Source: Chloropicon primus | Taxonomy: Eukaryota | Reading direction: 5' to 3' | DNA: 64,000 nucleotides | Assembly: GCA_023205875.1 (NCBI GenBank) | Contig: CP060764.1 | Coordinates: forward strand, 372,001 to 436,000 | Shown here: piece by piece, positions 1 to 64,000 of the stretch | Layout: the number at the start of each line of letters is the position of its first letter | Numbering within the stretch: the first letter of the stretch is position 1 | Notes under the pieces: generated by a model | What the model saw: only the letters and a program-made list of their open reading frames with translations | The model's database searches: none | What the model was told of the DNA's origin: nothing | Translations under genes and position numbers: made by a program

Positions 1-700
1 AAAGAGGAGAAAGACACGATTCTTCGATTATTGCCCACGTAACACGCCTCACCCCCGCCTCGCGCTCGTAACGGCCGCCAAACGACGCCCAAACCGCTCC
101 AGTGCTCCGACCAGAGTTTGTTTCGTAGATGATGTAAAGTTTTGTACACGTTTTTTGAGATGCTATTCATGAAAAACCTAATTGGAAGAACAAGGCCTTT
201 CTTGATCTTTTCCATCAGCAAGAGCATCTCAACAAGGAGAACCGAGGTGCGTTACTGGTCCTTGGTGTCCTTCTCTTTTTCCAGGGAAGGCCGATTTCGT
301 GGTCTAATCCTCTCTCTCCCTTCCTCTCCCCTGCCCCTGGCCAGGTGCGTTACCTGACACCCCAGTTGAAAGTTGGGACAAAGGGCAACAAGTTGGACAA
401 AGGTAGCGCCTTTGTGAGGGATAGGTAGCTTTGGTGGAGGCAGAGAGCGGAGACGTTCGATCAGGAGTGCGAAGGGTGCCGAAAGATTCCATCTTTTTTG
501 CGGCAAGACTTCTTCTTCTTCTTCTCCAAAGCAAGAGACTCTTGTTCTTTCTTGCTCTTGTGGGTTGGGTTTTGAACAGAGGTGGGTGACGTCCTCCGAC
601 AGGGTTCGAGGGCGAGGAGGCAAGCAAGTTGGTGTCTTCCAGGCGAGGAAGCGGGGGTTGGGATTTGAGAAGAGGGAGCGTGGGCAAGGAAGGCAGCAGC

Positions 701-3457
701 ATGTCAACGAAGAGCGAGAAAGGGTCACCGACCAAGGACCCCGATGCCCCCGTGGAAGTGGCGTCCTCCGATATGGACGACCTCGAGCAGGAGGCTCAGG
801 AAGCTCACGAGATTTTGGACGAGGCGAAGGGCAAGTCCCTCCGCGAGCTTCAGAAGGAGTCCATCCGCATCGAGGAGAACGTCCTCATCGCTCAGAAGAG
901 GGTGCAGTTCCAGCGCCAGCAGCTGCAGCAGAAGCTCACGGAGGCCATGGAGGCCAAGCACTTGGATGAGAGGCAAAAGGTGCAGAGGGAAAAGATCGTG
1001 TCGAACGAGAAGAGGGAGGAGGAGGACAAGAAGAAGAGGAAGCAGTACAAGCGCGTCATCATCTCTCTCTTCGAGGAGCTCAAGATGAAGACGACCGAGC
1101 TGTTTCCCTTGATTGAGGCCAACAGTAAGAGGAACAGCCAGAGGAAAATCGTTCTGGAGAAACGCATGCAGTTCCAAGATACGGCCAAGATGCTCGAGGA
1201 GAGGGAGAAAAACGAGAGAGCCGAACTCCAGCAGTCCCACGAGCGCACCGCGAAGAACTTGGCCGTCTGGCAGGACCTGAACATGAGGCACGTCTCCTCG
1301 GAGAAGACGGAGGGCCTCCTCAGGGTGAACAGGTTGATGGCCCAGCAGCTCAGGGAGATCCAGAGGAAGGAGGCGGAGCAGCTGAGAGAGATGCAGCAGC
1401 TGAAAGCCAAGTACAAGCTCTCTGAGTTCGACACGGAGCTCGAGTTCGTGGCCGAGTACGAGCTGAAAAAAGCGGAGCAGCTCTTGATTCGAAGCCAGAA
1501 GACGAGCGGGCTGAAGAACGTGAGAAGAGAAGCGAAGAAGAACATACTCAGGCTCAGGGAGCAGGCAAAGGCGGCGAACAATTTGGAGCTCAACGCCTTG
1601 AAGGCGAAGCAGATGAAGGCCATCGAGGAGAACCGTGCCAAGGAGTTGAAAGCCTTTCAGCAAAGGGAAGCGAAGAGACTGGAGGCCTCGTTCGAGCAAG
1701 AGATTACGGTGATGGAGGGCGAGATGAAAGACAGGCTGGACGACAAGGGCTTCAACATGAGCACCTTCTCGAAGAGCACGAGCCACACGGGGGGACACTC
1801 CACGGACGCAGGCAGCCTAGGAACCAAGTCTCAATCCGGCGCGAGCGGCACTCAAGCTTCCGCAAGATCGATGGACAGCGAAAGTTCTTTGTCAGGAGGG
1901 AACGACTCGAGCGAGCAGGAGAAGCAGATGATGAAGGACGACGATATCGAATTTCGGAAGAGGGTGCAAGCCATGAGGGAGCAAGCCCAAGACGCGTTGA
2001 AGACGGCGGAGGAGAGGCTCCACAACATCGAGACGCAGAACGTGGAAATAGAGGAAGCGCTGTTCAAGTCCCACGAGGAGGAGATGGATCGAGTGAGGAC
2101 GGACTACGAGTCCAAGAGGAACATCGTCAGAAAGCACAATGAGGACGAGGTCTTGCACCTGATCAAGCAGCACGCCCAAGAAAAGAGCGACATCCAGAAG
2201 GCGCACGCAAGAGAGTTGCAACTCTTGGAGAGCTCCATAGAGCTGGAGACTCAATTGCACCAGAAATCTTTGCACAAGAGTCAGGTCGCGAGTCACGCAA
2301 AGAGCGAATTCCTTTCCTTCGTTTGCCACGAGCTGCGCAACCCGCTGTCCGCCATAGTAGCCGTGGTGGACATGCTTGTCAACAACAATCAGATGGACAT
2401 GGACGAAGACACCCAGGAGCACATCCAAAGTGTGAAACAGGAGTCAGAGCTGATGTGCGCTATCGTGAATGACGTCTTGGATTTCGCAAAGATCGAAGCA
2501 AGAATGCTTGTTCTCGAGCCGGTGGAGTTTAGCATCAAATCAATGGTCCACGACCTCGTGCGCGAGCAGAAGCTGAGTGCGAAGAAGACGAGACCCAACA
2601 TCGAGCTTGGCTTCGAAATTGACGACGAGATTCCCCAAATGATAAAGTCGGACCCCGTGAGAATCAGGCAAGTGCTCTTGAACCTCGTGTCGAACGCGGT
2701 GAAGTTCACGTACCATGGTTCCATCATGCTGAGCCTGAAGTGCGGGCTTGCAACTGGGCCGGACACGATGATGTTGGAGTTCTCGGTCAAGGACACCGGC
2801 GTCGGCATCGACAAGGAGAGCCTGGAGCACATCTTTGCTGCATTTTCCCAGGCAAAGCCGTCGATCACGAGAGAATTCGGTGGAACTGGCCTGGGCCTCA
2901 GTATTTCCAAGTCCTTGGTCGAGAGGCTTGGCGGAAAAATTTTCGTGGAGAGCGAGCAGAACCAGGGCACGACTTTCTCCTTCACTGTGGAGGCGAAGAT
3001 TGTTACTAAAGATGAGAGCTCTAAAGGGGATGAAGAGAAAGAGGATGCGAAGGAGGAAGATGACTTCCCTCAGGGCATCAATCTCCTCATCGTGGAGGAC
3101 TCCGCCACCCTTAGGCGCTTGTGGTCCAAGCTTCTCATTGAGCAGGGTTGCGTTGTCTCTGCCGCGGGCAACGGCCAGGAGGCCCTCGACAAGTGCGCCG
3201 AAACAAAGTACGACGTCATCCTCATGGACATCACGATGCCGGTGATGTCGGGAGACGAGGCTGTTAAAAGGCTGAGAGAATCGGGCTGGGACCAGGCCGT
3301 CATCGCGCTCACGGCGAACGCAATGGAATCGGACAAGCTCAAGTACTTGGAGGCAGGTATGGACGCCGTTCTCACCAAGCCTTGCAGGATGGACAACCTG
3401 AAGAAAGTGATTGTTGAGCAGCTCATCAAGAGACGAAACCCAATCGTCAAGATGTAA
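701..3457 (+). CDS. Hybrid histidine kinase (long N-terminal coiled coil, HisKA, HATPase_c, receiver)
   Basis: Intronless ORF, first ATG at 701. H-box FVCHELRNPL, N-box QVLLNLVSNAVKFT, G1 DTGVGI, G2 GGTGLGLSI, receiver ILMDITMPVMSG...ALTANA...TKP. Confidence 0.93.
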   Translation: MSTKSEKGSPTKDPDAPVEVASSDMDDLEQEAQEAHEILDEAKGKSLRELQKESIRIEENVLIAQKRVQFQRQQLQQKLTEAMEAKHLDERQKVQREKIVSNEKREEEDKKKRKQYKRVIISLFEELKMKTTELFPLIEANSKRNSQRKIVLEKRMQFQDTAKMLEEREKNERAELQQSHERTAKNLAVWQDLNMRHVSSEKTEGLLRVNRLMAQQLREIQRKEAEQLREMQQLKAKYKLSEFDTELEFVAEYELKKAEQLLIRSQKTSGLKNVRREAKKNILRLREQAKAANNLELNALKAKQMKAIEENRAKELKAFQQREAKRLEASFEQEITVMEGEMKDRLDDKGFNMSTFSKSTSHTGGHSTDAGSLGTKSQSGASGTQASARSMDSESSLSGGNDSSEQEKQMMKDDDIEFRKRVQAMREQAQDALKTAEERLHNIETQNVEIEEALFKSHEEEMDRVRTDYESKRNIVRKHNEDEVLHLIKQHAQEKSDIQKAHARELQLLESSIELETQLHQKSLHKSQVASHAKSEFLSFVCHELRNPLSAIVAVVDMLVNNNQMDMDEDTQEHIQSVKQESELMCAIVNDVLDFAKIEARMLVLEPVEFSIKSMVHDLVREQKLSAKKTRPNIELGFEIDDEIPQMIKSDPVRIRQVLLNLVSNAVKFTYHGSIMLSLKCGLATGPDTMMLEFSVKDTGVGIDKESLEHIFAAFSQAKPSITREFGGTGLGLSISKSLVERLGGKIFVESEQNQGTTFSFTVEAKIVTKDESSKGDEEKEDAKEEDDFPQGINLLIVEDSATLRRLWSKLLIEQGCVVSAAGNGQEALDKCAETKYDVILMDITMPVMSGDEAVKRLRESGWDQAVIALTANAMESDKLKYLEAGMDAVLTKPCRMDNLKKVIVEQLIKRRNPIVKM

Positions 3458-3786
3458 GAGAGACCAGCGTGTCTCTGACCCCAGGTGCCTCAAGGGGGCG
3501 CCTCTATCTCTTGTACATTTTCATTATCCATAAAGTAAGTGTTTGTATAATGTTTCATGCTGAAGAAAGTTCTTGCGTTGTGTTCCCGAATAATGATAAG
3601 GATGATGATAATGTGCCCGTGCCCTCACACTCACAACGATCCGTCTCTCTCTCTCTCCCTCTCTCCCTGTGTCTCTCTCTCTGCCCTGGCTCGGCTCCCA
3701 ATCCTCCAGAGCAGGGATCTCTTCGGCTTCATACCCCTGGCGGAGCCGACGACCGAGGAGACCGAGGAGACCGAGGAGGGGGAAGG

Positions 3787-4468
3787 ATGCCAAGCGACGA
3801 GGTGGAGGGGCGAGGAGGTGGGAGGGACAAGGAGGTCGACATCGAGACCTTCGGCAAGATGGTTGACAAGCTGGGGAAGCGACTTGGCAAAGTTCTCGAC
3901 CAGTACGACGCGAAGACGTTGGAGGACGAGGTAAGGAATGAATGACCCTGCTGGTGTGCTTGTGCGTGCGTGCGTGCGTGCGAGGAGTGTTCGAGAATGC
4001 CGAGTCTCGGGACTGGTCTTTCCCTCGCTGACGTTTCGCTTCGCATCGCGCTTTTGTCCGTGCCTGATGCTCGTCGCAGTGCTCGCCGGGCGAGCGGGCG
4101 CGCCTGAATTTGGTGCTGGCCAAGGCCATCAACATCCTGTACTCGATGCACTTGCAGTGCAAGGGGATCGGAAAGGACGAGCACCCGATGCTGAGGGACT
4201 TGAAGCGAGTAGATGCCATGCTCGGCCTGGTGGACGACTCCCTGCGGCAACGGGAGGAGGGGGGGAAGAAGGCCAAGGGGGTGAGTGACAGAGTGGTGAG
4301 AGTTTTTTGATACTTTTGGTCGCCGGCGTCGATGATGCGTGCGCGCGTGCGTGTTCCGTGTCGGTGCGCTGAGCTGACGAACCGATTCATCGATCCTCGC
4401 TTCTTTCGCGCGCCTTGCTCCCACAGAAGCGAAGGGAGAACCCGAAGAGGAAGCGGAGTAATGATTAG
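3787..4468 (+). CDS. C1D/Rrp47 (Sas10/Utp3/C1D family) nucleic-acid-binding protein
   Basis: Exons 3787-3930, 4080-4280, 4427-4468 joined by GT-AG introns give ERARLNLVLAKAINILYSMHLQCKGIGKDEHPMLRDLKRV, resembling the C1D core, followed by a basic tail. Confidence 0.7.
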
Positions 4469-5699
4469 GTGGCGCCGGGCAGCCAGCAGTGGGAGTGGGG
4501 ACCGGGGCTGCTGAGGGTGGGCACGCTGCCGCGACAGAGAAGAGGGAGTGGCACATGTGGCACATGTATTAAGCGTTCTTGTAACAATGCGATCCACAGG
4601 AGCAGCAACGAGTCGTCATCGCCACCCTCATCATCACCGTGTGAGAGCGGCGAGCGAAGTTGAAACGGGAAAAACGAAAAAGCGCGAGCAACTCAAACAA
4701 GGCCGTCATTCCGCCTTGGATCACATGATTGATTTCCCAACCATGATGCCATGATGTCTGAGAGAGCCCGCTGTCGGACCCGGTGGATGGGCCGCCGTGA
4801 CAGAACCAACCCGGTCGTTTTTTCGTGTCGTGTCGTGATGATCAGTCCCGAGTGTTTTTTTTTGTCGTGATCGGTCAGGAGCGTGGGCGAGCGTGGGCGC
4901 GGTCCTCCGGCTTGTCACCCTCACGGCCGTTTATCCTGAACCTCGTCACCAAGGCGGCGCTCGCTGGCAACCCCGGTCCTCCTCTAACGCTTCCACTGGA
5001 CGTCCAACGCAATGGGGAAGGTATCCGAACGAATTGTGGATCGGATCAAGATCGTTGAGGAAGAAAGGGAACGTCCCCCATTGCCCTGCGTTGTCCTGTC
5101 ATCAGGCAAAAGAGGTGCCTGGTGTCCACCTGGCGAGCAAGGGCCAATCGAGGCGGCGCAAGGGCCCCTCTTCCCCCTCAAGCCTTAACAAGCAATATCT
5201 ACTCTGCGGCCGCCTCAAATGCAAATCCCTCGCCTCTCGAACGTATTCACATTTGAACTTTTCAACTTTTCCGAAACTCAAATCCTCGTTGTTTCATGTG
5301 TTTCGAACGTCTACTGTAGAATGTTCGAAGTTTTCTGAAATTCATATTCTCAGGGAGGCGTGTTTTTTTCTCTCTGGCGACCCAGCAGCCACAGAGCAGC
5401 GGTCACACGTTCGGGTTCCGCAGAAGAGAGGAGAGCACGACGAGAACTTGTACCCCGTAACCTTCACCAAGCGTAAAAGAAGAAAGACAAAGGTGAGAAA
5501 GAGAGCCTCTAGTTCATGCGCCTTGTGCTTTCGGTTGCTGACCACGACTTTGCTTCTCCTTGTTCTCTCTCCCGTCTGCGTGATTTGATTCTGCTGTCTT
5601 GACCGTCCGTGATCTTCTTCTTCTTCTCTCTCTCTGGGGAATTGGGTTCTTATTCTTCTTCCTCCTTTCGTTGTGTTGTGGCGAACCGACAATTGAAAG

Positions 5700-6725
5700 A
5701 TGCTCACGCCAAGCTTTTACACTTCCACCGCCCTCAAGGGGTTCAACCAGACGAACAAGGTCGCGCCTGAGGCCACCTTCGTTGCGTCCGTCGCGGAGCC
5801 AGTGATCGCTTCCGGAAAGGACAACTCGAGCCTGAAGTTCTTCGCCGATCTCGCGGCTGGTGGTGTCTCCGGAGGAATCTCCAAGACCCTCGTCGCCCCG
5901 ATCGAGAGAGTGAAGCTCCTGATCCAGACCCAGGACGCCAACCCAGATATCATCTCTGGAAAGGTTCCAAGGTACACGGGAGTTGTCAACTGCTTCTCCC
6001 GTGTCGCCGCGGAGCAGGGAATCGGTTCCTTCTGGAGAGGTAACTTGGCCAACGTTGTGAGATACTTCCCAACCCAGGCCTTCAACTTCGCCTTCAAGGA
6101 TACCATCAAGGGATTCTTCCCAAAGTACAACCCACAGACCGAGTTCTTCCCATTCTTCATGACCAACTTGGCCAGTGGTGGTCTCGCCGGTGCCGCCTCC
6201 TTGACCATTGTGTACCCACTCGATTTCGCCAGAACCCGTCTGGCCGCCGATGTCGGCTCCGGAGGAAAGAGAGAGTTCTCTGGACTCGTTGATTGCTTGA
6301 CCAAGACCGCTGGTAGGGGAGGACCCCTTGCCTTGTACCAGGGATTCGGAGTCTCTGTCCAGGGTATTGTTGTGTACAGAGGAGCCTACTTCGGACTTTA
6401 TGACACTGCCAAGGCTGCCATCTTCGGAGAGAACGAGAAGGACGCCGGAATTATCGCCAAGTGGGCCGTCGCTCAGGCCGTGACTATTGCTAGTGGTATC
6501 GTCTCCTACCCATTCGACACCGTCAGAAGAAGACTTATGATGCAGTCTGGTGCCAAGGAGAAGTTGTACAACGGAACTTTGGACTGCTGGGCCAAGATCG
6601 CCAAGAACGAGGGTACGGGAGCCTTCTTCAAGGGAGCCTTCTCCAACGTTCTTCGTGGAACCGGTGGAGCCCTTGTCCTCGTTATGTACGACGAGATCAA
6701 GAAGGTCATCGAAGCTTCTCTCTAA
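5700..6725 (+). CDS. AAC: Mitochondrial ADP/ATP carrier
   Basis: Three carrier repeats (APIERVK, YPLDFAR, YPFDTVR), [14 protein letters not shown] and the RRRLMM signature. Strong codon bias. Confidence 0.97.
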
Positions 6726-6934
6726 GCCACAATAATTAGGAAGCGAGCTCGCGCTTGACAAGAAAGAGTAGTCTCAAACTTTTGAAGTGAACACGGCTGG
6801 TGGTTTTAGCCAAACGTAGGTGTGCGTTAAGACCAAAGCTAGTGCAAAGCAAATTCTTTTTTTTTCAAGAACCAAAAAAACTCCTCCTCGTGCTCCGTCG
6901 CTCCCCCGCGAAAAAAAAGAAGACCAGAGGCCCC

Positions 6935-7861
6935 TTACTGCTCGTACTTCCTGAGGAACTCGTCCACGTCGAACTTGGGCACCAGCATGACTTTCAGCTG
7001 GTTCCAGATTTGGATCACGAGAGCGACCTTGAAGCTGAGGAAGCCCAAAACCATCGCTGCGGGCGGGAGGACCTCCTGCCCCGCGAGGTGGTTCACGGCA
7101 CCGGCCGCGGCTCCCAGGCCAGCTGGAATCAGCATCCTCTGCTTCAGGCCTTGCTTCAGCGGGCCGGACAACTGCATCTTTGCTCTGAGGTACTCGTTGG
7201 GCTCCCTTTCCGACAGAGAAAAGGTCTTCTCCGGAGGAAGCTTTTTCCTTATCCTCTCCATGGGCAAGGACACGTACGGAACGTAGTCCAAAGGCAGCTC
7301 GTCGATCTCCCTCAGCAGCGACTTTAGGTAGAAGAAAGAGCCCACTGCCCCGAGAGCCGAGCCCACCGCTGCCTCTGTGGACCAAACGAGGAAGAAGTAC
7401 ACGGACACGCCGACGCCAGCGATGGTAGCTTGCGTCATTACCTGGTCCTTGAGCTCGGCGTACTCGGCCATCCCTTCCTTGTACTTCTCTGAATTTTCCA
7501 CCTCGAACGCCGTCGAAACCTCCGAGGAGACTTCGGGACTGCCAAGCGCATCCTCGCTCCCCCCCTCCGAAGGCGTCGCATCAATCTCAACGGCGCGAGT
7601 CCTGTGCTGACTTCGGCCCCTCCTCGGCTCCAAGACGCTGAGAGGCCTCCCGAATATCTTCCCGCTCGCTGAGCACCGTCCCGCCGCCGCCTCGACAACG
7701 CCGCCGCACCCAACGCTCAACCCTTTCTGCCTGCCTGCACTCGCCCGCGCCCTCCTCGTCCTTGCTGACGTCACCACGAGGCCTCTCCAACATCCGTGCT
7801 CGCTCGTGCTGGCTGCTGAAGGAAAACCGCCACAGTTTGAGTCCCTCACACCGCACCTCAT
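6935..7861 (-). CDS. CGL160/Atp1(UncI)-like plastid ATP synthase assembly factor
   Basis: Transit-peptide-like Arg/Ser/Ala-rich N-terminus followed by a 4-TM domain (YAELKDQV...GAVGSFFYLKSL...QRMLIPAGL...LGFLSFKVAL). Confidence 0.65.
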   Translation of the reverse strand: MRCGVRDSNCGGFPSAASTSEHGCWRGLVVTSARTRRARASAGRQKGLSVGCGGVVEAAAGRCSASGKIFGRPLSVLEPRRGRSQHRTRAVEIDATPSEGGSEDALGSPEVSSEVSTAFEVENSEKYKEGMAEYAELKDQVMTQATIAGVGVSVYFFLVWSTEAAVGSALGAVGSFFYLKSLLREIDELPLDYVPYVSLPMERIRKKLPPEKTFSLSEREPNEYLRAKMQLSGPLKQGLKQRMLIPAGLGAAAGAVNHLAGQEVLPPAAMVLGFLSFKVALVIQIWNQLKVMLVPKFDVDEFLRKYEQ

Positions 7862-8427
7862 CCTCGGTCTGAACCTTGGCCACGCGACCACGGGAACGAT
7901 CTAGTTGTGGACTTTCCGCCCGACACTCCCTCCACCGCTTCACCCGTCCCCCAAACGCTCCTTCCCCTCTCCGGTCTCGCCTCCCTCTGCCACTGGGAAC
8001 GCCACACCTCGCCTCGCTCCTCGTCCAGTCGTGGCCCAATCTCGACAAGCGACAGCTCTTTGGAAAGATCTCAAGACGTAGCTTGGTTTGGTGGAACCCT
8101 TATGCCGACCCTCTCCCTCTCTCGTCCACGCTCTGCCTCGACGCGTGTCCCTCTGCGGCCCACCTTGACCGCGTTATCCATTCGTCGATCTCCTGTGGAG
8201 GGGCGTTCATCCCAAGGGAAGGAAAAGGAGGGAGCTCAGGGGAGGAGGTAAGGCTTGGGCAATGGCAATGCTTTGCTTTGGACGGCGAGGACGGCCAAGT
8301 GAGGTGTGGACAGGGGTTCAGATGGAAGCATTGTCTTTGCCTTTATCGAAAATGTGGTTGGTAAAGACGTGGGGTGAAGTGGTGAGGACGTGAGGGAACT
8401 GAAACACGAGAGGTGTTCTGCCTCTGG

Positions 8428-8486
<59 letters not shown>

Positions 8487-8537
8487 CAATCCTTGCGAGC
8501 CAGGTTGGCTGGAAGTGGTTTTGGCAAGTGGGTGGCG

Positions 8538-10107
8538 ATGAAAGGTTCCGGGACGCACGAGTACAAAGCCGTGGGAATTGATGTGTACTCTGCAGTCCAA
8601 GGTGAGCGGAAGGGAGGACGACCAGAGGCCAACAGTTGTTTGATGATGGCCAGGGCATTGACAAGCTGACCTGTCTCTGTCGACTGTGTGTGTGTTTGTG
8701 TGTGTGTGTCTGTTTCTTCTTGATTCCAAGGTCAAAGCGTCTTCTTGAACACAAGCTATGGCCGTGTTCACGTCCTGGTGAGTGCATTGAACCGGCGTTC
8801 CGGTTGGTGTGGAGCTCTCTCTCTCTCTCTTCGGCGAACGTTTCGGCTCCCCGAGCTCCCTTTCTTCCTCCTTCCTGACGCTAACTCGCCTACTGTCTTC
8901 TCTGTCTTGCTGCGTAAAGGTGTCTGGGGACACGAGCAAGCCTGCTTGTGTGACGTACCACGAGGTCGGAGTGAACTCCAGGACGTGCTTCCAGGGTTTC
9001 TTCTCGGCAAGCGAGCCAAAGAAGTCCCTCCTCCTCAAGTCGTTTTGCTTCTACCACGTGGACTTTCCGGGCTGCGAGGGCGAGGATGTGGCCGGCCAGG
9101 GTGATGCGGTAAACTCCTGCGATTCTTTGACCCTAGAGCAGGCGAGCATACAAGTCGGAGAAGCCATGAAGCAGCTCAACATCAAGAAGGCGCTTGGCAT
9201 GGGTGTTGGGGCCGGGGCGTACATCTTGTGCAAGGCGGCCATCGCGTTTCCTGCATCCTTTTCTGGCCTCGTGCTGCTTTCACCGTGCTGCCAGAAGGCC
9301 ACTTGGTGGGAGTACGCCTTTGGAAAGATGCTGCTGAACTCCCTTTGGTACCACGGTAAGAAGACGCGGTGCTTGCACTCCACTCCTGAGTTGAGATGAT
9401 TCGTCCTTCTGACCACCACATGTTCTCTTCCCTGACTCCTCGCTTGCTCCTCGGAACCACGAACAGGTTGGAACTCAAAGTTTGCGCACCGGCACCTGTA
9501 CGAGAGATTATTCAGCAGCAAGGTCGTGGAAGCGGATGGTTACGGAGTCTCTGACCTTCTTTTCACATTCAACCAGGAGGTGGAGAAGATCGACCCCAAG
9601 GCGATCGCCAGGTACCTGCAAGCGGTGCTTCGGAGGCAAGACATCTTGAAAGAGGTGAGTGCCCCCTGAGAGCAACAATTTTCCCTCTCGGTGAAGACTG
9701 CTGTGTGCTCGAGGCGCTAACGTGTCGTGTGGTCCCCACCACCACCATTCACTGTCAATATCAGATGAAGCGACTCAAGAGCCATGTTTTGCTCTTCTCC
9801 TGCATGGACTCGATCTACAACAAGGAAACTTTAGAGATGAACCTGAAGCTGGACCACAGCAAGTCAGACTACATCGAGGTCTTTGACAGCGGCACTCTGG
9901 TCACCGAGCAGCTCCCACAGGTAAGCGCTTGCACGCTCCCCTTTATACTTATTACTATTACACACGAGAAGTGTGAAGGGCGGCCACCCCCTCTTCCCTC
10001 GGACTTATACTTATCTTTTCGGGCTTGACTTTGGATCATCGCAGGAGACTCTTGGACCCATTGACCAGTTCGTCAAGCTTCTGCACCAGCGAGGTTTGTG
10101 CCGATGA
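8538..10107 (+). CDS. NDRG/NDL family alpha/beta-hydrolase-fold protein
   Basis: Six exons: 8538-8601, 8731-8777, 8920-9355, 9467-9654, 9765-9920, 10045-10107. Motifs TSYGRVHV, KPACVTYHEVGVN..CFQGFF, YHVDFPG, GMGVGAGAYIL, GLVLLSP. Confidence 0.85.
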
Positions 10108-10118
10108 CCACCACTCGG

Positions 10119-10836
10119 TTACTCCACGCCAGCGGCCTCTTTCATCATTTGGACAAAGGTCGTGTAGTCCACTAGCGCGAGAAGAAAGTTCAAGAAGGCC
10201 CCGTTCATGTCCTCCTCGTCGCCCTTTTCAGCAGCCTGAGAAGCGTGAGTAGGGAGGGTTTTTGTCAGGCATCAGAAACAAGGGGGCCGAGGGGGAGGGA
10301 GTGACCCGCTTACCTCTTGACAGGCTTGCATGAACTGGTCGGACGTGTAGTTTTTGGTCGAAAGGAAGCTCTCGAGCTTCTCTTCGAAGAGGCCTTGGTA
10401 TTTTTGATACAACTCGGTGTACCTAAAGAGAGAACGAAAACCCAATTGTAATTGTAACACCCAAGAACCAGGCAGAGTGTGTCCAGCCAGTGTCAGTAAA
10501 CTTTCGTTGCGAGCTAGCCTCGTAACCCACACCCTTCGTTCGTCGTCGTGCTCTTGTCTTACTCTAGTTTGTGCTCGTCCGAGTCTGTGAAAACGCCGCA
10601 GTTCTCCTTGGCAAACGTCTGCAGAAGGCATCGAATTGTGTCAGTACCTCGACCCACTGCGAAGAACTCTCATGACCAGGCGGCCACCGACCCTCTTCTC
10701 ACCCGAACAAGCGGGGAAACGAACCCCAGGCAGGGTGGCCTTGAAACCCACAAGAGAGACTTACCTCGAGAGAGTTGCCAAAGGCCTCGTCCTCGAACAG
10801 GAACTCGGCCACATCTTCGATAATGGTTCCACTCAT
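10119..10836 (-). CDS. BART-domain (ARL2BP/CFAP36-like) protein
   Basis: Exons 10836-10765, 10618-10563, 10422-10314, 10235-10119 give FAKENCGVFTDSDEHKLEYTELYQKYQGLFEEKLESFL...LLALVDYTTFVQMMKE. Confidence 0.85.
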
Positions 10837-11527
10837 CACGTGAAAGGCAGCAATTGGCTTCAGTCTGCAGTCTAACCTTGGTCTAACTCTCTCGGGATGC
10901 AGGCGAACCAAGCAGAAGCTCTTCCAGGCTTGCTCCTCCACCAAAAAGTAAAAACAACCGTTTTCTGCACACCACAGGTGGTCTCCGCACCCAACCGAGG
11001 GCAAGATCAAAAGCTCGTGAGATGAAGTTTCGTGTTGTTTCGATCTTTTCTTCCCCTTTTCCCTCGTTCTTGCTCCCCTCCGCCTTGTCCTCCGCCTTGT
11101 CCTCAATCCAGTAAAGCGCCAGGTCTCTTGCTCCAAAGTGGCTCCAGTTTGAGCCAAAACCTTGGGCAAGCCGCGTGGGGGCGAGCGAGGGGTCTCTGGA
11201 CGGAGGAGGACGAGTTTGGTCGCAGGACGGAGGGGAGACGGGAGAGAGAGGAAGTTCAGGCGAAAGTACGTCTCACGGTCTTTCCAAAGAGCCGTCGCTT
11301 GAGTCGTTTGGCGCACGGTGTGAAGGGGAAGGGCCGTTTTGCTGCTGCGGAGATCCCAAAGCCGAGGGAAGGGAGAGAGGAGACCCAAGGAGGAGGACGA
11401 GAGGGAGAGAGCGGAGAGAGGCGCCTCGTGTGAAGGACCTTGACCTTTCAATTGGAGCGTTGGCCTTGGTTGACGCGGTGTCGGACGGATAGAACTGCCA
11501 GATAGCCGCTATCTATCTGTTGCCACC

Positions 11528-12674
11528 ATGGGAGAAGGAGACGAGTCACAGAGGGAGACGCCAGTGAAGGTCAGGCCGCAGCCGGGAGCGAAGCGAACGA
11601 AGAGGATACTCGTCACGGGAGGGGCAGGCTTCGTGGGAAGCCACGTGTGCGAGTATCTTGTGAACAGGGGAGACGACGTAAGTGGCTGGAAGGGAATTCC
11701 TGGGGGCATGGAGAGAGACTCCCTCTTGCTCTTGCGTGTGGAGGATGGAACAACAGCTGACCACCCGACGCGTGTTTTCTTTTTTTTTCGTCTTTCGTTA
11801 GGTCATATGCCTGGACAACTTCTTCACGGGAGCCAAGGATAACATCAAGCACTTGGTCGGAAAGCCAAACTTCGAAGTGATAAGGCACGACGTGGTGGAG
11901 CCGATACTGCTTGAGGTGGACCAGATCTACCACCTGGCCTGCCCGGCTTCGCCCATACACTACAAGTACAACCCGGTGAAGACGATCAAGACGAGCGTGC
12001 TGGGGACGCTGAACATGCTTGGGTTGGCCAAGAGAGTCAAGGCCAGGTTTTTGCTCTCGAGCACGAGCGAGGTCTACGGCGACCCGTTGCAGCACCCGCA
12101 GACGGAGGATTACTGGGGCAACGTCAACCCCATCGGGGAGAGGGCTTGCTACGACGAAGGAAAGCGGGTAGCGGAGACTCTGTCGTTCGACTATTATAGA
12201 GAGCACGGAATCGAGATCAGGGTGGCGAGGATCTTCAACACGTACGGCCCGAAGATGTCCCTCGACGACGGCCGGGTGGTGAGCAACTTCCTGGCGCAGG
12301 CTCTCAGGGGGACCCCCTTGACGATATACGGCGACGGGAAGCAGACGAGGTCCTTCCAGTACATCTCGGACCTCGTGCAGGGCCTCGTCACGCTGATGGA
12401 CGGGGACCACACCGGACCCATCAACATCGGCAACCCCGGGGAGTTCACCATGCTGGAGCTGGCGGAGATGATCAAGGAGGTCGTCACCCCCCTCCTTCCA
12501 TCGGACGTCCCCGCGCCCTCTATCGTCTTCAAGGAGAACACGTCGGACGACCCTCAGAAGAGGAAGCCGGACATCACCAAGGCGAAGACCCTGCTCCAGT
12601 GGGAGCCCAAAGTCGCGCTCAAGGACGGCCTCGCCATGATGATCGAGGACTTCAGAGCCCGCTTGGGGGTCTGA
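11528..12674 (+). CDS. UXS: UDP-glucuronate decarboxylase (UDP-xylose synthase)
   Basis: Exons 11528-11677 and 11802-12674. [38 protein letters not shown]. Confidence 0.96.
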
Positions 12675-13653
12675 AGGAGAACTTAAGCAAAAGAAAGAAA
12701 AAAAAGGTGAATGAATCGTACGTTAAAGACACGCCCGCGGTGGTCGAGCGCGTCGAGGACACACCCTGCACTCGCCATTCATCGTTACCCGTGCGTCTCC
12801 CTTCCTCTCCCCCTGTCTCTCCCCCTCGGACCCGAGGTGCAACCTACCTAGCCCTCTGAAAAGATGAGAGACAGAAAGCTTGGTTTCATTTTGCTTTGCT
12901 TTGCTTTGTTTTGAGCCCAACCAATCCATCCATAAAGGAATCATCCGTCAACAAATGCATCCTTGCCGTTGCATACGGCCTCCGCCCTCTCCTGCTGGAC
13001 GATCGATCGATGTTTTCCCGCCTGTCGAAGGGAAACAAAGACAGGAGGACACCATGAAACCATCCACCCATCCCAATCCATCCATGCCATGCATCAAGTC
13101 AAGACCAAAGGAGATGCATCCTTGCGATTGCATCCGTGACCCCCCTGGGCCTCTCCTGCTGCCCGATGTTTTCCCGCCTCAGCTTGAATCCACGTCATGT
13201 CGTTGGCCCCTCCTCTCCTGTCCTCCCCCCCGGTGGTGTGCTATTTCCATCGAAACCTCCCTCCGCCTTATCTCAATTATCTCAAACCCAAAAAAAAAAA
13301 AAAAAAAAACTTTTGCTCTCCTTTCCCTCAACGATCACAAAAGAAACGAACAACGTGGCGACCGACGAAGAGGACGACAAAGGTACGGACGGAAGGACAC
13401 GAACGCGAACGCTGCCGGAGTGACCAAGGGGTTCATGTTTCTTCTTCTTCTTCTCCTCCTCTTCCTCGCCGCCGTCGCGCGCTCGCGCGCTCGCTGTTCT
13501 GTTTTGTTCCTGACGGAAGTTTCTTCTTCTTCTTCTTCTTCTTCTTCTTCTTGCTTTGTTCCTTCTTCATGGGTCATGGTGTTTGGTTTTGTGCGGACGG
13601 AACGGCGCATAGGCTTCACGGAAACTTACTTTTAAGAACAACCGAAAAAAACG

Positions 13654-14677
13654 ATGACGGAGACACTTTCTTTCGGAGCGCTCGGAAAGGCAGCCAAGGA
13701 CCTCCTCAGCGGCGGCTTCCAGCTGAACCAGAAGGTTACCGCGACCACCAAGACTGACACTGGCGTCGACTTCACCGTCAGTGGTGTGAAGAAGGACGAC
13801 AAGCTCGATGGAGACATCAAGGCGGCTTACAAGGCGTCCTGCGGGTACTCCGCGGACATCAAAGTCTCCGCAGACTCCAAGGTGACTTCCACCATCGCAT
13901 ACTCTAAGCTCTTCCCAGGGCTCAAGGTCTCCCTCAACGGGTCCATCCCTGACAAGGCCTCCGGAAAGGTAAGAGACCGGCGTCGACCAGAGACTGCGTG
14001 TGCCCCAGACATGTTCGCTGGCGTCTTCGTTCGTTCGATCCGCCACCAAAACCGAATCGTTGTTGCTGTTTTCAATCCGAGTGTGCTTCGAAGAGATCTT
14101 CGTAGGTTTTCTGGTCCCCGAGGACACCGAACAGAGCACTGACTCTCTTCCCTTCTTTCGGCAACAGTTGTCCTTCAACTTCACCAAGCCTCTTTACACC
14201 TTGAACGGCAACGTGGGTCTCACCAGCACCCCTAAGGCTGAGTGCAGCATGAGCGTCGGCCACGGAGGACTCAGCGTCGGAGCTGAGGCCGGATACTGCA
14301 CAAAGACCACCTCCGTCACCAAGTGGAGCCTTGGTGCCGCTTATGTTGCGTCTGACTACAAGTGCGCCCTCATCGTGGGGGACAAGGGTGACTCTGTCAA
14401 GGCCTCCTACGTTCACACCGTCTCTGCGGATACGTCTGTCGGAGGAGAGGTCGTTAGAAAGTTCGGAGCTGACAGCACCACTTTCACCGTTGGAGCTGCT
14501 CACAAGCTAGAGAACGGAGCTTCCACGAAGGCCAAGATAGACAACTCCGGTATCGCTTCTCTGTTGTACGAGCAGGAGTTCGCCCCTAAGTCAAAGACCG
14601 CTGTCACCCTGCAGTTCGACACCATGAACCTCAACAAGTCTGCGAAGGTTGGAGTCGCTATGGACTTCAGGTCGTAA
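13654..14677 (+). CDS. VDAC: Mitochondrial outer membrane porin
   Basis: Exons 13654-13968 and 14168-14677. N-terminal FGALGKAAKDLL helix, alternating beta-strands, TKAKIDNSG and C-terminal KVGVAMDF. Confidence 0.92.
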
Positions 14678-14852
14678 ACAAGTGGGAGCTGACACGGCGC
14701 CCTTGCAAAAATAAACGACGCCGTAAACATGATAAATGAATGGAGTAAATCTGTGAAAAAAAAGTAAAACTTTTTGAGACTCTCTCTCTCTCTCTCCCTG
14801 GAAATGGGACGCCACTTCCCGTGCGCTCCGCAGCAGCAACATCGCGCCATCG

Positions 14853-16087
14853 TTAGATTTTGCTGCAGACGGCATTCGTGAAGTCTCTCGTCGTGCTCTT
14901 GCCCCCAAGGTCTCCAGTGAGATACTTGCCCTCTGCGATCGTGCCAAGCAAGGCCTTCTCGATCTTGTCGGCGTGCGTCCCGAGCTCCATGTGCCTCAGC
15001 AGCATGACGCTGCTCAACAACAAGGCCGTTGGATTCGCAAGGTCCTTGCCTGCGATATCTGGGGCGGTTCCGTGCACCGCCTCGGCCAGGGCTATCCCTC
15101 CGTCGCCGACGTTCAGACTTGGAGTGACCCCGAGCCCACCGACCAAGCCCGCACACAAATCGCTCACAATATCACCGTAAAGGTTTGGCATGACGAGGAC
15201 GTCGAACTGGGAGGGGTCCTTCACCAGCTGCATGCAGCAGTTGTCAATGATCTTCTCCTCGAACTCGATTTCCGGGTTCTTCTCCGCGATGGCTCTGCAG
15301 CACTCGAGGAAGAGTCCGTCCGCCTTCTTCATGATGTTGGCCTTGTGCACCGCAGTCACCTTGGATCTGTTGTTCTCCTTCGCGTAACGAAAGGCGTACT
15401 CCGCGACCCTCCTGCTCGCTTTCTCCGTGATCACCTTGAGGGACTCCACCACGCCTGGGACGACCTCGTGCTCCAGCCCCGAGTACTCCCCCTCCGTGTT
15501 CTCCCTGATGGTCACCAAGTTCACGTTGTCATACTGTCGAGGCGCGGCGAGCAAAGGAACACACAAGCGGTCAGCCTCAGAACTGGAACGCCACGAGAGC
15601 AAACTCAAGCGAGGAAGCACCACCTACCTTTGTTTTGTATCCTGGAATCGAGAAGCAGGGGCGGATGTTGGCGTACAAACCGAGCTGCACGCCAACAAGC
15701 CGGGGGCAGAGAGGAAGCAGAACAAGGTGTGTCAGGCCAGGTGCGCGCCGCAAAGAGAAAAGAAAAAGAACAGAAACGTACCTCCTTCCTCAGCGTGAGG
15801 TTCAGACTCCTGTGGCCCTTGCCGATTGGCGTCGCCATGGGCCCCTTCAAGCCCAAGCCGTTCCTCAGCAGCGAGTCGAGGGCCTCCCTCGTCACCATGG
15901 ACGACGTCGAGGGGTCTATGACTTCGGGACTGAAGTGGTGCTCCTCCCACTGCAAGGGAACGCTTGCCACCTCGAAGACTTGCCTCACCGCCTTGGCTAT
16001 CTCTGGCCCAATCCCATCGCCTGGCAAAAACGTCGCAAGTGGAACCCCACCTCCTCTGACCTTGCTCGCTATCCCTCGCGCAGCCAT
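14853..16087 (-). CDS. NAD-dependent isocitrate dehydrogenase, catalytic subunit
   Basis: Exons 16087-15782, 15684-15628, 15533-14853. [54 protein letters not shown], with catalytic Arg/Asp residues retained. Confidence 0.95.
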
Positions 16088-16328
16088 GCTCACACACACA
16101 CACACACACACACTCTTCCCTAACGACCGCCAAATCCAACAAGGCACCGCTCGTTCGAAAGCTCTCGAGACGTTCTTTCGTCTAGCGAGGACCACCACCC
16201 CTTCACCTCTACGTGTCGTCCGTGACCCTTCCCTATTGGTATTGGTATTGGGTATCACTCCCTCCACTCCTCGTCTGCCTGCCTGCTGCTGCTCTGCACT
16301 TTACAGCGAGGACGGAGGTGGCACCTTG

Positions 16329-16362
<34 letters not shown>

Positions 16363-16472
16363 TGAAGAGGAAGACGAGGACGAGGAGGAGGCCGTGACTG
16401 GACGAAGCGCCATCCTTGCCTTGTTTCACGTCTGTTGCAGGTTTTGGTTTTGGTTTTGGTTTGTTGTTTCTC

Positions 16473-16539
<67 letters not shown>
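16473..16539 (+). repeat. (ATTG)n tetranucleotide microsatellite
   Basis: About 16-17 perfect copies immediately upstream of the ATG at 16550. Confidence 0.95.
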
Positions 16540-16549
16540 CAGGAGAAGG

Positions 16550-17677
16550 ATGATGTTGAGCCGCCTTGGTAGGATATGCTCGAGTTTGTCTCGACAGGGG
16601 TTAGTGAGTCGGGCTCTCCTCAGCACCTCGACGTACGTCCATCGGCCAGGAGAGGGAAGCGTGAAACGCGTCACGCTTCTTCCTGGGGATGGCATCGGTC
16701 CTGAGGTCACCCAGTGCGTGGAGCGTGTGGTGGACGTCATGAAGGTTCCCATTGTGTGGGAGAAGTTCAATTCGATCTCCGGAGCGGACGCTGACGGGCA
16801 CCCCGTGGAGGCCCTGCCCGAAGAGCTTCTCGCTAGCCTGAGAAGGAACAAGGTCTGCATCAAAGGCACGCTCTTTGCTCCTTTGTATAAGGAGAACACG
16901 AACACGCAGTCCCTCAATGTCCTGCTGAGGAAGGAGCTGGACCTTTACGTGAACCTTGTCCACGCCTTTTCGATCCCTGAAGTCCAAACTCGCCACGAGG
17001 ACATTGACATTGTCATCGTCAGGGAGAACACGGAGGGGGAGTACTCGGGGCTGGAGCACGAGGTCGTCCCAGGCGTGGTGGAGTCCCTCAAGGTGATCAC
17101 GGAGAAAAACTCCAGGCGCATCGCCGAGTATGCCTTTGAGTACGCCCTGATGAACAACAGGAAGAAGGTCACCGCTGTGCACAAGGCGAACATCATGAAG
17201 CTCGGAGACGGGCAGTTCCTGTCCGTCTGCAGGGAAACGGCGGCCAAGTTCCCAACGATTGAGTTCGAGGAGATGATTGTGGACGCCACCTGCATGCGTC
17301 TCGTGAGCAACCCGCAAGACTTCGATGTCATGGTGACGCCAAACTTGTACGGCAACCTGATTGCCAACCTCGCTGCAGGGCTTGCGGGCGGGGCAGGAAT
17401 CGTACCCGGAGTGAACCTGGGCTCCGAAGGAATCGCGGTGTTTGAGCAAGGCGCGAGGCACGTGGCCCGATCGTTGCAGGGGAAGAACCTCGCCAACCCA
17501 ACGGCAATGCTTTTGAGCTCGGCGATGCTCTTCCGCCACCTGCAGTGGCCATCGATGGCAGACAGGCTCGAGACTGCCATCATGAAAGTCCTCCAGGATC
17601 CAGCGTTGCACACGACAGACATTGACGGAAGTGCTACTACAAGCATGTACATGGACGCCATCGTCAAGGAGCTTTAG
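16550..17677 (+). CDS. NAD-dependent isocitrate dehydrogenase, regulatory subunit
   Basis: Intronless. LYVNLVH, NLYGNLIAN and FEQGARH replace the catalytic motifs, as expected for the non-catalytic subunit. Mitochondrial presequence-like N-terminus. Confidence 0.95.
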   Translation: MMLSRLGRICSSLSRQGLVSRALLSTSTYVHRPGEGSVKRVTLLPGDGIGPEVTQCVERVVDVMKVPIVWEKFNSISGADADGHPVEALPEELLASLRRNKVCIKGTLFAPLYKENTNTQSLNVLLRKELDLYVNLVHAFSIPEVQTRHEDIDIVIVRENTEGEYSGLEHEVVPGVVESLKVITEKNSRRIAEYAFEYALMNNRKKVTAVHKANIMKLGDGQFLSVCRETAAKFPTIEFEEMIVDATCMRLVSNPQDFDVMVTPNLYGNLIANLAAGLAGGAGIVPGVNLGSEGIAVFEQGARHVARSLQGKNLANPTAMLLSSAMLFRHLQWPSMADRLETAIMKVLQDPALHTTDIDGSATTSMYMDAIVKEL

Positions 17678-17689
17678 ACCTAAGGTTCG

Positions 17690-17694
17690 TGTAA
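17690..17694 (+). promoter_or_regulatory. TGTAA polyadenylation signal (representative)
   Basis: TGTAA recurs shortly after + strand stop codons (4580, 17690, 28671, 29992, 48595). UGUAA is the known chlorophyte poly(A) signal. Confidence 0.55.
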
Positions 17695-17724
17695 ATACAT
17701 TCTCTCCGCTTATTCTTGGTTGCG

Positions 17725-18795
17725 TCACAGGCGCTCCAGAAGGCCCGCTATGTTGTTCACGATCGCCATGTCGATCCCGTGGTCCCTCAGCGGCTTGAAG
17801 AAGTGGGCTTCCCCCGTGTACAGCAGAAAGGAGAGAGTCACCGGGATGGCGAAAGCCTTGGGGGGCTTTCCGAAACGCTTGTGCAGCAGGGACTCCGCGA
17901 GCACGTAGAACCCTTGGAATGAGAAGTACTTGAGCCACGACCACGTCACGACGCCTCCCGAGACGTACGCAAAGCAGACCTCGTGCATGATCCCGCTCAT
18001 CGCAAAACACGCGAGAGTCGCGAGCGACGTCCTCCCCAACGACCGCCGCCTCCGTTGCTTCGCCGTCCCCTTTCGAACGAGCTCTCCTTCCATGATCGGA
18101 TCGTAGACGACGACCTTGAGGAGCTTGGCGACGTGTTGGTTCCAGCGGAGGGACCAGAATTCCCGGAGGGAGGCCGACGCGTAGAACAGCTGGAAGCTTC
18201 TCTCCACCGGCAGGTTATTCAACACCGTTGCCGATATGCAGCCCAGGCCATCCTCCACGATGCCAAGGAGCGCGTAAAGCCCGAAGCAGAAGATGAAGTC
18301 CATCACGTACCTGTTGTAACTGTTTTTCGACAGCAAGGACACGACGCCGCAGAGCACGATGCCCTTGGCGATCACTTTGCCCCCGTACTCGGCCAGCTGG
18401 TCCCTGAGAGGGTGGCCGCCAGCCTTGTCCTTCCCCGGCCTCGGCGAGAAGGGCAAGAGCAGAACCATCGCAAAGGAGACCAAGTCTTGATCGACCAGAG
18501 TCAGGGGACCCCTCCCGAAGCTGAAGGCCAGCACCTTGAAGTTCGACCACCAGGCAAACTGCCCAGCAAGTACGGCTCTCGCCACCACCTGCTCCCTGCT
18601 CACGATCAGGGGCACGAACAGACCAACAACCATGTAGGGAAGGACAAGAATTAACCGACCGACTCCGGGCCTCTCCCTCCTGCTCGCCAGGACCATCAGC
18701 CCCGCGGCGAGCACGCTCAACGCCAGCACAAGCCTGGTACCGTGATCCCCATCACCACTCGAAGGTGGGTGTTTGAAGCTGAGCCACGACGCCAT
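17725..18795 (-). CDS. MBOAT wax-synthase-like (long-chain-alcohol O-fatty-acyltransferase) protein
   Basis: WWSNFKVLAFSFGRGPL, SASLREFWSLRWN, FAMSGIMHE with the catalytic His. ATG at 18795. Confidence 0.88.
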   Translation of the reverse strand: MASWLSFKHPPSSGDGDHGTRLVLALSVLAAGLMVLASRRERPGVGRLILVLPYMVVGLFVPLIVSREQVVARAVLAGQFAWWSNFKVLAFSFGRGPLTLVDQDLVSFAMVLLLPFSPRPGKDKAGGHPLRDQLAEYGGKVIAKGIVLCGVVSLLSKNSYNRYVMDFIFCFGLYALLGIVEDGLGCISATVLNNLPVERSFQLFYASASLREFWSLRWNQHVAKLLKVVVYDPIMEGELVRKGTAKQRRRRSLGRTSLATLACFAMSGIMHEVCFAYVSGGVVTWSWLKYFSFQGFYVLAESLLHKRFGKPPKAFAIPVTLSFLLYTGEAHFFKPLRDHGIDMAIVNNIAGLLERL

Positions 18796-19243
18796 GCTTA
18801 ATGGAAGCAACCGAAGCCGAAGCCGGAGCCGACGACAACGACAACGGGAACGACAACGGGAACGGGATGGTCGAACACTCCCCTGCCCAACCGTCAAGAG
18901 AAAGGAAAGGAAGAGAGAGAGAGAGGAGGAGAGGAGCGTGATCGAAGTATGGGGCCGATTGCACTCAAGATGGACTCGCTCACACCCGAACTCCTTCGAA
19001 AGCGCGCGCGAGAAGAAGCTTTGTCTGCGGTTGGTTTGCCTTAATCAGAAGCCAAGGCTTGGGTTCCCTCAAAAGATGCCTTGGTCCCTTCGATAGGAGA
19101 GACAAGGCAACGCTTGGTCCTCTTTCTGCTTCTGATTAAGGGAACGACGCTTGAGACGCTTGAGGGTGAAACGTCTTGCGATGGACCAAGAGGAAAGAGG
19201 AAGAGATTCACCTTGGGTAAGGGTTTTACAACCTCCAAGGCTC

Positions 19244-19303
<60 letters not shown>

Positions 19304-19898
19304 CGGTGTCGTTCCGCTCCTCCCACCCTCCCTCTAATTCCCCTTTGTCTCGGGAACATCAAGACTTCGGCTGTGTGTCTTGTTTGTCGCGGGAAAAAGC
19401 CCACCGTCCGATATACCTTGCCTTTGTTTTCCAACCCTGGTTGGAATTGCTTCCTCCCTTCCTCCCTCTCTTCATGCTCTTGTCTCTCTCTCGCTCTCGC
19501 TCTCTCTTTGCAAAGCTGCTGGCCTGCCAAGCTGTGGCGAGGGGAAGGACCGACAACTTGGAACCGAACCGAGCAAGGCGGAGAACGTGTCGGTGGCTCC
19601 GGACAACCCACACACCACACGACGAGGAACGACCACTCACTAGTTGTCGTCGACGGCGGCTCGTGAAAGGACCGCGAAAAGACGCTCCTCGTCGAGAAGG
19701 GAAGGATATTCATTCCATTTTGTATCCATATCCTCTGCATAGAGGCGCCAGTTGTTCCATAGTTTACTCCATTCCTTGAGACGAGACGGAGAGACAGAGA
19801 GAGAGAGAGATGTTCGAGGTACAGTAGGGGAGAAGGGGACGATAGAACTATCGAGTTGCTGAAGAGAGCGAGCGCGAAGACGAGGCCTTAGTATCAAT

Positions 19899-22361
19899 AT
19901 GACCGAGAAGGTGCATCCTGCTCCGGAGGAAGGGGAACCCTCAGGGGACTCGGAGCCGGTGGCCTCCCTGCCAGAGAAGAGGGACAAGAAGGGAGGGAGA
20001 TCCAAGCCAAAGAGCGGGTCTTTCACCTGGAACGAGTTGAACTCGAACAAGGTGGACACGGTGTCGAAGAAGAAGGCAAGGCACAAGGCAGACTCCATAT
20101 TTGATGTGGGCAAGGCTCTGGAGAAGAAGCGTAGCGTCAAGGGAGGTATACGCAGGCACACGATGATGGCCATATCGCAGCCCAAGCATACCTTGTCCGT
20201 CCTTAAGAGGGATGGGGACGGGAAGGGAGGCACGGGTAACGGGGAGAGCGAGGATGGGGAAGGGAAGGGTTACTTCGACTTGAAGAAGACTGCCCGCAGC
20301 GCCAGCTTAGATATCAAGAAGGACGTGGGTGAGCTGAACGTCATCTTGGAGGCCTTGGATCCCCAGCACCAAGCGAACCTCAAGAGGCATATGAAGTCTG
20401 CTCTGGGGAGGGTCACGGACAACCTGAAGCACCTGAATTTCCTTCAGGACAGGGCCGACCACATGGCCCTTAAGATGGTAAGGGCGACCAACTGGGCTCA
20501 CTCCAAGGAGGTGAGGAAGAAGAGGCTCACGATAGGGAATATAACTTTCGCGGGAGACCACAGTGATCACAACGGATCCTACTTTGGCAAGATATCGGGA
20601 ACATGGACGATGGCTATCTTTTGCTTGTTGACCATGCTCTGCATGCTTCTGAACCAAGGGCACCCGGTGGACTACACTGCCTTTGACCATCTGAAGACGG
20701 TGAGCCCGGAGAAGCCGTACACGAAGTACCTCAACAGCAAGCCACTGGACGTGATCCAGGTGGCTCTGTCGAAGGATTCCTATTCCAGCGACACGGGCTT
20801 CGTGACCGTGCAGCTCGAGCAGGAACTGAATACGACGACGACTAGCGTGACCAATGTGATAGGACAAGAGATGATCGTGGACCTGTCGTCGAAGCAGATC
20901 AACACGTTCCACTTCAGATTCTTTCCAAAGCGGTCTGACGTGTTCAACGAGGACAGGCCTCTGCGTGTGGTGATCCAGGGGCCGTTCAACTCCAACTTGG
21001 ATGCCATTGCTCTCAAGGCGCACATCGAGCAGCACGGGCCTCTGGGACTGTGGCAGGAGTACATCGCAGCCACGGTCCTTTGCATCGTGCTGGGGATCAT
21101 CGCCCTCGAGCTGCTGGACAGGACCCTCAGCGCGATGATCGGAGCGAGCCTGATGATTGGCCTCCTCGTTCTGCTGAACAAGGCACCGGATTTGAAGACC
21201 ATTATCAGCTGGTGCGACGAGGGGACCCTTGGCCTGCTCTTCGGCATGATGGTCATCGTAAGCAAGCTGTCCCTGACGGGATTCATGGACCTGATGACTT
21301 ACAAGCTCATCCCCTTCTGCAACGGATCGAAGTACAGGCTGTTGTACATACTGTGTGCGATCACGGCAGTCATGTCTGCGTTCCTTGACAACGTCACGAC
21401 GGTCCTTCTGGTCGCCCCGCTGACCGTCTCCCTGTCGAGGGCACTCAAGATGAACCCCCTTCCCTTCTTGACGGGGGAGGTCCTCTTCAGCAACATTGGC
21501 GGGACAGCGACCTTGATCGGAGATCCACCGAACGTGATCGTGGGGAGCAGGCTTTCGGACGACTTGACTTTCCTGGACTTCATCGTGTCCCTCGGCCCCG
21601 CCGTGATTCTGATGAGCCTGCCCTGCATGCTTGTCATCGTCAGCTTTTACAGGAAGGAGCTGAGTGGGCCCCTGAACAACGTGGAGGACCTCGTGAAGAA
21701 GGCCAACGAGGGGATCAAGGACCCTGAGCTCTTCAATTACTGCATGATCTGCCTGGTGATGGTCCTCTTTGGGTTTCTGCTGCACCCGGTGCATCACGTG
21801 AACCCCGCCTGGATCGCAATCAGTGGAGCCATCCTTCTGTTGATCTTCTCCTCGCCGCACGACATTGAGCCGGCCCTGGAGAGTGTGGAGTGGTCGACCT
21901 TGCTGTTCTTCGCCTCGCTCTTTGTCATGGTGGAGGCGATGGCGGAAGTCGGACTTATTTCGACCATTGGCCAAGCGATATCTGACCTGATCGAGAGCGT
22001 GGACGAGAAGAACAGACTCCTCGTGGCGATCGTGATCGTCCTGTGGATCAGTGCGCTTGTGTCCGCCTTCCTGGACAACATCCCATACACGGCCACCATG
22101 GTGCCGATTATCGTCCAGCTTGCCTCCAACGAGAAGCTGGGGCTGGACATCAAGCCCTTGGCTTGGTCTCTTTGTTTTGGGGCGTGCTTGGGAGGAAATG
22201 GGTCTCTCATGGGGGCGAGTGCCAACATCGTGGTCGCAGGTATTGCCGACAAGAGTGGTTACCCTCTTACGTTTACGAGCTTCTTCAACATAGGATTCAG
22301 GGTCATGATCGTGTCTGTAACAATAAGCACCGCCTACATGCTGTTAGTCTACTGTACTTAA
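19899..22361 (+). CDS. P-protein/OCA2-like ArsB-NhaD (CitMHS) transporter
   Basis: TLGLLFGMM, SAFLDNVTT, SNIGGTATLIGDPPN, SAFLDNIP, GACLGGNGSLMGASAN. Multiple TM helices. Confidence 0.9.
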   Translation: MTEKVHPAPEEGEPSGDSEPVASLPEKRDKKGGRSKPKSGSFTWNELNSNKVDTVSKKKARHKADSIFDVGKALEKKRSVKGGIRRHTMMAISQPKHTLSVLKRDGDGKGGTGNGESEDGEGKGYFDLKKTARSASLDIKKDVGELNVILEALDPQHQANLKRHMKSALGRVTDNLKHLNFLQDRADHMALKMVRATNWAHSKEVRKKRLTIGNITFAGDHSDHNGSYFGKISGTWTMAIFCLLTMLCMLLNQGHPVDYTAFDHLKTVSPEKPYTKYLNSKPLDVIQVALSKDSYSSDTGFVTVQLEQELNTTTTSVTNVIGQEMIVDLSSKQINTFHFRFFPKRSDVFNEDRPLRVVIQGPFNSNLDAIALKAHIEQHGPLGLWQEYIAATVLCIVLGIIALELLDRTLSAMIGASLMIGLLVLLNKAPDLKTIISWCDEGTLGLLFGMMVIVSKLSLTGFMDLMTYKLIPFCNGSKYRLLYILCAITAVMSAFLDNVTTVLLVAPLTVSLSRALKMNPLPFLTGEVLFSNIGGTATLIGDPPNVIVGSRLSDDLTFLDFIVSLGPAVILMSLPCMLVIVSFYRKELSGPLNNVEDLVKKANEGIKDPELFNYCMICLVMVLFGFLLHPVHHVNPAWIAISGAILLLIFSSPHDIEPALESVEWSTLLFFASLFVMVEAMAEVGLISTIGQAISDLIESVDEKNRLLVAIVIVLWISALVSAFLDNIPYTATMVPIIVQLASNEKLGLDIKPLAWSLCFGACLGGNGSLMGASANIVVAGIADKSGYPLTFTSFFNIGFRVMIVSVTISTAYMLLVYCT

Positions 22362-22661
22362 TAAATAGACAAAGAATTGTATTGATATACTGGTAAACAA
22401 ACATTTTTATTTTACTGGAAACAAACCAAGAGCTCTCACTCACGCTCTCTCTCACGCTCTCTCTCTCTCTCTCTCTTGAAGCAAAGCGCACACTTCCTTG
22501 CCTTGGTCCTCCTCCAACACCACACCTTGGACATGTGCAAAGAGGAGGAGCAGAAACGGCAAAGTCCTCTCCCTCGTGCGCACAGTGGCACCCGACTCTG
22601 TGCATGACGCAACCTCGAGCATATCCCCCCGACACCCGAAGCTCACACGCACACACGCGTG

Positions 22662-22699
<38 letters not shown>

Positions 22700-22719
22700 C
22701 TGTGTGTGCTACTCTGCAC

Positions 22720-23106
22720 CCCCGTTCGAGATGTCCGTAATGGACGTGGCCTGGAGGTACTCCACCCGCCTCTCTATGCTGTTGGGTTACGGGCGCATGC
22801 ACACGACAACACGATGAAGGCGAAGAACAGAAGCAGGGGGGGGAGGCCGCTGTGTGAGTCCCTTGTCTCCAAGTCCCTACCTTTCCCGCACACACGCACA
22901 CACACACACACACAAACAAACAAGCTTCACTCTCCTCACCTGTTCAGCTTCTCGTCCAAACCTGCGAGTTTGACTCTGGCCGTGCTTTCGAACTTCTGGA
23001 GTGCCGCACGGAGCAGACGCATGTCCTGCTGGAGCAGGTTCACGTGCTTCTGGTTGCCCCGCTCGTAGGCCACCGCATGGCTTAGCTCTTGCCTTTGGTC
23101 GTTCAT
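22720..23106 (-). CDS. BRK1: BRICK1/HSPC300 subunit of the SCAR/WAVE complex (3' end uncertain)
   Basis: Exon 23106-22940 spliced to an exon starting at 22778 gives LQKFESTARVKLAGLDEKLNSIERRVEYLQA, matching the BRK1 pattern FE....KLA.L.EKL..LERR.E.LE. Stop position unresolved; a further intron is possible. Confidence 0.7.
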
Positions 23107-23279
23107 GGCCTCCCTGACAACTTGCTCTTCACTCCAAAAAATTGTGTGACAAGCAAGCAGCATGTTTCGAGGGAGGAGCGTGATGAACAAAACAAAAGTT
23201 GATAACAAGTTGGAAGATTAGATGATGGTTTACTTGACACAAAGCAGTGGGATTGGATGCCAGCCCCTTGTTCCTCCCT

Positions 23280-23432
23280 TCAAACATGATCCTGATCGAC
23301 GAAGGCCTCGTAAGCGTTGCCGGAACGATAGACGGAGTCCTTCATGTAAATGAGGTAAAGCCTTCTCACGACGTAGGCAAAGTAACACTAAGGAAGAGAA
23401 AAAGAGGGGAGGCAATGCAAGGCAGTTCAGTT

Positions 23433-23466
<34 letters not shown>

Positions 23467-24044
23467 ACGTGGCCGGAGGGGGAGAATGCTGCGGAGCTTA
23501 CCTGAAGAGCGATAGAAAAAGGATTCATGATGAGCTCTCCCAGTGCTTCGTCTTGCGCGAGGGCATCACAATCTCTTGCTGAGCTCGTGGGGTCGTCGGC
23601 ATTTGCACTGCTGTCAGCGCAAATTCTGTGGAACTTGTTGGACAAGTGACCCGAGCTGTACTCAAAGATGGTGATGAAGAACACGAGCACGGACAGGCCG
23701 ACCAGGAAAACTTGATACATGGCGAAGATATAAAGTCGATTCGCATTCCTTTCTCTGATGCCCTTGATTCCGAAGATGCATGCGACAAACCCAGTCAAGT
23801 ACTCGATGATTTTGAGCGCGCTGATGATCCACGGCTCTGCCTTCCACTCCACGGTGTTCACGGTCACGCCGAGTAAGAGGATGGACAGGCAATACCCGAT
23901 GAAGTTAACCCAAGTGAAGATGTAGACACCCTTGCCCAACTCGATGCAAAACATGCACCTTTCCTGCGTCTCCCTCGCTTTCGGGCGATTGACCTGCTCC
24001 GGCTCCTCCCGCCCAAACGAATCCATGCGGTGAGACAGGTCCAT
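23280..24044 (-). CDS. Uncharacterised 4-TM membrane protein
   Basis: Exons about 24044-23502 and 23388-23280. Four hydrophobic helices with a Cys-containing loop before the last helix. Confidence 0.65.
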
Positions 24045-24923
24045 CGCGGATCCGCTACCACCACCCAAGCTATCTGCCCTCTGGCGAATCTCGCCCTTCC
24101 CTTCGACTCACCCTTCCCTTGTTGTTGTCGCGCTGCTGATGGGTCAGTGAGGAGTGGCCCAAGGAGAAGAACCACCTGGCTACTGTGCCCTAGTAATGCG
24201 GAGACGCTGCCGGGTAATCCTTCTTCAAGCCTTCTGCCTGTCGTGCCCTGCAACTCAACCCCAGTGCGCCTTGAGTGAGTGCCTGCCCTCGGTCTCAGCT
24301 GCACAAAGATCGGATGGATTGCCGGCTCCTTCCTTCTTCCTCCTTGCCTCGTCAAGCAGAACCTGTTAACTCCTTGCCTTTGCCTTGTTGATGGTTGCCC
24401 TTGGCTTCAATCACTTTATGCTTGGACACCTTGAGACACCGAAAAGCGTGAGTCACCTTCCTTTGAACCAACAACCAACCCAGACTCAGACTCAGTGAGT
24501 AGTGAGTGAGTGGGCGTCCGTGAGTGAGTGAGTGAGTGAGTGTCCTCGGCCTCGAGCGTGGATTGGTTCGTCCTAGGCTTCCCTCTTGAATGGTTCATCT
24601 CCATTCATGGATGATAACGTGGCACAGGGTTCCGATTCTTCCAATTCTTGGAAAAAATTCTTCCACTACTCGGATCTTCCCTTTGCCACTCGGGGAACGT
24701 AGGATCCGAGTTTGTGCGGCTGCGCGGCGAGGAGGGAGGACGCTGGGTAAGTTACAGACGACGCTGGAGGGCGAGCTCGTGCAGCGAGGAGGAGGAGAGG
24801 CGAATGATTCGAAGCGTCTTGTCGAAGCCTCTAGTCGAGATCTTTCGTTTGAGCCGTCGATTGGAAAGAATGACGCCGGATTGAGGACTGAAAGGGAACA
24901 TCTTTTGCAGTTGTTGATTTGTT

Positions 24924-24958
<35 letters not shown>

Positions 24959-24968
24959 GAGGGAGGGG

Positions 24969-26359
24969 ATGAGGCTTCTTGTGCGAGAGACCCTCACGAC
25001 GCTGAGGAGATGCAGAGGACGGGTCCCTTTCGGCGCGACGTCGTCTCTCTCCGGCGTGGAGACCACAAGCTCGACGAGCGACTTGACAACGGCTGGCGTT
25101 GCCTCGTACGCCACTCTGAGGGGTGGCCATGGCGGTCGCTTTCCGGGACGGGGCTGGAGCGCGACCCCGGGATGCCCCGGTCTCGTCGCCACGACGGCGA
25201 GGAGGAGTTATGCCAAGGACTTTTACGACACGCTGGGCGTGAACAGGGGCGCCAGCAAGGGGGATATCAAGAAGGCTTACCTGCAGAAGGCCAAGGAGCG
25301 TAAGTGCTTTGCTTTGGACGGGCGGTGCTGCCCGCTCGACTTTGACCCTCTCCCTCGAGTGAGGTGCTGACTCCCCTTCGGTTCTCTTTTTGCTTTGCTT
25401 TGCTTTGCTTTGCAGTCCACCCCGACACGAACACGGACGACCCCGACGCCGCTTCCAAGTTTCAGGACGTGCAGAAGGCCTACGAGGTCCTGAAGGACGA
25501 CGAGAAGAAGCGCGTCTACGATCAGGTTGGCGCCGATGCTTACGAGAGCTACGAGAGCGGAGGTGGATCTGCTGGCGCTGGTGGCTTTGGCGGCGGACCC
25601 GGGGGCTTTGGCTTCGAACAGGGACCCTTTGGGTTCCATTTCAGGCAGGGCGGACAAGGAGACATCAACCTGGATGACATCTTCAGCGAGTTCTTTGGCT
25701 CGCAGATGGGGCAGGATCCGTTCGGGAGCAGGCGGCGCAGGAGGGGTCAAAACTTGGCGGTGGAGATGGCCGTGTCTTTCACAGAGGCGGCGTTTGGCTG
25801 CACCAAGACCATAGCCGTCGACGTGCCTGTGGAGCACCTCGCTAGGGGAAGCAGGTCGAGATCCGTGAGAACGGAGAGAAAAGAGGTGGACATCAGCATT
25901 CCTGCTGGGGTGGACGACAACGAGACCTTGAGGGTCAGGGGAGAGGGATCACCTGGACCGGAGGGGGCCAACCCGGGCGACCTCATGGTCTACTTGAGAG
26001 TGATGCCCCACCCGCAGTTCACGAGGAGTGGCCACAACATCAATATCAACGTGGAGATCAACGTGATCCAGGCGATCCTTGGAGGCAACGTGAGGATACC
26101 AACCTTGGACGAGGGTGACCTTCAACTGAAAGTGAGGCCCGGGACCCAACCCGAAGAGATGCAGGTCATCAAAGGCAAGGGCATCCCCATCTTGGGCGCC
26201 CGTTCCGTGCGCTCGAGGGGAAACATGTACGTCAAGTTCAAGGTCAGCACGCCCAACAGCGCCCTCCTCACGGAGAGGCAGAGAGAGCTTTTGGAAGAAT
26301 TTCAGGAAATAGAAGAGAACAGGGGGGGCGATAACACGAGGCGCTCCTCGGGTTCCTAA
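24969..26359 (+). CDS. Organellar (likely mitochondrial) DnaJ chaperone without zinc finger
   Basis: Exons 24969-25299 and 25416-26359 restore the J-domain HPD motif. G/F region and DnaJ C-terminal domain (IPAGVD, GDLMVYL, PGTQP, RGNMYV). No CxxCxGxG repeats. Confidence 0.9.
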
Positions 26360-26666
26360 TAATTTAATTTAACTTTAATCCATTCATTCCATTTGTACCG
26401 TCCGCCTCCCTCCCTCCTCCAAAGACCTTCCTCGTCGATTGATGGAGACCTTCGGTGATTGGATTCTCCATCCGGTGCTGAAAGAGAGAAAAAAAGCAGC
26501 AGCAGGGAACTTTAATCCATTCCTTGGGCCCCTTCCTCCCCTCCCTCCTCCCCTTCTTCCACGAGCCTCACGAGAGGATGAAAGATGATGATGATTCTGG
26601 GCAGAGAGAAGCGAGCGAGTGGATTGAGAGCGAGGTCTTGTGAGACCCCAGGGGGGTCAGAGAACC

Positions 26667-28638
26667 ATGGCGCCCACACCGAAGAGGAAGGGGTCTTACT
26701 TCGGGAGGTTTGGTGCAAACAGAAGGTTCCTTCTTCCAATATCCATACCTCATGACGTCGCGTCCACCAAGAAACTCTTCTTTTCAAAGGTAACTAGCCT
26801 TGTTCTCTGGAGTTAGAGAGTCCCTCCCACAGAAAACGAGGAGAGGGAGGGACCCGGTGACAAGCAAGTCGATTCGAGCGACTGACAGGCAATCTCCTTT
26901 CCATCTGATCTCTTTCAGCGCCCAATGGCTTCCGCCTTGACTGTCTTGGTCGCCGTCGTGCTCCTGATCACATGGATAGTCAGGTAAGTCCAAAGGATTC
27001 ATCTCTTCTCTCTTGCCGCAGGAAAGAGTTTGTCCAAGCACGTCCAAGGTCAAGGGAATGAGGCGGAGGTGGAATGTCACCCAAGGGCGAGCCGCTGAAC
27101 CCCCATTCTCCCTCTCTCCCTCTCTCCCTCTCTCTCTCTTGTCGCTTTCTTTCTCTTGGTTCCCTTTTGCAGCTTGCTGCCATACAGGGATCCAGTGATG
27201 AGGCTGGAGAAGGAGCGTTCCAAAGTCTTGAGGACCCTCAGAGGAGTGAATGCGGAGTACCACAGGGTCAAGGCCATGGAGCAGGAAGCGATGGAGAGGA
27301 AGGCCTTCTTGTTGAAGGATCTCGACAAGTACGAAAGCGACTTGATCTTGGCCCAGAATGACGAGGACGTTGACGCCGTGGTTGGGAGCCTGGGGAAGGG
27401 AAGGGAAAAGGGAAAGAGCAAGATGAGGGCGTGCTCGGGAGCTTCCTGCAGACGCCACTTGGAGAGGGTCTCGGATGACCTAAGGGCTCCAAGAATCTTC
27501 GTCTACGACTTGCCGCGGCGATTCAACAAGGAGCTGTCGAAGAAGTACAAGAGATGCATCACGGATCAATACGGAACGGAGGTAAGCCAGCTTGACCACT
27601 GTCCCTGTGGACCCCCTCCAGAAGAAGAACATTACTGAATCTAACCGACTTGGGTCTCAGGTGCTCTTCCACGAGGAACTGATCAAGAACAAAAACATTT
27701 ACAGAACGACGGAGCCTGAGCGAGCGGACTTCTTCTTGGTTCCTGTGTACGGGGAGTGCTTCCTGTGGCAGTACGAGATGCTGAAGAAGCAGGGACACGA
27801 CAAATCTTTTGACCTGACGAACCAGCTTTACCTGGATGCCCTGAACATCATCAAGCAGTACCCGTACTGGGACCGCTCGGGTGGCAGGGACCATATTTTC
27901 GTCTTCCCGGGGGCCAGGGGGCCCACCATCTTCAAGGAGTGGGAGGACCACATCAAGGGCTCGATTTTCTTGACGCCGGAGGGGGACCGCAAGGCCGCCT
28001 ACTTCAACACCTGGAAGGACATCGTGATCCCTGGGCTGGAGTGGGACCAAATGTTCGTGGATCCAGAGAACAGGAAAGAGCTCGAGAATGACTTCAACAC
28101 GCCGAAAAAGTACCTTGCTTTCTTCAGGGGGACGATCAACCACCGGGATGGTTGGGCTTACTCGAGGGGCCTGAGGCCAAGGCTGCAAAAACTTCTGGCC
28201 AACGAGTCCGACGTCATTTATGACACCAAGCACAGCACCTGCGACAGGAAATGCTACAGGAGGGAGATGTCCCAATCGAAGTTCTGCTTGAACCCTCTGG
28301 GCTGGACGCCCTGGACCCTTCGATTCTACCAGGCGCTGATGGTTCGGTGCATTCCGGTAATGATCGCCGATGACATCGAATTCCCGTACGAGAACGAGAT
28401 CGACTACAGCGAGATATCGTTGAAGATCCGGGAGAACGATGTCGACAACATCGTGAAGATCCTCCGAGGCTTCTCGGAGGAGGAGAGAAGGAAGAAGCTG
28501 GAGGCAATTGACAAGGTTTGGATGATGTTCACATACCAAAGGCCCTCCCAGCCTGGCGATGCCTTTCACACGGTGATGAAAGAGCTCGCTCGAAAGAAAC
28601 TTATCTTCAAGAACTCTGCGAACAGAACGTGGACTTGA
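26667..28638 (+). CDS. Exostosin/GT47 glycosyltransferase (type II membrane)
   Basis: Exons 26667-26789, 26919-26983 (TM), 27173-27581, 27661-28638. IFVYDLP, ADFFLVPVY, PYWDRSGGRDH, SKFCLNPLG, CIPVMIAD. Confidence 0.9.
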
Positions 28639-28999
28639 CATCAAAACTAAAATAACTTACACCAAGCCTTTGTAACAACATTTATATTCTTCAAATATTT
28701 TTTTAAGTGAGCCGGAAGAAACCTGCTGGTGCTGGTGGTGGACGATCCTCCCTCCCTGACCTTCCCAACGCCGTCGCAGCCGACGGACGGGAACGGACGG
28801 ACGGACGGACCCATCCATCGGTTCCGTCGGTTATGGACTTCATCATCACCATCACCATCACCATCACCATCACCCATATATGAATTTATATTTTTTTGAA
28901 TCCAAGGTGAGCCACAGAAGCTTAAGCTGCTGGGTGAGCCATGGGTATGACAGAGAGAAGGAGGGAGAGAGACTAGAGCAGCAGCAGGTGACAGGGGGA

Positions 29000-29968
29000 A
29001 TGGGGGGCTGGGTTTCTGGACAACCGAGGAATGCAGCACCTTTCTCCAGGGTGAATGGTTTGCAGTGGCCTCTGAACTTGTGGCAGCTCGGGGCTGCTAC
29101 GGTGTTCTCGGTGCAGGCCTTGCTCTTCTTCTTTTACATATGCCCCTACGAGGACGTCACCGAAGTCTTTGGCTGCATACTCTACACCGTGTGCGCTTTC
29201 ACGACCTCGGGCGTAGTCGTGCTCTTCATACCGACGAGCTACATCGATCCTGGGGATGAGGCACGCTTCACCAAGTCAGACAGGGAGGAGCTGACACGGT
29301 ATTGTGGCCACTGCGAGGCCAAGGTGGAGGAGACGAGCAGGCACTGCACCAAGTGCAACAAGTGCGTGGTCGGCCTCGACCACCACTGCAAATGGCTAAA
29401 CACTTGCATCGGAAGCAAGAACTACAAGCCGTTCATCTTTCTTGTGGGATTCTGCATGCTCCATGTTACGATCCAGTTGCTCACGAGCGTCTACTTCCTG
29501 ATCGAAAGTTTGAAGACGGGGGAGAGGTCCCGGCGGAAGCTCGAGGACGACCACGTGATGAGCGCCACGATGACTGATTTTCAGATCTCTCTTGTGGTGA
29601 ACATTTTTCTCTCCTGCTTGCTCCTGATGGTGATTGGCGAACTCTTTGTGTTCCACGTCGTTCTCATCTGGAAGAACATCACAACGTACGACTTCATTAT
29701 GGCGTCGAGAGCGATGTTCAAAGCAGAGCAGCTGCACAAGGTGACCCTGAAGAATCTTTGCTGCGGGTGCTGCACGGGCAAAAGGAATAAGGTTGCTCCT
29801 GGGGGGGGAGAAGGCCAACCGGTTCCGAGGCCGCGAGCGGACTTCAAGATCAACTTGTGTACGCTCATCACCTTCGATGGAAACAAAGTCAACCAGTGGA
29901 CAGGGGGTTCGACATCGGCCAAGAGACAGAAAGAGAGGGGAGGCGAACAAATATTCTCGCCCCTGTAA
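29000..29968 (+). CDS. DHHC protein S-acyltransferase
   Basis: YCGHC...SRHCTKCNKCVVGLDHHCKWLNTCIG and ITTYDFI. N-terminal RVNGLQWP. Confidence 0.95.
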   Translation: MGGWVSGQPRNAAPFSRVNGLQWPLNLWQLGAATVFSVQALLFFFYICPYEDVTEVFGCILYTVCAFTTSGVVVLFIPTSYIDPGDEARFTKSDREELTRYCGHCEAKVEETSRHCTKCNKCVVGLDHHCKWLNTCIGSKNYKPFIFLVGFCMLHVTIQLLTSVYFLIESLKTGERSRRKLEDDHVMSATMTDFQISLVVNIFLSCLLLMVIGELFVFHVVLIWKNITTYDFIMASRAMFKAEQLHKVTLKNLCCGCCTGKRNKVAPGGGEGQPVPRPRADFKINLCTLITFDGNKVNQWTGGSTSAKRQKERGGEQIFSPL

Positions 29969-30095
29969 GTGTCTCCATACTTGTACTCTTGTGTAAATAC
30001 TTTCTTAATGATTTGTTTTCAACCGAAACCAAAGTTGTACGGACAAGGGAGGTCCCCACGCCACGCTCTCTGCTGCTCAGCAAGGCAAAGGATTC

Positions 30096-30803
30096 TCAAT
30101 TGAAAGCTATCACGACAAGAATGATTAAGAGGAAAGTCAGGACGAATATGATAGTGCACTGCCCCTTCGTCCCAGACTTTTTGATCACCTTCTCGAGCTT
30201 CCTCCTTGCCGCCTTGAGCCTCGATTGGGTTTCATCCACCTCGTACTCCATCTCCTCCAGGAGGTCCGCCTGAGTCTGCAACTCCTCGCCTATCGTCAAC
30301 CCCACCTGACCCAACCGTGTCACCGCACCGCTGAGTTGGTCCAGACTCTCATCTTGCTGTCGAAGGAGCAGCTGCTGGTTGTCTTGCTGGGAAGCTATGA
30401 AATCGTCGTTCTCTTTGATTAAAGCCCCGTCGAGCTTGGAGGAAGCCGTTCCGGTGAGGCTCGCGTGAGCGGCCCGGGCAGCCTGACCCTTTGCTGCCTC
30501 CAGAGAAAGCGTGACCTTGTTGATGTTGGACCGCATGTTCCTCGCCCACTCTTTTCTACTTTCTATCTCCTCCCTCGCGAGCTTGAACCTTCCTGGCTCC
30601 TTTTCTGCCATCGAGACCGCCCGGTCCATCTCATCTACCTGCCATGATAAACTCTCGCACGAAGACTCTAGCTCCCGGCCGAGCATAACTCGCTCAGCAT
30701 TCCCTTCCGGTAGTCGGTCCCATTTGCTGTACGACCTCTCTATCTGTGAGTACAAGCTCTCTATCTCGTCCCTGACGATGAAAAACGGGTCTCTGGACGA
30801 CAT
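30096..30803 (-). CDS. SYP61: Syntaxin-6/SYP61 Qc-SNARE
   Basis: DPFFIVRDEI N-terminus, SNARE motif QDESLDQL...IGEELQTQ, C-terminal TM helix. Confidence 0.92.
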   Translation of the reverse strand: MSSRDPFFIVRDEIESLYSQIERSYSKWDRLPEGNAERVMLGRELESSCESLSWQVDEMDRAVSMAEKEPGRFKLAREEIESRKEWARNMRSNINKVTLSLEAAKGQAARAAHASLTGTASSKLDGALIKENDDFIASQQDNQQLLLRQQDESLDQLSGAVTRLGQVGLTIGEELQTQADLLEEMEYEVDETQSRLKAARRKLEKVIKKSGTKGQCTIIFVLTFLLIILVVIAFN

Positions 30804-31179
30804 GGTGCTGCCTTGACCACCTTGCTTCCGCCTTTGGCCACCGGCACGCTCTTCCTGGACCCAAGCCGCTTCACTTCACAGCCCCTTTGGTCTCTGCACT
30901 TAGGGTCAGGAGGAAACTGATGAAGACAACCGTCTCGAGCTCGAGCTCAAAAGTCTGGAGAGAGGGAGTGTGTGTGTGTGAGGGAGGGAGGGAGGGAGGG
31001 AGGATAGGATGATGGTGGGCGTGCGGAGAGGTTGAGCTGGTGATGATCTACAGTCATTTTGTCACTTCGTGCGCTCCCTAGGTCAGGTCTCTGCGACAAG
31101 AATTGCTCAGGGTCGGGGCAGGAGACGAAAAATGGGTGGAATTATTACATGTCGAGTCAGTGCTGCACAACATCCATCT

Positions 31180-33603
31180 TCAGGACGTTTCAACCAGCCT
31201 CGGCGGCCTGCGGCCTTTGCTCTTCTTCATGATAAACTCCCGGAGACTGTTGCTGTCCTTCTTTTCACTGTCTGACAGCACAGAGAATTTGCTCAGGGCT
31301 GTTTTTGTGCTTTCCACCAGCTCCCTGTGGTCCCTCTCGCTGCTGATGCCGACGCTTCCCTTGTGGATTGGGCCGCCGTAGGCGAGCAGACTCACGTCCG
31401 GCGCGGGGCCACGCCCGTACCACCTGCTTCCGCTGCCCAAACCTGGCATCTCCTTCTCCATTCGATTTACGGCAGACCTCCTGGCTTTCTGTCTCCAGGC
31501 CCTCGCGATCGGCTCCACTAGCTCCATGCTTCTCCGTGTCGCTTCCGCGTTGACCACCGCAAGAGCTTGCATGCGTGATCTGTGCCGCCGGAGACCTGTC
31601 TCCATGAGTTTTTGGATCCCTCTCGAGGCGCTTGTCTTCCAAAACTTTTTGATGGCGATCTTCTCGTCCTCCTTCATGATCTTGCCGTCTGCGATCCACC
31701 GGACCCACCGGTGGAAACCAGCCTTCAAAACGTGCGCCAGGTGGTCCTTCTCCGCCTTGTACAGGGCTAGCCTCTTCTCCTTCCTGCGTTGGACGTTCAG
31801 CCCGAACCCAAGGATGCCGGACCTTGTGAGATTTCGTGCCCTCAGAGCGTCTGCTTGTGCGATCGCCGCCTTCTTCTGCCTGCGGCGGCAGACGTAGGGA
31901 ATCCAAGCTTTGCGAATGCAGCTCCGGAGAACCCCTTGCTGGTGCTTCAAAATCGCCAAGGACAGGGTCAATTTCTTGGCGCCCTTCAGGTAAGCGTACT
32001 TCTGCCAGGATCGAAGGACCCTGGACACGAACTTGCCGAAGACTAACTTCTCCAGGGCCCTGCCCCTCCTCACGTCCTCCAGCTCCTTGACTTTCCTGCG
32101 CTCGTACGCAAGGAGCCAGACGCGAAAAGCCCTTGTGCAGCAATTGGAGCTCAGCATCTCCCTCGCTTTCCTCTCCAGAGCCTTTAGGGAGTTCAGAGAT
32201 ACCCACGAACGGAACGCCAGGGAAGCAAGGAAAGTTTTGGAGAACTTCTCAGACCTCTGCTTCAGGTCTTTCTTCCTCTGGCGCATGGGCAAGAACACGT
32301 CGTGCCAAGCAGAAAAGGCTTTCGTCAAAGCCTGCTTCTCGAGGGCAGTGTAGACCTCGAGCACTCGCTCCACATTTGCTTTCATCGCTTCCTTGTGGAT
32401 CTGCAGAACTTGCAAGCACTTCAACAGCCTCGAGACGTAAAGCCTCGACACGACGATCCTCCTCCTTCTCTCCAAGTCACTCGCTCTGAAGGCAAGCCGG
32501 TGCCACTCGGCGACAATCTTGTGCATGTTGGACCGAGTCTTGTGGGCCTCCTTCATCTCAACCCACGCGACGACCTCGCAGAACTTTCTCCATTCCCTCA
32601 GGCACGCCCTGGACGCCGCCCTCACGTAATGCGTGGTGGCCAGGCGCTTCTGAACCTCCCAGTCCTTGGCCGCGAGCCAGGAGGCCCTCCAAGCTTCGAA
32701 GGCCGCGCGGCGGCGTCTTTCCCTCCACGCCTGAGCGAGGTCTGCGAACCTCTTCCTCCTCTCGCTTCTGACTCTGCACAAGTGCCTCCACGCCAGCAAC
32801 GCAAGCCGCTTCTGCAGCCGCTCCGTGTCCGACTGGGCCCTCTCCTTGGTTTTCCTGTTCCACAGCTGCAAGGTCGACTTGCACAGCAGGTCGTTCCTTT
32901 CCTTGCACTTCTTCTTGATGGCGACGCTCTCGCTGGCCACGCCCCTCCACTGGTCCAGGACCTTCCTGTGGCGCCTCCGCCTGAAGCCCGAGACCAGCTC
33001 CTCCTGCTCCCTTGAGGAGTCTTGAGCCCTCTCCGCCCACGCGTTCAAGGCCACCACAAGTTGCCACTTCCTCCGCTCGCCCACCCGCCTCTTCCACTGC
33101 GTCAGCGACGCCCGCAGGTATATCACGGCCCTCCTGGCCAGGACGCACATGTACAGGTGCCTGGCTGACCTCCCCCTCGTTGCTGCCTCCCTCCAAGCGT
33201 CGAAGCTCTTCGAGACATATTTGCCGTACGAGACGCTCGCGTGGTGCACCAGCGCCAGCCTATGGAGCGTCCTCCCCTCCGTCCTGCTCCTCGCGAAACC
33301 CTTCAGCGCCCTCCCCTTCAGCGTCGCCTCGTACCTCCTCTCTGCCCTCCTCCCCGCAGCGAAGGACGTCCAGTGCTCCACCACTATTTTGGCCACCTTG
33401 TCCTGATACAAGCGAAAGGACTCCCTCGCGAAGGACTCCATATCGAAACTCGAAGAAACGGAAGAAGAGTAGTCTCCAGAGCCAGACGTACAAACAAGGT
33501 GCCTCTCCCCTCCATGGGAACGGGACCCCCCTTCCACCATCACGCCCACCATCCCAAAGACCTCCACCTTTGCCTCCACTCTCCTTGCCTCTCTGTCTGT
33601 CAA
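31180..33603 (-). CDS. SFI1-like centrin-binding repeat protein (start codon uncertain)
   Basis: Many basic helical repeats ending in F/L-x2-W-K/R (KSFDAWR, AFEAWR, CLREWR, KAFSAWH, AFRSWV, RAFRVWL, VLRSWQ, AGFHRWV). Confidence 0.72.
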   Translation of the reverse strand: MTDREARRVEAKVEVFGMVGVMVEGGSRSHGGERHLVCTSGSGDYSSSVSSSFDMESFARESFRLYQDKVAKIVVEHWTSFAAGRRAERRYEATLKGRALKGFARSRTEGRTLHRLALVHHASVSYGKYVSKSFDAWREAATRGRSARHLYMCVLARRAVIYLRASLTQWKRRVGERRKWQLVVALNAWAERAQDSSREQEELVSGFRRRRHRKVLDQWRGVASESVAIKKKCKERNDLLCKSTLQLWNRKTKERAQSDTERLQKRLALLAWRHLCRVRSERRKRFADLAQAWRERRRRAAFEAWRASWLAAKDWEVQKRLATTHYVRAASRACLREWRKFCEVVAWVEMKEAHKTRSNMHKIVAEWHRLAFRASDLERRRRIVVSRLYVSRLLKCLQVLQIHKEAMKANVERVLEVYTALEKQALTKAFSAWHDVFLPMRQRKKDLKQRSEKFSKTFLASLAFRSWVSLNSLKALERKAREMLSSNCCTRAFRVWLLAYERRKVKELEDVRRGRALEKLVFGKFVSRVLRSWQKYAYLKGAKKLTLSLAILKHQQGVLRSCIRKAWIPYVCRRRQKKAAIAQADALRARNLTRSGILGFGLNVQRRKEKRLALYKAEKDHLAHVLKAGFHRWVRWIADGKIMKEDEKIAIKKFWKTSASRGIQKLMETGLRRHRSRMQALAVVNAEATRRSMELVEPIARAWRQKARRSAVNRMEKEMPGLGSGSRWYGRGPAPDVSLLAYGGPIHKGSVGISSERDHRELVESTKTALSKFSVLSDSEKKDSNSLREFIMKKSKGRRPPRLVETS

Positions 33604-33702
33604 AATCGTATTCCTCTAAGTTCGAGCGCCCTCGAGAATTCTATGATAGACGTTAACCTTATCCAGAACCTCATCAAAACCCTGCAGAGGAGAAAGGAGG
33701 AG

Positions 33703-34076
33703 ACTGAGGAGGAGCAAGCACTGAGGAGGAGCAAGCACTGAGAAGGTGGATCCGCACCCGCACCTCGCATTGTGTCACCCTCTCGCTTGACGCCATCACA
33801 AACATCGCATCGGTTGGTTTTTGGGTTTGGTTTTGGATTGGATTGGATTGGATTGGATTGGTTTTAGAGAGGAACAAGTGGAGGAGGAGCAAGCACTGAG
33901 GAGGAGCAAGCACTGAGGAGGAGCAAGCACTGAGGAGGAGCAAGCACTGAGGAGGACAAGCACTGAGGAGGTGGATCCGCACCCGCACCTCGCATTGTGT
34001 CACCCTCTTGCTTGACGCCATCACAAACATCACATCGGTTGGTTTTTGGTTTTGGATTGGATTGGTTTTAGAGAGG
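33703..34076. repeat. Compound tandem duplication (17-bp GAGGAGGAGCAAGCACT arrays plus a duplicated ~110-130 bp core)
   Basis: Core GGTGGATCCGCACCCG...GTTTTAGAGAGG occurs at about 33745-33872 and 33970-34076, each copy preceded by 17-mers. Confidence 0.9.
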
Positions 34077-34080
34077 GGGT

Positions 34081-36012
34081 ATGGGGGTGCTGCTTCAGAT
34101 GGGGCTGAGCGCCGTGGTGGCGAGCCTTCCGGCGACGAAGGGTGTTGCCATCGGGCTCGCGGGCATCGCCGCGTCGCTGGAAGGAGCCAAGCGGTTGTCG
34201 AGACGACGCAGGGGGAGGAAGACCAGGTCGGGGGAAGAAGGGGTGATCCTGGAAAAGTGCTCGAGCGTCAAGTGGGCTGGAGTGACCTGCGAGTACCGCG
34301 AGAAGGGCGGAAGCGAGCGGACCATCCTGAAAGATGCCGTGGGAATCGCGGAGCCGGGTCGAATGATGGCCATCATGGGCCCGAGCGGCTCGGGAAAGAC
34401 GACCCTGCTGAGCGCTCTGGCGGGCCAGATGCCCAAGAGCAAGAAGGTCACGCTGAGCGGGGCCATCGCTTGCGAGGGCGGCCGAGTGGCGTTCGTGCCG
34501 CAGGAGGACGTCTTCTACTCGCAGCTCACCGTTGAGGAGACCCTGAGGATGGCCGCGTCCTTCAAGCTCGCGGAGGGAACCACCGAGGAGCAGAGGGAGA
34601 GGAGAGTCCAGGAAGTCATGAAGGCTCTGTCTCTGACCCAGTGCGCAGGCACGCTGGTGGGGGACAGCAAGACGAGAGGGATTTCCGGGGGGGAGAAGAA
34701 GAGGCTTAGCATCGGCCTGGAGCTTCTGAGGCAGTCAGAAGTGCCCATACTGTGCGACGAGCCGACGACGGGGCTGGATTCCTTCCAGGCAGAGAAAGTT
34801 ATGCGCGTCCTTCGCCAGCTTGCGAACTCCGGTCGGACGGTAATAATCACGATTCACCAGCCCAAGTCCTCCATCTTTGGACTGTTCGACGACGTCGTGC
34901 TAATCTCCCAGGGTCTGACTGTCTTCAGCGGCGCGATCGCGGATGCCAAGACGTTCTTCGTGGAGCGATCGGGTATTCCGCTGCCTGAGCAAACGAACCT
35001 CTCTGAGTTCTTCCTCGACGTAATCTCGATAGACTTCGACAACGAGGCAGAGACCAGAGGGAACCTGATGAAGCTCGTTAGAAACTTTCGAGACGACGCG
35101 GCCCAGGTCGCCAGAGTTGTGGGGAAGGGCCCCAGTGGAAGACGGAGGGCCCAGGCGTGCCACAAAAATTTTTGGCACAGCGTGAAGCTGCTTTACCTGA
35201 GGAGTTTCCGCCAAGTGGCGAGGGACAGGGCGACGAACATCTTGAGGCTGACCACGAATCTGAACTCTGCTATCGTTTTCGGCTCGATTTACTGGAGGAT
35301 GAAACGAACGCAATCCACCATACAAGACCGCCAAGGCTTACTGCAGGTCGTCGCCATCAACACGGCCATGAGCTCCATCACCAAAACCCTCACGGCATTT
35401 TCGAGAGAGAAGGTCGTCGTGGACAGGGAGCGGACAAAGGGCGACTATCAGATTGGAGCGTACCTGGTGGCCAAACTCGCCGCGGAGCTCCCAGTCAGCG
35501 CAGTGTTTCCGATTGTCTTTGGAGCTTTGGTTTACCCGATGTGTGGTTTAAACAAGGAGGTCGCAAAGTTCGGCAAATTCTTGTCGTTGCTGACTTTCGA
35601 GTCATTCACCAGCTCGGCCATTGGGTTGAGCGTCGGCAGCATCGTGAATTCCCCGGAGGCGGCCAACGCGTTGGGACCAGCAGTGATGGTCCTTTTCATC
35701 GTGTTTGGAGGTTACTATTGCAGGGAGGAGAACGTTCCTATTGCCTTCCGATGGATCCCCAAAGTCAGCTTGATCCGGCACGCCTTTGAAGGGCTCACAA
35801 AGAATGAGTTCAGCGGCTTGAAGTTTGAGACCAAACAGCCAACGGATGTCGCAACCGGGGAAGCAGCCCTGACGAGACTGGGCTTTGGAGAATCCTCTGT
35901 TAGCAAGTCCCTCGTTGGACTCGGACGGATCATGCTGTTCAATTACATGTTCACATATGGAATGCTGAAGGAGAGGAAGCCCGAGTTCCAGCAACCAGTG
36001 GCGTCGTCGTAA
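34081..36012 (+). CDS. Half-size ABCG transporter
   Basis: Walker A GPSGSGKTT, signature ISGGEKKR, CDEPTTGLD, TIHQP, followed by an ABC2 membrane domain (NBD-TMD order). Confidence 0.95.
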   Translation: MGVLLQMGLSAVVASLPATKGVAIGLAGIAASLEGAKRLSRRRRGRKTRSGEEGVILEKCSSVKWAGVTCEYREKGGSERTILKDAVGIAEPGRMMAIMGPSGSGKTTLLSALAGQMPKSKKVTLSGAIACEGGRVAFVPQEDVFYSQLTVEETLRMAASFKLAEGTTEEQRERRVQEVMKALSLTQCAGTLVGDSKTRGISGGEKKRLSIGLELLRQSEVPILCDEPTTGLDSFQAEKVMRVLRQLANSGRTVIITIHQPKSSIFGLFDDVVLISQGLTVFSGAIADAKTFFVERSGIPLPEQTNLSEFFLDVISIDFDNEAETRGNLMKLVRNFRDDAAQVARVVGKGPSGRRRAQACHKNFWHSVKLLYLRSFRQVARDRATNILRLTTNLNSAIVFGSIYWRMKRTQSTIQDRQGLLQVVAINTAMSSITKTLTAFSREKVVVDRERTKGDYQIGAYLVAKLAAELPVSAVFPIVFGALVYPMCGLNKEVAKFGKFLSLLTFESFTSSAIGLSVGSIVNSPEAANALGPAVMVLFIVFGGYYCREENVPIAFRWIPKVSLIRHAFEGLTKNEFSGLKFETKQPTDVATGEAALTRLGFGESSVSKSLVGLGRIMLFNYMFTYGMLKERKPEFQQPVASS

Positions 36013-36067
36013 GAAGAACTCAAAATTTTTGATTATTGTATTGTATGCATATATATATAAATGTTTT

Positions 36068-39000
36068 TCAAAGACACAGAGTGGTTTGGGCCTTCCTTGA
36101 GGAGTACGATCTTTGACTGTACAAAGACGAGCTGGATGGACTTCTCATCACGTCTTGCAGCTCATCAAACTTCGCGAAGTCTATGGTGGAACGCCCGTCC
36201 CTGAGCACCATCATATCGGCGAACCTCTTTGAGAGCTCGAGCTGGGAGGCGCTGTTATATGAGCACTTTGCACAAACCTCAGCCTGGTAGACGGGGTCGA
36301 GGGCCGTCACGATGACCTGGAAAGCCATGACGTTGTCTGGATTTTTCATGTCTTCGGGGCTCAGGCTGAACAAAGGAGACTCCTCGTCGATCCTGTGAGT
36401 AATGTTGTAGAATCCGCTGATCGTTCCAGGCAACGCCACGGGCAGCTCGACGATTTTGACAAAGTCCTCGCCCTCGGAAGTCTCCTGCTCCTTCAGCACA
36501 AACAATCGCAGCGACGGATTGTAAAGGGTGTGGCAGCGGAGGTTACCAACGCGAAGGCAGAGGTGCCGGACCCCATCTCGCGTGAACAGGCAGATCTTGT
36601 CCGAGAAAACCACATCTGCTTTCGGAGACTGGAACTTGGCCAGCACCGCAGCGAAGACGAAGACGTTGATCAGGATGCCCGACAACTGCGAGAGCGTCGC
36701 AATCAAGTACCCAACGTTCGATGTGGGGAAGACCGTTCCATACCCCATAGAGATGACATTGGCTGCGGCAAACCTGAAAGCCATGATGACCTGCGGCGGA
36801 GGATCCCCGTTGTAGAAGATCTCCGCCTCCTCGGTGTCATTGTCGAAACGCAGGGGGATGCTGATCAGGGCGACCACGACGATTGGAAGACCGTACATGA
36901 TCATTGCCAAAAGGCAGCAGAACCACCAAGACTTCTCCAGAATGAGAAAGTACAGGGTCGAGGGCGTAAACCTCAGCAGTCTTGAAGACGTGGTTGCCGG
37001 CCTTGAAGTTGAAATCGAGCCCGCCCTTTTAATCAGCCCCCGAACCTTTTCTTTCTTCCCTCTCTGGGATTGGAGCGCGGAAAGGATTGGAGGAATGCCT
37101 TTCGCTATTTCCCAGTTTGATCCCTTGGCCAATCCATCGTCATCGACGCTTGACCCGCATGGAAGTTCCGCGCCATTCTGGTGGTTACGAGAGCTCTTCT
37201 CTCTCGCCTTGGCCAGAGCCTCTTGAATGACCGGCAAAAGCTCCGGGGACAAACCATAAATTTTCTGGCAGACCGTCCGCAGGATGTACACGTCCAGGTT
37301 GCCGCCTGGTGTGACCTCTCTGCCCAGCCCGAACACGGCTTCCCAGGACCCCCTCCCGGAGAACCTTTCGAGGTACGCAAACGTCAGAGGCGCGATCTCA
37401 GCGAAGGGTGACCCCAACTTTGCAAGGCCGCTCTCCGTCAGGTTGTAGACTGTCCACAGTTTCGAGACGAGGCGGCAATCCAACAGACCCGGTTCGTCGC
37501 CGCACAAGTAATCGCTCAGCGACAGGGCCTCCTCCCAACGACCAAGACCCTCCCTCACAATCCCTTGCAAGGCAGCCACCCCTTTGCTGACATCACCCTC
37601 GTCCGGATCAACGCCGTGCTTTTGCAGGAGGAAGGAGCGCATCCCGTTCGGCTTGGCAGGAGCCATGAGCAAGGCGAATGCCGCCATCTGCACGTCCAAC
37701 CCGTCTTTGCTCGCGCCTGCCATGGTTGGCGGCCTCGCACTTGCCAGGGAGCCCACGAGGGCTGACTTGACGACGAGCGTGTCGATTATGCTGTCGGTGC
37801 CGTCCAGCCACTCCTGGGACTGTGCCAGCCTGAGGCCCGGGGTCTCCATCTTTGCATTCACCTTTTTGTGCCACTCGGGCTTGTCCGCCAGGTCTGCACG
37901 GTAGCACCGGTACGCCTCGCCCGCTTCGGACAGGAGCAGGGCCACCGAAGCCGAGAAGGAGCACTCGGGCAGCATCGCAGATCGAGGGAACTCGGGTCCG
38001 TCCAGGACCGCGTCGCCGTAGCTCGCCCTGCCGCACCCCACAAGAAGCTCAATCTCCTCGCTCCTCGTGGGCGGCGCCTCGCTGTTGCACATCTCCGGCA
38101 GAGCGGGACGACTCATGGCGCGGACCACGTCTTCGTCTTCACCACGCCTGCTCCTGGCCAGAGCCTCTTGAATGACCGGCAAAAGCTCCGGGGACAAACC
38201 ATAAATTTTCTGGCAGACCGTCCGCAGGATGTACACGTCCAGGTTGCCGCCTGGTGTGACCTCTCTGCCCAGCCCGAACACGGCTTCCCAGGACCCCCTC
38301 CCGGAGAACCTTTCGAGGTACGCAAACGTCAGAGGCGCGATCTCAGCGAAGGGTGACCCCAACTTTGCAAGGCCGCTCTCCGTCAGGTTGTAGACTGTCC
38401 ACAGTTTCGAGACGAGGCGGCAATCCAACAGACCCGGTTCGTCGCCGCACAAGTAATCGCTCAGCGACAGGGCCTCCTCCCAACGACCAAGACCCTCCCT
38501 CACAATCCCTTGCAAGGCAGCCACCCCTTTGCTGACATCACCCTCGTCCGGATCAACGCCGTGCTTTTGCAGGAGGAAGGAGCGCATCCCGTTCGGCTTG
38601 GCAGGAGCCATGAGCAAGGCGAATGCCGCCATCTGCACGTCCAACCCGTCTTTGCTCGCGCCTGCCATGGTTGGCGGCCTCGCACTTGCCAGGGAGCCCA
38701 CGAGGGCTGACTTGACGACGAGCGTGTCGATTATGTTGTCGGTGCCGTCCAGCCACTCCTGGGACTGTGCCAGCCTGAGGCCCGGGGTCTCCATCTTTGC
38801 ATTCACCTTTTTGTGCCACTCGGGCTTGTCCGCCAGGTCTGCACGGTAGCACCGGTACGCCTCGCCCGCTTCGGACAGGAGCAGGGCCACCGAAGCCGAG
38901 AAGGAGCACTCGGGCAGCATCGCAGATCGAGGGAACTCGGGTCCGTCCAGGACCGCGTCGCCGTAGCTCGCCCTGCCGCACCCCACGAGAAGCTCAATCT

Positions 39001-40006
39001 CCTCGCTCCTCGTGGGCGGCGCCTCGCTGTTGCACATCTCCGGCAGAGCGGGACGACTCATGGCGCGGACCACGTCTTCGTCTTCACCACGCCTGCTCCT
39101 GGCCAGAGCCTCTTGAATGACCGGCAAAAGCTCCGGGGACAAACCATAAATTTTCTGGCAGACCGTCCGCAGGATGTACACGTCCAGGTTGCCGCCTGGT
39201 GTGACCTCTCTGCCCAGTCCGAACACGGCTTCCCAGGACCCCCTCCCGGAGAACCTTTCGAGGTACGCAAACGTCAGAGGCGCGATCTCAGCGAAGGGTG
39301 ACCCCAACTTTGCAAGGCCGCTCTCCGTCAGGTTGTAGACTGTCCACAGTTTCGAGACAAGGCGGCAATCCAACAGACCCGGTTCGTCGCCGCACAAGTA
39401 ATCGCTCAGCGACAGGGCCTCCTCCCAACGACCAAGACCCTCCCTCACAATCCCTTGCAAGGCAGCCACCCCTTTGCTGACATCACCCTCGTCCGGATCA
39501 ACGCCGTGCGTTTGCAGGAGGAAGGAGCGCATCCCGTTCGGCTTGGCAGGAGCCAAGGACAAGGCGAATGCCGCCATCAACACGTCCAACCCGTCTTTGC
39601 TCGCGCCTGCCATGGTTGGCGGCCTCGCACTTGCCAGGGAGCCCACGAGGGCTGACTTGACGACGAGCGTGTCGATTATGTTGTCGGTGCCGTCCAGCCA
39701 CTCCTGGGACTGTGCCAGCCTGAGGCCCGGGGTCTCCATCTTTGCATTCACCTTTTTGTGCCACTCGGGCTTGTCCACCAGGTCTGCACGGTAGCACCGG
39801 TACGCCTCGCCCGCTTCGGACAGGAGCAGGGCCACCGAAGCCGAGAAGCAGCACTCGTGCAGCATCGCAGATCGAGGGAACTCGGGTCCGTCCAGGACCG
39901 CGTCGCCGTAGCTCGCCCTGCCGCACCCCACGAGAAGCTCAATCTCCTCGCTCCTCGTGGGCGGCGCCTCGCTGTTGCACATCTCCGGCAGAGCGGGACG
40001 ACTCAT
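36068..40006 (-). CDS. Fusion of three DHAR/CLIC-like GST-fold units with an inward-rectifier K+ channel (Kir)
   Basis: Single uninterrupted ORF, first ATG at 40006. Each unit contains EC[CS]FS...DKPEW...ETPGL and YLCGDEPGLLDCRLVSKLW. The C-terminus has TM1, ISMGYG, TM2 AKFQSPK, VFSDK...RDG...CLRVGNLR and THRIDEESPL. Confidence 0.85.
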   Translation of the reverse strand: MSRPALPEMCNSEAPPTRSEEIELLVGCGRASYGDAVLDGPEFPRSAMLHECCFSASVALLLSEAGEAYRCYRADLVDKPEWHKKVNAKMETPGLRLAQSQEWLDGTDNIIDTLVVKSALVGSLASARPPTMAGASKDGLDVLMAAFALSLAPAKPNGMRSFLLQTHGVDPDEGDVSKGVAALQGIVREGLGRWEEALSLSDYLCGDEPGLLDCRLVSKLWTVYNLTESGLAKLGSPFAEIAPLTFAYLERFSGRGSWEAVFGLGREVTPGGNLDVYILRTVCQKIYGLSPELLPVIQEALARSRRGEDEDVVRAMSRPALPEMCNSEAPPTRSEEIELLVGCGRASYGDAVLDGPEFPRSAMLPECSFSASVALLLSEAGEAYRCYRADLADKPEWHKKVNAKMETPGLRLAQSQEWLDGTDNIIDTLVVKSALVGSLASARPPTMAGASKDGLDVQMAAFALLMAPAKPNGMRSFLLQKHGVDPDEGDVSKGVAALQGIVREGLGRWEEALSLSDYLCGDEPGLLDCRLVSKLWTVYNLTESGLAKLGSPFAEIAPLTFAYLERFSGRGSWEAVFGLGREVTPGGNLDVYILRTVCQKIYGLSPELLPVIQEALARSRRGEDEDVVRAMSRPALPEMCNSEAPPTRSEEIELLVGCGRASYGDAVLDGPEFPRSAMLPECSFSASVALLLSEAGEAYRCYRADLADKPEWHKKVNAKMETPGLRLAQSQEWLDGTDSIIDTLVVKSALVGSLASARPPTMAGASKDGLDVQMAAFALLMAPAKPNGMRSFLLQKHGVDPDEGDVSKGVAALQGIVREGLGRWEEALSLSDYLCGDEPGLLDCRLVSKLWTVYNLTESGLAKLGSPFAEIAPLTFAYLERFSGRGSWEAVFGLGREVTPGGNLDVYILRTVCQKIYGLSPELLPVIQEALAKAREKSSRNHQNGAELPCGSSVDDDGLAKGSNWEIAKGIPPILSALQSQRGKKEKVRGLIKRAGSISTSRPATTSSRLLRFTPSTLYFLILEKSWWFCCLLAMIMYGLPIVVVALISIPLRFDNDTEEAEIFYNGDPPPQVIMAFRFAAANVISMGYGTVFPTSNVGYLIATLSQLSGILINVFVFAAVLAKFQSPKADVVFSDKICLFTRDGVRHLCLRVGNLRCHTLYNPSLRLFVLKEQETSEGEDFVKIVELPVALPGTISGFYNITHRIDEESPLFSLSPEDMKNPDNVMAFQVIVTALDPVYQAEVCAKCSYNSASQLELSKRFADMMVLRDGRSTIDFAKFDELQDVMRSPSSSSLYSQRSYSSRKAQTTLCL

Positions 40007-40031
40007 GGCGCGGACCACGTCTTCGTCTTCA
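37210..40031. repeat. Tandem triplication of a 945-bp coding unit
   Basis: Near-identical sequence at a 945-bp period (e.g. GGCCAGAGCC at 37211, 38156, 39101) with only a handful of substitutions. Confidence 0.97.
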
Positions 40032-40227
40032 ACCAACGCCAACTCTCTCCTCTCCTCTTCCTCTTCCTCTCTCTCTCTCTCTCCTCTGGCTGAAATCGAG
40101 AGAGAGAGAATAACGGGCGAGCAGGCGTTACGGCGATTGGGTTGTTGAGAGGATAAGAATAGCATCGCGAGACGTTCGCAAGTACGCGTGTACCAGGCGT
40201 CGCCAACTGCGAGAGAAGGCCTAGACG

Positions 40228-42190
40228 ATGGCGGATAAGGCTCCGCTTCCCTCGAATATTGGTACCTACCTTGGTGAGTTTGCTTTTTTGACCTAGATGA
40301 GCTTGAAACCCTCGTCCTCCCTCTCTCTCTTGTGCCACGGCTCGAATGGTGTTGGGACTAACGGCGGGGTGTCTGTGCCTGGTTGAACGTTTCTCGCCCT
40401 CCTTTGCTTTTGTCAGGGCGCCGGTTTGTTGAGTTTGGTGTGGAGGTAAGTGCTTTTGAGCAAGAAAACGACGCCTGCCCCCCCCCAGCGCATGGCCGTA
40501 GGATGCCCTCTTGTTCTTGTTCTGACCTGCTGACTTCTTGGTCTAGGACTTTTTCTGCGTGCCAGGGGATTACAACTTGGTCCTCTTGGACCAGCTTTTG
40601 GTTGTTCCTGGACTCAGGATGATCAATTGCTGCAACGAGTTGAACGCCGGCTATGCGGCCGACGGCTACGCCAGAGTGAAAGGCGTCGGCGTACTGGTTG
40701 TCACGTTCACAGTGGGCGGCCTCTCGGCGATCAATGCGGTGGCTGGGGCGTACTCTGACAACCTCCCGCTCGTCGTGATCAGCGGGGGTCCGAACTCGAA
40801 CGACTTTGGGACGGAGAGGGTGCTCCACCACACCATCGGCCACCCTAATTTTCGCCAAACCTTGGAGTGCTACAAGCAGGTGACCTGCCACCAAGCGGTG
40901 ATCAAGAGCATGGAGAATGCTGCTCAGAAGATCGACGAGAGCCTTGAAATGGCTTTGAAGTGCAAGAAACCCGTGTACATCGAAGTGGCGTGCAACCTCA
41001 GCGGCGTCGAGCACGGATCCTTGCTCGGCCCTCGCCCGCTCATCTTCCCCACGGAGCTCAGCAACGAGTCTGAGCTGCACGCTTGCGTCGATGACATCCT
41101 GGGAGTTCTCAGCGCCGCGGTCAAGCCCGTGCTCGTGTCTGGTTGCAGGATCAGGAAGCACGACGCCAAGGAAGCGCTGAAACTTCTCGCGGATGCCTGC
41201 GGCTATGCTTTTGCCAGCATGCCGAACGGCAAGGGCATGATTGACGAGGATCACCCGAATTACATCGGGACGTACTGGGGCCAAGTGAGTGACCCCTACG
41301 TCTGCGAGACGGTCGAATCCGCGGATTTTTACCTTTTTATCGGTCCCGTTTTCAATGACTACACGACAACAGGATATTCGACGCTCGTGAAGGAGGAGAA
41401 GATGATCATGATCAGGGGGAGGGAGGTCTCGATCTGTGGAAGGAAGAGGTACCACGGGGTGAGGATGGCAGATGTGCTCGAGCTGCTGTCCAGAAAGGTG
41501 AAGAAGAACGACGCCAGCATGAAGAACTTCGAGCGGATGTTTGTCCCTCCTGGGAATCCTCCGGCCCTGGGAAAAGGGGAGAAGCTCCAGACCAACGTGC
41601 TGATGCACCACATCCAGGCTCTGGTGACGGAAGGGAACTTCGCCCTGTGCGTGGAAACTGGAGACAGCTGGTTCAATGGGCAGAAGCTGAGGCTGCCAAA
41701 GGGGACCCCATACGAGTTCCAAATGCAGTACGGCTCCATCGGGTGGAGCGTCGGCGCAACGCTGGGGATGAGCACAGCTCTCAAGGATGAGAGGAGGGTC
41801 CTCGCCCTCATTGGAGACGGCAGCTTTCAAATGACGGCGCAGGACGTGTCGTCCATGGTCAGGTTCGGGGCGAACCCTCTGATCATACTCATCAATAACG
41901 ATGGGTACACGATCGAGGTGGAGATCCACGACGGGCCCTACAACAACATCTTGCAGTGGGATTACTGCAAGATGGTAGACGCGGTCTCAAACGGCCAGAC
42001 AGCCTTCACCTACAAGGTCACCACCGAGACGGAGGCGGAAGAGGCTCTCAGACTGGCTTGTTCCAAGGAGAGGAGCAAACACCTCAACTTCATCGAGTGC
42101 ATGATCGACAGAGATGACTGCTCCAAGGAGCTTCTCGAGTGGGGAAGCCGAGTTGCAGCGGCAAACGGCCGACCTCCTAGCATGTCATAA
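40228..42190 (+). CDS. PDC: Pyruvate decarboxylase
   Basis: Exons 40228-40273, 40417-40445, 40547-42190. VPGDYNL, CCNELNAGYAADGYAR, VLHHTIG, QYGSIGW, GDGSFQ...NN TPP motif, IEVEIH. Confidence 0.95.
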
Positions 42191-42532
42191 AAAGAAAGGA
42201 CGAACAAGTTTCTCCTCCATTTTTCATTCTATTTTCTTCATTTTCTAAAAGAAAGGACCCCTTCTTCTTCAATTACGTCTTGGACTCCACCTTCTCTTCT
42301 CCGAGACGAAGACGGAATCATCACGGATGCCCTATAGCCAGTAACAATCCAGTAGCAATCCAGTAGCAACACCTCCTCCTCCCTTCCCTCCTCCTCCTCC
42401 TCCTCCCTCCTCTCCTCACAAGCTCACAAGGGATTAGCACACATTGTCCTTGGGATGAGACTCGAGCTCGAGTCTCAAAGAAGAGAAGGGAAGGGAAGGG
42501 GAGAGAGAGAGAGAGAGAGAAGCGTCGCGTCG

Positions 42533-42571
<39 letters not shown>

Positions 42572-42573
<2 letters not shown>

Positions 42574-43219
42574 GTACAAGGCAAGCGTTGTGGTGGCCAC
42601 TATGGCCGTGCTGATGGTCGCTGGAGCGAGCGCTCACAAGGTCGACTTGAACTTTTTGAACAACATCGAGGTGAACATCCCCGTGGAGTTTGACAACGGA
42701 AACACCTACAACTTGGCTGGCAAGGCGGAGAAGCTCTTGGACAAGGCCTTGGACGTGGCCGAGAACTACGTGGAGCACTTGCTCGAGGGAATGAACCACG
42801 AGGAGGTTGTGGAGCCCACCGAGGAGCGCCCAGGACCATTCTGCAGAAAGGCCGTCGCCGCTTGCAAGGAAGATGCCAAGCAGTGCTTTGGAGCCTTGAA
42901 GAGGTGCCCACACATCAAGAGGTGCGCTGCCGAGAAGAAGAAGTGCTGGTCCGCCATCAAGGAGTGCAAGGAGGACAAGGACAGAAAGGAGTGCAGGGAG
43001 GCCAAGGAGACCTGCGTTGACGCCAAGGAGACCTGCACCAGGGTCATCAAGGGCTGCAAGGAGTGCTGGAGGCCATGCGGTGCCGCCAAGGCCAAGTGCG
43101 CTGCTGCCAAGCACATCTGCCACAAGAAGGGCTTGCTCGAGCACTTGAAGGATTTGATCCCTGAGGGACCTCTCCCAAGAAGAGCCGGAAACCCATTGAT
43201 CCTTCCAAACAACGCCTAA
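42572..43219 (+). CDS. Secreted Cys/Lys-rich protein of unknown function
   Basis: Signal peptide MYKASVVVATMAVLMVAGASA, 15 Cys mostly spaced 7 apart, strong codon bias similar to the ADP/ATP carrier gene. Confidence 0.8.
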
Positions 43220-43606
43220 ATATATTTATTATCCTTTGTCATCCTCATCATCGTCGACGACGCCCGACACGAGACCGCCGAGTATGCTGCAAAGCAAGTG
43301 GCGGGTCCATTCATTTCCCGATCCATCGAAAGTTTGAGACCCAAGCCTTTCCTTGGATCGTGGTCTCTCTTCTCCCATTCATCCATCCCTCCATCCTCCT
43401 CCTGGTTCGGCAGGAGTCCCCTGCTGCTGCTGCAGGATCTCCTCGCGCGAAACCCTGAAGGAGAGGAGGAGTTGACAACGCGAGTGAGAGTAACGCTCGG
43501 GTTCGTCGACGCAACAAGGGGGAGGGAAGGTGTTTATCAATGAACTTTGTGCAAGGACTGGTGATTGAGAAATAATTTAGGATCTACCTAAACATAAACC
43601 CATTGA

Positions 43607-44161
43607 CTACTTGGTTACTACAATGTATCTCTCCGGCTCGACGCCGTCGCTTTGACTGGTGAATCCGCGTCTCTTGCACTCGGCATGCACGGCGGCACGC
43701 CTCACACTTGTCATCGGCGGCAACGTCAACGTGGCGGCGCTTGACTGTTCGAACTCGTCCAACCGATCAATCGTCGCTCGGCCGATCCGTTTCATAGCGC
43801 GTCGACTGAGCTCTTTGCGCGGCGGTTTGATCCAATTGAGAGACACATCGACCTCAACGGTGTTCCGTCTGCCGCACGCGTTGCATTCTTCCTTTTCAGC
43901 AAGCATCGTGCCGCGATTGTTGTTCCCGTCACTGGTAAAGACCATGTAGTATGGGCACTCCAGCGAGCACCATCCTTCAGTTTCGGCGGGGATTTCCATC
44001 GCCGCGCCGCAATGGCAGCATGCCCAGTGCACATCGTCCCAATGAGCTATCACAGCGACCTGCTTGCCGCAATCGCACAGTCGGTCAACATCATCAAGAT
44101 CATCAAGATCGTCCAGATCGTCAACATCGTCAACGTCGTCGGGGGTGCGTTTTTGAGACAT
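43607..44161 (-). CDS. Cys-motif (putative Zn-binding) protein with C-terminal R3H domain
   Basis: LTLPPMTSVRRAAVHAECKRRGFTSQSDGVEPERYIVVTK is R3H-like (RxxxH). Upstream CDC, CCHC, CSLEC and CNAC motifs. Confidence 0.7.
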   Translation of the reverse strand: MSQKRTPDDVDDVDDLDDLDDLDDVDRLCDCGKQVAVIAHWDDVHWACCHCGAAMEIPAETEGWCSLECPYYMVFTSDGNNNRGTMLAEKEECNACGRRNTVEVDVSLNWIKPPRKELSRRAMKRIGRATIDRLDEFEQSSAATLTLPPMTSVRRAAVHAECKRRGFTSQSDGVEPERYIVVTK

Positions 44162-44509
44162 GTCCACCGACCCGGACCTCAGGTATCGCGCCTTCGCTTG
44201 TTCGCTAGCTTGTTCGTTCCTCGACTGGTGCGAAAGAGGGAGGCGTGACGACTTCTTCCTTGCCCAAACAGAGGGGACTCGAAGGCCGCGACGAGGGCGA
44301 GCGTTGGGACAGGGCGGGAGGGAGGGACAGAGAGAGGCGCAAACACCAGGTCTTCGTCTCTTCGTCCTTGACTTCTCGCTCGCTCGAAAGAAACGACCGA
44401 CGACGACGCTCTTGTGAGGAGGTTGAAGTTTAGGTTTAGGTTTTAGGCGTTACGACTGGGAGAGCAAGAAGAAGAAGAAAATGGGATTTTCATACAATAT
44501 TATCCAATC

Positions 44510-46469
44510 TTATGATCCAAAGAGGTCTTTCAGGTTGTCTATGGATACCTGGCCACCGGGTGCGGGCTTAGTGGGCTCACCTGCGGGCACCCCCTCCTCG
44601 CGGGGAGGGGGATGCTCCTCGGCGGCCTCGGCACCGGGGATGAAAAATTTTCTGTTGTGCTCCGGGGACGGTGGGCGGGCAGGGGCAGCGGCGGCTTCCA
44701 CCTCCTTCGAACCGCTCGACGCCCCCTCTGCCACTGCCTTGGACCTCCCTTTCTTCTTGGCACGCCTGCCGAGAAATCCCTTTTTGATTCCGGGGCCCAA
44801 GGAAGTCGGCTGAGCCTCCAGCACGCTCTTCCTTTCGGTGGCGAGCCGCTGCGGTTTGTGAGTAAGGTGGCCTCCCCTTTCTCCAGCAGAGGCTGGCTTG
44901 GTTGCCTGCCCACTCACGAGGCCCAGGGCGCCCTTGAGGATTTCAAAGGTAGCCAGCTGGCTGTCAGTCATGGTGGACTCCACGGTAGGAGGATTTTCGA
45001 AGACTTTGATGAGCTTGTTGATCTCCTTCTCCCCAACTTGGCTCGCCTCGCGCGTGTAAAAGCAGTGCATGGGCGTCTTCTTCCCCTGCAAAGTCTTTCG
45101 AACCAGAGCAAAGCTGCGGCCAGAGGGATCCCCGGGGAGCTTGGAGATTCCAATGCTCGCACGGGTCCTGTCATGAGGCATTCGCAAGAGGAGCTCCTCA
45201 AGAGGATCTCCTTCCTTTCTCCAGGTGAGCGTGCAACTTGAATCGGGCTGGAGCCAAAACTCTAGCCGGCCAACATTTCGGCTCGGCGAAAGCTTCATCG
45301 TTCCCTGGAGATTGCCTGCGCTCTTGCCAAAAGATTTCAAGAGCTTGCCCACGCGTACTCGGCAGACGGGCGTCAAAAAGTGCGTGAAAATTTTGGTTAC
45401 GTCCTGGAGGGGCAGTGCGGTCTTTAGGCCTGGGGAGCTGAGCGAAAAGTCAAGCATGCCGCGCTCAATGTTATCGCCGAGCTTTGCTTGGCGCCCACAG
45501 TCCCCGTGGGGCCTCAAGCCGGCTGCAGCAATCTGATTGTCGTCGCCCTCTGGGAGGACCACCGGAGGTTCCGGGCTGCTCCGCCGCGACTTGTCGATGG
45601 GAAAAGAGGCGTAATAACTGCTGAGAGTGGTTCTGATGGAGGTCATCCTCTTCGCGTGCGTCTCTACCTTTGACGCTTCCAGCGCTTCCAGCAGAATTCC
45701 TACAAGCAGGCGAAAGGTCAGATCACCCCAATCCAACCAACGCAATTCGTCGCACAAACTCACCTGGTGGCTTGCGACCGTACGCCTCCTCCCACTTGCT
45801 CGCAAAGCCAAAGAGGAGATTCTGCGAGAGCAGGCTGTTTCTAACCAAAGCTCCAAAAAAGTCAGCTGAAGGACACCTCGCGTCCGCGTCCCATGTGGGA
45901 GGAATCACGAGGAGCGTACTACACTTCTCACAAGCAAAGGGGTACAAGCAGCTTCCTTCGTCCTCGCCCTTGCATCGGCAGACGTCGTGAAGGTCTGACA
46001 GCGAGCTGATCGTCATGCTCTCTCCAAAGGCGATGATGGAGACCTCCCCACAGGCCTTTCTCAGCTCCTTGGCGGAATCCCAAAATGTCGACGCTCGCTG
46101 ACTGCTGTCGCCGATGTCGCCGCAGAGGAACAAGTACACTCGGCTCTTCATCCTGTTCATCTTCATGACCAGGAGGAGCCTCTTTATCATCCTGTCCAGG
46201 AGGTTCGAGTCCTTCCCACCTCTCTGGGGACTGAAGCTCTCGTCCAGTCCCGCCAGCTGGCTCTTCCAGTCCCTCGCAGGCGTGATGAGCCACTCCTCCC
46301 CCGCTTCCAAGCCCACCACGTCGGGCTCCAAGTCCAACGCTATCAGCCGGGCCGCTTGAACCTGAGCGCACCACCTCGTCATGCTGCGCGCCTGGCAGTA
46401 CACGTCCTCGTTCAAAGCATACGGAGACGCATCGAAAAGGAAGTACGCCGCCAAAGCGTTCTCAGACAT
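44510..46469 (-). CDS. Rpn10-like vWA domain fused to an Rpn13-like Pru domain
   Basis: Exons 46469-45764 and 45699-44510. A 64-nt GTGAGT...CTGAC...TAG intron joins the two track ORFs in frame. Domain calls from motif resemblance. Confidence 0.65.
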
Positions 46470-47138
46470 CGCCGCTGCTTCCTCCTCCTTCTCCACTGCA
46501 AACAAACTGCGACCTCGTCCTCCGCTGCTTCCTCCTCTTCTCCACTGCAAACAAACTGCGGTCGCAGTGCAACAAACTGCGGAACTCCTCTTCTCTCTCT
46601 CTCTCTCCACCTCAACCTCAACGCCACGACGTCCTCGTCCTCCGCTCCTCCATCCAAGTGAGTGAAAGTAACGCTCACTCCCTCCTCCCGTCCTCCGCTC
46701 TCGCTCGCTCTCTTGTGTTCTGCTGCTGCTGCTTCGCACTCTCTCCATCGAGGCGCGCGACGAAGGAGGGAAGGGAGGGGAATTGGAGGAGGAAGGGAGG
46801 TCAGGGGGTGGAGAAGGGGCCAAGGAGGGGTCAAGGATCGGATTCCTCAGGTTCTTCTCTTTCGTATGACACCTCACACGAAAGGAATGGTGAACGGAAC
46901 AAGATTTTGAGTGGTTTGGCGTTTGCTTCGAGAGGAGGGGAGAGGTTTGGACGAGGTTAGGACGAGGTTAGGGCCGCGCGGCGCCGGGGTCACGGGAGTT
47001 ATTGGGTGCTGAGGGGAAGTATCGTTCCTCTGGCTTTCGAACGCGCCGGACCTTGAAGGAATCGGCGCCCTGGCGAGGAACTGAGAGGACTGAAGCACTT
47101 GGTTTGAGTTGGTTTTTTGACGGAAGTGAAAGGCTACG

Positions 47139-48545
47139 ATGGCGAGGGACAGCAGCGTCGCTGTGGTTGTCCTCGGGGATCTAGGGAGGTCACCGAGGAT
47201 GCAGTACCACACCCTTTCGCTCGTGGAGCAAGCGGGCAAGGAGGTTCACGTCGTTGCTTACGGTGGCACGCAGCCCCATGCGTCTCTGGTTCACAACAGC
47301 AGAGTTCACTTGCACGCTTTGCCGACGCTGGTGGACTTTGTGGGGGGACTCGTTCCTCTGGAGAGGCTGCCGAAGCCGCTTGTTATGATCGTGAAGGCTC
47401 TCTTCCAGGTCTTCGTGCTCCTCTACGCGCTTCTGGTCCGCGTCCCCGGGGTTGGCTTCGTATTGCTCCAGACGCCTCCCTGTATCCCCACGTTTGCCGT
47501 GTGCAAGCTCGCTTGCCTTTTGAAGCGGTCCGAGCTCGTGATCGATTGGCACAACTTTGGGTACACCCTCCTTGCCTTGAACTTGAGCCAGGACCACCCA
47601 CTGGTGTCCATCGCAGAGAGTTACGAGAGGCTGCTGGGAAAGCTGGGAGACTATCATTTGTGCGTCACGAGGGCCATGAGGAAAGAGCTCGAGACGAACT
47701 GGGGGGTGATGAAGGCCCAAGTGCTGTACGACCGGCCACCCCAATTCTTCCAGCCCCTGTCGTACTCCGAGCTCCACTCCCTGTTCGTCAAGCTGTCCAA
47801 GGACTTTGCTGAACCGATGCACGTGAGGGACTGCTGCTGCACTGATAACGGAGGAGCAAACGGGTCCTTGAGCACGAGGAGCGCGTCGGCGAGAACGCTC
47901 TTCACCGAGAAGCAGAGGGAAGCTAGCGGTGGGACGTCCATCGTGCAGGTCGCCGACAGGCCTGCCTTGGTGGTCAGCAGCACGAGCTGGACCCCGGACG
48001 AGGACTTTGGGATCCTCCTGGAGGCGGCGAAGTTGTACGACGAGCTGACCCACGACCTGAAGAGCTACCCCCGCCTTCTCTTCGTCATCACGGGAAAGGG
48101 CCCGATGAAGGAGGCGTACCGGAAGAAGATGGCGAGCATGGAGTTCAAAAAAGTTGCGTTCAGGCTGATGTGGCTTTCCGCGGAGGACTACCCTCGCCTG
48201 GTCTCGGCAGCCGATTTGGGTGTGAGCTTGCACATCTCATCCTCGGGCTTCGACCTCCCCATGAAGGTCGTGGACATGTTTGGCTGCGGGGTCCCGGTCT
48301 GCAGTGCGAACTACAGCTGCGTCGAAGAACTTGTGCAGAACAACCGGAACGGGATGCTCTTTAACGATGCAGAGGAACTCGCGCAGCAACTCAAGGCGCT
48401 CTTTCACAATTTTGGGAGGGAGAAGAACTCGAGGCTCCAGAAGCTCAAGGCCGGGGCGATGGCGTCCTCCAAGCGCAGGTGGACGGACGAGTGGGCCAAG
48501 GTGGGCCTCGGAATCTTCGCCGGCGGAAAGGGAAAGGACGAGTGA
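47139..48545 (+). CDS. ALG1: Chitobiosyldiphosphodolichol beta-mannosyltransferase
   Basis: VVVLGDLGRSPRMQYH, IDWHNFGY, VSSTSWTPDEDF, ITGKGP, HISSSGFDLPMKVVDMFG. Confidence 0.96.
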   Translation: MARDSSVAVVVLGDLGRSPRMQYHTLSLVEQAGKEVHVVAYGGTQPHASLVHNSRVHLHALPTLVDFVGGLVPLERLPKPLVMIVKALFQVFVLLYALLVRVPGVGFVLLQTPPCIPTFAVCKLACLLKRSELVIDWHNFGYTLLALNLSQDHPLVSIAESYERLLGKLGDYHLCVTRAMRKELETNWGVMKAQVLYDRPPQFFQPLSYSELHSLFVKLSKDFAEPMHVRDCCCTDNGGANGSLSTRSASARTLFTEKQREASGGTSIVQVADRPALVVSSTSWTPDEDFGILLEAAKLYDELTHDLKSYPRLLFVITGKGPMKEAYRKKMASMEFKKVAFRLMWLSAEDYPRLVSAADLGVSLHISSSGFDLPMKVVDMFGCGVPVCSANYSCVEELVQNNRNGMLFNDAEELAQQLKALFHNFGREKNSRLQKLKAGAMASSKRRWTDEWAKVGLGIFAGGKGKDE

Positions 48546-48709
48546 GAAATCACCAGCCCCCGGGTTCGTGTCGTCAGGGCTAGTCTTCCCTTGCTGTAAA
48601 TTAAACAAGGCGCAGCACACAATAAAACGTTTCACGCGCGAGATCGAGTCATGACCATCACCTGGCGTCCCCCAACGTGCTTCAACCACCCAGGATGGCT
48701 AACCCGGGA

Positions 48710-49489
48710 TCACTCCAGAGCCCTGGTGAGCTCCTCAAAGTCGCAAACAGCCCAATCTGCTTGGTCCAGCACCGCTTCCCTTTTCACTATTCCTCCGAAG
48801 CCAACGAATATGTCGGCACCTCCAGGCTGCCTGGCCTCCAGGTCCGTCGCCCCGTCCCCCACCATTGCCAGGGTCGTAGCTTTCGTGATCTCCTTGATGT
48901 GCCTCGCCGCCCGGGCCTTGCCCCCTGCCCTGGAGGTGAACTCGGTGTCGTCGAAACCGGTGTAGCTCCCCGTTCCCTGATCGAAGAAAAGCGTGTTGGC
49001 GAACACGTTCTCCCTTGGAATTCGGAGCTCGTCCGCAACAGGATCAATCATCACCCTGAACCCACCCGAAACCAGGTACACGGCTTTCCCTTTCCCTTGC
49101 AGGGCAGCCACAAGCCCAGCTATCCCTGGAGTCAGTTTGGGAGCATCAGACTCCAGAAACTTGTCGATCTCGCCACTGGATGGCCTAATGATGTCCAAAC
49201 GCGCCGCCAGAGCCTCCTCGAAGGGCATCGTCCCCGTCATCGCCTTGGCCGTGAACTCCGCCACCGCTTCCCCCTTGCCCAGGTAGTCCCCCAGGTCGTC
49301 AATGCCCTCGCTGGAACACACGGTGGAGTCCACATCAAAGCACACGACTTCCGCCCTCTTCCACAAATCCACGGCAGCATTTTTGAATCCACTCATTCTC
49401 GTCACGTTCCTCGATCCTCCCCCGCCCCGAGCTCCCCCCCTCCTCGCCGCTTCCGTCCTCCTCCACCTCGCGCTCCTCGTGGGCGCCAT
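48710..49489 (-). CDS. PSP: Phosphoserine phosphatase (HAD)
   Basis: CFDVDSTV motif I, LVSGGF, GK, MVGDGATD, FVGFGG. Confidence 0.94.
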   Translation of the reverse strand: MAPTRSARWRRTEAARRGGARGGGGSRNVTRMSGFKNAAVDLWKRAEVVCFDVDSTVCSSEGIDDLGDYLGKGEAVAEFTAKAMTGTMPFEEALAARLDIIRPSSGEIDKFLESDAPKLTPGIAGLVAALQGKGKAVYLVSGGFRVMIDPVADELRIPRENVFANTLFFDQGTGSYTGFDDTEFTSRAGGKARAARHIKEITKATTLAMVGDGATDLEARQPGGADIFVGFGGIVKREAVLDQADWAVCDFEELTRALE

Positions 49490-49586
49490 CCTGCACGTGT
49501 TTTTGGCGCCCCCGAGTGACAGCCCAGCAGAGAGGAAGAGGAAGAGGAGGGGGGGAACTTGGGCGCGTTGTGGAGGAGGAGAGGGG

Positions 49587-49861
49587 GAGGGAGGGAGGGG
49601 ACAGAGGGAGATATCGTCTTCCGTGTCTCTTTCTCTTTCGAACGAGACGCTCCGCGAAGGGAGGGGCGCTCTGTGGAGGATTTGGGAACGGGAAAAGAGA
49701 AGCGGTGGACCAGAGGGAGGGAGGGAGAGGGAGAGAGGGGTTTCGCGACGAGGAAGGGAAGAGGAGGAGGGGAGGGAGGGGACAGAGGGAGAGATCGTCT
49801 TCCGTGTCTCTTTCTCTTTCGAACGAGACGCTCCGCGAAGGGAGGGGCGCTCTGTGGAGGA
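49587..49861. repeat. ~95-bp direct repeat in the PSP/EME1 divergent intergenic region
   Basis: GGGACAGAGGGAGA.ATCGTCTTCCGTGTCTC...CTGTGGAGGA at about 49587-49680 and 49768-49861. Confidence 0.9.
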
Positions 49862-49896
49862 ATCAAACGGACGAAGAGACCTCAGTTTTGCTGAGG

Positions 49897-51419
49897 ATGG
49901 ACCTCGAGGAGGTTGACGACCGAGACCTTCTCATCGACCTGAGCCAACACGGTTTTGACTTCCAGGCGAGTCAGACTGGGCCTAGGGGCGAGGGCGCCGG
50001 GCCAGGGGCGCCACCTGCAAGAGGTGGTCGGGAAGGAGAGGACGTGCGACGAGTGGAGAGGAAGGAAGAGGGGCCAGGACTCGTGATTGATTTGGTGTCG
50101 CCGGAGCCTCCGGCGAGAACTCGTCAGGCAAGGAGGGAGGAGGGGGCGGGAACGAGCGTGGTGACCATTGACCTCCTTTCTTCCTCGAGCTCCGGACAAG
50201 ACAGCGAGGTTGCTCGGCGGGAGACCAAGGCATCTTCGCAGCAGCGGGTGCCCCTGTCGTCGCGACGAGACGTCGTCGACCAAGTGCTCCGCAACGCGAA
50301 CGCGACCGAGTCAGGGAACCAGGGTGCGAGGGGGGGCACAAAGGTGCAGAAGCCCAAAACCGCCGCGAGGAAGCGGTCAGTCGACGAGGAGAGGCAGGCG
50401 GCGCGCCTGGCCGTGAAGAGAAGCCGAGGTAAGCATTCGTCGACGTCGACGTCGTCGTACTCTCCCCCACACACCCTCACCGTCCGAACGTGCCTCGCGC
50501 TGACTGCCCCTTTCCCTCCCCCGCAGGCGACTTTGCGCTGGACGAGGTGACCGTTCTCGTGAGTTCCGAAGCGATCGAGCACACCAACTTGGTGGGCCTG
50601 AAGCTCTGCGAGGCCGTCAAGGAGCATGGGATGAAGTACGCCGTGAGGAGCGGCCTGCCCGTGACCGAGGTCCCGACGGTCTTCTGGAGGAGCTCTCGAG
50701 GGCCTAGGAGCGAGGCGGTGGGCGCCGGGGACGGGGTCGCGGGCTCCTCTGGGTCGGTGGTCCCCTGCGTCGCGGCGATCCTGGAGGCCTCCGAGTTCAT
50801 TCGCCACTTGGACCAAGCCGAGGGGGCGGGCAAGCCCTGCCCCGACTTTCTGTCCAGCATGGAGAGCAAGTGCGAGGGCTACGCCGTGTACTGCGTCCTC
50901 GTGGGTTGGGAGAGGGAGCTCCAATCGAGGGAGAAGAGGGTGACCAGCTTCTCCCCCGTCAAGTACGAGCGAAAGATCGTGGAGCTCGCCGTGATGACGA
51001 GGGGTCTTCAAATCCACAAGGTCCACGACGCTCGGGGGGCGGCCGAGTACCTCGCCTCTCTCTCCGCGGAGCTGGCCAAGCTGCCTTACGCCAGCGCCGA
51101 GACTAGCGTGGTGGACTACTGCAAGAAGGTCAAGACGATCTTCCAGGGCGGGAGGATGGGGTGCCAGACCCGGGTTTGGATCAACATGATCCACCAGCTG
51201 CCTCAGGTCGGGATCAAGGCTGCCGAGAGCATCGCCGGCAAGTTCCGGTCTTTCGCGGAGCTGATGAGGGCCTACACGAGCCCCGGCCTCGGCGACTCAG
51301 AAAAGAGGCGGATCCTGCAGGACCTGCCCATGACGGACCGGCGGTCCGTGGGACCCTCCATCTCGAGCAAGTGCTTCGACTATTTCACCGCAAGGAACGG
51401 CGAGGACGCGCTGGAGTGA
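49897..51419 (+). CDS. EME1: Crossover junction endonuclease regulatory subunit EME1
   Basis: Exons 49897-50428 and 50527-51419. SIM-like VIDL/VTIDL motifs, RGDFALDEV, inactive ERCC4-like domain, HhH2 region VWINMIHQLPQVG...RSVGPSIS. Confidence 0.8.
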
Positions 51420-51524
51420 AGAAGCAAGGAAAGGGAGAGAGGGAGGGAGGGCGAGGGAGCTTGCATAAAGTTGTGATGACCGTTTTATCCATAAATTAAT
51501 AACTAAAGAATCGGGGGCCAAGGA

Positions 51525-51575
51525 GAGCGAACCCGCCATTGGAGCGAACCCGCCATTGGAGCGAACCCGCCATTG
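51525..51575. repeat. 17-bp tandem repeat (GAGCGAACCCGCCATTG) x3
   Basis: Three direct copies between EME1 and the next gene. Confidence 0.9.
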
Positions 51576-51881
51576 ACTGGTTCACACGTGTCACACGTGT
51601 CATCGGGTTTGGCGCGGCCGACGTTGGAAGGGCTTTCGCAATTCGTGTCAAGTTCTTCGCGCTGTGTGAGACCCCGCACGATGGCGCCGACTCCCCTTCC
51701 CTCCGCGGCGGCGCTCGTTGGGAGGAGTCTTCCTCGTTTTTTTTTAACGTTCGCGACGCGAAAGAGAAAGTAACGGTCGCGAAGCCGTTTCGGTTTCGTG
51801 TGTGTGTGTGTGTTTGTTTCTTTTGGGGGGCTCCTTTCCTGCTCTTTGGCCGCTCGCTCCGACCGACTGAAAAGAAGCGAC

Positions 51882-52814
51882 ATGGAGGGGAGCGGGAGCG
51901 GGAGCGACGACGGGACTGAGCCGTACTGCGACTTTTTCGTGCTGGACACGAGCTCGTGGTCGAGCATCAGGGACCAGGACTTGAGGATTGGTGGCGTCAC
52001 GGAGTTCGACACCCGGTTGGTGGGCCAGGTCATGGCGATGAAGCTCCTGTGCTGCTGGGGGATGCCCTCCCAGGTTGGCGTGGCCCACATGGGAAACTCC
52101 AGCGCGTCGAGGGGGCTGGAGCTGACGCCGAAGTGGAGGACGGGGGAGGCCGCGGGGACCTCCGCCCGGGAGGTCGGAGACCTCGGCTGCTACGAGGCGA
52201 ACTCCGACCCGATCTTCTTCGACGACTTTGGGGAGCTGGTTCCGCAGGACCAGAACCCGCAGAGGGTGGTGCAGGCCCTGAACCTTGGCCTGGCCAGCCT
52301 GAAGACGGCTTCCAACCGGGGCAAGAGGATCACGGTGTTCCTCTGCAGCCCGATCACGGGTCTGAGAGACCTGGAAGCGCAACTGATTCCGCTGCGGCAG
52401 GAGCTGGACGGGAACGGCATTGAGGTCGAGTTCATCCTCCACCCAAAGGTGTACAGCAAGGCGTACGACAACGTCATCGGGGGACCGGAAGGCTCGCAGC
52501 GGTCCTCGCGCGACGAGGGGGTGAGGGAGGGGATGGCGGCCGTCAGCATCAGCGACATCAGGAGCGAGGACGAAGACCTGGACACTCTGGCCAACATCTT
52601 TTCGATCGACGTGATGAACAACATTCCGTACAAGAGCTTCTTGGAGACCCTCGCGATGTACAAGGATGTGTATTTTGACGGCATCACGGGACTGCGGGCT
52701 TTGTCCTCGAGGTGGAGCGCGTGCTGGCCCGAGTCCGATGCTCAGGAGACCATGCCTCGCATCCTTTTCGTGTTTCAGTGGTCCCCCACGAGCTCGGAAA
52801 GGGGCGACGACTAG
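51882..52814 (+). CDS. Divergent Rpn10-like vWA-domain protein lacking UIMs
   Basis: FFVLDTS, TRLVGQVMAMKLLC, QVGVAHMG, ALNLGLASLK...KRITVFLCSPI and LRQELDGNGIEVEFI follow the Rpn10 vWA motifs in order. Confidence 0.62.
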   Translation: MEGSGSGSDDGTEPYCDFFVLDTSSWSSIRDQDLRIGGVTEFDTRLVGQVMAMKLLCCWGMPSQVGVAHMGNSSASRGLELTPKWRTGEAAGTSAREVGDLGCYEANSDPIFFDDFGELVPQDQNPQRVVQALNLGLASLKTASNRGKRITVFLCSPITGLRDLEAQLIPLRQELDGNGIEVEFILHPKVYSKAYDNVIGGPEGSQRSSRDEGVREGMAAVSISDIRSEDEDLDTLANIFSIDVMNNIPYKSFLETLAMYKDVYFDGITGLRALSSRWSACWPESDAQETMPRILFVFQWSPTSSERGDD

Positions 52815-52975
52815 GCTTTGGCGAACTAGGGATCGAGTGGGGCGGCAGCAAGTGCAGCAGTGGCCGCGCCCGGCGGTTGCTTTCGGGGGACGGGGGGACC
52901 GGCAAAAAGATTCTTTTCACCCTGCCTAAAACCTAAAACTTGGATAAAGAAATGCTGCTGTGCACATTGCCTTCG

Positions 52976-53515
52976 TCACGCGTCCTCCTCGGCGGCGTCG
53001 TGGTCGCGCGTCCTCGTGGGGCCCGGCTCGACCTCGGCGGCGTCGGGGTAGGACGTCCTTAGTGGTCGCTGGTACTTGAAGGACACTCCGCTTATCTTGT
53101 GAAACGCCTCCACAGTCCTGTCCTTGTACTTCCCCTCCGTCAAGTCCTTGTACACCTGCACGGCGCGGAAGATGATATCCACGGCGCGCTGCTTCTCCCT
53201 CTTCCTGCCCGTGATGTAGAACACCGTGGTCATCCTGGGCACCACGGCGTCCGGCGCCTTCCTGTAGGTGTAGGTAATCGTGCCGGCGATGTCGTCGATC
53301 CTTCGGATGCAGGCCGCGTTCGGACCCACCACGAACACCCCCGCGTTCAAGGTCACCGTAATCAAGATGGCATCGCGGTGCTTTTCGATCCTCGCGAACG
53401 CTGCCCCCGACTCCGACGACGAAACCTCAAGCGGTATCCCCGCGAGCGCCAATTCCCGCTGCGCGCGCGACCAAGTCAGGCAACAGCAGCACGGCGACCC
53501 ACAAGCATTCCCCAT
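52976..53515 (-). CDS. Single KH-like domain protein with N-terminal acylation motif
   Basis: MGNACGSPCCCC N-terminus. AGVFVVGPNAACIRRI...FYITG...QRAVDII resembles a type I KH domain with a degenerate GxxG. Confidence 0.6.
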   Translation of the reverse strand: MGNACGSPCCCCLTWSRAQRELALAGIPLEVSSSESGAAFARIEKHRDAILITVTLNAGVFVVGPNAACIRRIDDIAGTITYTYRKAPDAVVPRMTTVFYITGRKREKQRAVDIIFRAVQVYKDLTEGKYKDRTVEAFHKISGVSFKYQRPLRTSYPDAAEVEPGPTRTRDHDAAEEDA

Positions 53516-53968
53516 ACTTGACCTCCCTGTTCCGACAGACAGCTCCTCCTCCTCGCGCGATGGCGACGACCGGTTCCCACGAGCGAGCTCAAGGGAGGGA
53601 CCCGAGGGTGGGTGCAGTTTTTTTGGCGCGTGCTTTGCTCTGCTGTGAAAGGGGCCCCGCAATCGCAAGCACAGTCAGTGGTTCTCTGCTACACTGACCA
53701 CAATTTGGACTGGCACTTCGGCAGCGGCTCCGAGACCCCTTCACGTGCTTCACGTGCTTCACGTGCTTCGCCAGTTGTTTGCGGATCAATGACGGAGTTG
53801 CCTGAGTTGCCCCCTTCATTATCCTGAAAAGTCGCATTTTGATCGGTTAGAATTCGCCTAATTGGTGTAACGCCAACGTGGGCGAAAACGTGGGAGGACG
53901 GGACCGGTGTTTATTGGACCTGCGCCCGATTGGCCTCGCCTCGCGTCTCGCCCAGAACCTCGGTTCCC

Positions 53969-56102
53969 TCACTGGTGCTGCTGGACGTTGAAGAGGAAGT
54001 TCATGATCTTCCTGGCTTTCACCCCCCCGACCGTCCTGTGGTAGATTCCCTGGGCGAGGGGGATGAACTTGAGCCTCTCCGCCGCGGCGTCCGCCCCGCC
54101 GTCCGCCCCGCACATGGCTTGGGTCCACAGACTCATCGGGGTGGGGAAGGTCCTCGCGATGGCGTCCGCCACCTGCTTGCCGATCCCGGGGATGTGCTGC
54201 AGCTGGACCTTGAAAATGTCCCGGACGGCGAGCGTCCTCTCGCTGCTCACGACGCCCTCGAGGTCGCGCAGGGTCATGCACTCCCTCCCCGGGGGGACGG
54301 GCCCCCTGGCGCCCGAGTAGAGGCGGTCCAGGACCACCGTCAGGCTCTTGTAGGTCGAAAGGGTGCCGCTAATGCCGCTGGTCCTCAGGACCGTGAAGCC
54401 GTCGACCGCCTTGAGCCGGACGCACGCCGTCTTGGCGGTCTGGGCGTTGTTGTGGGCGTCCACGTCCCCCTCGATGAGGTACATCACGTTGGGGACCCCG
54501 CTCTTCTTGAGCAAGTGCTTTTGCATGCCGTACCTGTTGGACTTGATGGAGTCGATCAGGTCGTCCACGCTCTTCCTCTCCGCGATGTAGTCCAGGACGT
54601 AGTAGTCCTGGCTCGAGCTCGGCCCCCCGCCGGCCGAGACCCTCCTCCTCGCGACCCAGGTGATGTCCCCGACCGCCAGCTTCCCGGTGACAACCTTCAG
54701 GCCGCTGTCCGTCAGCGACTTGGTGTACATCTCCAGGTGCTCGGCCCTGCCCCTGCCGCTCCTCGACCCCCCCGAGCCCGAGGAGGCCGCCGCCGAGCCG
54801 CCGCCGGACCCCCTCGCGAACTGCTCCCTGTTGTCCAGAAACAAGACGACGTCGTAAACGTCCGAGAACTTCTCGCCAGCCTCGAGAGGCGGCAAGCGCA
54901 GGTCGCCCCTCGGCAGCCCGGAACGGAAGGGCTGGATGCGAGACTCGTACCCGGCGCAAGGAGCGGGCCCCGGCAATCCGTCCTCGCAGGCCTCCGAAAC
55001 CTCGCAGGCTCTGGGCCTCTTCCTGGAGCCCCCCTCACCCCCCTCCGAGCCCTCGTCGCAGCCCACGCAGGTCGCCGCCGGCGCAGCGCTCGGGGCCTGC
55101 CAGTTCCCCCACGTCTTCTGCACGACATTCTCCTTGTTTTCTTGGCCCCTCATGAAGTCGCAGGTGCACATCAGCCTGTCATGCGCGTTTCTATGGAGCT
55201 CCTCCGCAACTTTCACTCCGTCCGGAGTCAGCTCGCACTTGAGGGGGTTGCTCCAAGTCCGCACCAGGGGGGGGTCCTTCTGCTTCATCTGAAGGAAGCT
55301 GGACCAGCCGTTGTACCAGTTGGCGTGCCTGTTCCCGCTCGAGCTGCTTTTGGTGCCGTGGATGGACTTGGACGACAAGCTGCTAGACTCCGCTATCCGG
55401 ATCAAGTCCTGCTTCAGCACGAACTTCTCCCCCTGGATCATCAGCTTGTGCATGCAGACGAGGAAGGCGTAGTTCGCGGTGCCGTTCTTCGGCCGGTACG
55501 CTTTCTTCCCCGCCGCTCCCCGCCCGGACCCGCCACGCTTCGGGCCCTCCGCCGTTGCCCTGGCCTCCCTGGACGTCTCCGCGGCCAAGCTCTCCCCCTG
55601 GCCCCGCGGCGCCTGCTGGGGGTACAAGTGAAAGAGCGACCGATCCAGCACATTCGCGATGTGAGGTCCGATCCCCTTGACCTCCAGGGCACTCTCCGCG
55701 CAGTACACGGACACCGAAGTGTCCCTCACGGCCTTGCAGGCCACCCGTATCGCCCTGGAGACCTTCCCCATCTCGTCCGTCTTCCCCAAGTGCTCGCATA
55801 TGTACGACAGGAACCTGTATACGAGGGCGTTCAAGGGGTTCTTCAGACCTGTTGGCAAGGCCGGGCACCCGGTCAGTCAGCGGACTTCCGGGAAAGGCAA
55901 GGACGACGATGACGAAGATGAAAGATGATGAAGTTGACGAAGATGATGAACATGACTTACCTGTGAGAGACCGAACGCGGACTTCCGAGGTCGAGCAGAG
56001 TCCCTCCTCGATGCGTGACTGGAGGACCTCGTCTCGCTTCGCACACCGAGCCGCATCCAGCTCGTACAACTTGGCCGTACTCGTCAGCTGCGAGTCCGCC
56101 AT
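53969..56102 (-). CDS. MUS81: Crossover junction endonuclease MUS81
   Basis: Exons 56102-55961 and 55848-53969. N-terminal HhH (VKGIGP), winged helix (YRPKNGTANYAFL...GWSS), ERCC4 LDNRE, GDITW, AERKSVDDL, YLIEG, C-terminal HhH. Confidence 0.93.
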
Positions 56103-56935
56103 GGTGCCCGCCAATCGTTCCCACCTTGCCAGGCACCCAGGTCGTCAAAATAGTCGACCGACTGACCGACGGAAAGATCTCGAGACGAGTCTTTCAATGA
56201 GCTCGGTCGAAGGTCGAAAACACTCCCCGAGTCGCGAGGGGAGAAGGAGCAACGAAGCGATCGCGGACAAGCTCCGTCGTCAGACCGAGGGAACTGACAG
56301 CTTGAGGATTCGAAATTCAATTCCGGAAATTTCCAACGTAACGTTCGCGAATTTTATACGATTGTGTCGATCACCTTGGGACCCGAAGATCTTGGTCCAT
56401 GCGACAACCCCTTCCTTCCCCTTTGTCTGAGTGGTGAGGGGCACTCGGGCGTCACAATTGGAGGCAGAGGGCCGCCGGAGGACCAGGAGAGGGTTCCGTA
56501 GCACCAGGAGGGAGGTAAGGTGTTGGCCACACACGCCTGACGGTCCCGGCTTTGCGGTCCTTGCGTGCTCACTCACTCACTGACGACTGACGACTCCGCA
56601 CACACAGAGTTTCGCAGGGACGAGAGGGAGGACGGGGAGGGTCCGGAAGAGCAATGGTGTTCGCGTGCAGCGTGTGCGGGAGGGCGAGGCACACGTGCCT
56701 CCTCCGAAGCCTGCGGAAGAGCATCAGCAAAAAATTCTACCTCCGGAAGACCAAGCCCCGCTTGCGCCCTCGGGAGGTCACATGATGACGGATCACGAAA
56801 GACTCGGCGGCGCCGCCGCCGGCGGCTAAAGGGATCTACTCGCGGGTTGTCACGCCGCTTTCTTTGTTGTATTACAGGAGAAACCTTTCGCGCGCAAGTT
56901 CCTCACCTAAAATTACACACACACACAACTCCTTT

Positions 56936-57850
56936 TCAGTGCGGCACGTAGTCCCCGTACTTTTCGGGCCTGGCCCTCTTCCTCTGCTCGATGAGCTTGT
57001 TCCAGTCGACGTCCGGGACGATGAACTCCAGGGCTTGGGTGAAAGTGACCCCGGGCCCCACCTTGCCGTGCCTCACCACGCTCCAGAACACCCTCGGGCT
57101 GACCAGAGCCATGTTCACGGGCATCAAGTTTTGCACCTGCACTTGGTCGTCCTCGCTCGCGATTTGCTTCAAGATGGCCTTGAGCAGGAACCCCGGAATG
57201 TCCGTCACGCACTCCTCCTTCTCTTTCCTGCCCGTCGTCTTGGTGTAGATGCACCTGATCCTGCCGCTCTGGTCGTCCATGTTCTCGAACCGGCTCCTGC
57301 CCGCCATACACGCCGCAACCTTCTCCTCCGCCTCCACGTACGCCCCGTGCTGCTGCCGGGCGGCCCGGAAGGTCTGCCTCAAAGACTTCAGGGCAGAGCT
57401 CTTGAGGGTGTCCTTTGTGCCCGAGTTCCTTCCCGCGGAAACCAGCTCGGCGCCGATCCTCGCCACGGCAGCGTCGTGGCCGTCCCGCGCTCGGCCCAGC
57501 ACGAAAGAGTCGTTATCGGCCGCCTCCTCCAAAGAACTGGCCCCTGCAAGGGTGCGACCGGCCCCCGACGGCATCTTTATCCTCTTCTTCCTCTTCATGA
57601 CCCGCTTGTGCTTCACCTCGCCAGACTTGGTGATCCTGACTTTGGTCTTCCCCGCGGGCACCAAGGTTCGCTTCGGAGTTCCAGCACTAGCACCACTGCC
57701 CCCTGGTTGCGCCGCCGGCGCTTTGGTCGGAGCTCTGCTGCCACTCCCAGGACCTTTGCAGCAGGACGGAGAGACAAGAAAGCGAAGGGAACCACGTCGA
57801 CGTCAGGAGACTCTTCACTCATTCACACACAGTGAGAAGTAACACCACAC

Positions 57851-57908
<58 letters not shown>

Positions 57909-58272
57909 AAACACACGTGCGTGCGCACGGTCAGGCTGTCGTCGTCGCCATCCCCAGGTGCTTACCCTTGCTCAGCTTCGTTTCCTCGACTCTGTCCCCC
58001 TGGCCAGGGTCCCCCCTCTCTATGACGAGGACCTCCTTGTTCTGGATCCCGGCTTGAGCGATCGTCGTGGTGCTCCTCTCGGCAAGTCTCTCTTCTTCAA
58101 TCTTCTTGGGAGGGAACCCATACTTGATCACGACGCGCTTCTGCGCTATCCTCGAGGCCTTCGCCGCCAGCCTCACGAGCTCTTGCAGCGTCGTGTCCCC
58201 TCCCTGTGGCACCTCAAGCGTTTCGCCCAGCTGACCCTTCAAGCCTCTCACGCGTAGCTGCCACGCTTGCAT
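56936..58272 (-). CDS. Ubiquitin-like (OTU1/YOD1 UBXL-type) domain plus uncharacterised C-terminal domain
   Basis: Exons 58272-57966 and 57753-56936 join in frame. WQLRVR...TTLQEL...IKYGFPPK...GIQNKEVLVIE is UBXL-like. No OTU catalytic motif seen. Confidence 0.65.
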
Positions 58273-58807
58273 CTTCACGAAACTCTGGCTAAAGCTTCTC
58301 CCAACACGATCGAGAGATAACGATCTATCGACAGATACCCTCCTCGCCCTCGTCCCTCTTCTCTTGCGCCCTCCTCCCCCTCGTAAACGTCGCACTCCCT
58401 CCCGGTCACTCACCAGTCACGTTTCAGTCTCCCAAATCCTCAAACGAGAACCATTTCTTCCAAGGAGACGCTCTACCGAAAGCTTGCGAGCTAATCTTTC
58501 GATATCTGCGACTGTCTTTCGCTTCTGGGTCCTTTGCTCTGGTCAAAAACGCCGCTCTACCTCTGCCCTTCGCACACCACGATCGATTGCTGGGCGAGGG
58601 AGGGGGAAGTAAGGAGTGGAGTTGGATAAAATCAAAAAAGTGCAGCGGACCTTCGACGAGAGGAGCGAAGAGGAGCGCACCGGTTCTTCCGTCCGTCTTC
58701 CGTTCCGCTTGAGAACGAAGCACGGGGCGCAGCGGGGCGAGGGTTGTTGCCTTTGGCGGTTTTGGTTTCGGTTTTGGTTTTCTTTTCTTTTTCTGCGTTG
58801 GAAAAGG

Positions 58808-60904
58808 ATGAGCATGGAGGTGAGGTTTGTGGGAAGGAGGGTGGTGAAGGTAGCAGCGGTGGCGAAGCCGAGGGGGAGGAGGGGGAGGGGATCGGTCGGC
58901 TTCACCGCGGCGGCGTCGAGGCCTCTGCATCTGGCCAGGAGAAACCTCGGAGGACTGGCTCAGCCGGGGAGAAGCTCGTCGTTGACGTCGGGGCCATTGT
59001 CGGTCTCCGTGGACGTGGGGAGCTTGGGGGGTACGGGGGAGGACAAGGCTGCGATTCTGACGGAGGCGGAGAGCGTGCTGTACGCGGCGCTGGAGAAGGA
59101 GGGTGCGGAGGCCCTGGCTGAGGCGCTGAGCAGCGCCACGAGGCGGATAAGGAAGGTCCCCAAGTCCAAGACGAGGGAGTTCTGCCGAGAGAGCAAGGCG
59201 ATGCAAGGGGTCTGGCGAGCCTGCCTCGACGCTGTGGACGACATGAATGTGTACAGCCTGGATAAGCTCCTGCTGTCGTTGGCGTACTCGAAGACGATTC
59301 GGTGCCTGCCGAAGCAGTACACGGAAATTCTGGAGAGGGTCGAGGACTCCCTCCTGGAGGGCAACATGCTGATGAACTCGTCGCCCAATGTGGTGACGAG
59401 CTTGCTCGGGAGCTTCTCCCGTCTGGAGCACGCCATGTCCGTGGAACTGCAGGAGCAGTACTGCGAGTACCTGAGCGTCAAAACGGGCCAGTTTGACGTG
59501 AAGGACCTGGCGAGGACGCTGAGCCACCTGAACAAGCTCCATCGCTTCAACGGGCTGAAGAAGTACACCCTTGCCCTGTGCAGCAACCACATCGCGAAGA
59601 ACGTGGAGGAGCTGACCGCGAACCAGATAAGCGAGTGTATGGTGGCGTTCGCCTTCTCCAGCTTCCAGCCAAACCTCAAGGACCTCAAGCTGATGGAGGA
59701 GCAGTTCACGGAGTCCTTCTTCGACGCCAGCGAGGAGCAAGGGAGGAGCCTCAAGTCGGTCTACGACGTCAGGGCGCTCATGCGACTGCTGAAGTCCTAC
59801 GCCAAGCTTAGGATCCAGCTCCCCCCTTTCATCGTGGAGGGTCTCGGGGAGCTCTTGGGAACAAGCGAGATGGCGGAGAATTTGCTCAAGCCAAAGGAGG
59901 CGGCGAACTTGATCTGGTACTTTGCGAAGATGAATCAGTACCCGGGGGCCATCCTCATGGACGCCGCTTGCGACTGCCTCGTCCGATTTTTTGGAAGCGA
60001 CGCGCATGGCCAGGGCGGGAGCAACTACGTGCACGTGCAGCACATGTCGAGAATCTCTTGGGGTCTGGCGAAGCTGAGGCACAAGCCGCCCCCGGGGATG
60101 ATGAAAGAGCTCGACGCCTTTGCCGCAAAGCACGTGAAGAAGATGACGGACTCGGAGGTCACGCAGCTCATTTACGGCCATGCCCTGCTGGACGAGGCCA
60201 TGTGCCCCAGGTCCCTGAAAACTTTTTGCAGGTTTTTGCAATCCAAGTGCGCCAGCGACGTCAGGGACGGGGAGGGCCTGTCCTTGAGGAACCTCAGCGT
60301 GCTCCTGTGGAGTTTGACCGTCCTGAGGGCCTGGGACACCGGCCTCAGCGAGGAGCTCAACTCGTTCTGGGGGGTCCTCGGACAGGAGGAGCACAACTTG
60401 CATTACTTGAATGTCATGGGGAAGCACGCTCTGCACGTCGCCGCGAGCTGCGGGCTCAGGGAGACGGACGTCCTGGACAACATCCCGGAGCAGTTCAGGA
60501 CAGGATCCTTCGAGGGCATCGAGGCGATCTCGAGGGAGGACAAGCCCGTGAGTGAGATTCAGAGGGAGATCTCTCAGGTTCTTGACCACATCGGGGTCCG
60601 TTACTTTGACCACAGGGGTGACGGGGGTGACGGGGAGGTCGAGCTTCTGAGCGCTGACTTTTACATCGGTGACGGAGACGTCAAGGGGGAGGTCGGCTCC
60701 GCCAGGGGAACTTGCATGGAGGTAGATGGCCCAAGTCACTTCTTTCTCAACACCTTGGAGCCCACCGGCAAGACCCTGTTCAGAAACCGGGTCCACAAGT
60801 CCAAAGGCTGGGAAGTCGTGTGCCTCCCCCACTTTGAGTGGGAGCAGCTCGTCGACGAGGAATCCAAGGAGGCTTACCTCAGGGACTTGCTAAGTATGGA
60901 TTAA
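58808..60904 (+). CDS. Organellar helical-repeat RNA-binding protein with RAP domain (OPR/FASTK-like)
   Basis: Transit-like N-terminus, degenerate helical repeats (ANLIWYFAKM, SRISWGLAKL), RAP motif EVDGPSHF...GWEVVCLPHFEW. Confidence 0.88.
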   Translation: MSMEVRFVGRRVVKVAAVAKPRGRRGRGSVGFTAAASRPLHLARRNLGGLAQPGRSSSLTSGPLSVSVDVGSLGGTGEDKAAILTEAESVLYAALEKEGAEALAEALSSATRRIRKVPKSKTREFCRESKAMQGVWRACLDAVDDMNVYSLDKLLLSLAYSKTIRCLPKQYTEILERVEDSLLEGNMLMNSSPNVVTSLLGSFSRLEHAMSVELQEQYCEYLSVKTGQFDVKDLARTLSHLNKLHRFNGLKKYTLALCSNHIAKNVEELTANQISECMVAFAFSSFQPNLKDLKLMEEQFTESFFDASEEQGRSLKSVYDVRALMRLLKSYAKLRIQLPPFIVEGLGELLGTSEMAENLLKPKEAANLIWYFAKMNQYPGAILMDAACDCLVRFFGSDAHGQGGSNYVHVQHMSRISWGLAKLRHKPPPGMMKELDAFAAKHVKKMTDSEVTQLIYGHALLDEAMCPRSLKTFCRFLQSKCASDVRDGEGLSLRNLSVLLWSLTVLRAWDTGLSEELNSFWGVLGQEEHNLHYLNVMGKHALHVAASCGLRETDVLDNIPEQFRTGSFEGIEAISREDKPVSEIQREISQVLDHIGVRYFDHRGDGGDGEVELLSADFYIGDGDVKGEVGSARGTCMEVDGPSHFFLNTLEPTGKTLFRNRVHKSKGWEVVCLPHFEWEQLVDEESKEAYLRDLLSMD

Positions 60905-61251
60905 CGAGATAACAGCACATCAATCTATCTGATCACCACCAGACATATCCCACGACAGGACCAAGCTCATCCCCATCCAATCCTCATCCCCTCCCCTTCC
61001 GCCAATTTCGGGGGGTGGAGTCGTTGCCAACGGTGCACCAGACGTTTTGGCTCTCAGTTTGACTCTCCCTGTCATGAAATGAAACCTTGTTTCTCAGCAA
61101 GAAGAAGCTCCATCCCATCCTTTCCTTTCCTTTCCTTTCCTTTCCTCCCCATCTACCCCTGCTCTGCTGATCATCATCAGCCATTGCTGGTGGCGCCGCC
61201 TGCAAGGGGAAGCGGAGAGCGAGCGAGGCGAGGGAGAGAGAGGGAGGCGCC

Positions 61252-64000
61252 ATGAGGAAGAAGGTGGACGCGCGCGTGCGCACTCTGATTGAGAACTGCG
61301 TGAAGAAGAGGGAGAGGGCTATGTTCGTCCTCGTGGGCGACAAAGGTCGAGACCAGGTGGTGAATTTGCACAATATGCTCGCGAGGACGGTTGTCAAGGC
61401 CAGGCCAACCGTGTTGTGGTGCTACAAGAAGGAGCTTTACCTCAGCAGTCACAAGCGCAAGAGGATGAAGCAGCTGAAGAAGATGATGCAGAGGGGCCTC
61501 GTCGACCCGGAGAAGGAGGACCCTTTCAGCGTGTTCATGGCGAGCACACAAATCAGATACTGTTACTACAGCGAGTCGCAGAACATACTTGGAAATACAT
61601 ACGGGATGTGCGTTCTGCAGGACTTCGAGGCCATCAACCCCAACCTCCTGGCTCGGACGATCGAGACGGTTGAGGGCGGCGGGATCATCGTGCTTTTGCT
61701 GAGCACGCTGACTTCCCTGACACAGGTCTACAACCTTTCCATGGACGTGCACGCGAGGCTGAGGACCCAGTCCCACCAGGAGGTCGTGGGCCGGTTCAAC
61801 GAGAGGATGGTGCTCTCCATGGCCCACAACCCGAACTGCATTCTTATGGACGACGAGCTTAACGTTCTGCCGACTTCCTCCTTGATGGCCAAGATCAGGC
61901 CGGCTTCAGGCCTGTCGTCGAGCGGGGAGCCTGCTGGGTTTGCCGGGAAGAGCAAGGAGTTGGGAGACCTCTGCGACATGCTGGCTGACACTCAGCCGGC
62001 AGGAACGCTGGTGTCCCTGTGCAAAACGATAGATCAGGCAAAGTCCCTGGTCACGTTCCTGGACTCAGCTTCCGAGAAGACCCTGAGGTCCACGGTGGCT
62101 CTCACGGCTGCGAGGGGGAGGGGTAAAAGTGCTGCCCTGGGCCTGGCCATCTCCGGCGCCCTTGCTCTGGGGTACAGCAACATCTTTGTCACGAGTCCCT
62201 CGCCGGAGAACTTGAAGACGCTCTTCGAGTTTGTCGTGAAAGGTCTGGATTCCATGGACTACAAGGAGCACATCGATTACAACATGATCGAGAGCACAAA
62301 CCCTGAGCTGCACAAGGTCATTGTCAGGGTCGACGTGTTCAGGCAGCACAGGCAGACAGTGCAATACATTCTGCCCCAGCACAGCAGCAAGATCATGCAG
62401 GCGGAGCTGTTAGTCATTGACGAGGCTGCGGCCATACCTCTGCCAGTGGTCAGATCGCTTCTGGGCCCTTACCTGGTGTTCCTTTGCAGCACGGTGAACG
62501 GGTACGAGGGGACGGGGCGGTCTCTGTCTCTGAAGCTTTTGAAGGAGCTCAGGGGGGGGGCCAATCAGGCGAAGAAGAAGTACGATAAGTTCAGTTCAGA
62601 GAACGCTTCGATAGCTGCGCATAGCAGGAACTTCCGGGAGATCACGTTGGACGAGCCCATTCGATATGCTGAGGGGGACCCCATGGAGGGCTGGCTTCAC
62701 GAGCTGCTTTGCTTGGACGCGGCGAACCACGTCCCTGAAATCCCAAAACGCTTGCCGCATCCAGACGAGTGCGAACTGTTTTACATCAGCAAGGACACCC
62801 TGTTTTCCTATCACAAAGCAACCGAGAAGTTTCTCCAGCAGATCATGTCCCTTTACGTGGCAAGCCACTACAAGAACACGCCGAACGACATCCTCCTGAT
62901 GAGTGATGCCCCGGCCCACCACTTGTTCGTTCTGCTGGCTCCAGTGGATGAGAACACAGGGAAATTGCCTGACGTTCTCTGCGTTCTCCAGGTTGCGTTT
63001 GAGGGACAGATCAGCAAGAGCGTGTCCCTCAACGCTTTGGCAAAGGGAAACCAGTACCACGGTGACCTGATCCCATGGACCGTGAGTCAGCACTTTCAAG
63101 ACGCCGAATTCCCCAAGCTCTCGGGCGCACGAGTCGTGAGAATCGCGACCCACCCCGACATAACTGGCGGGGGCTATGGCTCGAAAGCACTGCAGCTGAT
63201 CAAGCTCTACTTTGAGGGCGGAATGCAAGGGTTGGATGACGTGAATGCGCCCAGAGCCCCTGGAAGCGCTGGCGGAAAATCCCCAGCAGGCGCGGCAAGC
63301 GAAAGCAGCGTTCTGCTCACAGAAACGATAGCGCCGAAGAAGGGGTTGCCTCCCCTGCTGATCTCCTTGGAGGAGCGGCCTCCGGAGACACTGCAGTACC
63401 TGGGAGTAGCTTTTGGGTTGACCTCGTCTCTGTTCAACTTTTGGAAGAAGAACGACTATCACCCCGTGTACATTAGACATAGTGCGAGCGAAACCACTGG
63501 GGAGAACTCTTGCATTTCCATCCATCCGCTGGATACGTCAGACATCGAGAATGGTGATTGGCTTGTGCCTTTTGTGGACGACTTCAAGGCCAGGTTCTTG
63601 TCTTTGCTCAGCAACACCTTTCATCACGTGCACACGTCCCTGGCCCTTGCTATCGTGGACCCCTTCATTGATTTCACTGAGGCTGACACCAAAGCCGCTG
63701 TCGAGAAGGGTGTTGAGATGAGGAAGCTCAACGGACAAACCCTGACCCCGTTTGACCTGAAGAGGCTCGAGTCGTTCACAAGTAACCTGTCCGACTACCA
63801 CCTTGTGAAGGATCTGGTCCCGTCGATCACGGCGGCGTACTTTTCGAAGCAGGTGCCGGTACAGCTTTCCTCTGGACAGGCGGCCATTCTGCTCGGCACA
63901 GGCCTGCAGCAAAAGTCGGATGGGAGCTTGGGAGATCTTCTGGGCCTGCCCGCAAATCAGGTGAGAGCCCTGGCAAACAAGGCTCTCAAGAAAATTTACG
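61252..64000 (+). CDS. NAT10: RNA cytidine acetyltransferase NAT10/Kre33 (truncated by window end)
   Basis: MRKKVDARVRTLIEN, LQDFEAINPNLLARTIETVEGGG, TAARGRGKS, VIDEAAAIP, STVNGYEGTGR, YVASHYKNTPND, RVVRIATHP. Absent from the ORF track because no stop codon falls in the window. Confidence 0.97.
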   Translation, partial: MRKKVDARVRTLIENCVKKRERAMFVLVGDKGRDQVVNLHNMLARTVVKARPTVLWCYKKELYLSSHKRKRMKQLKKMMQRGLVDPEKEDPFSVFMASTQIRYCYYSESQNILGNTYGMCVLQDFEAINPNLLARTIETVEGGGIIVLLLSTLTSLTQVYNLSMDVHARLRTQSHQEVVGRFNERMVLSMAHNPNCILMDDELNVLPTSSLMAKIRPASGLSSSGEPAGFAGKSKELGDLCDMLADTQPAGTLVSLCKTIDQAKSLVTFLDSASEKTLRSTVALTAARGRGKSAALGLAISGALALGYSNIFVTSPSPENLKTLFEFVVKGLDSMDYKEHIDYNMIESTNPELHKVIVRVDVFRQHRQTVQYILPQHSSKIMQAELLVIDEAAAIPLPVVRSLLGPYLVFLCSTVNGYEGTGRSLSLKLLKELRGGANQAKKKYDKFSSENASIAAHSRNFREITLDEPIRYAEGDPMEGWLHELLCLDAANHVPEIPKRLPHPDECELFYISKDTLFSYHKATEKFLQQIMSLYVASHYKNTPNDILLMSDAPAHHLFVLLAPVDENTGKLPDVLCVLQVAFEGQISKSVSLNALAKGNQYHGDLIPWTVSQHFQDAEFPKLSGARVVRIATHPDITGGGYGSKALQLIKLYFEGGMQGLDDVNAPRAPGSAGGKSPAGAASESSVLLTETIAPKKGLPPLLISLEERPPETLQYLGVAFGLTSSLFNFWKKNDYHPVYIRHSASETTGENSCISIHPLDTSDIENGDWLVPFVDDFKARFLSLLSNTFHHVHTSLALAIVDPFIDFTEADTKAAVEKGVEMRKLNGQTLTPFDLKRLESFTSNLSDYHLVKDLVPSITAAYFSKQVPVQLSSGQAAILLGTGLQQKSDGSLGDLLGLPANQVRALANKALKKIY

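What the first reader, a model, noticed from the sequence alone, without database searches (positions are those of the whole stretch)
15420..17107. Perfect 89-bp inverted repeat shared by two otherwise divergent IDH subunit genes
Seen: 15420-15508 (minus) and 17019-17107 (plus) are identical over 89 nt, covering 29 codons ([29 protein letters not shown]) including every synonymous position. The nearby conserved [11 protein letters not shown] block does show synonymous differences. Established: catalytic and regulatory NAD-IDH subunits are ancient paralogues, so silent sites should be saturated. Inference: recent or recurrent gene conversion homogenising a segment at or near the subunit-contact (clasp) region. 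A crossover within the repeat would invert the 1.5-kb interval and swap the N-termini in frame, giving chimeric subunits.
Basis: partly seen in the sequence, partly recalled or inferred. Interest (0 to 1): 0.7.

Follow-up and report, generated by a model that had tools for sequence, protein, structure and literature searches.

The report
Gene conversion between ancient IDH subunits
In the tiny marine alga Chloropicon primus, two very old, head-to-head genes for the two different subunits of a Krebs-cycle enzyme share an identical 89-base stretch that is not identical in a sister species, most likely because one gene's DNA was copied onto the other fairly recently (gene conversion, a known process), and no flipped form of the DNA between them was seen.

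Summary
Observation confirmed. 15420-15508(-) and 17019-17107(+) are identical over exactly 89 nt: 29 of 29 codons, against 69 of 142 elsewhere (P about 2e-10). The genes are the catalytic and regulatory NAD-IDH subunits of Chloropicon primus, 50% identical, split before chlorophytes and land plants parted. Read-derived contigs from two studies, one a marine metatranscriptome, collapse into an exact 89-nt piece, so this is no polishing error. A C. roscoffensis-like contig keeps the head-to-head pair and the peptide, but only 15 of 28 codons match (background level), and an intron splits the block. Protein constraint therefore does not explain the identity; lineage-specific ectopic gene conversion does, probably from the catalytic to the regulatory gene. 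The tract fills the amino-acid-identical block end to end. One event versus repeated events is unresolved; protein hints of older transfers exist but are weak. The flip is unsupported and could not be tested directly; both chimeras would lack active-site residues. This is a new, well-controlled member of a known kind (Capitella Dlx, mtrA, tuf). The scan has noted similar tracts between other inverted paralogues on other DNA.

The parts
15420..15508 (-). Copy A of the 89-nt identical tract, in exon 3 of the catalytic gene (residues 131-159)
   Evidence: exact 89-nt record in run X1
17019..17107 (+). Copy B of the 89-nt identical tract, in the regulatory gene (residues 158-186)
   Evidence: exact 89-nt record in run X4
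14853..16087 (-). Gene A: NAD-IDH catalytic subunit, 347 aa; exons 16087-15782, 15684-15628, 15533-14853
   Evidence: spliced product reads as P0166, named catalytic subunit 5 of NAD-dependent IDH, Chloropicon primus; best PDB match human IDH3 alpha
15685..15781 (-). Intron 1 of gene A (97 nt, GT..AG)
   Evidence: joint 15684-15782 in runs X3, X5 and X4, X11
15534..15627 (-). Intron 2 of gene A (94 nt, GT..AG); ends 25 nt before the tract
   Evidence: joint 15533-15628 in runs X3, X5 and X4, X11
16550..17677 (+). Gene B: NAD-IDH regulatory subunit, intronless, 375 aa; has Ala, Val, Asn, Asn at the places of alpha Thr74, Arg98, Asp230, Asp234
   Evidence: TIGR00175 above cut-off; nearest named cluster holds the C. 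roscoffensis regulatory subunit; best PDB matches IDH3 gamma/beta; residues
16088..16549 (.). 462-nt divergent spacer between the two start codons, with (CA)n, (GAC)n and (ATTG)n runs; presumed shared promoter region (inferred, not tested)
   Evidence: sequence; the spacer in L001 is about 220 nt
15509..17018 (.). 1510-nt interval that a crossover in the tract would invert; no inverted form seen

Best explanation
The 89-nt repeat is real and is most likely a tract of ectopic gene conversion between the adjacent, inverted catalytic and regulatory NAD-IDH genes, fixed in the C. primus lineage after it split from C. roscoffensis. Shown: the identity, saturation elsewhere, absence of DNA identity in the sister species, and tract ends that coincide with the ends of the amino-acid-identical block. 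Inferred mechanism: purifying selection keeps a 28-29-residue peptide the same in both subunits, which leaves about 80% DNA identity (72 of 89 nt in the unconverted sister pair). The two copies lie 1.5 kb apart in inverted orientation, so a break in one can be repaired from the other. Copying stops at, or selection trims it to, the subunit-specific flanks, and only non-crossover products persist because a crossover would give two defective chimeras. The catalytic gene was probably the donor of the last event. The tract is likely close to neutral: a by-product of linkage plus protein conservation, not a switch.
For: 29 of 29 against 69 of 142 identical codons, P about 2e-10. Exact 89-nt records in runs of two studies. 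Sister control L001: same head-to-head pair and same neighbouring genes, 28 of 29 residues identical but only 15 of 28 codons (expected 14.2, P = 0.46). The primus tract is not conserved in the regulatory orthologue (15 of 28, expected 14.4). Direction: the tract in primus B matches the sister's catalytic gene at 20 of 29 (expected 13.8, P = 0.0076). Flanks drop sharply: 14 of 30 nt upstream, 20 of 30 downstream starting with 5 mismatches in a row. Catalytic and regulatory proteins form separate clades with 100% support, each holding land plants and chlorophytes. Zero differences at 20.7 synonymous sites bound divergence at 0.145 or less. C. primus is reported as mostly diploid with recombination genes and suspected mitotic conversion between alleles (PMC6731263 passages).
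Against: Both genes could be read as DNA in only two species, and only one is homogenised. No polymorphism shared by both copies was seen, so one event and repeated events cannot be told apart. The direction test rests on one outgroup at near saturation (the A-to-A orthologue comparison itself gives P = 0.053) and is one of six comparisons. At protein level the residue at 158 points the other way (regulatory to catalytic), which needs a separate older event or convergence. No recombination intermediate or rate was measured.
Confidence: 0.85

Rival explanations
1. Long-running, repeated conversion across Chloropicophyceae. The linked pair has exchanged this segment many times and in both directions, carrying regulatory-type residues into the catalytic subunit, and intron insertions in the block switch the exchange off. 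This extends the best explanation and does not exclude it.
For: The tract fills the conserved block end to end; one event with random ends inside the block would give full identity with probability 0.013. Position 158 is Glu in 6 of 6 Chloropicon-like catalytic and 4 of 4 Chloropicon-like regulatory proteins, but Arg in 100 and Glu in 0 of 102 other green catalytic subunits. P0170, the deepest-branching Chloropicon-like catalytic protein, matches regulatory subunits at 19 of 20 residues in 162-181 against 15 for its best catalytic match, the top outlier of 108. The species with an intron in the block is the one without identity.
Against: Human IDH3 alpha also has Glu at 158 and a similar following helix, so reversal or convergence is possible. 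Mismatch clusters at both flanks could stop one event at the same ends. In 14 same-species or same-strain catalytic/regulatory pairs there is no general excess of within-species identity (primus z = 2.2 for 131-195, roscoffensis-like 0.4, Chlamydomonas -2.5). P0170 is an unnamed environmental protein with no DNA in hand. The half of the sister block before the intron is not clearly elevated (11 of 14 codons, rich in two-fold sites). A divergent regulatory-type contig in run X11 crosses its block unbroken (its partner gene was not seen).
Confidence: 0.3
2. Invertible segment: crossovers in the repeat flip the 1.5-kb interval and yield functional chimeric subunits at appreciable frequency.
For: The geometry allows an in-frame swap. 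In Salmonella, tuf conversion is linked to inversions (PMC6735719 passages).
Against: The A5'-B3' chimera would have Asn at Asp230 and Asp234; the B5'-A3' chimera would have Ala at Thr74 and Val at Arg98. Thr74, Arg98 and Asp230 are listed as conserved isocitrate-site residues (PMC5241874; the role of Asp234 is recalled). Parental joins are seen: X9 record 24 runs unbroken over 16547-18000 and X11 record 3 runs from exon 1 of A through the tract to 15381. P0166 and P0001 are each on 2 contigs in parental form. None of the 8 runs laid lists a joint in register with the tract.
Confidence: 0.04
3. Selection on a shared DNA or RNA element (structure, binding site, co-localisation signal) keeps the two copies identical.
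For: The tract ends match a functional block. One of four folds was somewhat stable (copy A with flanks, z = -2.14).
Against: The 89 nt alone fold no better than shuffles (z = -0.99) and the sister's regulatory block gives z = -0.22. The sequence is conserved neither between orthologues nor between the sister's paralogues. Selection alone would have to fix about 14 independent synonymous matches.
Confidence: 0.05
4. Chance under peptide constraint and GC-rich codon bias, or an assembly/polishing artefact.
For: The peptide is nearly invariant in green algae and GC3 is 0.76-0.80.
Against: P about 2e-10 after correcting for degeneracy class; the same peptide gives 15 of 28 in the sister; read-derived 89-nt records in two studies.
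Confidence: 0.02

Closest known systems
Capitella teleta Dlxa/Dlxb gene conversion (PMC3199776, passages read)
   Same: Closely linked, inverted, otherwise divergent paralogues with a short tract (150 bp) of full nucleotide identity limited to the most conserved protein segment; a related species shows none.
   Different: Tail-to-tail transcription factors from an annelid-age duplication, with the tract running into an intron. Here head-to-head, 462 nt apart, subunits of one hetero-oligomeric enzyme with different roles, split at least before chlorophytes and land plants.
mtrA-1/mtrA-2 long-lasting gene conversion in methanogens (PMC4632066, abstract and outline; survey PMC6053082, passages)
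   Same: Ancient paralogues of an enzyme complex, linked, homogenised over part of the gene while the rest stays distinct.
   Different: A whole domain is homogenised, shown in many species. Here 29 codons, shown in one species, and recurrence is unproven.
Mammalian pairs BMP8A/B, DDX19A/B, TUBG1/2 (PMC2720389, passages)
   Same: Mosaic genes with converted and divergent parts; BMP8A/B are inverted.
   Different: Multi-exon tracts over 97% identical including introns, pairs about 100 million years old, no overlap with functional domains found. Here a single 89-nt tract in proteins only 50% identical.
Salmonella tufA/tufB conversion with inversion (PMC6735719, passages)
   Same: Inverted repeats in coding sequence; recombination gives conversion and can invert the interval; the inversion is selected against.
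   Different: The tuf proteins are identical and the inversion is shown by experiment. Here the inversion is hypothetical and would join halves of unlike subunits.
Human IDH3 alpha/gamma heterodimer (PMC5241874, passages; PDB matches)
   Same: Catalytic plus regulatory subunit pair; the tract maps to alpha 119-147, holding Arg119, Tyr126, Lys142 and, by residue numbers, the clasp strands that pair pseudo-symmetrically.
   Different: In the human alpha alignment the segment differs from the algal peptide at several residues; no shared DNA tract was reported in the passages read.

Membership tests
Ectopic (interlocus) gene conversion tract | Paralogues are more alike in the tract than their age allows, at synonymous sites too | tested here: met
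   29 of 29 against 69 of 142 codons, P about 2e-10
Ectopic (interlocus) gene conversion tract | In the tract, paralogues of one species are closer than orthologues of different species | tested here: met
   pA/pB 29 of 29; pA/rA 20 of 29; pB/rB 15 of 28
Ectopic (interlocus) gene conversion tract | The duplication predates the species split (not a recent duplicate) | tested here: met
   separate clades at 100% support; same arrangement in L001
Ectopic (interlocus) gene conversion tract | Non-reciprocal transfer with a definable donor | tested here: inconclusive
   primus B tract nearer the sister's catalytic gene, P = 0.0076, one outgroup, near saturation
Long-lasting concerted evolution | Within-species homogenisation repeated in several species | tested here: not met
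   1 of 2 species with both genes in hand; the L001 pair is at background. Other species have protein hints only
Long-lasting concerted evolution | Polymorphisms shared by both copies within a species | tested here: inconclusive
   no variant in the tract in run X4; its flanks differ at 4 of 450 and 5 of 623 nt, too few to expect one in 89 nt
Invertible (phase-variable) DNA segment | Both orientations exist as molecules | not testable with these tools
   only contigs were offered, and they cannot phase across an 89-nt repeat; parental joins seen in X9 and X11
Invertible (phase-variable) DNA segment | Both orientations give intact products | tested here: not met
   by sequence, each chimera lacks conserved site residues; activity not measured
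Invertible (phase-variable) DNA segment | A dedicated recombinase or short recombinase sites | not tested
   the four neighbours scanned are an epimerase, a porin, an MBOAT and a CitMHS-type transporter; the rest of the window was not scanned and no genome is held
Mitochondrial NAD-IDH catalytic/regulatory pair | One subunit with the full set of site residues, one lacking several | tested here: met
   A has 13 of 13 residues checked; B differs at 4; TIGR00175 best family

The most novel reading that the evidence does not exclude
In Chloropicophyceae the catalytic and regulatory IDH genes, separated for roughly a billion years (age recalled, not measured), became or stayed head-to-head and still trade DNA at the pseudo-symmetric clasp segment. 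Repeated conversion has rewritten residues of the catalytic subunit with regulatory ones (Glu158 class-wide; 162-181 in P0170), and newly inserted introns in the block act as off-switches. The locus would be a natural experiment on how introns insulate ancient paralogues and how far subunit identity can be overwritten.
Probability: 0.25. Interest if true: 0.62.

Novelty: new member of a known kind. Interest (0 to 1): 0.42.

Why it matters
It shows that paralogues only 50% identical, with different roles in one enzyme, can still exchange DNA when they lie 1.5 kb apart and share one fully conserved peptide. The case has an unusually clean built-in control: a sister species with the same layout and peptide but an intron in the block and no identity. 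It gives a small, testable system for tract limits set by selection and for introns as barriers to ectopic conversion. In practice, this segment misleads gene trees, synonymous-distance estimates and short-read mapping. The process itself is well known, and no functional effect is shown.

Tried and rejected
No whole genome is held, so no genome-wide control for other converted paralogues was possible. One search used a wrong frame for gene A; its statistics were discarded and redone (its protein file was overwritten). The pattern scan found 4 loci in metagenome contigs, 0 in prokaryote genomes and, with a shorter pattern, 0 in viral contigs. Of the 4, only L001 holds both genes; L003 is the same species and ends in the spacer; L002 and L004 hold a regulatory-type gene alone in 1551 and 2677 nt, so linkage is untested there. 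Run X5 shows the 5' half of B entering the tract with no cover on the 3' half; a part without cover proves nothing (low depth, clipping or filtering), so it is not counted as a chimera. An opposite-strand joint in X12 (15185/17203) is out of register with the tract and comes from a diverged record; rejected. P0171 looks like a join of two species' catalytic genes and was left out, as were P0172, P0268, P0281 and catalytic proteins under 320 aa (102 kept as non-Chloropicon catalytic). The segment tree did not finish and was not repeated; the whole-protein tree is the quick one (SH-aLRT only). RNA structure as a cause: weak. A general protein-level signal of concerted evolution in 14 pairs: none. 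GC3 in the tract is 27 of 29 against 0.76-0.80 for the genes; GC-biased conversion was not tested. No structure or complex was predicted, since the binding of these subunits is textbook. Literature: no paper held all of NAD-dependent IDH, catalytic, regulatory subunit and gene conversion; the one hit for Chloropicon plus isocitrate dehydrogenase is on Picochlorum (listing only); (listings only) showed no report of this tract. The main texts of PMC6731263 and PMC12301720 have 0 hits for isocitrate; one supplement file of the latter was searched with 0 hits, and other supplements, not seen, may bear on this.

Full report
Observation. The two arms are identical over exactly 89 nt and cannot be extended. 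Gene A (minus strand; exons 16087-15782, 15684-15628, 15533-14853; 347 aa) and gene B (plus strand; 16550-17677; intronless; 375 aa) start 462 nt apart, head to head, and share 175 of 347 residues. Both introns of A appear as joints in four runs. In the tract 29 of 29 codons are identical; elsewhere 69 of 142 codons for identical residues match (41 of 47 two-fold, 18 of 58 four-fold, 9 of 31 six-fold, 1 of 6 Ile). The chance is 1.7e-10 with these rates and 5e-10 to 8e-10 from codon usage. Allowing for a few hundred possible window starts does not change the verdict (my arithmetic). The next longest identical run is 15 nt.

Identity of the genes. A is the protein named catalytic subunit 5 of NAD-dependent IDH of Chloropicon primus (P0166). 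B's nearest cluster (75%) holds the C. roscoffensis regulatory subunit. A matches human IDH3 alpha best (465 bits against 337 for beta); B matches gamma and beta slightly better than alpha (338 and 327 against 317). In a tree of 38 proteins the catalytic and regulatory sets are separated with 100% support and each holds land plants and chlorophytes (quick tree). A has all 13 site residues checked; B has Ala, Val, Asn, Asn at alpha Thr74, Arg98, Asp230, Asp234. The tract corresponds to alpha 119-147. It holds Arg119, Tyr126 and Lys142 and, judged by residue numbers in the passages read, the beta5-beta6 loop and the clasp strands (PMC5241874). No model was folded.

Not an artefact. Eight of 21 listed runs were laid, all as contigs. 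Run X1 has a record exactly 89 nt long on the tract at depth 267.5, with flanks at 131.7-154.7; X1 may be the window's own source. X3 breaks at the same edges. Run X4, a marine metatranscriptome of another study, has the same 89-nt record with no other letters, while the 3' flanking records of A and B differ from the window at 4 of 450 and 5 of 623 places. A polishing error could not produce this in independently assembled reads.

The control. A pattern scan gave four metagenome loci. L001 encodes the C. roscoffensis-type regulatory protein and keeps the whole neighbourhood: MBOAT, B, A, porin, epimerase (neighbours matched by eye from the sequence). Its paralogues share 28 of the 29 residues but only 15 of 28 codons (expected 14.2, P = 0.46) and 72 of 89 nt. 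Its catalytic gene has an 84-nt intron in the middle of the block (L001 2359-2442); a record in run X13 with sister-type letters stops at the same place. So peptide constraint and codon bias give background identity, and the primus tract arose or was refreshed after the two species split. With 0 differences at 20.7 synonymous sites the copies differ by at most 0.145 (95% bound), whereas orthologues are saturated (133 of 261). The intron is more likely a gain in the sister than a loss in primus: none of the three intron places of the sister's A is shared with primus, two of them resemble each other, a more distant species has a gene call that runs through the block on contigs up to 7.4 kb (P0289), and C. 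roscoffensis has more introns per gene (0.72 against 0.52-0.54; PMC12301720). This polarity is inferred.

Mechanism. The tract starts at the second base of the last differing codon and ends just before the next differing codon. The block is set by protein conservation, since it exists in the sister without DNA identity and across green algae. The DNA tract fills it end to end. I infer repair of one copy from the other, 1.5 kb away in inverted orientation, in a mostly diploid alga with recombination genes and suspected mitotic conversion (PMC6731263). The ends are fixed either by the mismatch clusters (14 of 30 nt upstream; five mismatches in a row downstream) or by selection against overwriting subunit-specific residues. 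One event with random ends inside the block would give full identity with probability 0.013, which favours repeated events, but mismatch-limited copying would give the same ends in one step. The last donor was probably A: primus B matches the sister's catalytic gene at 20 of 29 (expected 13.8, P = 0.0076) and its own orthologue at 15 of 28 (expected 14.4). This is one of six comparisons, with one outgroup.

Older events? Position 158 is Glu in all 6 Chloropicon-like catalytic and all 4 Chloropicon-like regulatory proteins, but Arg in 100 of 102 other green catalytic subunits. P0170 matches regulatory subunits at 19 of 20 residues just past the tract, against 15 for any catalytic one, the top outlier of 108. 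Against this: human alpha has Glu there and a similar helix, P0170 has no DNA in hand, and 14 species pairs show no general within-species excess. I put lineage-wide recurrence at about 0.3.

The flip. A crossover would be in frame, but one chimera would lack Asp230 and Asp234 and the other Thr74 and Arg98, so both are predicted to be defective. Parental joins are seen in X9 (record 24) and X11 (record 3), and no joint in register with the tract is listed in the 8 runs. Contigs cannot phase across the repeat, so rare inverted molecules are not excluded.

Known kin and novelty. The closest case is Capitella Dlxa/Dlxb: inverted, linked, divergent paralogues with a 150-bp identical tract at the conserved domain (PMC3199776, passages). 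mtrA (PMC4632066, abstract; PMC6053082, passages), three mammalian pairs (PMC2720389, passages) and tufA/tufB (PMC6735719, passages) are the wider class. My searches found no report of this tract; the library lacks most subscription papers. The scan's own notes hold several like cases in other genomes, which gave two paper leads and are not used as support. Verdict: real, a new member of a known kind, notable for the age and unlike roles of the partners and for the sister-species control. Interest 0.42.

Noticed in passing
L001 2020-2114 and 2701-2767: Introns 1 and 3 of the sister's catalytic gene resemble each other (85% over 39 nt, 86% over 35 nt), as expected of recently spread, introner-like introns. 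None of its three intron places is shared with C. primus.
   Followed up: partly
window 15486-15535, run X13 record 17: A 172-nt contig at depth 2 from another species' catalytic gene leaves the alignment seven codons into the block, with loose letters that read as a 5' splice site: possibly a second, independent intron in the same block.
   Followed up: no
P0008/P0216 and P0035/P0219: Regulatory and catalytic subunits of Symbiochloris (627,093 nt) and of Trebouxia C0009 (1,418,487 nt) are on contigs of equal length, so the linkage may be old in chlorophytes. Adjacency was not checked; the listed lengths differ for Chlamydomonas, Coccomyxa viridis, Ostreobium and Sanguina.
   Followed up: no
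window 36068-40165 (-): A 1365-aa ORF with three near-identical repeats of about 310 aa in front of a C-terminal part that looks like an inward-rectifier potassium channel (the channel label is my reading, not scanned).
   Followed up: no
window 16620, run X3: One base is left out in the single X3 contig covering this place, 22 nt from its end; not seen in X1 of the same sample. Probably a contig-end error.
   Followed up: no
window 14500-15508 and 17618-17747: RNA-type contigs run across the porin/gene A ends (X5 record 17) and from the MBOAT side into the last codons of gene B (X11 record 5), which suggests overlapping 3' ends of convergent genes; contigs cannot show transcript ends.
   Followed up: no
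L001 1081-1121 (-): The second half of the block in the sister's regulatory gene has several A/T-ending codons in a gene with GC3 0.82; this lowers its match to all other copies and weakens the direction test.
   Followed up: partly
P0166 positions 21 and 73: Leu is shared by all 10 Chloropicon-like catalytic and regulatory proteins but rare (3% or less) in other green subunits of either type: convergence or traces of other old exchanges.
   Followed up: no

Follow-up and report, generated by a model that had tools for sequence, protein, structure and literature searches.

The locus studied here raises the question of why a Kir-type channel should be encoded in one chain with three GST units, and whether the two parts could act together. 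It lies in a stretch of 64,000 nucleotides from Chloropicon primus (the window), for which a sequence-only reading had proposed a redox-gated inward-rectifier K+ channel. The whole gene was found to be a single stop-free frame of 1312 amino acids on the minus strand, from an ATG at 40006 to a stop at 36068, in good agreement with the approximately 1310 amino acids given in that reading; it encodes three 945-bp GST units, a leader, a complete Kir body and a Cys-bearing tail, and all of the GST and Kir motifs that had been named are present. The chain is fully covered by GST and Kir domains. An alternative in-frame ATG at 40165 would give a 1365-aa product. The adjacent divergent gene is pyruvate-decarboxylase-like, with transcription from approximately 40118 and introns near 40272-40416 and 40443-40545; a Kir exon upstream of the ORF was considered and rejected, as this gene occupies the site.

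The units are DHAR/CLIC-like Cys-GSTs, as had been suggested. Pfam returned GST_C_2 (E 9.7e-21) and GST_N_2 (E 1.5e-13) three times each for the whole protein, while for a single unit alone GST_C_2 was the only family to pass (27.5 bits, cut-off 24.9); NCBIfam gave nothing for four of five proteins and one sub-threshold maiA match. DHAR was the best solved-structure sequence match of the unit N-domain (E 4e-4), and the AlphaFold2 model of P0054, a 58%-identical protein, could be superposed on DHAR1 5el8 (Z 20.0, rmsd 2.6, 211 residues aligned). A thioredoxin-like N-domain and a helical C-domain are indicated both by Pfam on the window and by the P0054 model. The window unit shares with DHAR/CLIC/omega Cys-GSTs the fold, the catalytic Cys52, the cis-Pro (Pro93), Lys79 (Lys47 of DHAR) and Thr107 (Ser/Thr73), but the units are approximately 300 amino acids long with extra segments, are only 14-19% identical to those proteins and are fused to a channel. 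DHAR activity is doubtful because the Asp72 position is Gly106 and the CPFS/CPFC motif is replaced by CCFS or CSFS; at the DHAR ascorbate site, Glu51 occupies the Asp19 position, and Lys8 and Lys210 fall outside the aligned stretch. Among 85 family GST N-domains (from a GST profile for which the window's unit served as seed) the catalytic Cys is present in 83 and the cis-Pro in 76, the other 2 and 9 respectively being gaps. The Lys which in DHAR binds the glycyl carboxylate of glutathione is kept in 67 of the 85; at the position of the Asp which binds its gamma-glutamyl amine, only 30 of 71 filled rows have D/E (DHAR roles from PMC5307357). Candidate stand-alone GSTs of the same type were limited to four matches, all on short contigs (1.5-4.2 kb).

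The Kir body (36146-36979, residues 1010-1287) comprises TM1, pore helix, filter, TM2 and cytoplasmic domain, the same arrangement as in KirBac3.1 and the eukaryotic Kir1-7. Its assignment as a Kir module was upheld by one IRK_C match (E 6.3e-13; 52.9 bits, cut-off 22.5) and by KirBac3.1 as best solved-structure sequence match (E 1.5e-19), while the IRK transmembrane family of Pfam fell under its cut-off (E 0.13); the AlphaFold2 model of a paralogue (P0004) also matches KirBac3.1 (E 1.7e-18). The selectivity-filter position (36737-36751, residues 1086-1090) reads SMGYG, which departs from the canonical T-[IVL]-G-[YF]-G and is preceded by Asn-Val-Ile in place of Thr-Gln-Thr. D172 and E224 of Kir2.1 (numbering counted from chain 7zdz_A), the acidic positions of strong rectifiers, are both Asn, and G177 is Ala. 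Of the PIP2-binding basic cluster of eukaryotic Kir, which lies behind TM2 and within the CD loop, K182, K187 and R218 are kept and K185, K188/R189 and K219 (Cys in the window) are not basic; the cluster after TM2 is shortened. The earlier designation as a K+ inward rectifier is not established, given a filter that is non-canonical across the family and Asn at both acidic positions, and K+ selectivity and strong rectification are doubtful.

The window gene falls into one clade holding 58 of the 112 Kir domains in a tree for which each domain covered at least 195 profile positions (support 0.944); a second tree, of all 58 clade rows and 15 of the 54 outside rows, gave support of 97/87. Clade members come from chlorophytes, Prasinoderma, Picozoa, Hondaea and Amoebophrya. 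The architecture search beyond this genome that had been recommended found a GST fused to 46 of the 58 clade domains, compared to 0 of the 54 outside, the clade rows being related and their counts not independent events. Because the pairing is conserved far beyond the Chloropicon primus genome, the idea of redox coupling is strengthened. A canonical filter occurs in 4 of the 58 clade rows compared to 47 of the 54 outside and looks collapsed in some, so that conduction across the whole clade is not certain; the TM2 Gly is invariant in the clade (58/58) and further TM2 and cytoplasmic-domain residues are conserved. No description of such a channel family was found in targeted literature searches, and the clade is a little-known family of marine single-celled eukaryotes.

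The family norm is one GST unit behind the pore. The closest relatives, the C. primus paralogue QDZ22150.1 (P0004; automatic annotation only) among them, have the order Kir then GST; this paralogue has the same domains (187/274 Kir and 137/288 GST residues identical) and differs in its order of Kir, GST and tail and in its filter, GMGYG. GST-first order requires four separate changes on the second tree. In a quick GST tree, which carries long-branch warnings in its deep parts, P0054 grouped as sister to the GST units of the window (SH-aLRT 98). The linker between unit 3 and the Kir body (36980-37209) is a homologue of the leader with which the Kir-first relatives begin: none of 500 shuffles reached its score against the leader of P0004, of P0006 or of P0018, and 32 of 500 reached that against P0008. 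The window gene is a recent permuted and amplified member of the clade.

The 945-bp period runs from 37210 to 40031 and consists of three 932-bp copies separated by two identical 13-bp junctions (39087-39099 and 38142-38154). Copy 1 (39100-40031) holds 25 bp of upstream DNA and unit 1, with a CCFS active site and catalytic Cys52 at 39851-39853; copies 2 (38155-39086) and 3 (37210-38141) hold CSFS units, with Cys367 and Cys682 respectively. Over 906 coding bases, copies 1 and 2 differ at 11, 2 and 3 at 2, and 1 and 3 at 13. The sequence-only reading had missed this near-identity in DNA, on which the array is judged to be a recent tandem amplification. Its proposal of 12 GSTs per tetramer fits the three units of the window, but these are a recent and labile state, not a conserved feature of the family, and likely a dosage change rather than a separate design. 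Between units 1 and 2, seven of nine changed codons are non-synonymous, approximately what is predicted from 75% non-synonymous sites, so these changes give no signal of selection on unit 1.

That the gene is an artefact, either an over-expanded assembly or a false joining of two separate genes, is very improbable. The C. primus database protein QDZ23791.1 (P0002; automatic annotation only), which is the same gene, has two units and not three, units 2 and 3 differ at only two bases, and no contig spans the array or the whole ORF. However, contig depth over the repeat was 2.3-2.5 times (X1) and 2.6 times (X2) that of the flank, nearer the 2.7 expected for three copies than the 1.7 for two, although depth is no copy number and the DNA runs behind these figures may be the assembly's own source. 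Dozens of relatives are also fused, and RNA contigs X5 (36088-37619) and X10 (37161-37374; RNA library on record) run from unit 3 into the channel side. A unit junction is also covered by a contig of X4 (38914-39129), with only 30 letters beyond it, one short of the bridging rule.

Three family cysteines are newly described here, namely the GST catalytic Cys and two that the sequence-only reading had missed. The CD-loop Cys (Cys1158, 36533-36535, aligned with K219 of Kir2.1) is found in 45 of the 58 clade rows and in 0 of the 54 outside. The flexible C-terminal tail (36071-36145) ends in Leu-Cys1311-Leu, and such a hydrophobic-Cys-hydrophobic end, with Cys at -1, is found in 42 of the 58 and in 0 of the 54 (Cys frequency 1.9%); it is absent in 16 clade rows, many apparently fragments. 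The window tail matches that behind the GST in P0054 (score reached by 0 of 500 shuffles), and its C-terminal place was kept through the permutation while the GST moved. No GST was detected in five clade rows that have both the tail and the CD-loop Cys; these sequences may be incomplete. Seven GST-bearing rows retain the tail Cys without the CD-loop Cys, and an obligatory disulfide between the two was therefore rejected; a polybasic lipid-anchor reading of the tail was weakened by the charge ahead of the Cys, which varies from -9 to +9. In the P0008 cluster, the Cys-Leu end is followed by eight extra residues in seven of 15 listed members, so not every protein has a free carboxylate at this place. 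The tail was disordered (pLDDT under 50) and undocked in the AlphaFold2 monomer models of both P0054 (residues 309-329) and P0004 (residues 672-691).

We put at about even the chance that the window product, a Kir-type channel subunit with three cytoplasmic Cys-GST domains, works as a thiol-redox-gated cation channel. Four subunits would form a weakly rectifying pore, probably K+-preferring; a shift in the glutathione/ascorbate pool would oxidise or glutathionylate the GST catalytic Cys, from which a disulfide could pass to the penultimate Cys of the tail, whose Cys-X-carboxylate end resembles the Cys-Gly end of glutathione, and/or to the sub-membrane CD-loop Cys. This exchange would tether or release the cytoplasmic domain and shift the gate, and glutathione would reset it. 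Since coupling would depend on contact and thiol exchange and not on chain order, the GST would be free to precede or follow the pore and to multiply. A more specific version, in which the tail end acts as a tethered glutathione that enters the G-site of the fused GST and is reversibly disulfide-bonded to the catalytic Cys there, linking redox to conductance across a widespread marine-protist family with freely rearranged domain order and copy number, is held only tentatively, and the models without tail docking were counted against it. If gating of this kind is correct, phytoplankton and other marine protists, of whose ion channels to our knowledge almost none has been characterised, would have a Kir channel whose gating module is a built-in thiol enzyme, and glutathione redox state (light, oxidative stress) would be linked to membrane potential or K+ balance. 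The natural pair in C. primus (Kir-GST paralogue and GST-Kir permutant) and the three named cysteines open the idea to direct tests, and filter decay and domain permutation can be followed across the family as in a natural experiment. Precedents are S-glutathionylation of Kir6.1 and Kir4.1/5.1 and oxidation of GIRK2 (PMC11631806; PMC10165546), where cysteine redox state likewise moves the gate but the thiol enzymes act as proteins of their own and other cysteine positions are involved.

Three other readings were considered, each of them unlikely. The GST might bind glutathione or glutathione-electrophile conjugates, either non-covalently or in the form of a stable adduct, with allosteric control of the gate, the tail being a separate signal; the retained G-site Lys, cis-Pro and Ser/Thr agree with this, and the AlphaFold2 pTM of the 691-aa paralogue (0.66) would allow some defined packing of GST and Kir, but the invariant catalytic Cys and the two family-specific cysteines would be left unexplained and the gamma-glutamyl-binding Asp is often lost. 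Its precedent is the gating logic of KefB/KefC (with KefF/KefG), in which glutathione status controls K+ flux (PMC10224563). Kef, a K+/H+ antiporter that carries a KTN/RCK domain, has no domain in common with the window protein, for which neither CPA2 nor KTN/RCK was among 16 Pfam matches (E up to 1); as had been stated, the two are not homologues, and Kef is at most an analogue. It is similarly improbable that the GST serves for maintenance, as a tethered glutaredoxin which deglutathionylates channel cysteines under oxidative stress and is no physiological gate. The DHAR/CLIC/omega fold, the gating-relevant position of the CD-loop Cys and the rescue of glutathionylated KATP channels by glutaredoxin (PMC11631806) would suit it, but it gives the tail no role, and the rows without a CD-loop Cys retain both tail and GST cysteines. 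There is also a small chance that the Kir body serves chiefly as a membrane scaffold or as a non-selective leak, mechanically uncoupled from the GST, with the tail as a targeting, acylation or PDZ-type signal, as filter decay, free domain order, the undocked tail and its presence in rows without a detected GST would allow. Against this, the window retains GYG, the TM2 and cytoplasmic-domain residues are conserved, and an invariant Cys would be unusual for PDZ ligands, which usually do not need one. In addition, TbIRK of Trypanosoma brucei, a protist Kir for which the abstract mentions no GST fusion, selects K+ despite a non-canonical filter (PMC5429665).

Translation of the window gave 1312 open residues in one minus-strand frame (40006-36068), to which Pfam assigned GST_N_2 and GST_C_2 three times each and IRK_C once; the single stop-free ORF of three units followed by an inward-rectifier (Kir) channel, proposed in the sequence-only reading, was thus upheld. 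By sequence match, the best solved-structure relatives were DHARs for the GST unit and KirBac3.1 for the channel part. An AlphaFold2 model (mean pLDDT 89) of P0054, a relative identical to the window unit at 161 of 278 positions, matched DHAR1 (Z 20.0, rmsd 2.6, 211 aligned), followed by CLIC, TDR1 and omega GSTs, which together with the Pfam families bears out the DHAR/CLIC-like fold claimed for the units. In the model of the C. primus paralogue P0004 (QDZ22150.1) Kir and GST were both well folded (mean pLDDT 82, pTM 0.66), and structure comparison matched it to KirBac3.1.

Sequence comparison resolved a minus-strand repeat array (37210-40031) of three 932-bp copies and two identical 13-bp junctions. 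The start of every copy lies 25 bases ahead of the start codon; upstream DNA has thereby become an in-frame spacer. Of the 906 coding bases, 2 distinguish copy 3 from copy 2 and 11 distinguish copy 2 from copy 1, and the simplest history would be a single duplication with later unequal exchange. The protein-collection version (QDZ23791.1) is the identical gene but with two units; copy number therefore varies between assemblies. Contig depth over the repeat was 282 (flank 112-125) in DNA run X1 and 343 (flank 131) in DNA run X2; with three copies a repeat/flank ratio of 2.7-fold would be expected, with two copies one of 1.7. This favours three copies, although depth is not copy number and the runs are perhaps the assembly's source.

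One X5 contig (36088-37619) connects the Kir body with unit 3, of which it takes in 410 bases. In this run, guessed to be RNA, two GT-AG introns are skipped in the neighbouring gene, and the ABC-transporter gene, which a DNA run covers, is without cover. A contig of X10, an RNA library on record, crosses the same GST-Kir joint (37161-37374). No contig among those of the DNA and RNA runs examined spans the entire ORF. The gene is real and is expressed, at least over the fusion joint, and an artefact of assembly or gene joining is highly improbable.

Relatives were collected by searching with unit 3 plus Kir, and showed the opposite order of Kir, GST and short tail. P0004 is among these Kir-first proteins, and a loose end in X2 matches it (compared by eye), placing both genes in one sample. 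One clade held 58 of the 112 Kir domains on the tree (FastTree support 0.944; 97/87 in an IQ-TREE run taking in 15 of the 54 outside rows), with a GST N-domain detected in 46 of its 58 rows and in none of the 54 outside. The named clade members come from Chloropicon, Pycnococcus, Pseudoscourfieldia, Prasinoderma, Picozoa single-cell genomes, Hondaea and Amoebophrya; most remaining members are metagenome proteins. Among the layouts, Kir is combined with one to five GSTs, preceded by one to three of them, or flanked by GSTs on both sides. Public records of these proteins carry automatic names only. A literature search aimed at the fusion, with most subscription journals outside its coverage, found no description of it, and a term search of the main text of a 2026 plant GST survey (PMC13495499) found no mention of potassium, IRK, channel or Chloropicon. 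In the P0003/P0014/P0017-P0020 cluster, which has forms with one GST and with two, a 28-residue insertion mid-TM2 has the look of an in-frame intron that the gene call failed to remove. Outside the clade, P0104, P0130, P0140, P0146, P0158, P0164 and P0180 carry a tandem pair of Kir domains, with very odd filter positions in P0140 and P0158.

The window gene is nested in a 6-row group (100/98) whose remaining five rows are all Kir-first, and four changes have to be placed on the tree to account for the GST-first order. The linker of the window gene is matched by the leader at the N-terminus of Kir-first relatives, and its tail by the one located after the GST in P0054, which is also the sister of the window units on the GST tree; the GST was thus relocated from the pore-tail gap to the front while the tail stayed. 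On the GST tree, copies within single genes have arisen repeatedly. Where metagenome proteins have identical copies, faulty assembly could be the cause; the diverged copies in P0053, P0056, P0076, P0082 and P0116 are old.

The window pore was aligned with that of Kir2.1. Its filter is SMGYG, both the pore-helix Glu and Thr are missing, D172 and E224 are replaced by Asn, G177 by Ala and K219 by Cys, and the basic cluster after TM2 is shortened; we take the compared Kir2.1 positions to be functional sites. A canonical filter was found in 4 of 58 clade rows versus 47 of 54 outside, and the pattern [TS]-x-G-[YF]-G fits 22 of the 58. Of the K+ inward rectifier proposed earlier, the Kir match stood, while the filter and the Asn at D172 and E224 leave K+ selectivity and strong rectification doubtful. 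TbIRK is reported still to prefer K+ despite an odd filter (PMC5429665); the window member would, somewhat more probably than otherwise, prefer K+ too, and weak rectification would be expected.

In 56 proteins 85 GST N-domains were compared; 83 of them have the catalytic Cys (2 gaps) and 76 the cis-Pro (9 gaps). AtDHAR2 is described as binding the glycyl carboxylate of glutathione through Lys47 and the gamma-glutamyl amine through Asp72 (PMC5307357). Lys occupies the former position in 67 of the 85; the latter is Asp or Glu in 30 of 71 filled rows and Gly in 27, including the window. As CLIC1 is described as holding glutathione through few contacts (PMC5307357), loss of Asp72 does not rule out glutathione. 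A Cys at position -1 was found in 41 of 51 hand-picked fused proteins versus 6 of 95 other matches (five of the six inside the clade), and on the tree set in 42 of 58 clade rows versus 0 of 54 outside. Its neighbours are almost all hydrophobic (50 tail-bearing proteins). A second clade-specific Cys, in the CD loop, occurs in 45 of 58 clade rows and 0 of 54 outside.

The most likely reading, which we put at about even chances, is a cation channel gated by thiol redox state: the fused Cys-GST would serve as redox sensor and hand a disulfide to the tail Cys, the CD-loop Cys or both. Kir gates under thiol control have been described before (PMC11631806, PMC10165546). A tethered-glutathione version, with the tail end as glutathione mimic in the G-site, is a tentative and rather unlikely refinement. 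Cys, one residue and a free carboxylate would resemble the Cys-Gly end of glutathione, and a G-site retaining the carboxylate-binding Lys, often without the amine-binding Asp, would match the needs of a peptide ligand. Against this count the absence of a docked tail from both AlphaFold2 monomer models (P0054, P0004), five rows with a tail in which no GST was detected, and the eight residues beyond the tail end in 7 of 15 listed P0008-cluster members. These (P0022, P0023, P0026, P0028, P0029, P0034 and P0035) go past the usual Cys-Leu end, and the extension is a natural stop-loss variant masking the tail. Sensing of conjugates in the manner of Kef (compared through PMC10224563) is improbable, and we give little weight to a tethered repair enzyme. 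That the Kir body is an uncoupled scaffold or a leak, with the tail as targeting signal, likewise seems unlikely.

Divergent from the channel gene lies a pyruvate decarboxylase-like TPP-enzyme gene (40118-42190, plus strand; two GT-AG introns by RNA contigs), starting within about 220 bp of the channel ATG. An ABCG-type half transporter (34081-36012, plus) is convergent with the channel gene, the stops being 55 bp apart, and had no cover in three RNA-like runs. A DHHC palmitoyltransferase (28880-29968, plus) lies 6 kb from the channel gene, probably by chance, and would be of relevance if the tail Cys were acylated. A plus-strand ORF (42356-43219) combines a signal-like hydrophobic start with a Cys/Lys-rich repeat region and has no Pfam match. 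A 790-aa Trp/Arg-rich helical repeat protein (31180-33552, minus; no Pfam match at 1e-4) resembles Sfi1-type repeats, and a hybrid histidine kinase with a receiver domain is encoded at 701-3457 (plus).

Follow-up and report, generated by a model that had tools for sequence, protein, structure and literature searches.

In the proteasomes described so far, to our knowledge, Rpn10 and Rpn13 occur as distinct subunits, and the use and regulation of their docking sites is an active question. Rpn10 (PSMD4/S5a) has UIMs in addition to its vWA domain; Rpn13 (ADRM1) has its Pru domain at the N-terminus and a DEUBAD, which recruits UCH37. TFIIH p44/Ssl1 and the Integrator subunits INTS14/INTS6, also eukaryotic vWA proteins, belong to the same broad clade. 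The Pru domain is reported to bind ubiquitin via loops (PMC11546751), and that of hRpn13 to bind peptides in general, including partners outside the proteasome (PMC12218921). Here we describe a gene with which the green alga Chloropicon primus encodes, in a single chain, a vWA domain of the Rpn10 type and a Pru domain of the Rpn13 type.

The window analysed is a stretch of 64,000 nucleotides of contig CP060764.1, to which all positions refer; every feature of the fusion gene given below lies on its minus strand. The gene, annotated as coding for a hypothetical protein, occupies positions 46469-44510, from the ATG at 46469-46467 to the TAA stop at 44512-44510, and consists of two exons and one intron. 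Coding exon 1 (45764..46469, 706 nt) encodes residues 1-235 and the first base of codon 236, and coding exon 2 (44510..45699, 1190 nt) encodes residues 236-631 and the stop, giving a coding length of 1896 nt or 631 codons plus stop. The 64-nt intron between them (45700..45763) has the form GTGAGT...TTGTAG with GT..AG ends. It is bridged by contigs of two runs from two studies (X1 of study P1 and X2 of study P2), which join 45698 to 45763, leave out exactly 64 nt, whose ends on the plus strand are CT..AC, and are otherwise identical to the window. A public 631-aa protein (P0003, source name 'hypothetical protein HOP50_11g63340 [Chloropicon primus]') shows 100% identity to the product and reads across the exon junction as ...GRKPPGILLEAL..., the same junction as in our gene model. 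The fusion gene is thus expressed and spliced, the library type of the runs behind the spliced contigs (four runs match the stretch, none of them recorded as RNA) being presumed to be RNA. The original prediction, made from the letters of the DNA, had proposed a canonical 64-nt intron joining two open reading frames and had named the splice junction as a point to check; contigs of both studies and P0003 agree with it, and every motif that it quoted is found in the translations of exons 1 and 2. Identity of the gene with A3770_11p63340 was considered and rejected, since strong homologues of the latter are present in Micromonas and Chlamydomonas.

Single-sequence searches were of little use with either half: Pfam returned 0 families at E<=10, and phmmer against the PDB gave chance matches only (fuconate dehydratase, ribosomal S1). 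A profile built from the family, searched against the 177,635 sequences of the PDB at E<=10, had eight matches, seven of them to Rpn10/PSMD4 (E 6.6e-6 to 0.014) and the eighth to ADRM1. The Rpn10-type vWA domain spans residues ~5-232 (45774..46457). In the alignment to the family HMM, a DXS motif and the T-R..AQ motif that follows it align with Rpn10; D13-A-S15 (46425..46433) is the counterpart of Rpn10 D11-x-S13, with D at position 13 in five of six members (E in one) and S or T at position 15 in all six. The role of D11 in the Rpn10 motif is treated in PMC11546751. Superposition of the AlphaFold model with VIA-align (model 2-216 on Rpn10 chain 1-192) gave Z scores of 10.2-12.6 to Rpn10 over 149-156 aligned residues with 18-25% identity, versus 8-17% identity and Z scores of 9.3-10.4 or less for other vWA domains, among them CMG2/ANTXR2 (Z 10.0-10.4). 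The vWA fold is also shared with TFIIH p44 and INTS14, which are neighbours in ESM Atlas features at 0.88-0.90; however, their Z scores are lower (9.3-9.9), identity is 10-15%, neither p44/Ssl1 nor INTS14/INTS6 is found by the family profile in the PDB at E<=10, and the zinc fingers and beta-barrels that are their partner domains are absent from the fusion. The best vWA matches in Foldseek are again Rpn10, and ESM Atlas gives TM 0.60-0.66 to VWA clusters.

The N-terminal half therefore resembles Rpn10 over the whole domain, keeping the DXS and T-R..AQ motifs, the hydrophobic core strands and a '...VIPP' strand. Its divergence puts it beyond the reach of Pfam VWA_2: the VWA_2/VWA curated threshold was not reached, exon 1 having 0 matches at E<=10 and 13 relatives none at E<=1. 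No UIM was found by Pfam at E<=10 or by a regex pattern search of the protein. Unlike Rpn10, the fusion has a cysteine-rich insert within the vWA domain (C164, C166, C174, C180 and C183; 45921..45980), and beyond the vWA domain come a helix, a linker and the Pru domain. Four of the cysteines (C166, C174, C180 and C183) are kept in five of the six members covering the region, and the cluster is possibly a zinc site.

The C-terminal half contains an Rpn13-type Pru (PH-like) domain at residues 344-473 (44987..45376). A profile of this domain has ADRM1 Pru as the best eight of its ten PDB matches (E 7.8e-4 to 0.017), although the ADRM1 match covers the second half of the Pru domain only. Pfam PF04683 (Rpn13_ADRM1_Pru) was matched by one of eight members with an E of 0.039, short of the curated threshold, and not by the Pru-like domain of the window protein itself; PF16550, the DEUBAD family, had no match in Pfam at E<=10. 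The structural comparisons cover the whole domain. With the AlphaFold model as query, Foldseek ranks 1-10 were all Rpn13 Pru (E 3.7e-6 to 2.9e-4), with a TMt of 0.63-0.78 for nine Pru-domain chains; for entry 2kr0, which is full-length ADRM1, it was 0.23. VIA-align gave Z 13.2-13.9 and rmsd 2.0-2.5 for seven Pru-domain chains (107-112 of 109-114 residues) and Z 12.3 for full-length 2kr0; in the best case, model residues 344-472 superimpose on chain residues 20-131 with Z 13.9, rmsd 2.0 and 109 of 111 residues aligned. There is no non-Rpn13 PH-like fold among the VIA top 50. ESM Atlas's own model also matches ADRM1 clusters; its feature search with residues 236-500 yielded no usable match. By structure, a Streptophyta cluster named 'RNI-like superfamily protein' was flagged as well, so that a related Pru-like module may exist in land plants. 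A Ku/Integrator-like architecture of a vWA domain with a beta-barrel, as the Atlas feature neighbours had hinted, was dropped: the C-terminal half is a PH-like sandwich with Rpn13 as the top match.

The AlphaFold (AF2) model used in these comparisons was built from family sequences alone (10 sequences) and has a pTM of 0.42; a model made without an alignment had a mean pLDDT of 39.6 and was set aside. In the Pru half, residues 348-451 form seven strands and residues 455-470 a helix; pLDDT values by ten-residue blocks are 69-89 except for the loop block 361-370 at 46. Confidence is low in the tail (pLDDT 30-42), and with this pTM the model does not indicate that the tail docks or that the domains keep a set orientation to each other. 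The fusion shares with Rpn13 the seven-strand PH-like sandwich and its C-terminal helix (2.0 Å, 109 of 111 residues). Three sequence features align as well: the P-S-G-R loop, an aromatic residue at W108 and an N-P-P where the helix ends. The beta1-beta2 hairpin is presumably longer in the fusion than in ADRM1, judging by ADRM1 numbering. In contrast to Rpn13, the fusion has its Pru domain in an internal position and no DEUBAD. At the domain level, sequence profiles and structural models thus support an Rpn10-type vWA domain joined to an Rpn13-type Pru domain. This is what had originally been read from motifs in the two halves, together with the apparent lack of a UIM or DEUBAD, with which the Pfam and regex searches agree. 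Had other vWA or PH families been closer to the halves, that reading would have been mistaken; we found the opposite, since the proteasomal receptors score higher in both the profile and the structure searches.

The residues of the Pru domain that contact partners allow a closer comparison. S90, R92, P89, W108 and M31 lie on the peptide/Rpn2 face according to PMC5494190, PMC12218921 and PMC11546751. The loop D-P-S-G-R-S-F (residues 426-432; 45110..45130), aligned by HMM to C88-P-S-G-R-V-Y of ADRM1, is conserved in 6-7 of 7 members: the equivalent of S90 is S in all seven, and those of R92 and P89 are R and P in six each. The equivalent of W108 is Y or W in all seven. For the first half of the domain, the register (M31, P40, L56 and F76) was set from the motif pairs of the original prediction, the VIA ranges and ADRM1 numbering. 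By this provisional register, the M31 equivalent is L or F in 8/8 members and the P40 equivalent P in 3/8, while on the side of ubiquitin the L56 equivalent is S, K or T in 8/8 and the F76 equivalent hydrophobic in 6/7. Several positions that contact Rpn2 have changed, V93 being replaced by S in 7/7 members and V95, R104 and E111 varying. Among the other ubiquitin contacts, the F98 equivalent is R or K in 6/7 and that of D79 varies. In Arabidopsis, an F-to-R change at the residue equivalent to F98 is reported to leave ubiquitin binding defective (PMC11546751). As mapped, the ubiquitin-contact residues, L56 and F98 among them, appear to be replaced, and a candidate pocket for a peptide such as the Rpn2 tail appears largely retained. 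Because these contacts are replaced and a UIM is lacking, we predict that the fusion protein does not recognise ubiquitin by the canonical mode.

Outside the two domains, several elements are conserved in the family. A long helix follows the vWA domain (residues 237-266, 45608..45697; 236-266 in the AF2 model with pLDDT ~78-84), with conserved L242, R253, L261, S262 and Y265. The C-G-R-Q motif at 303-306 (45488..45499) lies in an otherwise disordered linker and has C303 and G304 in 8/9 members each and Q306 in 9/9. A basic cluster at 541-556 (44738..44785; 9 K/R in the 21 residues 536-556), with comparable clusters in P0042 and P0004, is possibly a nuclear localisation signal. Further on, in the C-terminal tail, which is predicted by AF2 to be disordered, a proline-rich segment leads into F-x-hydrophobic-P and an acidic stretch (577-597, 44615..44677); this motif aligns in P0003, P0033 and P0037 and partly in P0004. 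The Rpn2 tail uses prolines together with F948/Y950 (PMC5494190), and by analogy the proline/aromatic/acidic motif may resemble it, which we offer as an idea. The protein ends in V-S-I-D-N-L-x-x-L-F (620-631, 44513..44548), found in all five members reaching the C-terminus (P0003, P0004, P0033, P0037 and P0042). An HbYX-type proteasome-gate motif at this end was rejected, the aromatic residue standing at a variable distance from the terminus.

A search of 1.84 billion proteins found 14 family representatives at E<=1e-3, the window protein included, and all come from Chloropicon or environmental records. Four full-length members have both domains on one chain. In three relatives (P0004, 763 aa; P0033, 630 aa; P0037, 710 aa) a single open reading frame or transcript spans the two halves, and the fusion is therefore independent of the splice in the window. 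Pairwise identity among the full-length members is 19-36% for the vWA and 27-43% for the Pru domain, and hence both halves are conserved. In one relative lineage, the halves are called as separate proteins (P0006 of 327 aa, and P0010/P0042 of ~303-318 aa). Homologue searches with exon 2, with alignment A2 and with P0003 residues 1-480 had the protein itself and P0004 among the matches listed. A conserved-pattern search for related loci in metagenome contigs gave 35 pattern matches, 0 of which were confirmed, and full-text searches of the literature brought up, among the entries listed, no description of an Rpn10-Rpn13 fusion. The alternative first proposed for the gene, an uncharacterised lineage-restricted Pru-like family, is true as a description.

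Whether canonical receptors exist elsewhere in the genome had been raised as a check from the outset, and chromosome 5 of C. primus carries annotated genes for both: RPN13 as A3770_05p39780 (K06691) and RPN10 as A3770_05p40180 (K03029) (PMC6731263, Supplementary Data 2). The fusion gene is therefore an extra, fused paralogue, and its orthology to RPN10 is unlikely because canonical RPN10 is annotated elsewhere. A second, divergent Rpn10-like gene of 310 aa, with a vWA domain only, lies 5.4 kb from the fusion gene (51882..52814, plus strand). Among 892 window ORFs searched with hmmsearch, it matches the family profile with E 1.1e-6 (profile positions 13-160), and hhalign gives a probability of 78.6%; all three of its PDB matches are Rpn10, at a non-significant E of 0.21-0.35, and pairwise BLASTP with exon 1 was not significant. 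In contigs of X1 and X2 it is spanned without any joint. Like the fusion, it has a vWA domain that is Rpn10-like and divergent, but it has no Pru half. Matched by position only, it is probably A3770_11p63160, which carries a 'secondary' RPN10 KO in the table of PMC6731263.

How far these data speak for a particular role depends on the weight given to other readings. That two separate genes were wrongly joined is suggested by the split calls of the halves in one relative lineage, but the gene callers behind these take no account of introns. With the intron bridged by contigs of both studies and the halves kept together in a single frame or transcript of three relatives, an artefact of the gene model is in effect refuted, and we give it almost no credence. 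A generic resemblance, in which plain vWA and PH-like domains have no special kinship to Rpn10 and Rpn13, would fit the empty single-sequence searches, the missed Pfam cut-offs and the Z scores of other vWA domains, which are merely ~2 units lower. It is nevertheless very improbable, given that for each half the sole family with E<0.02 among the PDB sequences is its own proteasomal receptor, that identity is higher to Rpn10 than to the other vWA domains and that the VIA top 50 contain no other PH-like fold.

The remaining alternatives accept the ancestry of the domains and differ in what they would do. The protein could be an extra receptor or shuttle, with re-shaped Pru loops binding ubiquitin or a UBL and the vWA domain delivering cargo to the proteasome. 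The Pru fold is retained across the whole domain, the F76 equivalent is mostly hydrophobic and the loops by which a Pru binds ubiquitin can diverge (PMC11546751). However, the changes at L56, F98 and D79 and the failure of Pfam and regex searches to find a UIM make such a receptor unlikely. Less easily set aside, and nearly as probable as the reading preferred below, is a non-proteasomal scaffold, in which domains of receptor paralogues were co-opted for protein-protein interaction in another, perhaps nuclear, complex. The confinement of the family to Chloropicon and environmental records would suit this, as would the loss of mapped ubiquitin contacts, the presence of canonical RPN10 and RPN13 in the genome, the absence from Rpn10/Rpn13 of the cysteine cluster, CGRQ, basic cluster and C-terminal motif, and the non-proteasomal partners of hRpn13 Pru (PMC12218921). 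Against it, each half leads independently to its own proteasomal receptor and not to another vWA or PH family, and the pocket formed by S90, R92 and W108 is the best-conserved part of the Pru half.

We tentatively prefer, at somewhat less than even chances, a peptide-docking adaptor acting at, or competing for, the 19S proteasome cap, as opposed to a canonical ubiquitin receptor. On this reading, the gene would derive from receptor paralogues that were duplicated and fused. Its vWA half would sit at the places where Rpn10-type vWA domains engage partners, and the Pru half would hold a proline-rich/aromatic peptide in the retained S90/R92/W108-type pocket, candidate ligands being the C-terminal tail of Rpn2 and the tail motif of the fusion protein itself. 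Through the conserved tail motifs, another partner would be recruited or the fusion protein regulated. What counts against an adaptor is that both halves miss the Pfam curated cut-offs, that the match to Pru by sequence is limited to the second half of that domain, that several Rpn2-contact positions have changed, that the register of the first half is provisional and that the AF2 model, built on 10 sequences, does not show the tail docked; in addition, in a lineage-restricted family of versatile interaction domains a non-proteasomal role is quite possible. A more specific form of the adaptor would be a 'double-docking' lineage-specific proteasome cofactor, having both docking domains and no canonical ubiquitin-reading elements. 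It would occupy or bridge the Rpn10 and Rpn2-tail (Rpn13) sites and re-programme substrate choice, its own tail mimicking that of Rpn2 and switching the Pru pocket. This we regard as a speculative and rather improbable extension.

Chloropicon primus is a small marine green alga, and the family of the fusion protein is one of abundant marine picoalgae whose cell biology has been little studied. The combination of profile and structure methods gives a 'hypothetical protein' devoid of Pfam matches a definite ancestry. A natural chain with paralogues of both docking domains, and with the mapped ubiquitin contacts replaced, would be a ready-made probe of both sites. The fusion could thereby reveal how the occupancy of proteasome receptors is tuned, or a ubiquitin-independent route of delivery.

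The fusion gene, as read from the sequence, lies on the minus strand with its ATG start codon at 46469-46467 and its TAA stop codon at 44512-44510, and is interrupted by a 64 nt intron (GTGAGT...TTGTAG, 45763-45700, minus strand). With 706 nt in exon 1 and 1190 nt in exon 2, the coding sequence has 631 codons plus the stop, and the vWA and Pru motifs quoted in the original prediction are all present in the exon translations. The sole match to exon 2 in a database search, 100% identical, is P0003, the public 631 aa protein of this gene ('hypothetical protein HOP50_11g63340 [Chloropicon primus]'), whose sequence is continuous across the proposed exon 1/exon 2 junction. The junction itself is borne out by contigs from two public sequencing runs of different studies (X1 and X2), which link 45698 to 45763 with the 64 nt absent and, apart from this gap, are identical to the window at the fusion gene. 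The library type of X1 and X2 is only guessed as RNA, and because an intron-less, otherwise identical copy is most simply spliced mRNA, we read the gene as transcribed. Retention of the intron would lead to a stop after 11 more codons and thus to a product containing the vWA half only. The exon 1 frame is open 5′ of the start codon as far as 46967 and contains another in-frame ATG, at 46748 (minus strand). This stretch (46470-46967, minus strand) is of low complexity with direct repeats, a 24 nt unit occurring twice at 100% identity (46488-46511 and 46537-46560), and the run contigs extend over it to 46700 at least. It is probably the 5′ UTR.

When searched as single sequences, neither half matched a Pfam model at E≤10, and neither gave a meaningful sequence match in the PDB. 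The kinship emerges from profile searches against 177,635 distinct PDB sequences. Of the eight matches at E≤10 to the profile of an alignment of 10 family sequences (A2), seven (E 6.6e-6 to 0.014) are vWA domains of yeast, Arabidopsis and human Rpn10/PSMD4, and one is ADRM1 (E 0.67). In this alignment the family start D-x-S/T-x-Y...D...T-R..AQ pairs with the D11-N-S-E-Y...D...T-R..AQ start of Rpn10, and the core strands of the vWA domain are paired as well. The profile of the C-terminal domain alone (A4, eight sequences) gave 10 matches, the best eight all being the ADRM1 Pru domain (E 7.8e-4 to 0.017) over chain residues of about 77-137; D-P-S-G-R-S-F aligns with C-P-S-G-R-V-Y of ADRM1, C-F-Y with F-F-W and N-P-P with N-P-P. 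The last two, an affibody (E 1.3) and PurS (E 1.5), are noise. The Pfam Pru model PF04683 was matched by one of eight members, at an E of 0.039 that is weaker than the family's cut-off.

An AlphaFold2 model, computed from the 10 family sequences without templates, averages pLDDT 63, and most of its folded parts reach 74-89. It comprises an alpha/beta domain (residues 7-230), a long helix (236-266), a disordered linker (271-328), a seven-strand sandwich between a leading helix and a C-terminal one (333-470), two more helices up to residue 493 and, at low confidence, a disordered tail from residue 497 onward. Foldseek places Rpn13 Pru at ranks 1-10 in the PDB (E 3.7e-6 to 2.9e-4, identity 17-22%). 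The nine Pru-domain chains have a TMt of 0.63-0.78, and entry 2kr0, which is full-length ADRM1, has 0.23. Among PH-like folds a PTB domain (E 5.2e-4, TMt 0.41) comes next, together with Ran-binding domains (E 1.7e-3, TMt 0.51). Rpn10 leads the vWA matches, the spinach, Arabidopsis, fission yeast, budding yeast and human proteins scoring E 2e-3 to 1.2e-2 and TMt 0.50-0.59, with TFIIH p44 and Ku ranking behind. VIA-align, run on the Foldseek candidates, superposed model residues 344-473 on Rpn13 chain residues 20-132, seven Pru-domain chains reaching Z 13.2-13.9 at an rmsd of 2.0-2.5 Å over 107-112 of 109-114 residues, and full-length 2kr0 Z 12.3; no other PH-like fold appeared within its top 50. 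Residues 2-216 were superposed on Rpn10 chain residues 1-192 (Z 10.2-12.6, 149-156 residues, 18-25% identity), while other vWA domains stayed at or below Z 10.4 (CMG2/ANTXR2), with TFIIH p44 and INTS14 at 9.3-9.9, and showed 8-17% identity. Both assignments of the original prediction, an N-half following Rpn10/PSMD4 and a C-half following the Rpn13/ADRM1 Pru domain, are therefore upheld by profile and by structure. The single-sequence models of the ESM Atlas provide an independent echo, residues 1-240 resembling VWA_2/Ssl1/VWA clusters (TM 0.60-0.66) and residues 236-500 matching ADRM1 clusters bearing PF04683. For residues 278-495 of P0003 (window about 44921-45574, minus strand) the Atlas ranks a Streptophyta cluster, 'RNI-like superfamily protein', above the ADRM1 clusters (996 members, 708 aa, TM by query 0.54, 181 residues aligned). 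The aligned part has no Pfam family; on this low-confidence Atlas model, an unannotated Pru-like module may exist in land plants.

Searched exhaustively with phmmer (E≤1e-3), a set of 1.84 billion representative proteins yielded 14 family proteins, the query included. Four are full-length, with both halves aligned in one stretch (P0003, 631 aa; P0004, 763 aa; P0033, 630 aa; P0037, 710 aa), and the others are fragments of either half. Chloropicon mariensis and Chloropicon sp. CCMP2111 are represented, the remainder being marine-type metagenome or EukProt records, and none of the 13 relatives scanned gave a relevant Pfam match. The four full-length members share 19-36% identity in the vWA domain, 27-43% in the Pru domain and 15-27% in the tail, so both domains have been maintained. 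One relative lineage has separate calls for the vWA half (P0006, 327 aa) and the Pru half (P0010/P0042, 303-318 aa); P0006 stops just past the CGRQ motif and the two halves sit on contigs of matching lengths, which suggests a linker intron at a position unlike that in C. primus. A more distant EukProt relative (P0015/P0016, E 7e-4) has a Pru-like domain preceded by a vWA-end-like stretch and, before that, a tandem repeat rich in proline and glycine. The family may extend beyond Chloropicon.

In human Rpn13, W108 is buried by the hRpn2 prolines, F948 lies near M31 and V93, and hRpn2 Y950 lies near L33/T36/V95/R104 (PMC5494190). P40, S90 and W108 form the peptide pocket, and V38, C88, R92, W108 and E111 span the Rpn2 surface (PMC12218921). 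The critical ubiquitin contacts are S55, L56, I75, F76, D79 and F98, and in Arabidopsis the F88R change makes ubiquitin binding defective (PMC11546751). On the peptide/Rpn2 face the family keeps S90 (7/7), R92 (6/7) and P89 (6/7), has Y or W for W108 (7/7), L or F for M31 (8/8) and S for V93 (7/7), and varies at V95, R104 and E111. On the ubiquitin face L56 is replaced by S, K or T (8/8) and F98 by R or K (6/7), D79 is variable and F76 is hydrophobic in 6/7. The HMM alignment supplies the register for the domain's second half; that of the first half (M31, P40, L56, F76) is less certain, built on the originally proposed motif pairs, the VIA-align ranges and what we take to be the ADRM1 numbering. 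In the vWA domain, the equivalent of Rpn10 D11 is D in 5/6 members and E in 1/6, and that of S13 is S or T in 6/6; in Rpn10, vWA stability and assembly require D11 of the DXS motif (PMC11546751).

Unlike Rpn10 and Rpn13, the family has a cysteine cluster inside the vWA domain (C166, C174, C180, C183; 5/6 members), which may bind zinc, a conserved helix (residues 236-266) and a near-invariant C-G-R-Q motif within the disordered linker. The fusion protein also differs from both receptors by a basic cluster (residues about 541-556), by a tail motif of prolines, F-x-hydrophobic-P and acidic residues, whose composition recalls the Pru-bound Rpn2 tail, and by the C-terminal motif V-S-I-D-N-L-x-x-L-F, found in 5/5 members reaching the end.

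Canonical RPN10 and RPN13 do exist elsewhere in the genome. Rows retrieved by term search from the genome paper of C. primus (Supplementary Data 2) list A3770_05p39780 (entered as 'proteasomal complex ubiquitin receptor', K06691 RPN13) and A3770_05p40180 ('subunit Rpn10 of proteasome', K03029), both with homologues in many green algae (PMC6731263). The fusion gene is therefore an additional paralogue and not the alga's Rpn10 or Rpn13. By position it should be A3770_11p63110 or 63120, because the order of neighbours in the rows retrieved (ABC transporter, KCNJ-like, pyruvate decarboxylase, two hypotheticals, ALG1 ... MUS81) agrees with the Pfam content of the window. Both loci are entered there as 'hypothetical protein', without homologues in the 13 further genomes of the green lineage compared there, those of 12 green algae and of Klebsormidium, a streptophyte (PMC6731263). 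A 1365 aa open frame at 36068-40165 (minus strand) combines several glutathione S-transferase N-/C-domains with a C-terminal IRK_C, the inward-rectifier potassium-channel cytoplasmic domain (E 6.7e-13), an odd architecture; in the table the corresponding locus is called hypothetical and assigned KO KCNJ2 (PMC6731263). Among all 892 open frames of the window, the third match of the family profile is an intron-less 310 aa ORF with an Rpn10-like vWA domain only (51882-52814, plus strand), 5.4 kb away from the fusion gene. The match is to the vWA part of the profile (E 1.1e-6; hhalign probability 78.6%), the PDB matches of the ORF are all Rpn10 at a non-significant E of 0.21-0.35, and the X1 and X2 contigs span it without joints. 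It is probably A3770_11p63160, which carries a secondary RPN10 KO in the same table (PMC6731263). The presence of two vWA genes within 6 kb, both divergent and Rpn10-like, hints that the vWA half arose by local duplication.

How the protein is used can be argued in several ways. With a public protein and two sets of intron-less contigs, the fusion gene is real and transcribed, and we give scarcely any credence to a gene-model artefact. The N- and C-halves are diverged paralogues of, respectively, the Rpn10 vWA and Rpn13 Pru domains; set beside the profile and structural matches, chance resemblance is very improbable. Our leading reading, held tentatively, is that the protein works at the 19S cap, or competes for it: the largely retained Pru peptide pocket and the vWA surface would be used, and ubiquitin would not be read in the canonical way. 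The main rival, also a realistic possibility, is that both modules were co-opted into a complex unrelated to the proteasome. A diverged yet real ubiquitin or UBL receptor, set beside the replaced L56 and F98, appears unlikely.

In the portions of text returned by a full-text literature search, neither a vWA-Pru fusion nor comparable 'Pru-like' or 'Rpn13-like' families were described. The domains themselves are known; what we rate as new is the architecture and the altered functional sites, carried by a small family, so far of Chloropicon and metagenome/EukProt records only, that exists beside canonical RPN10 and RPN13.
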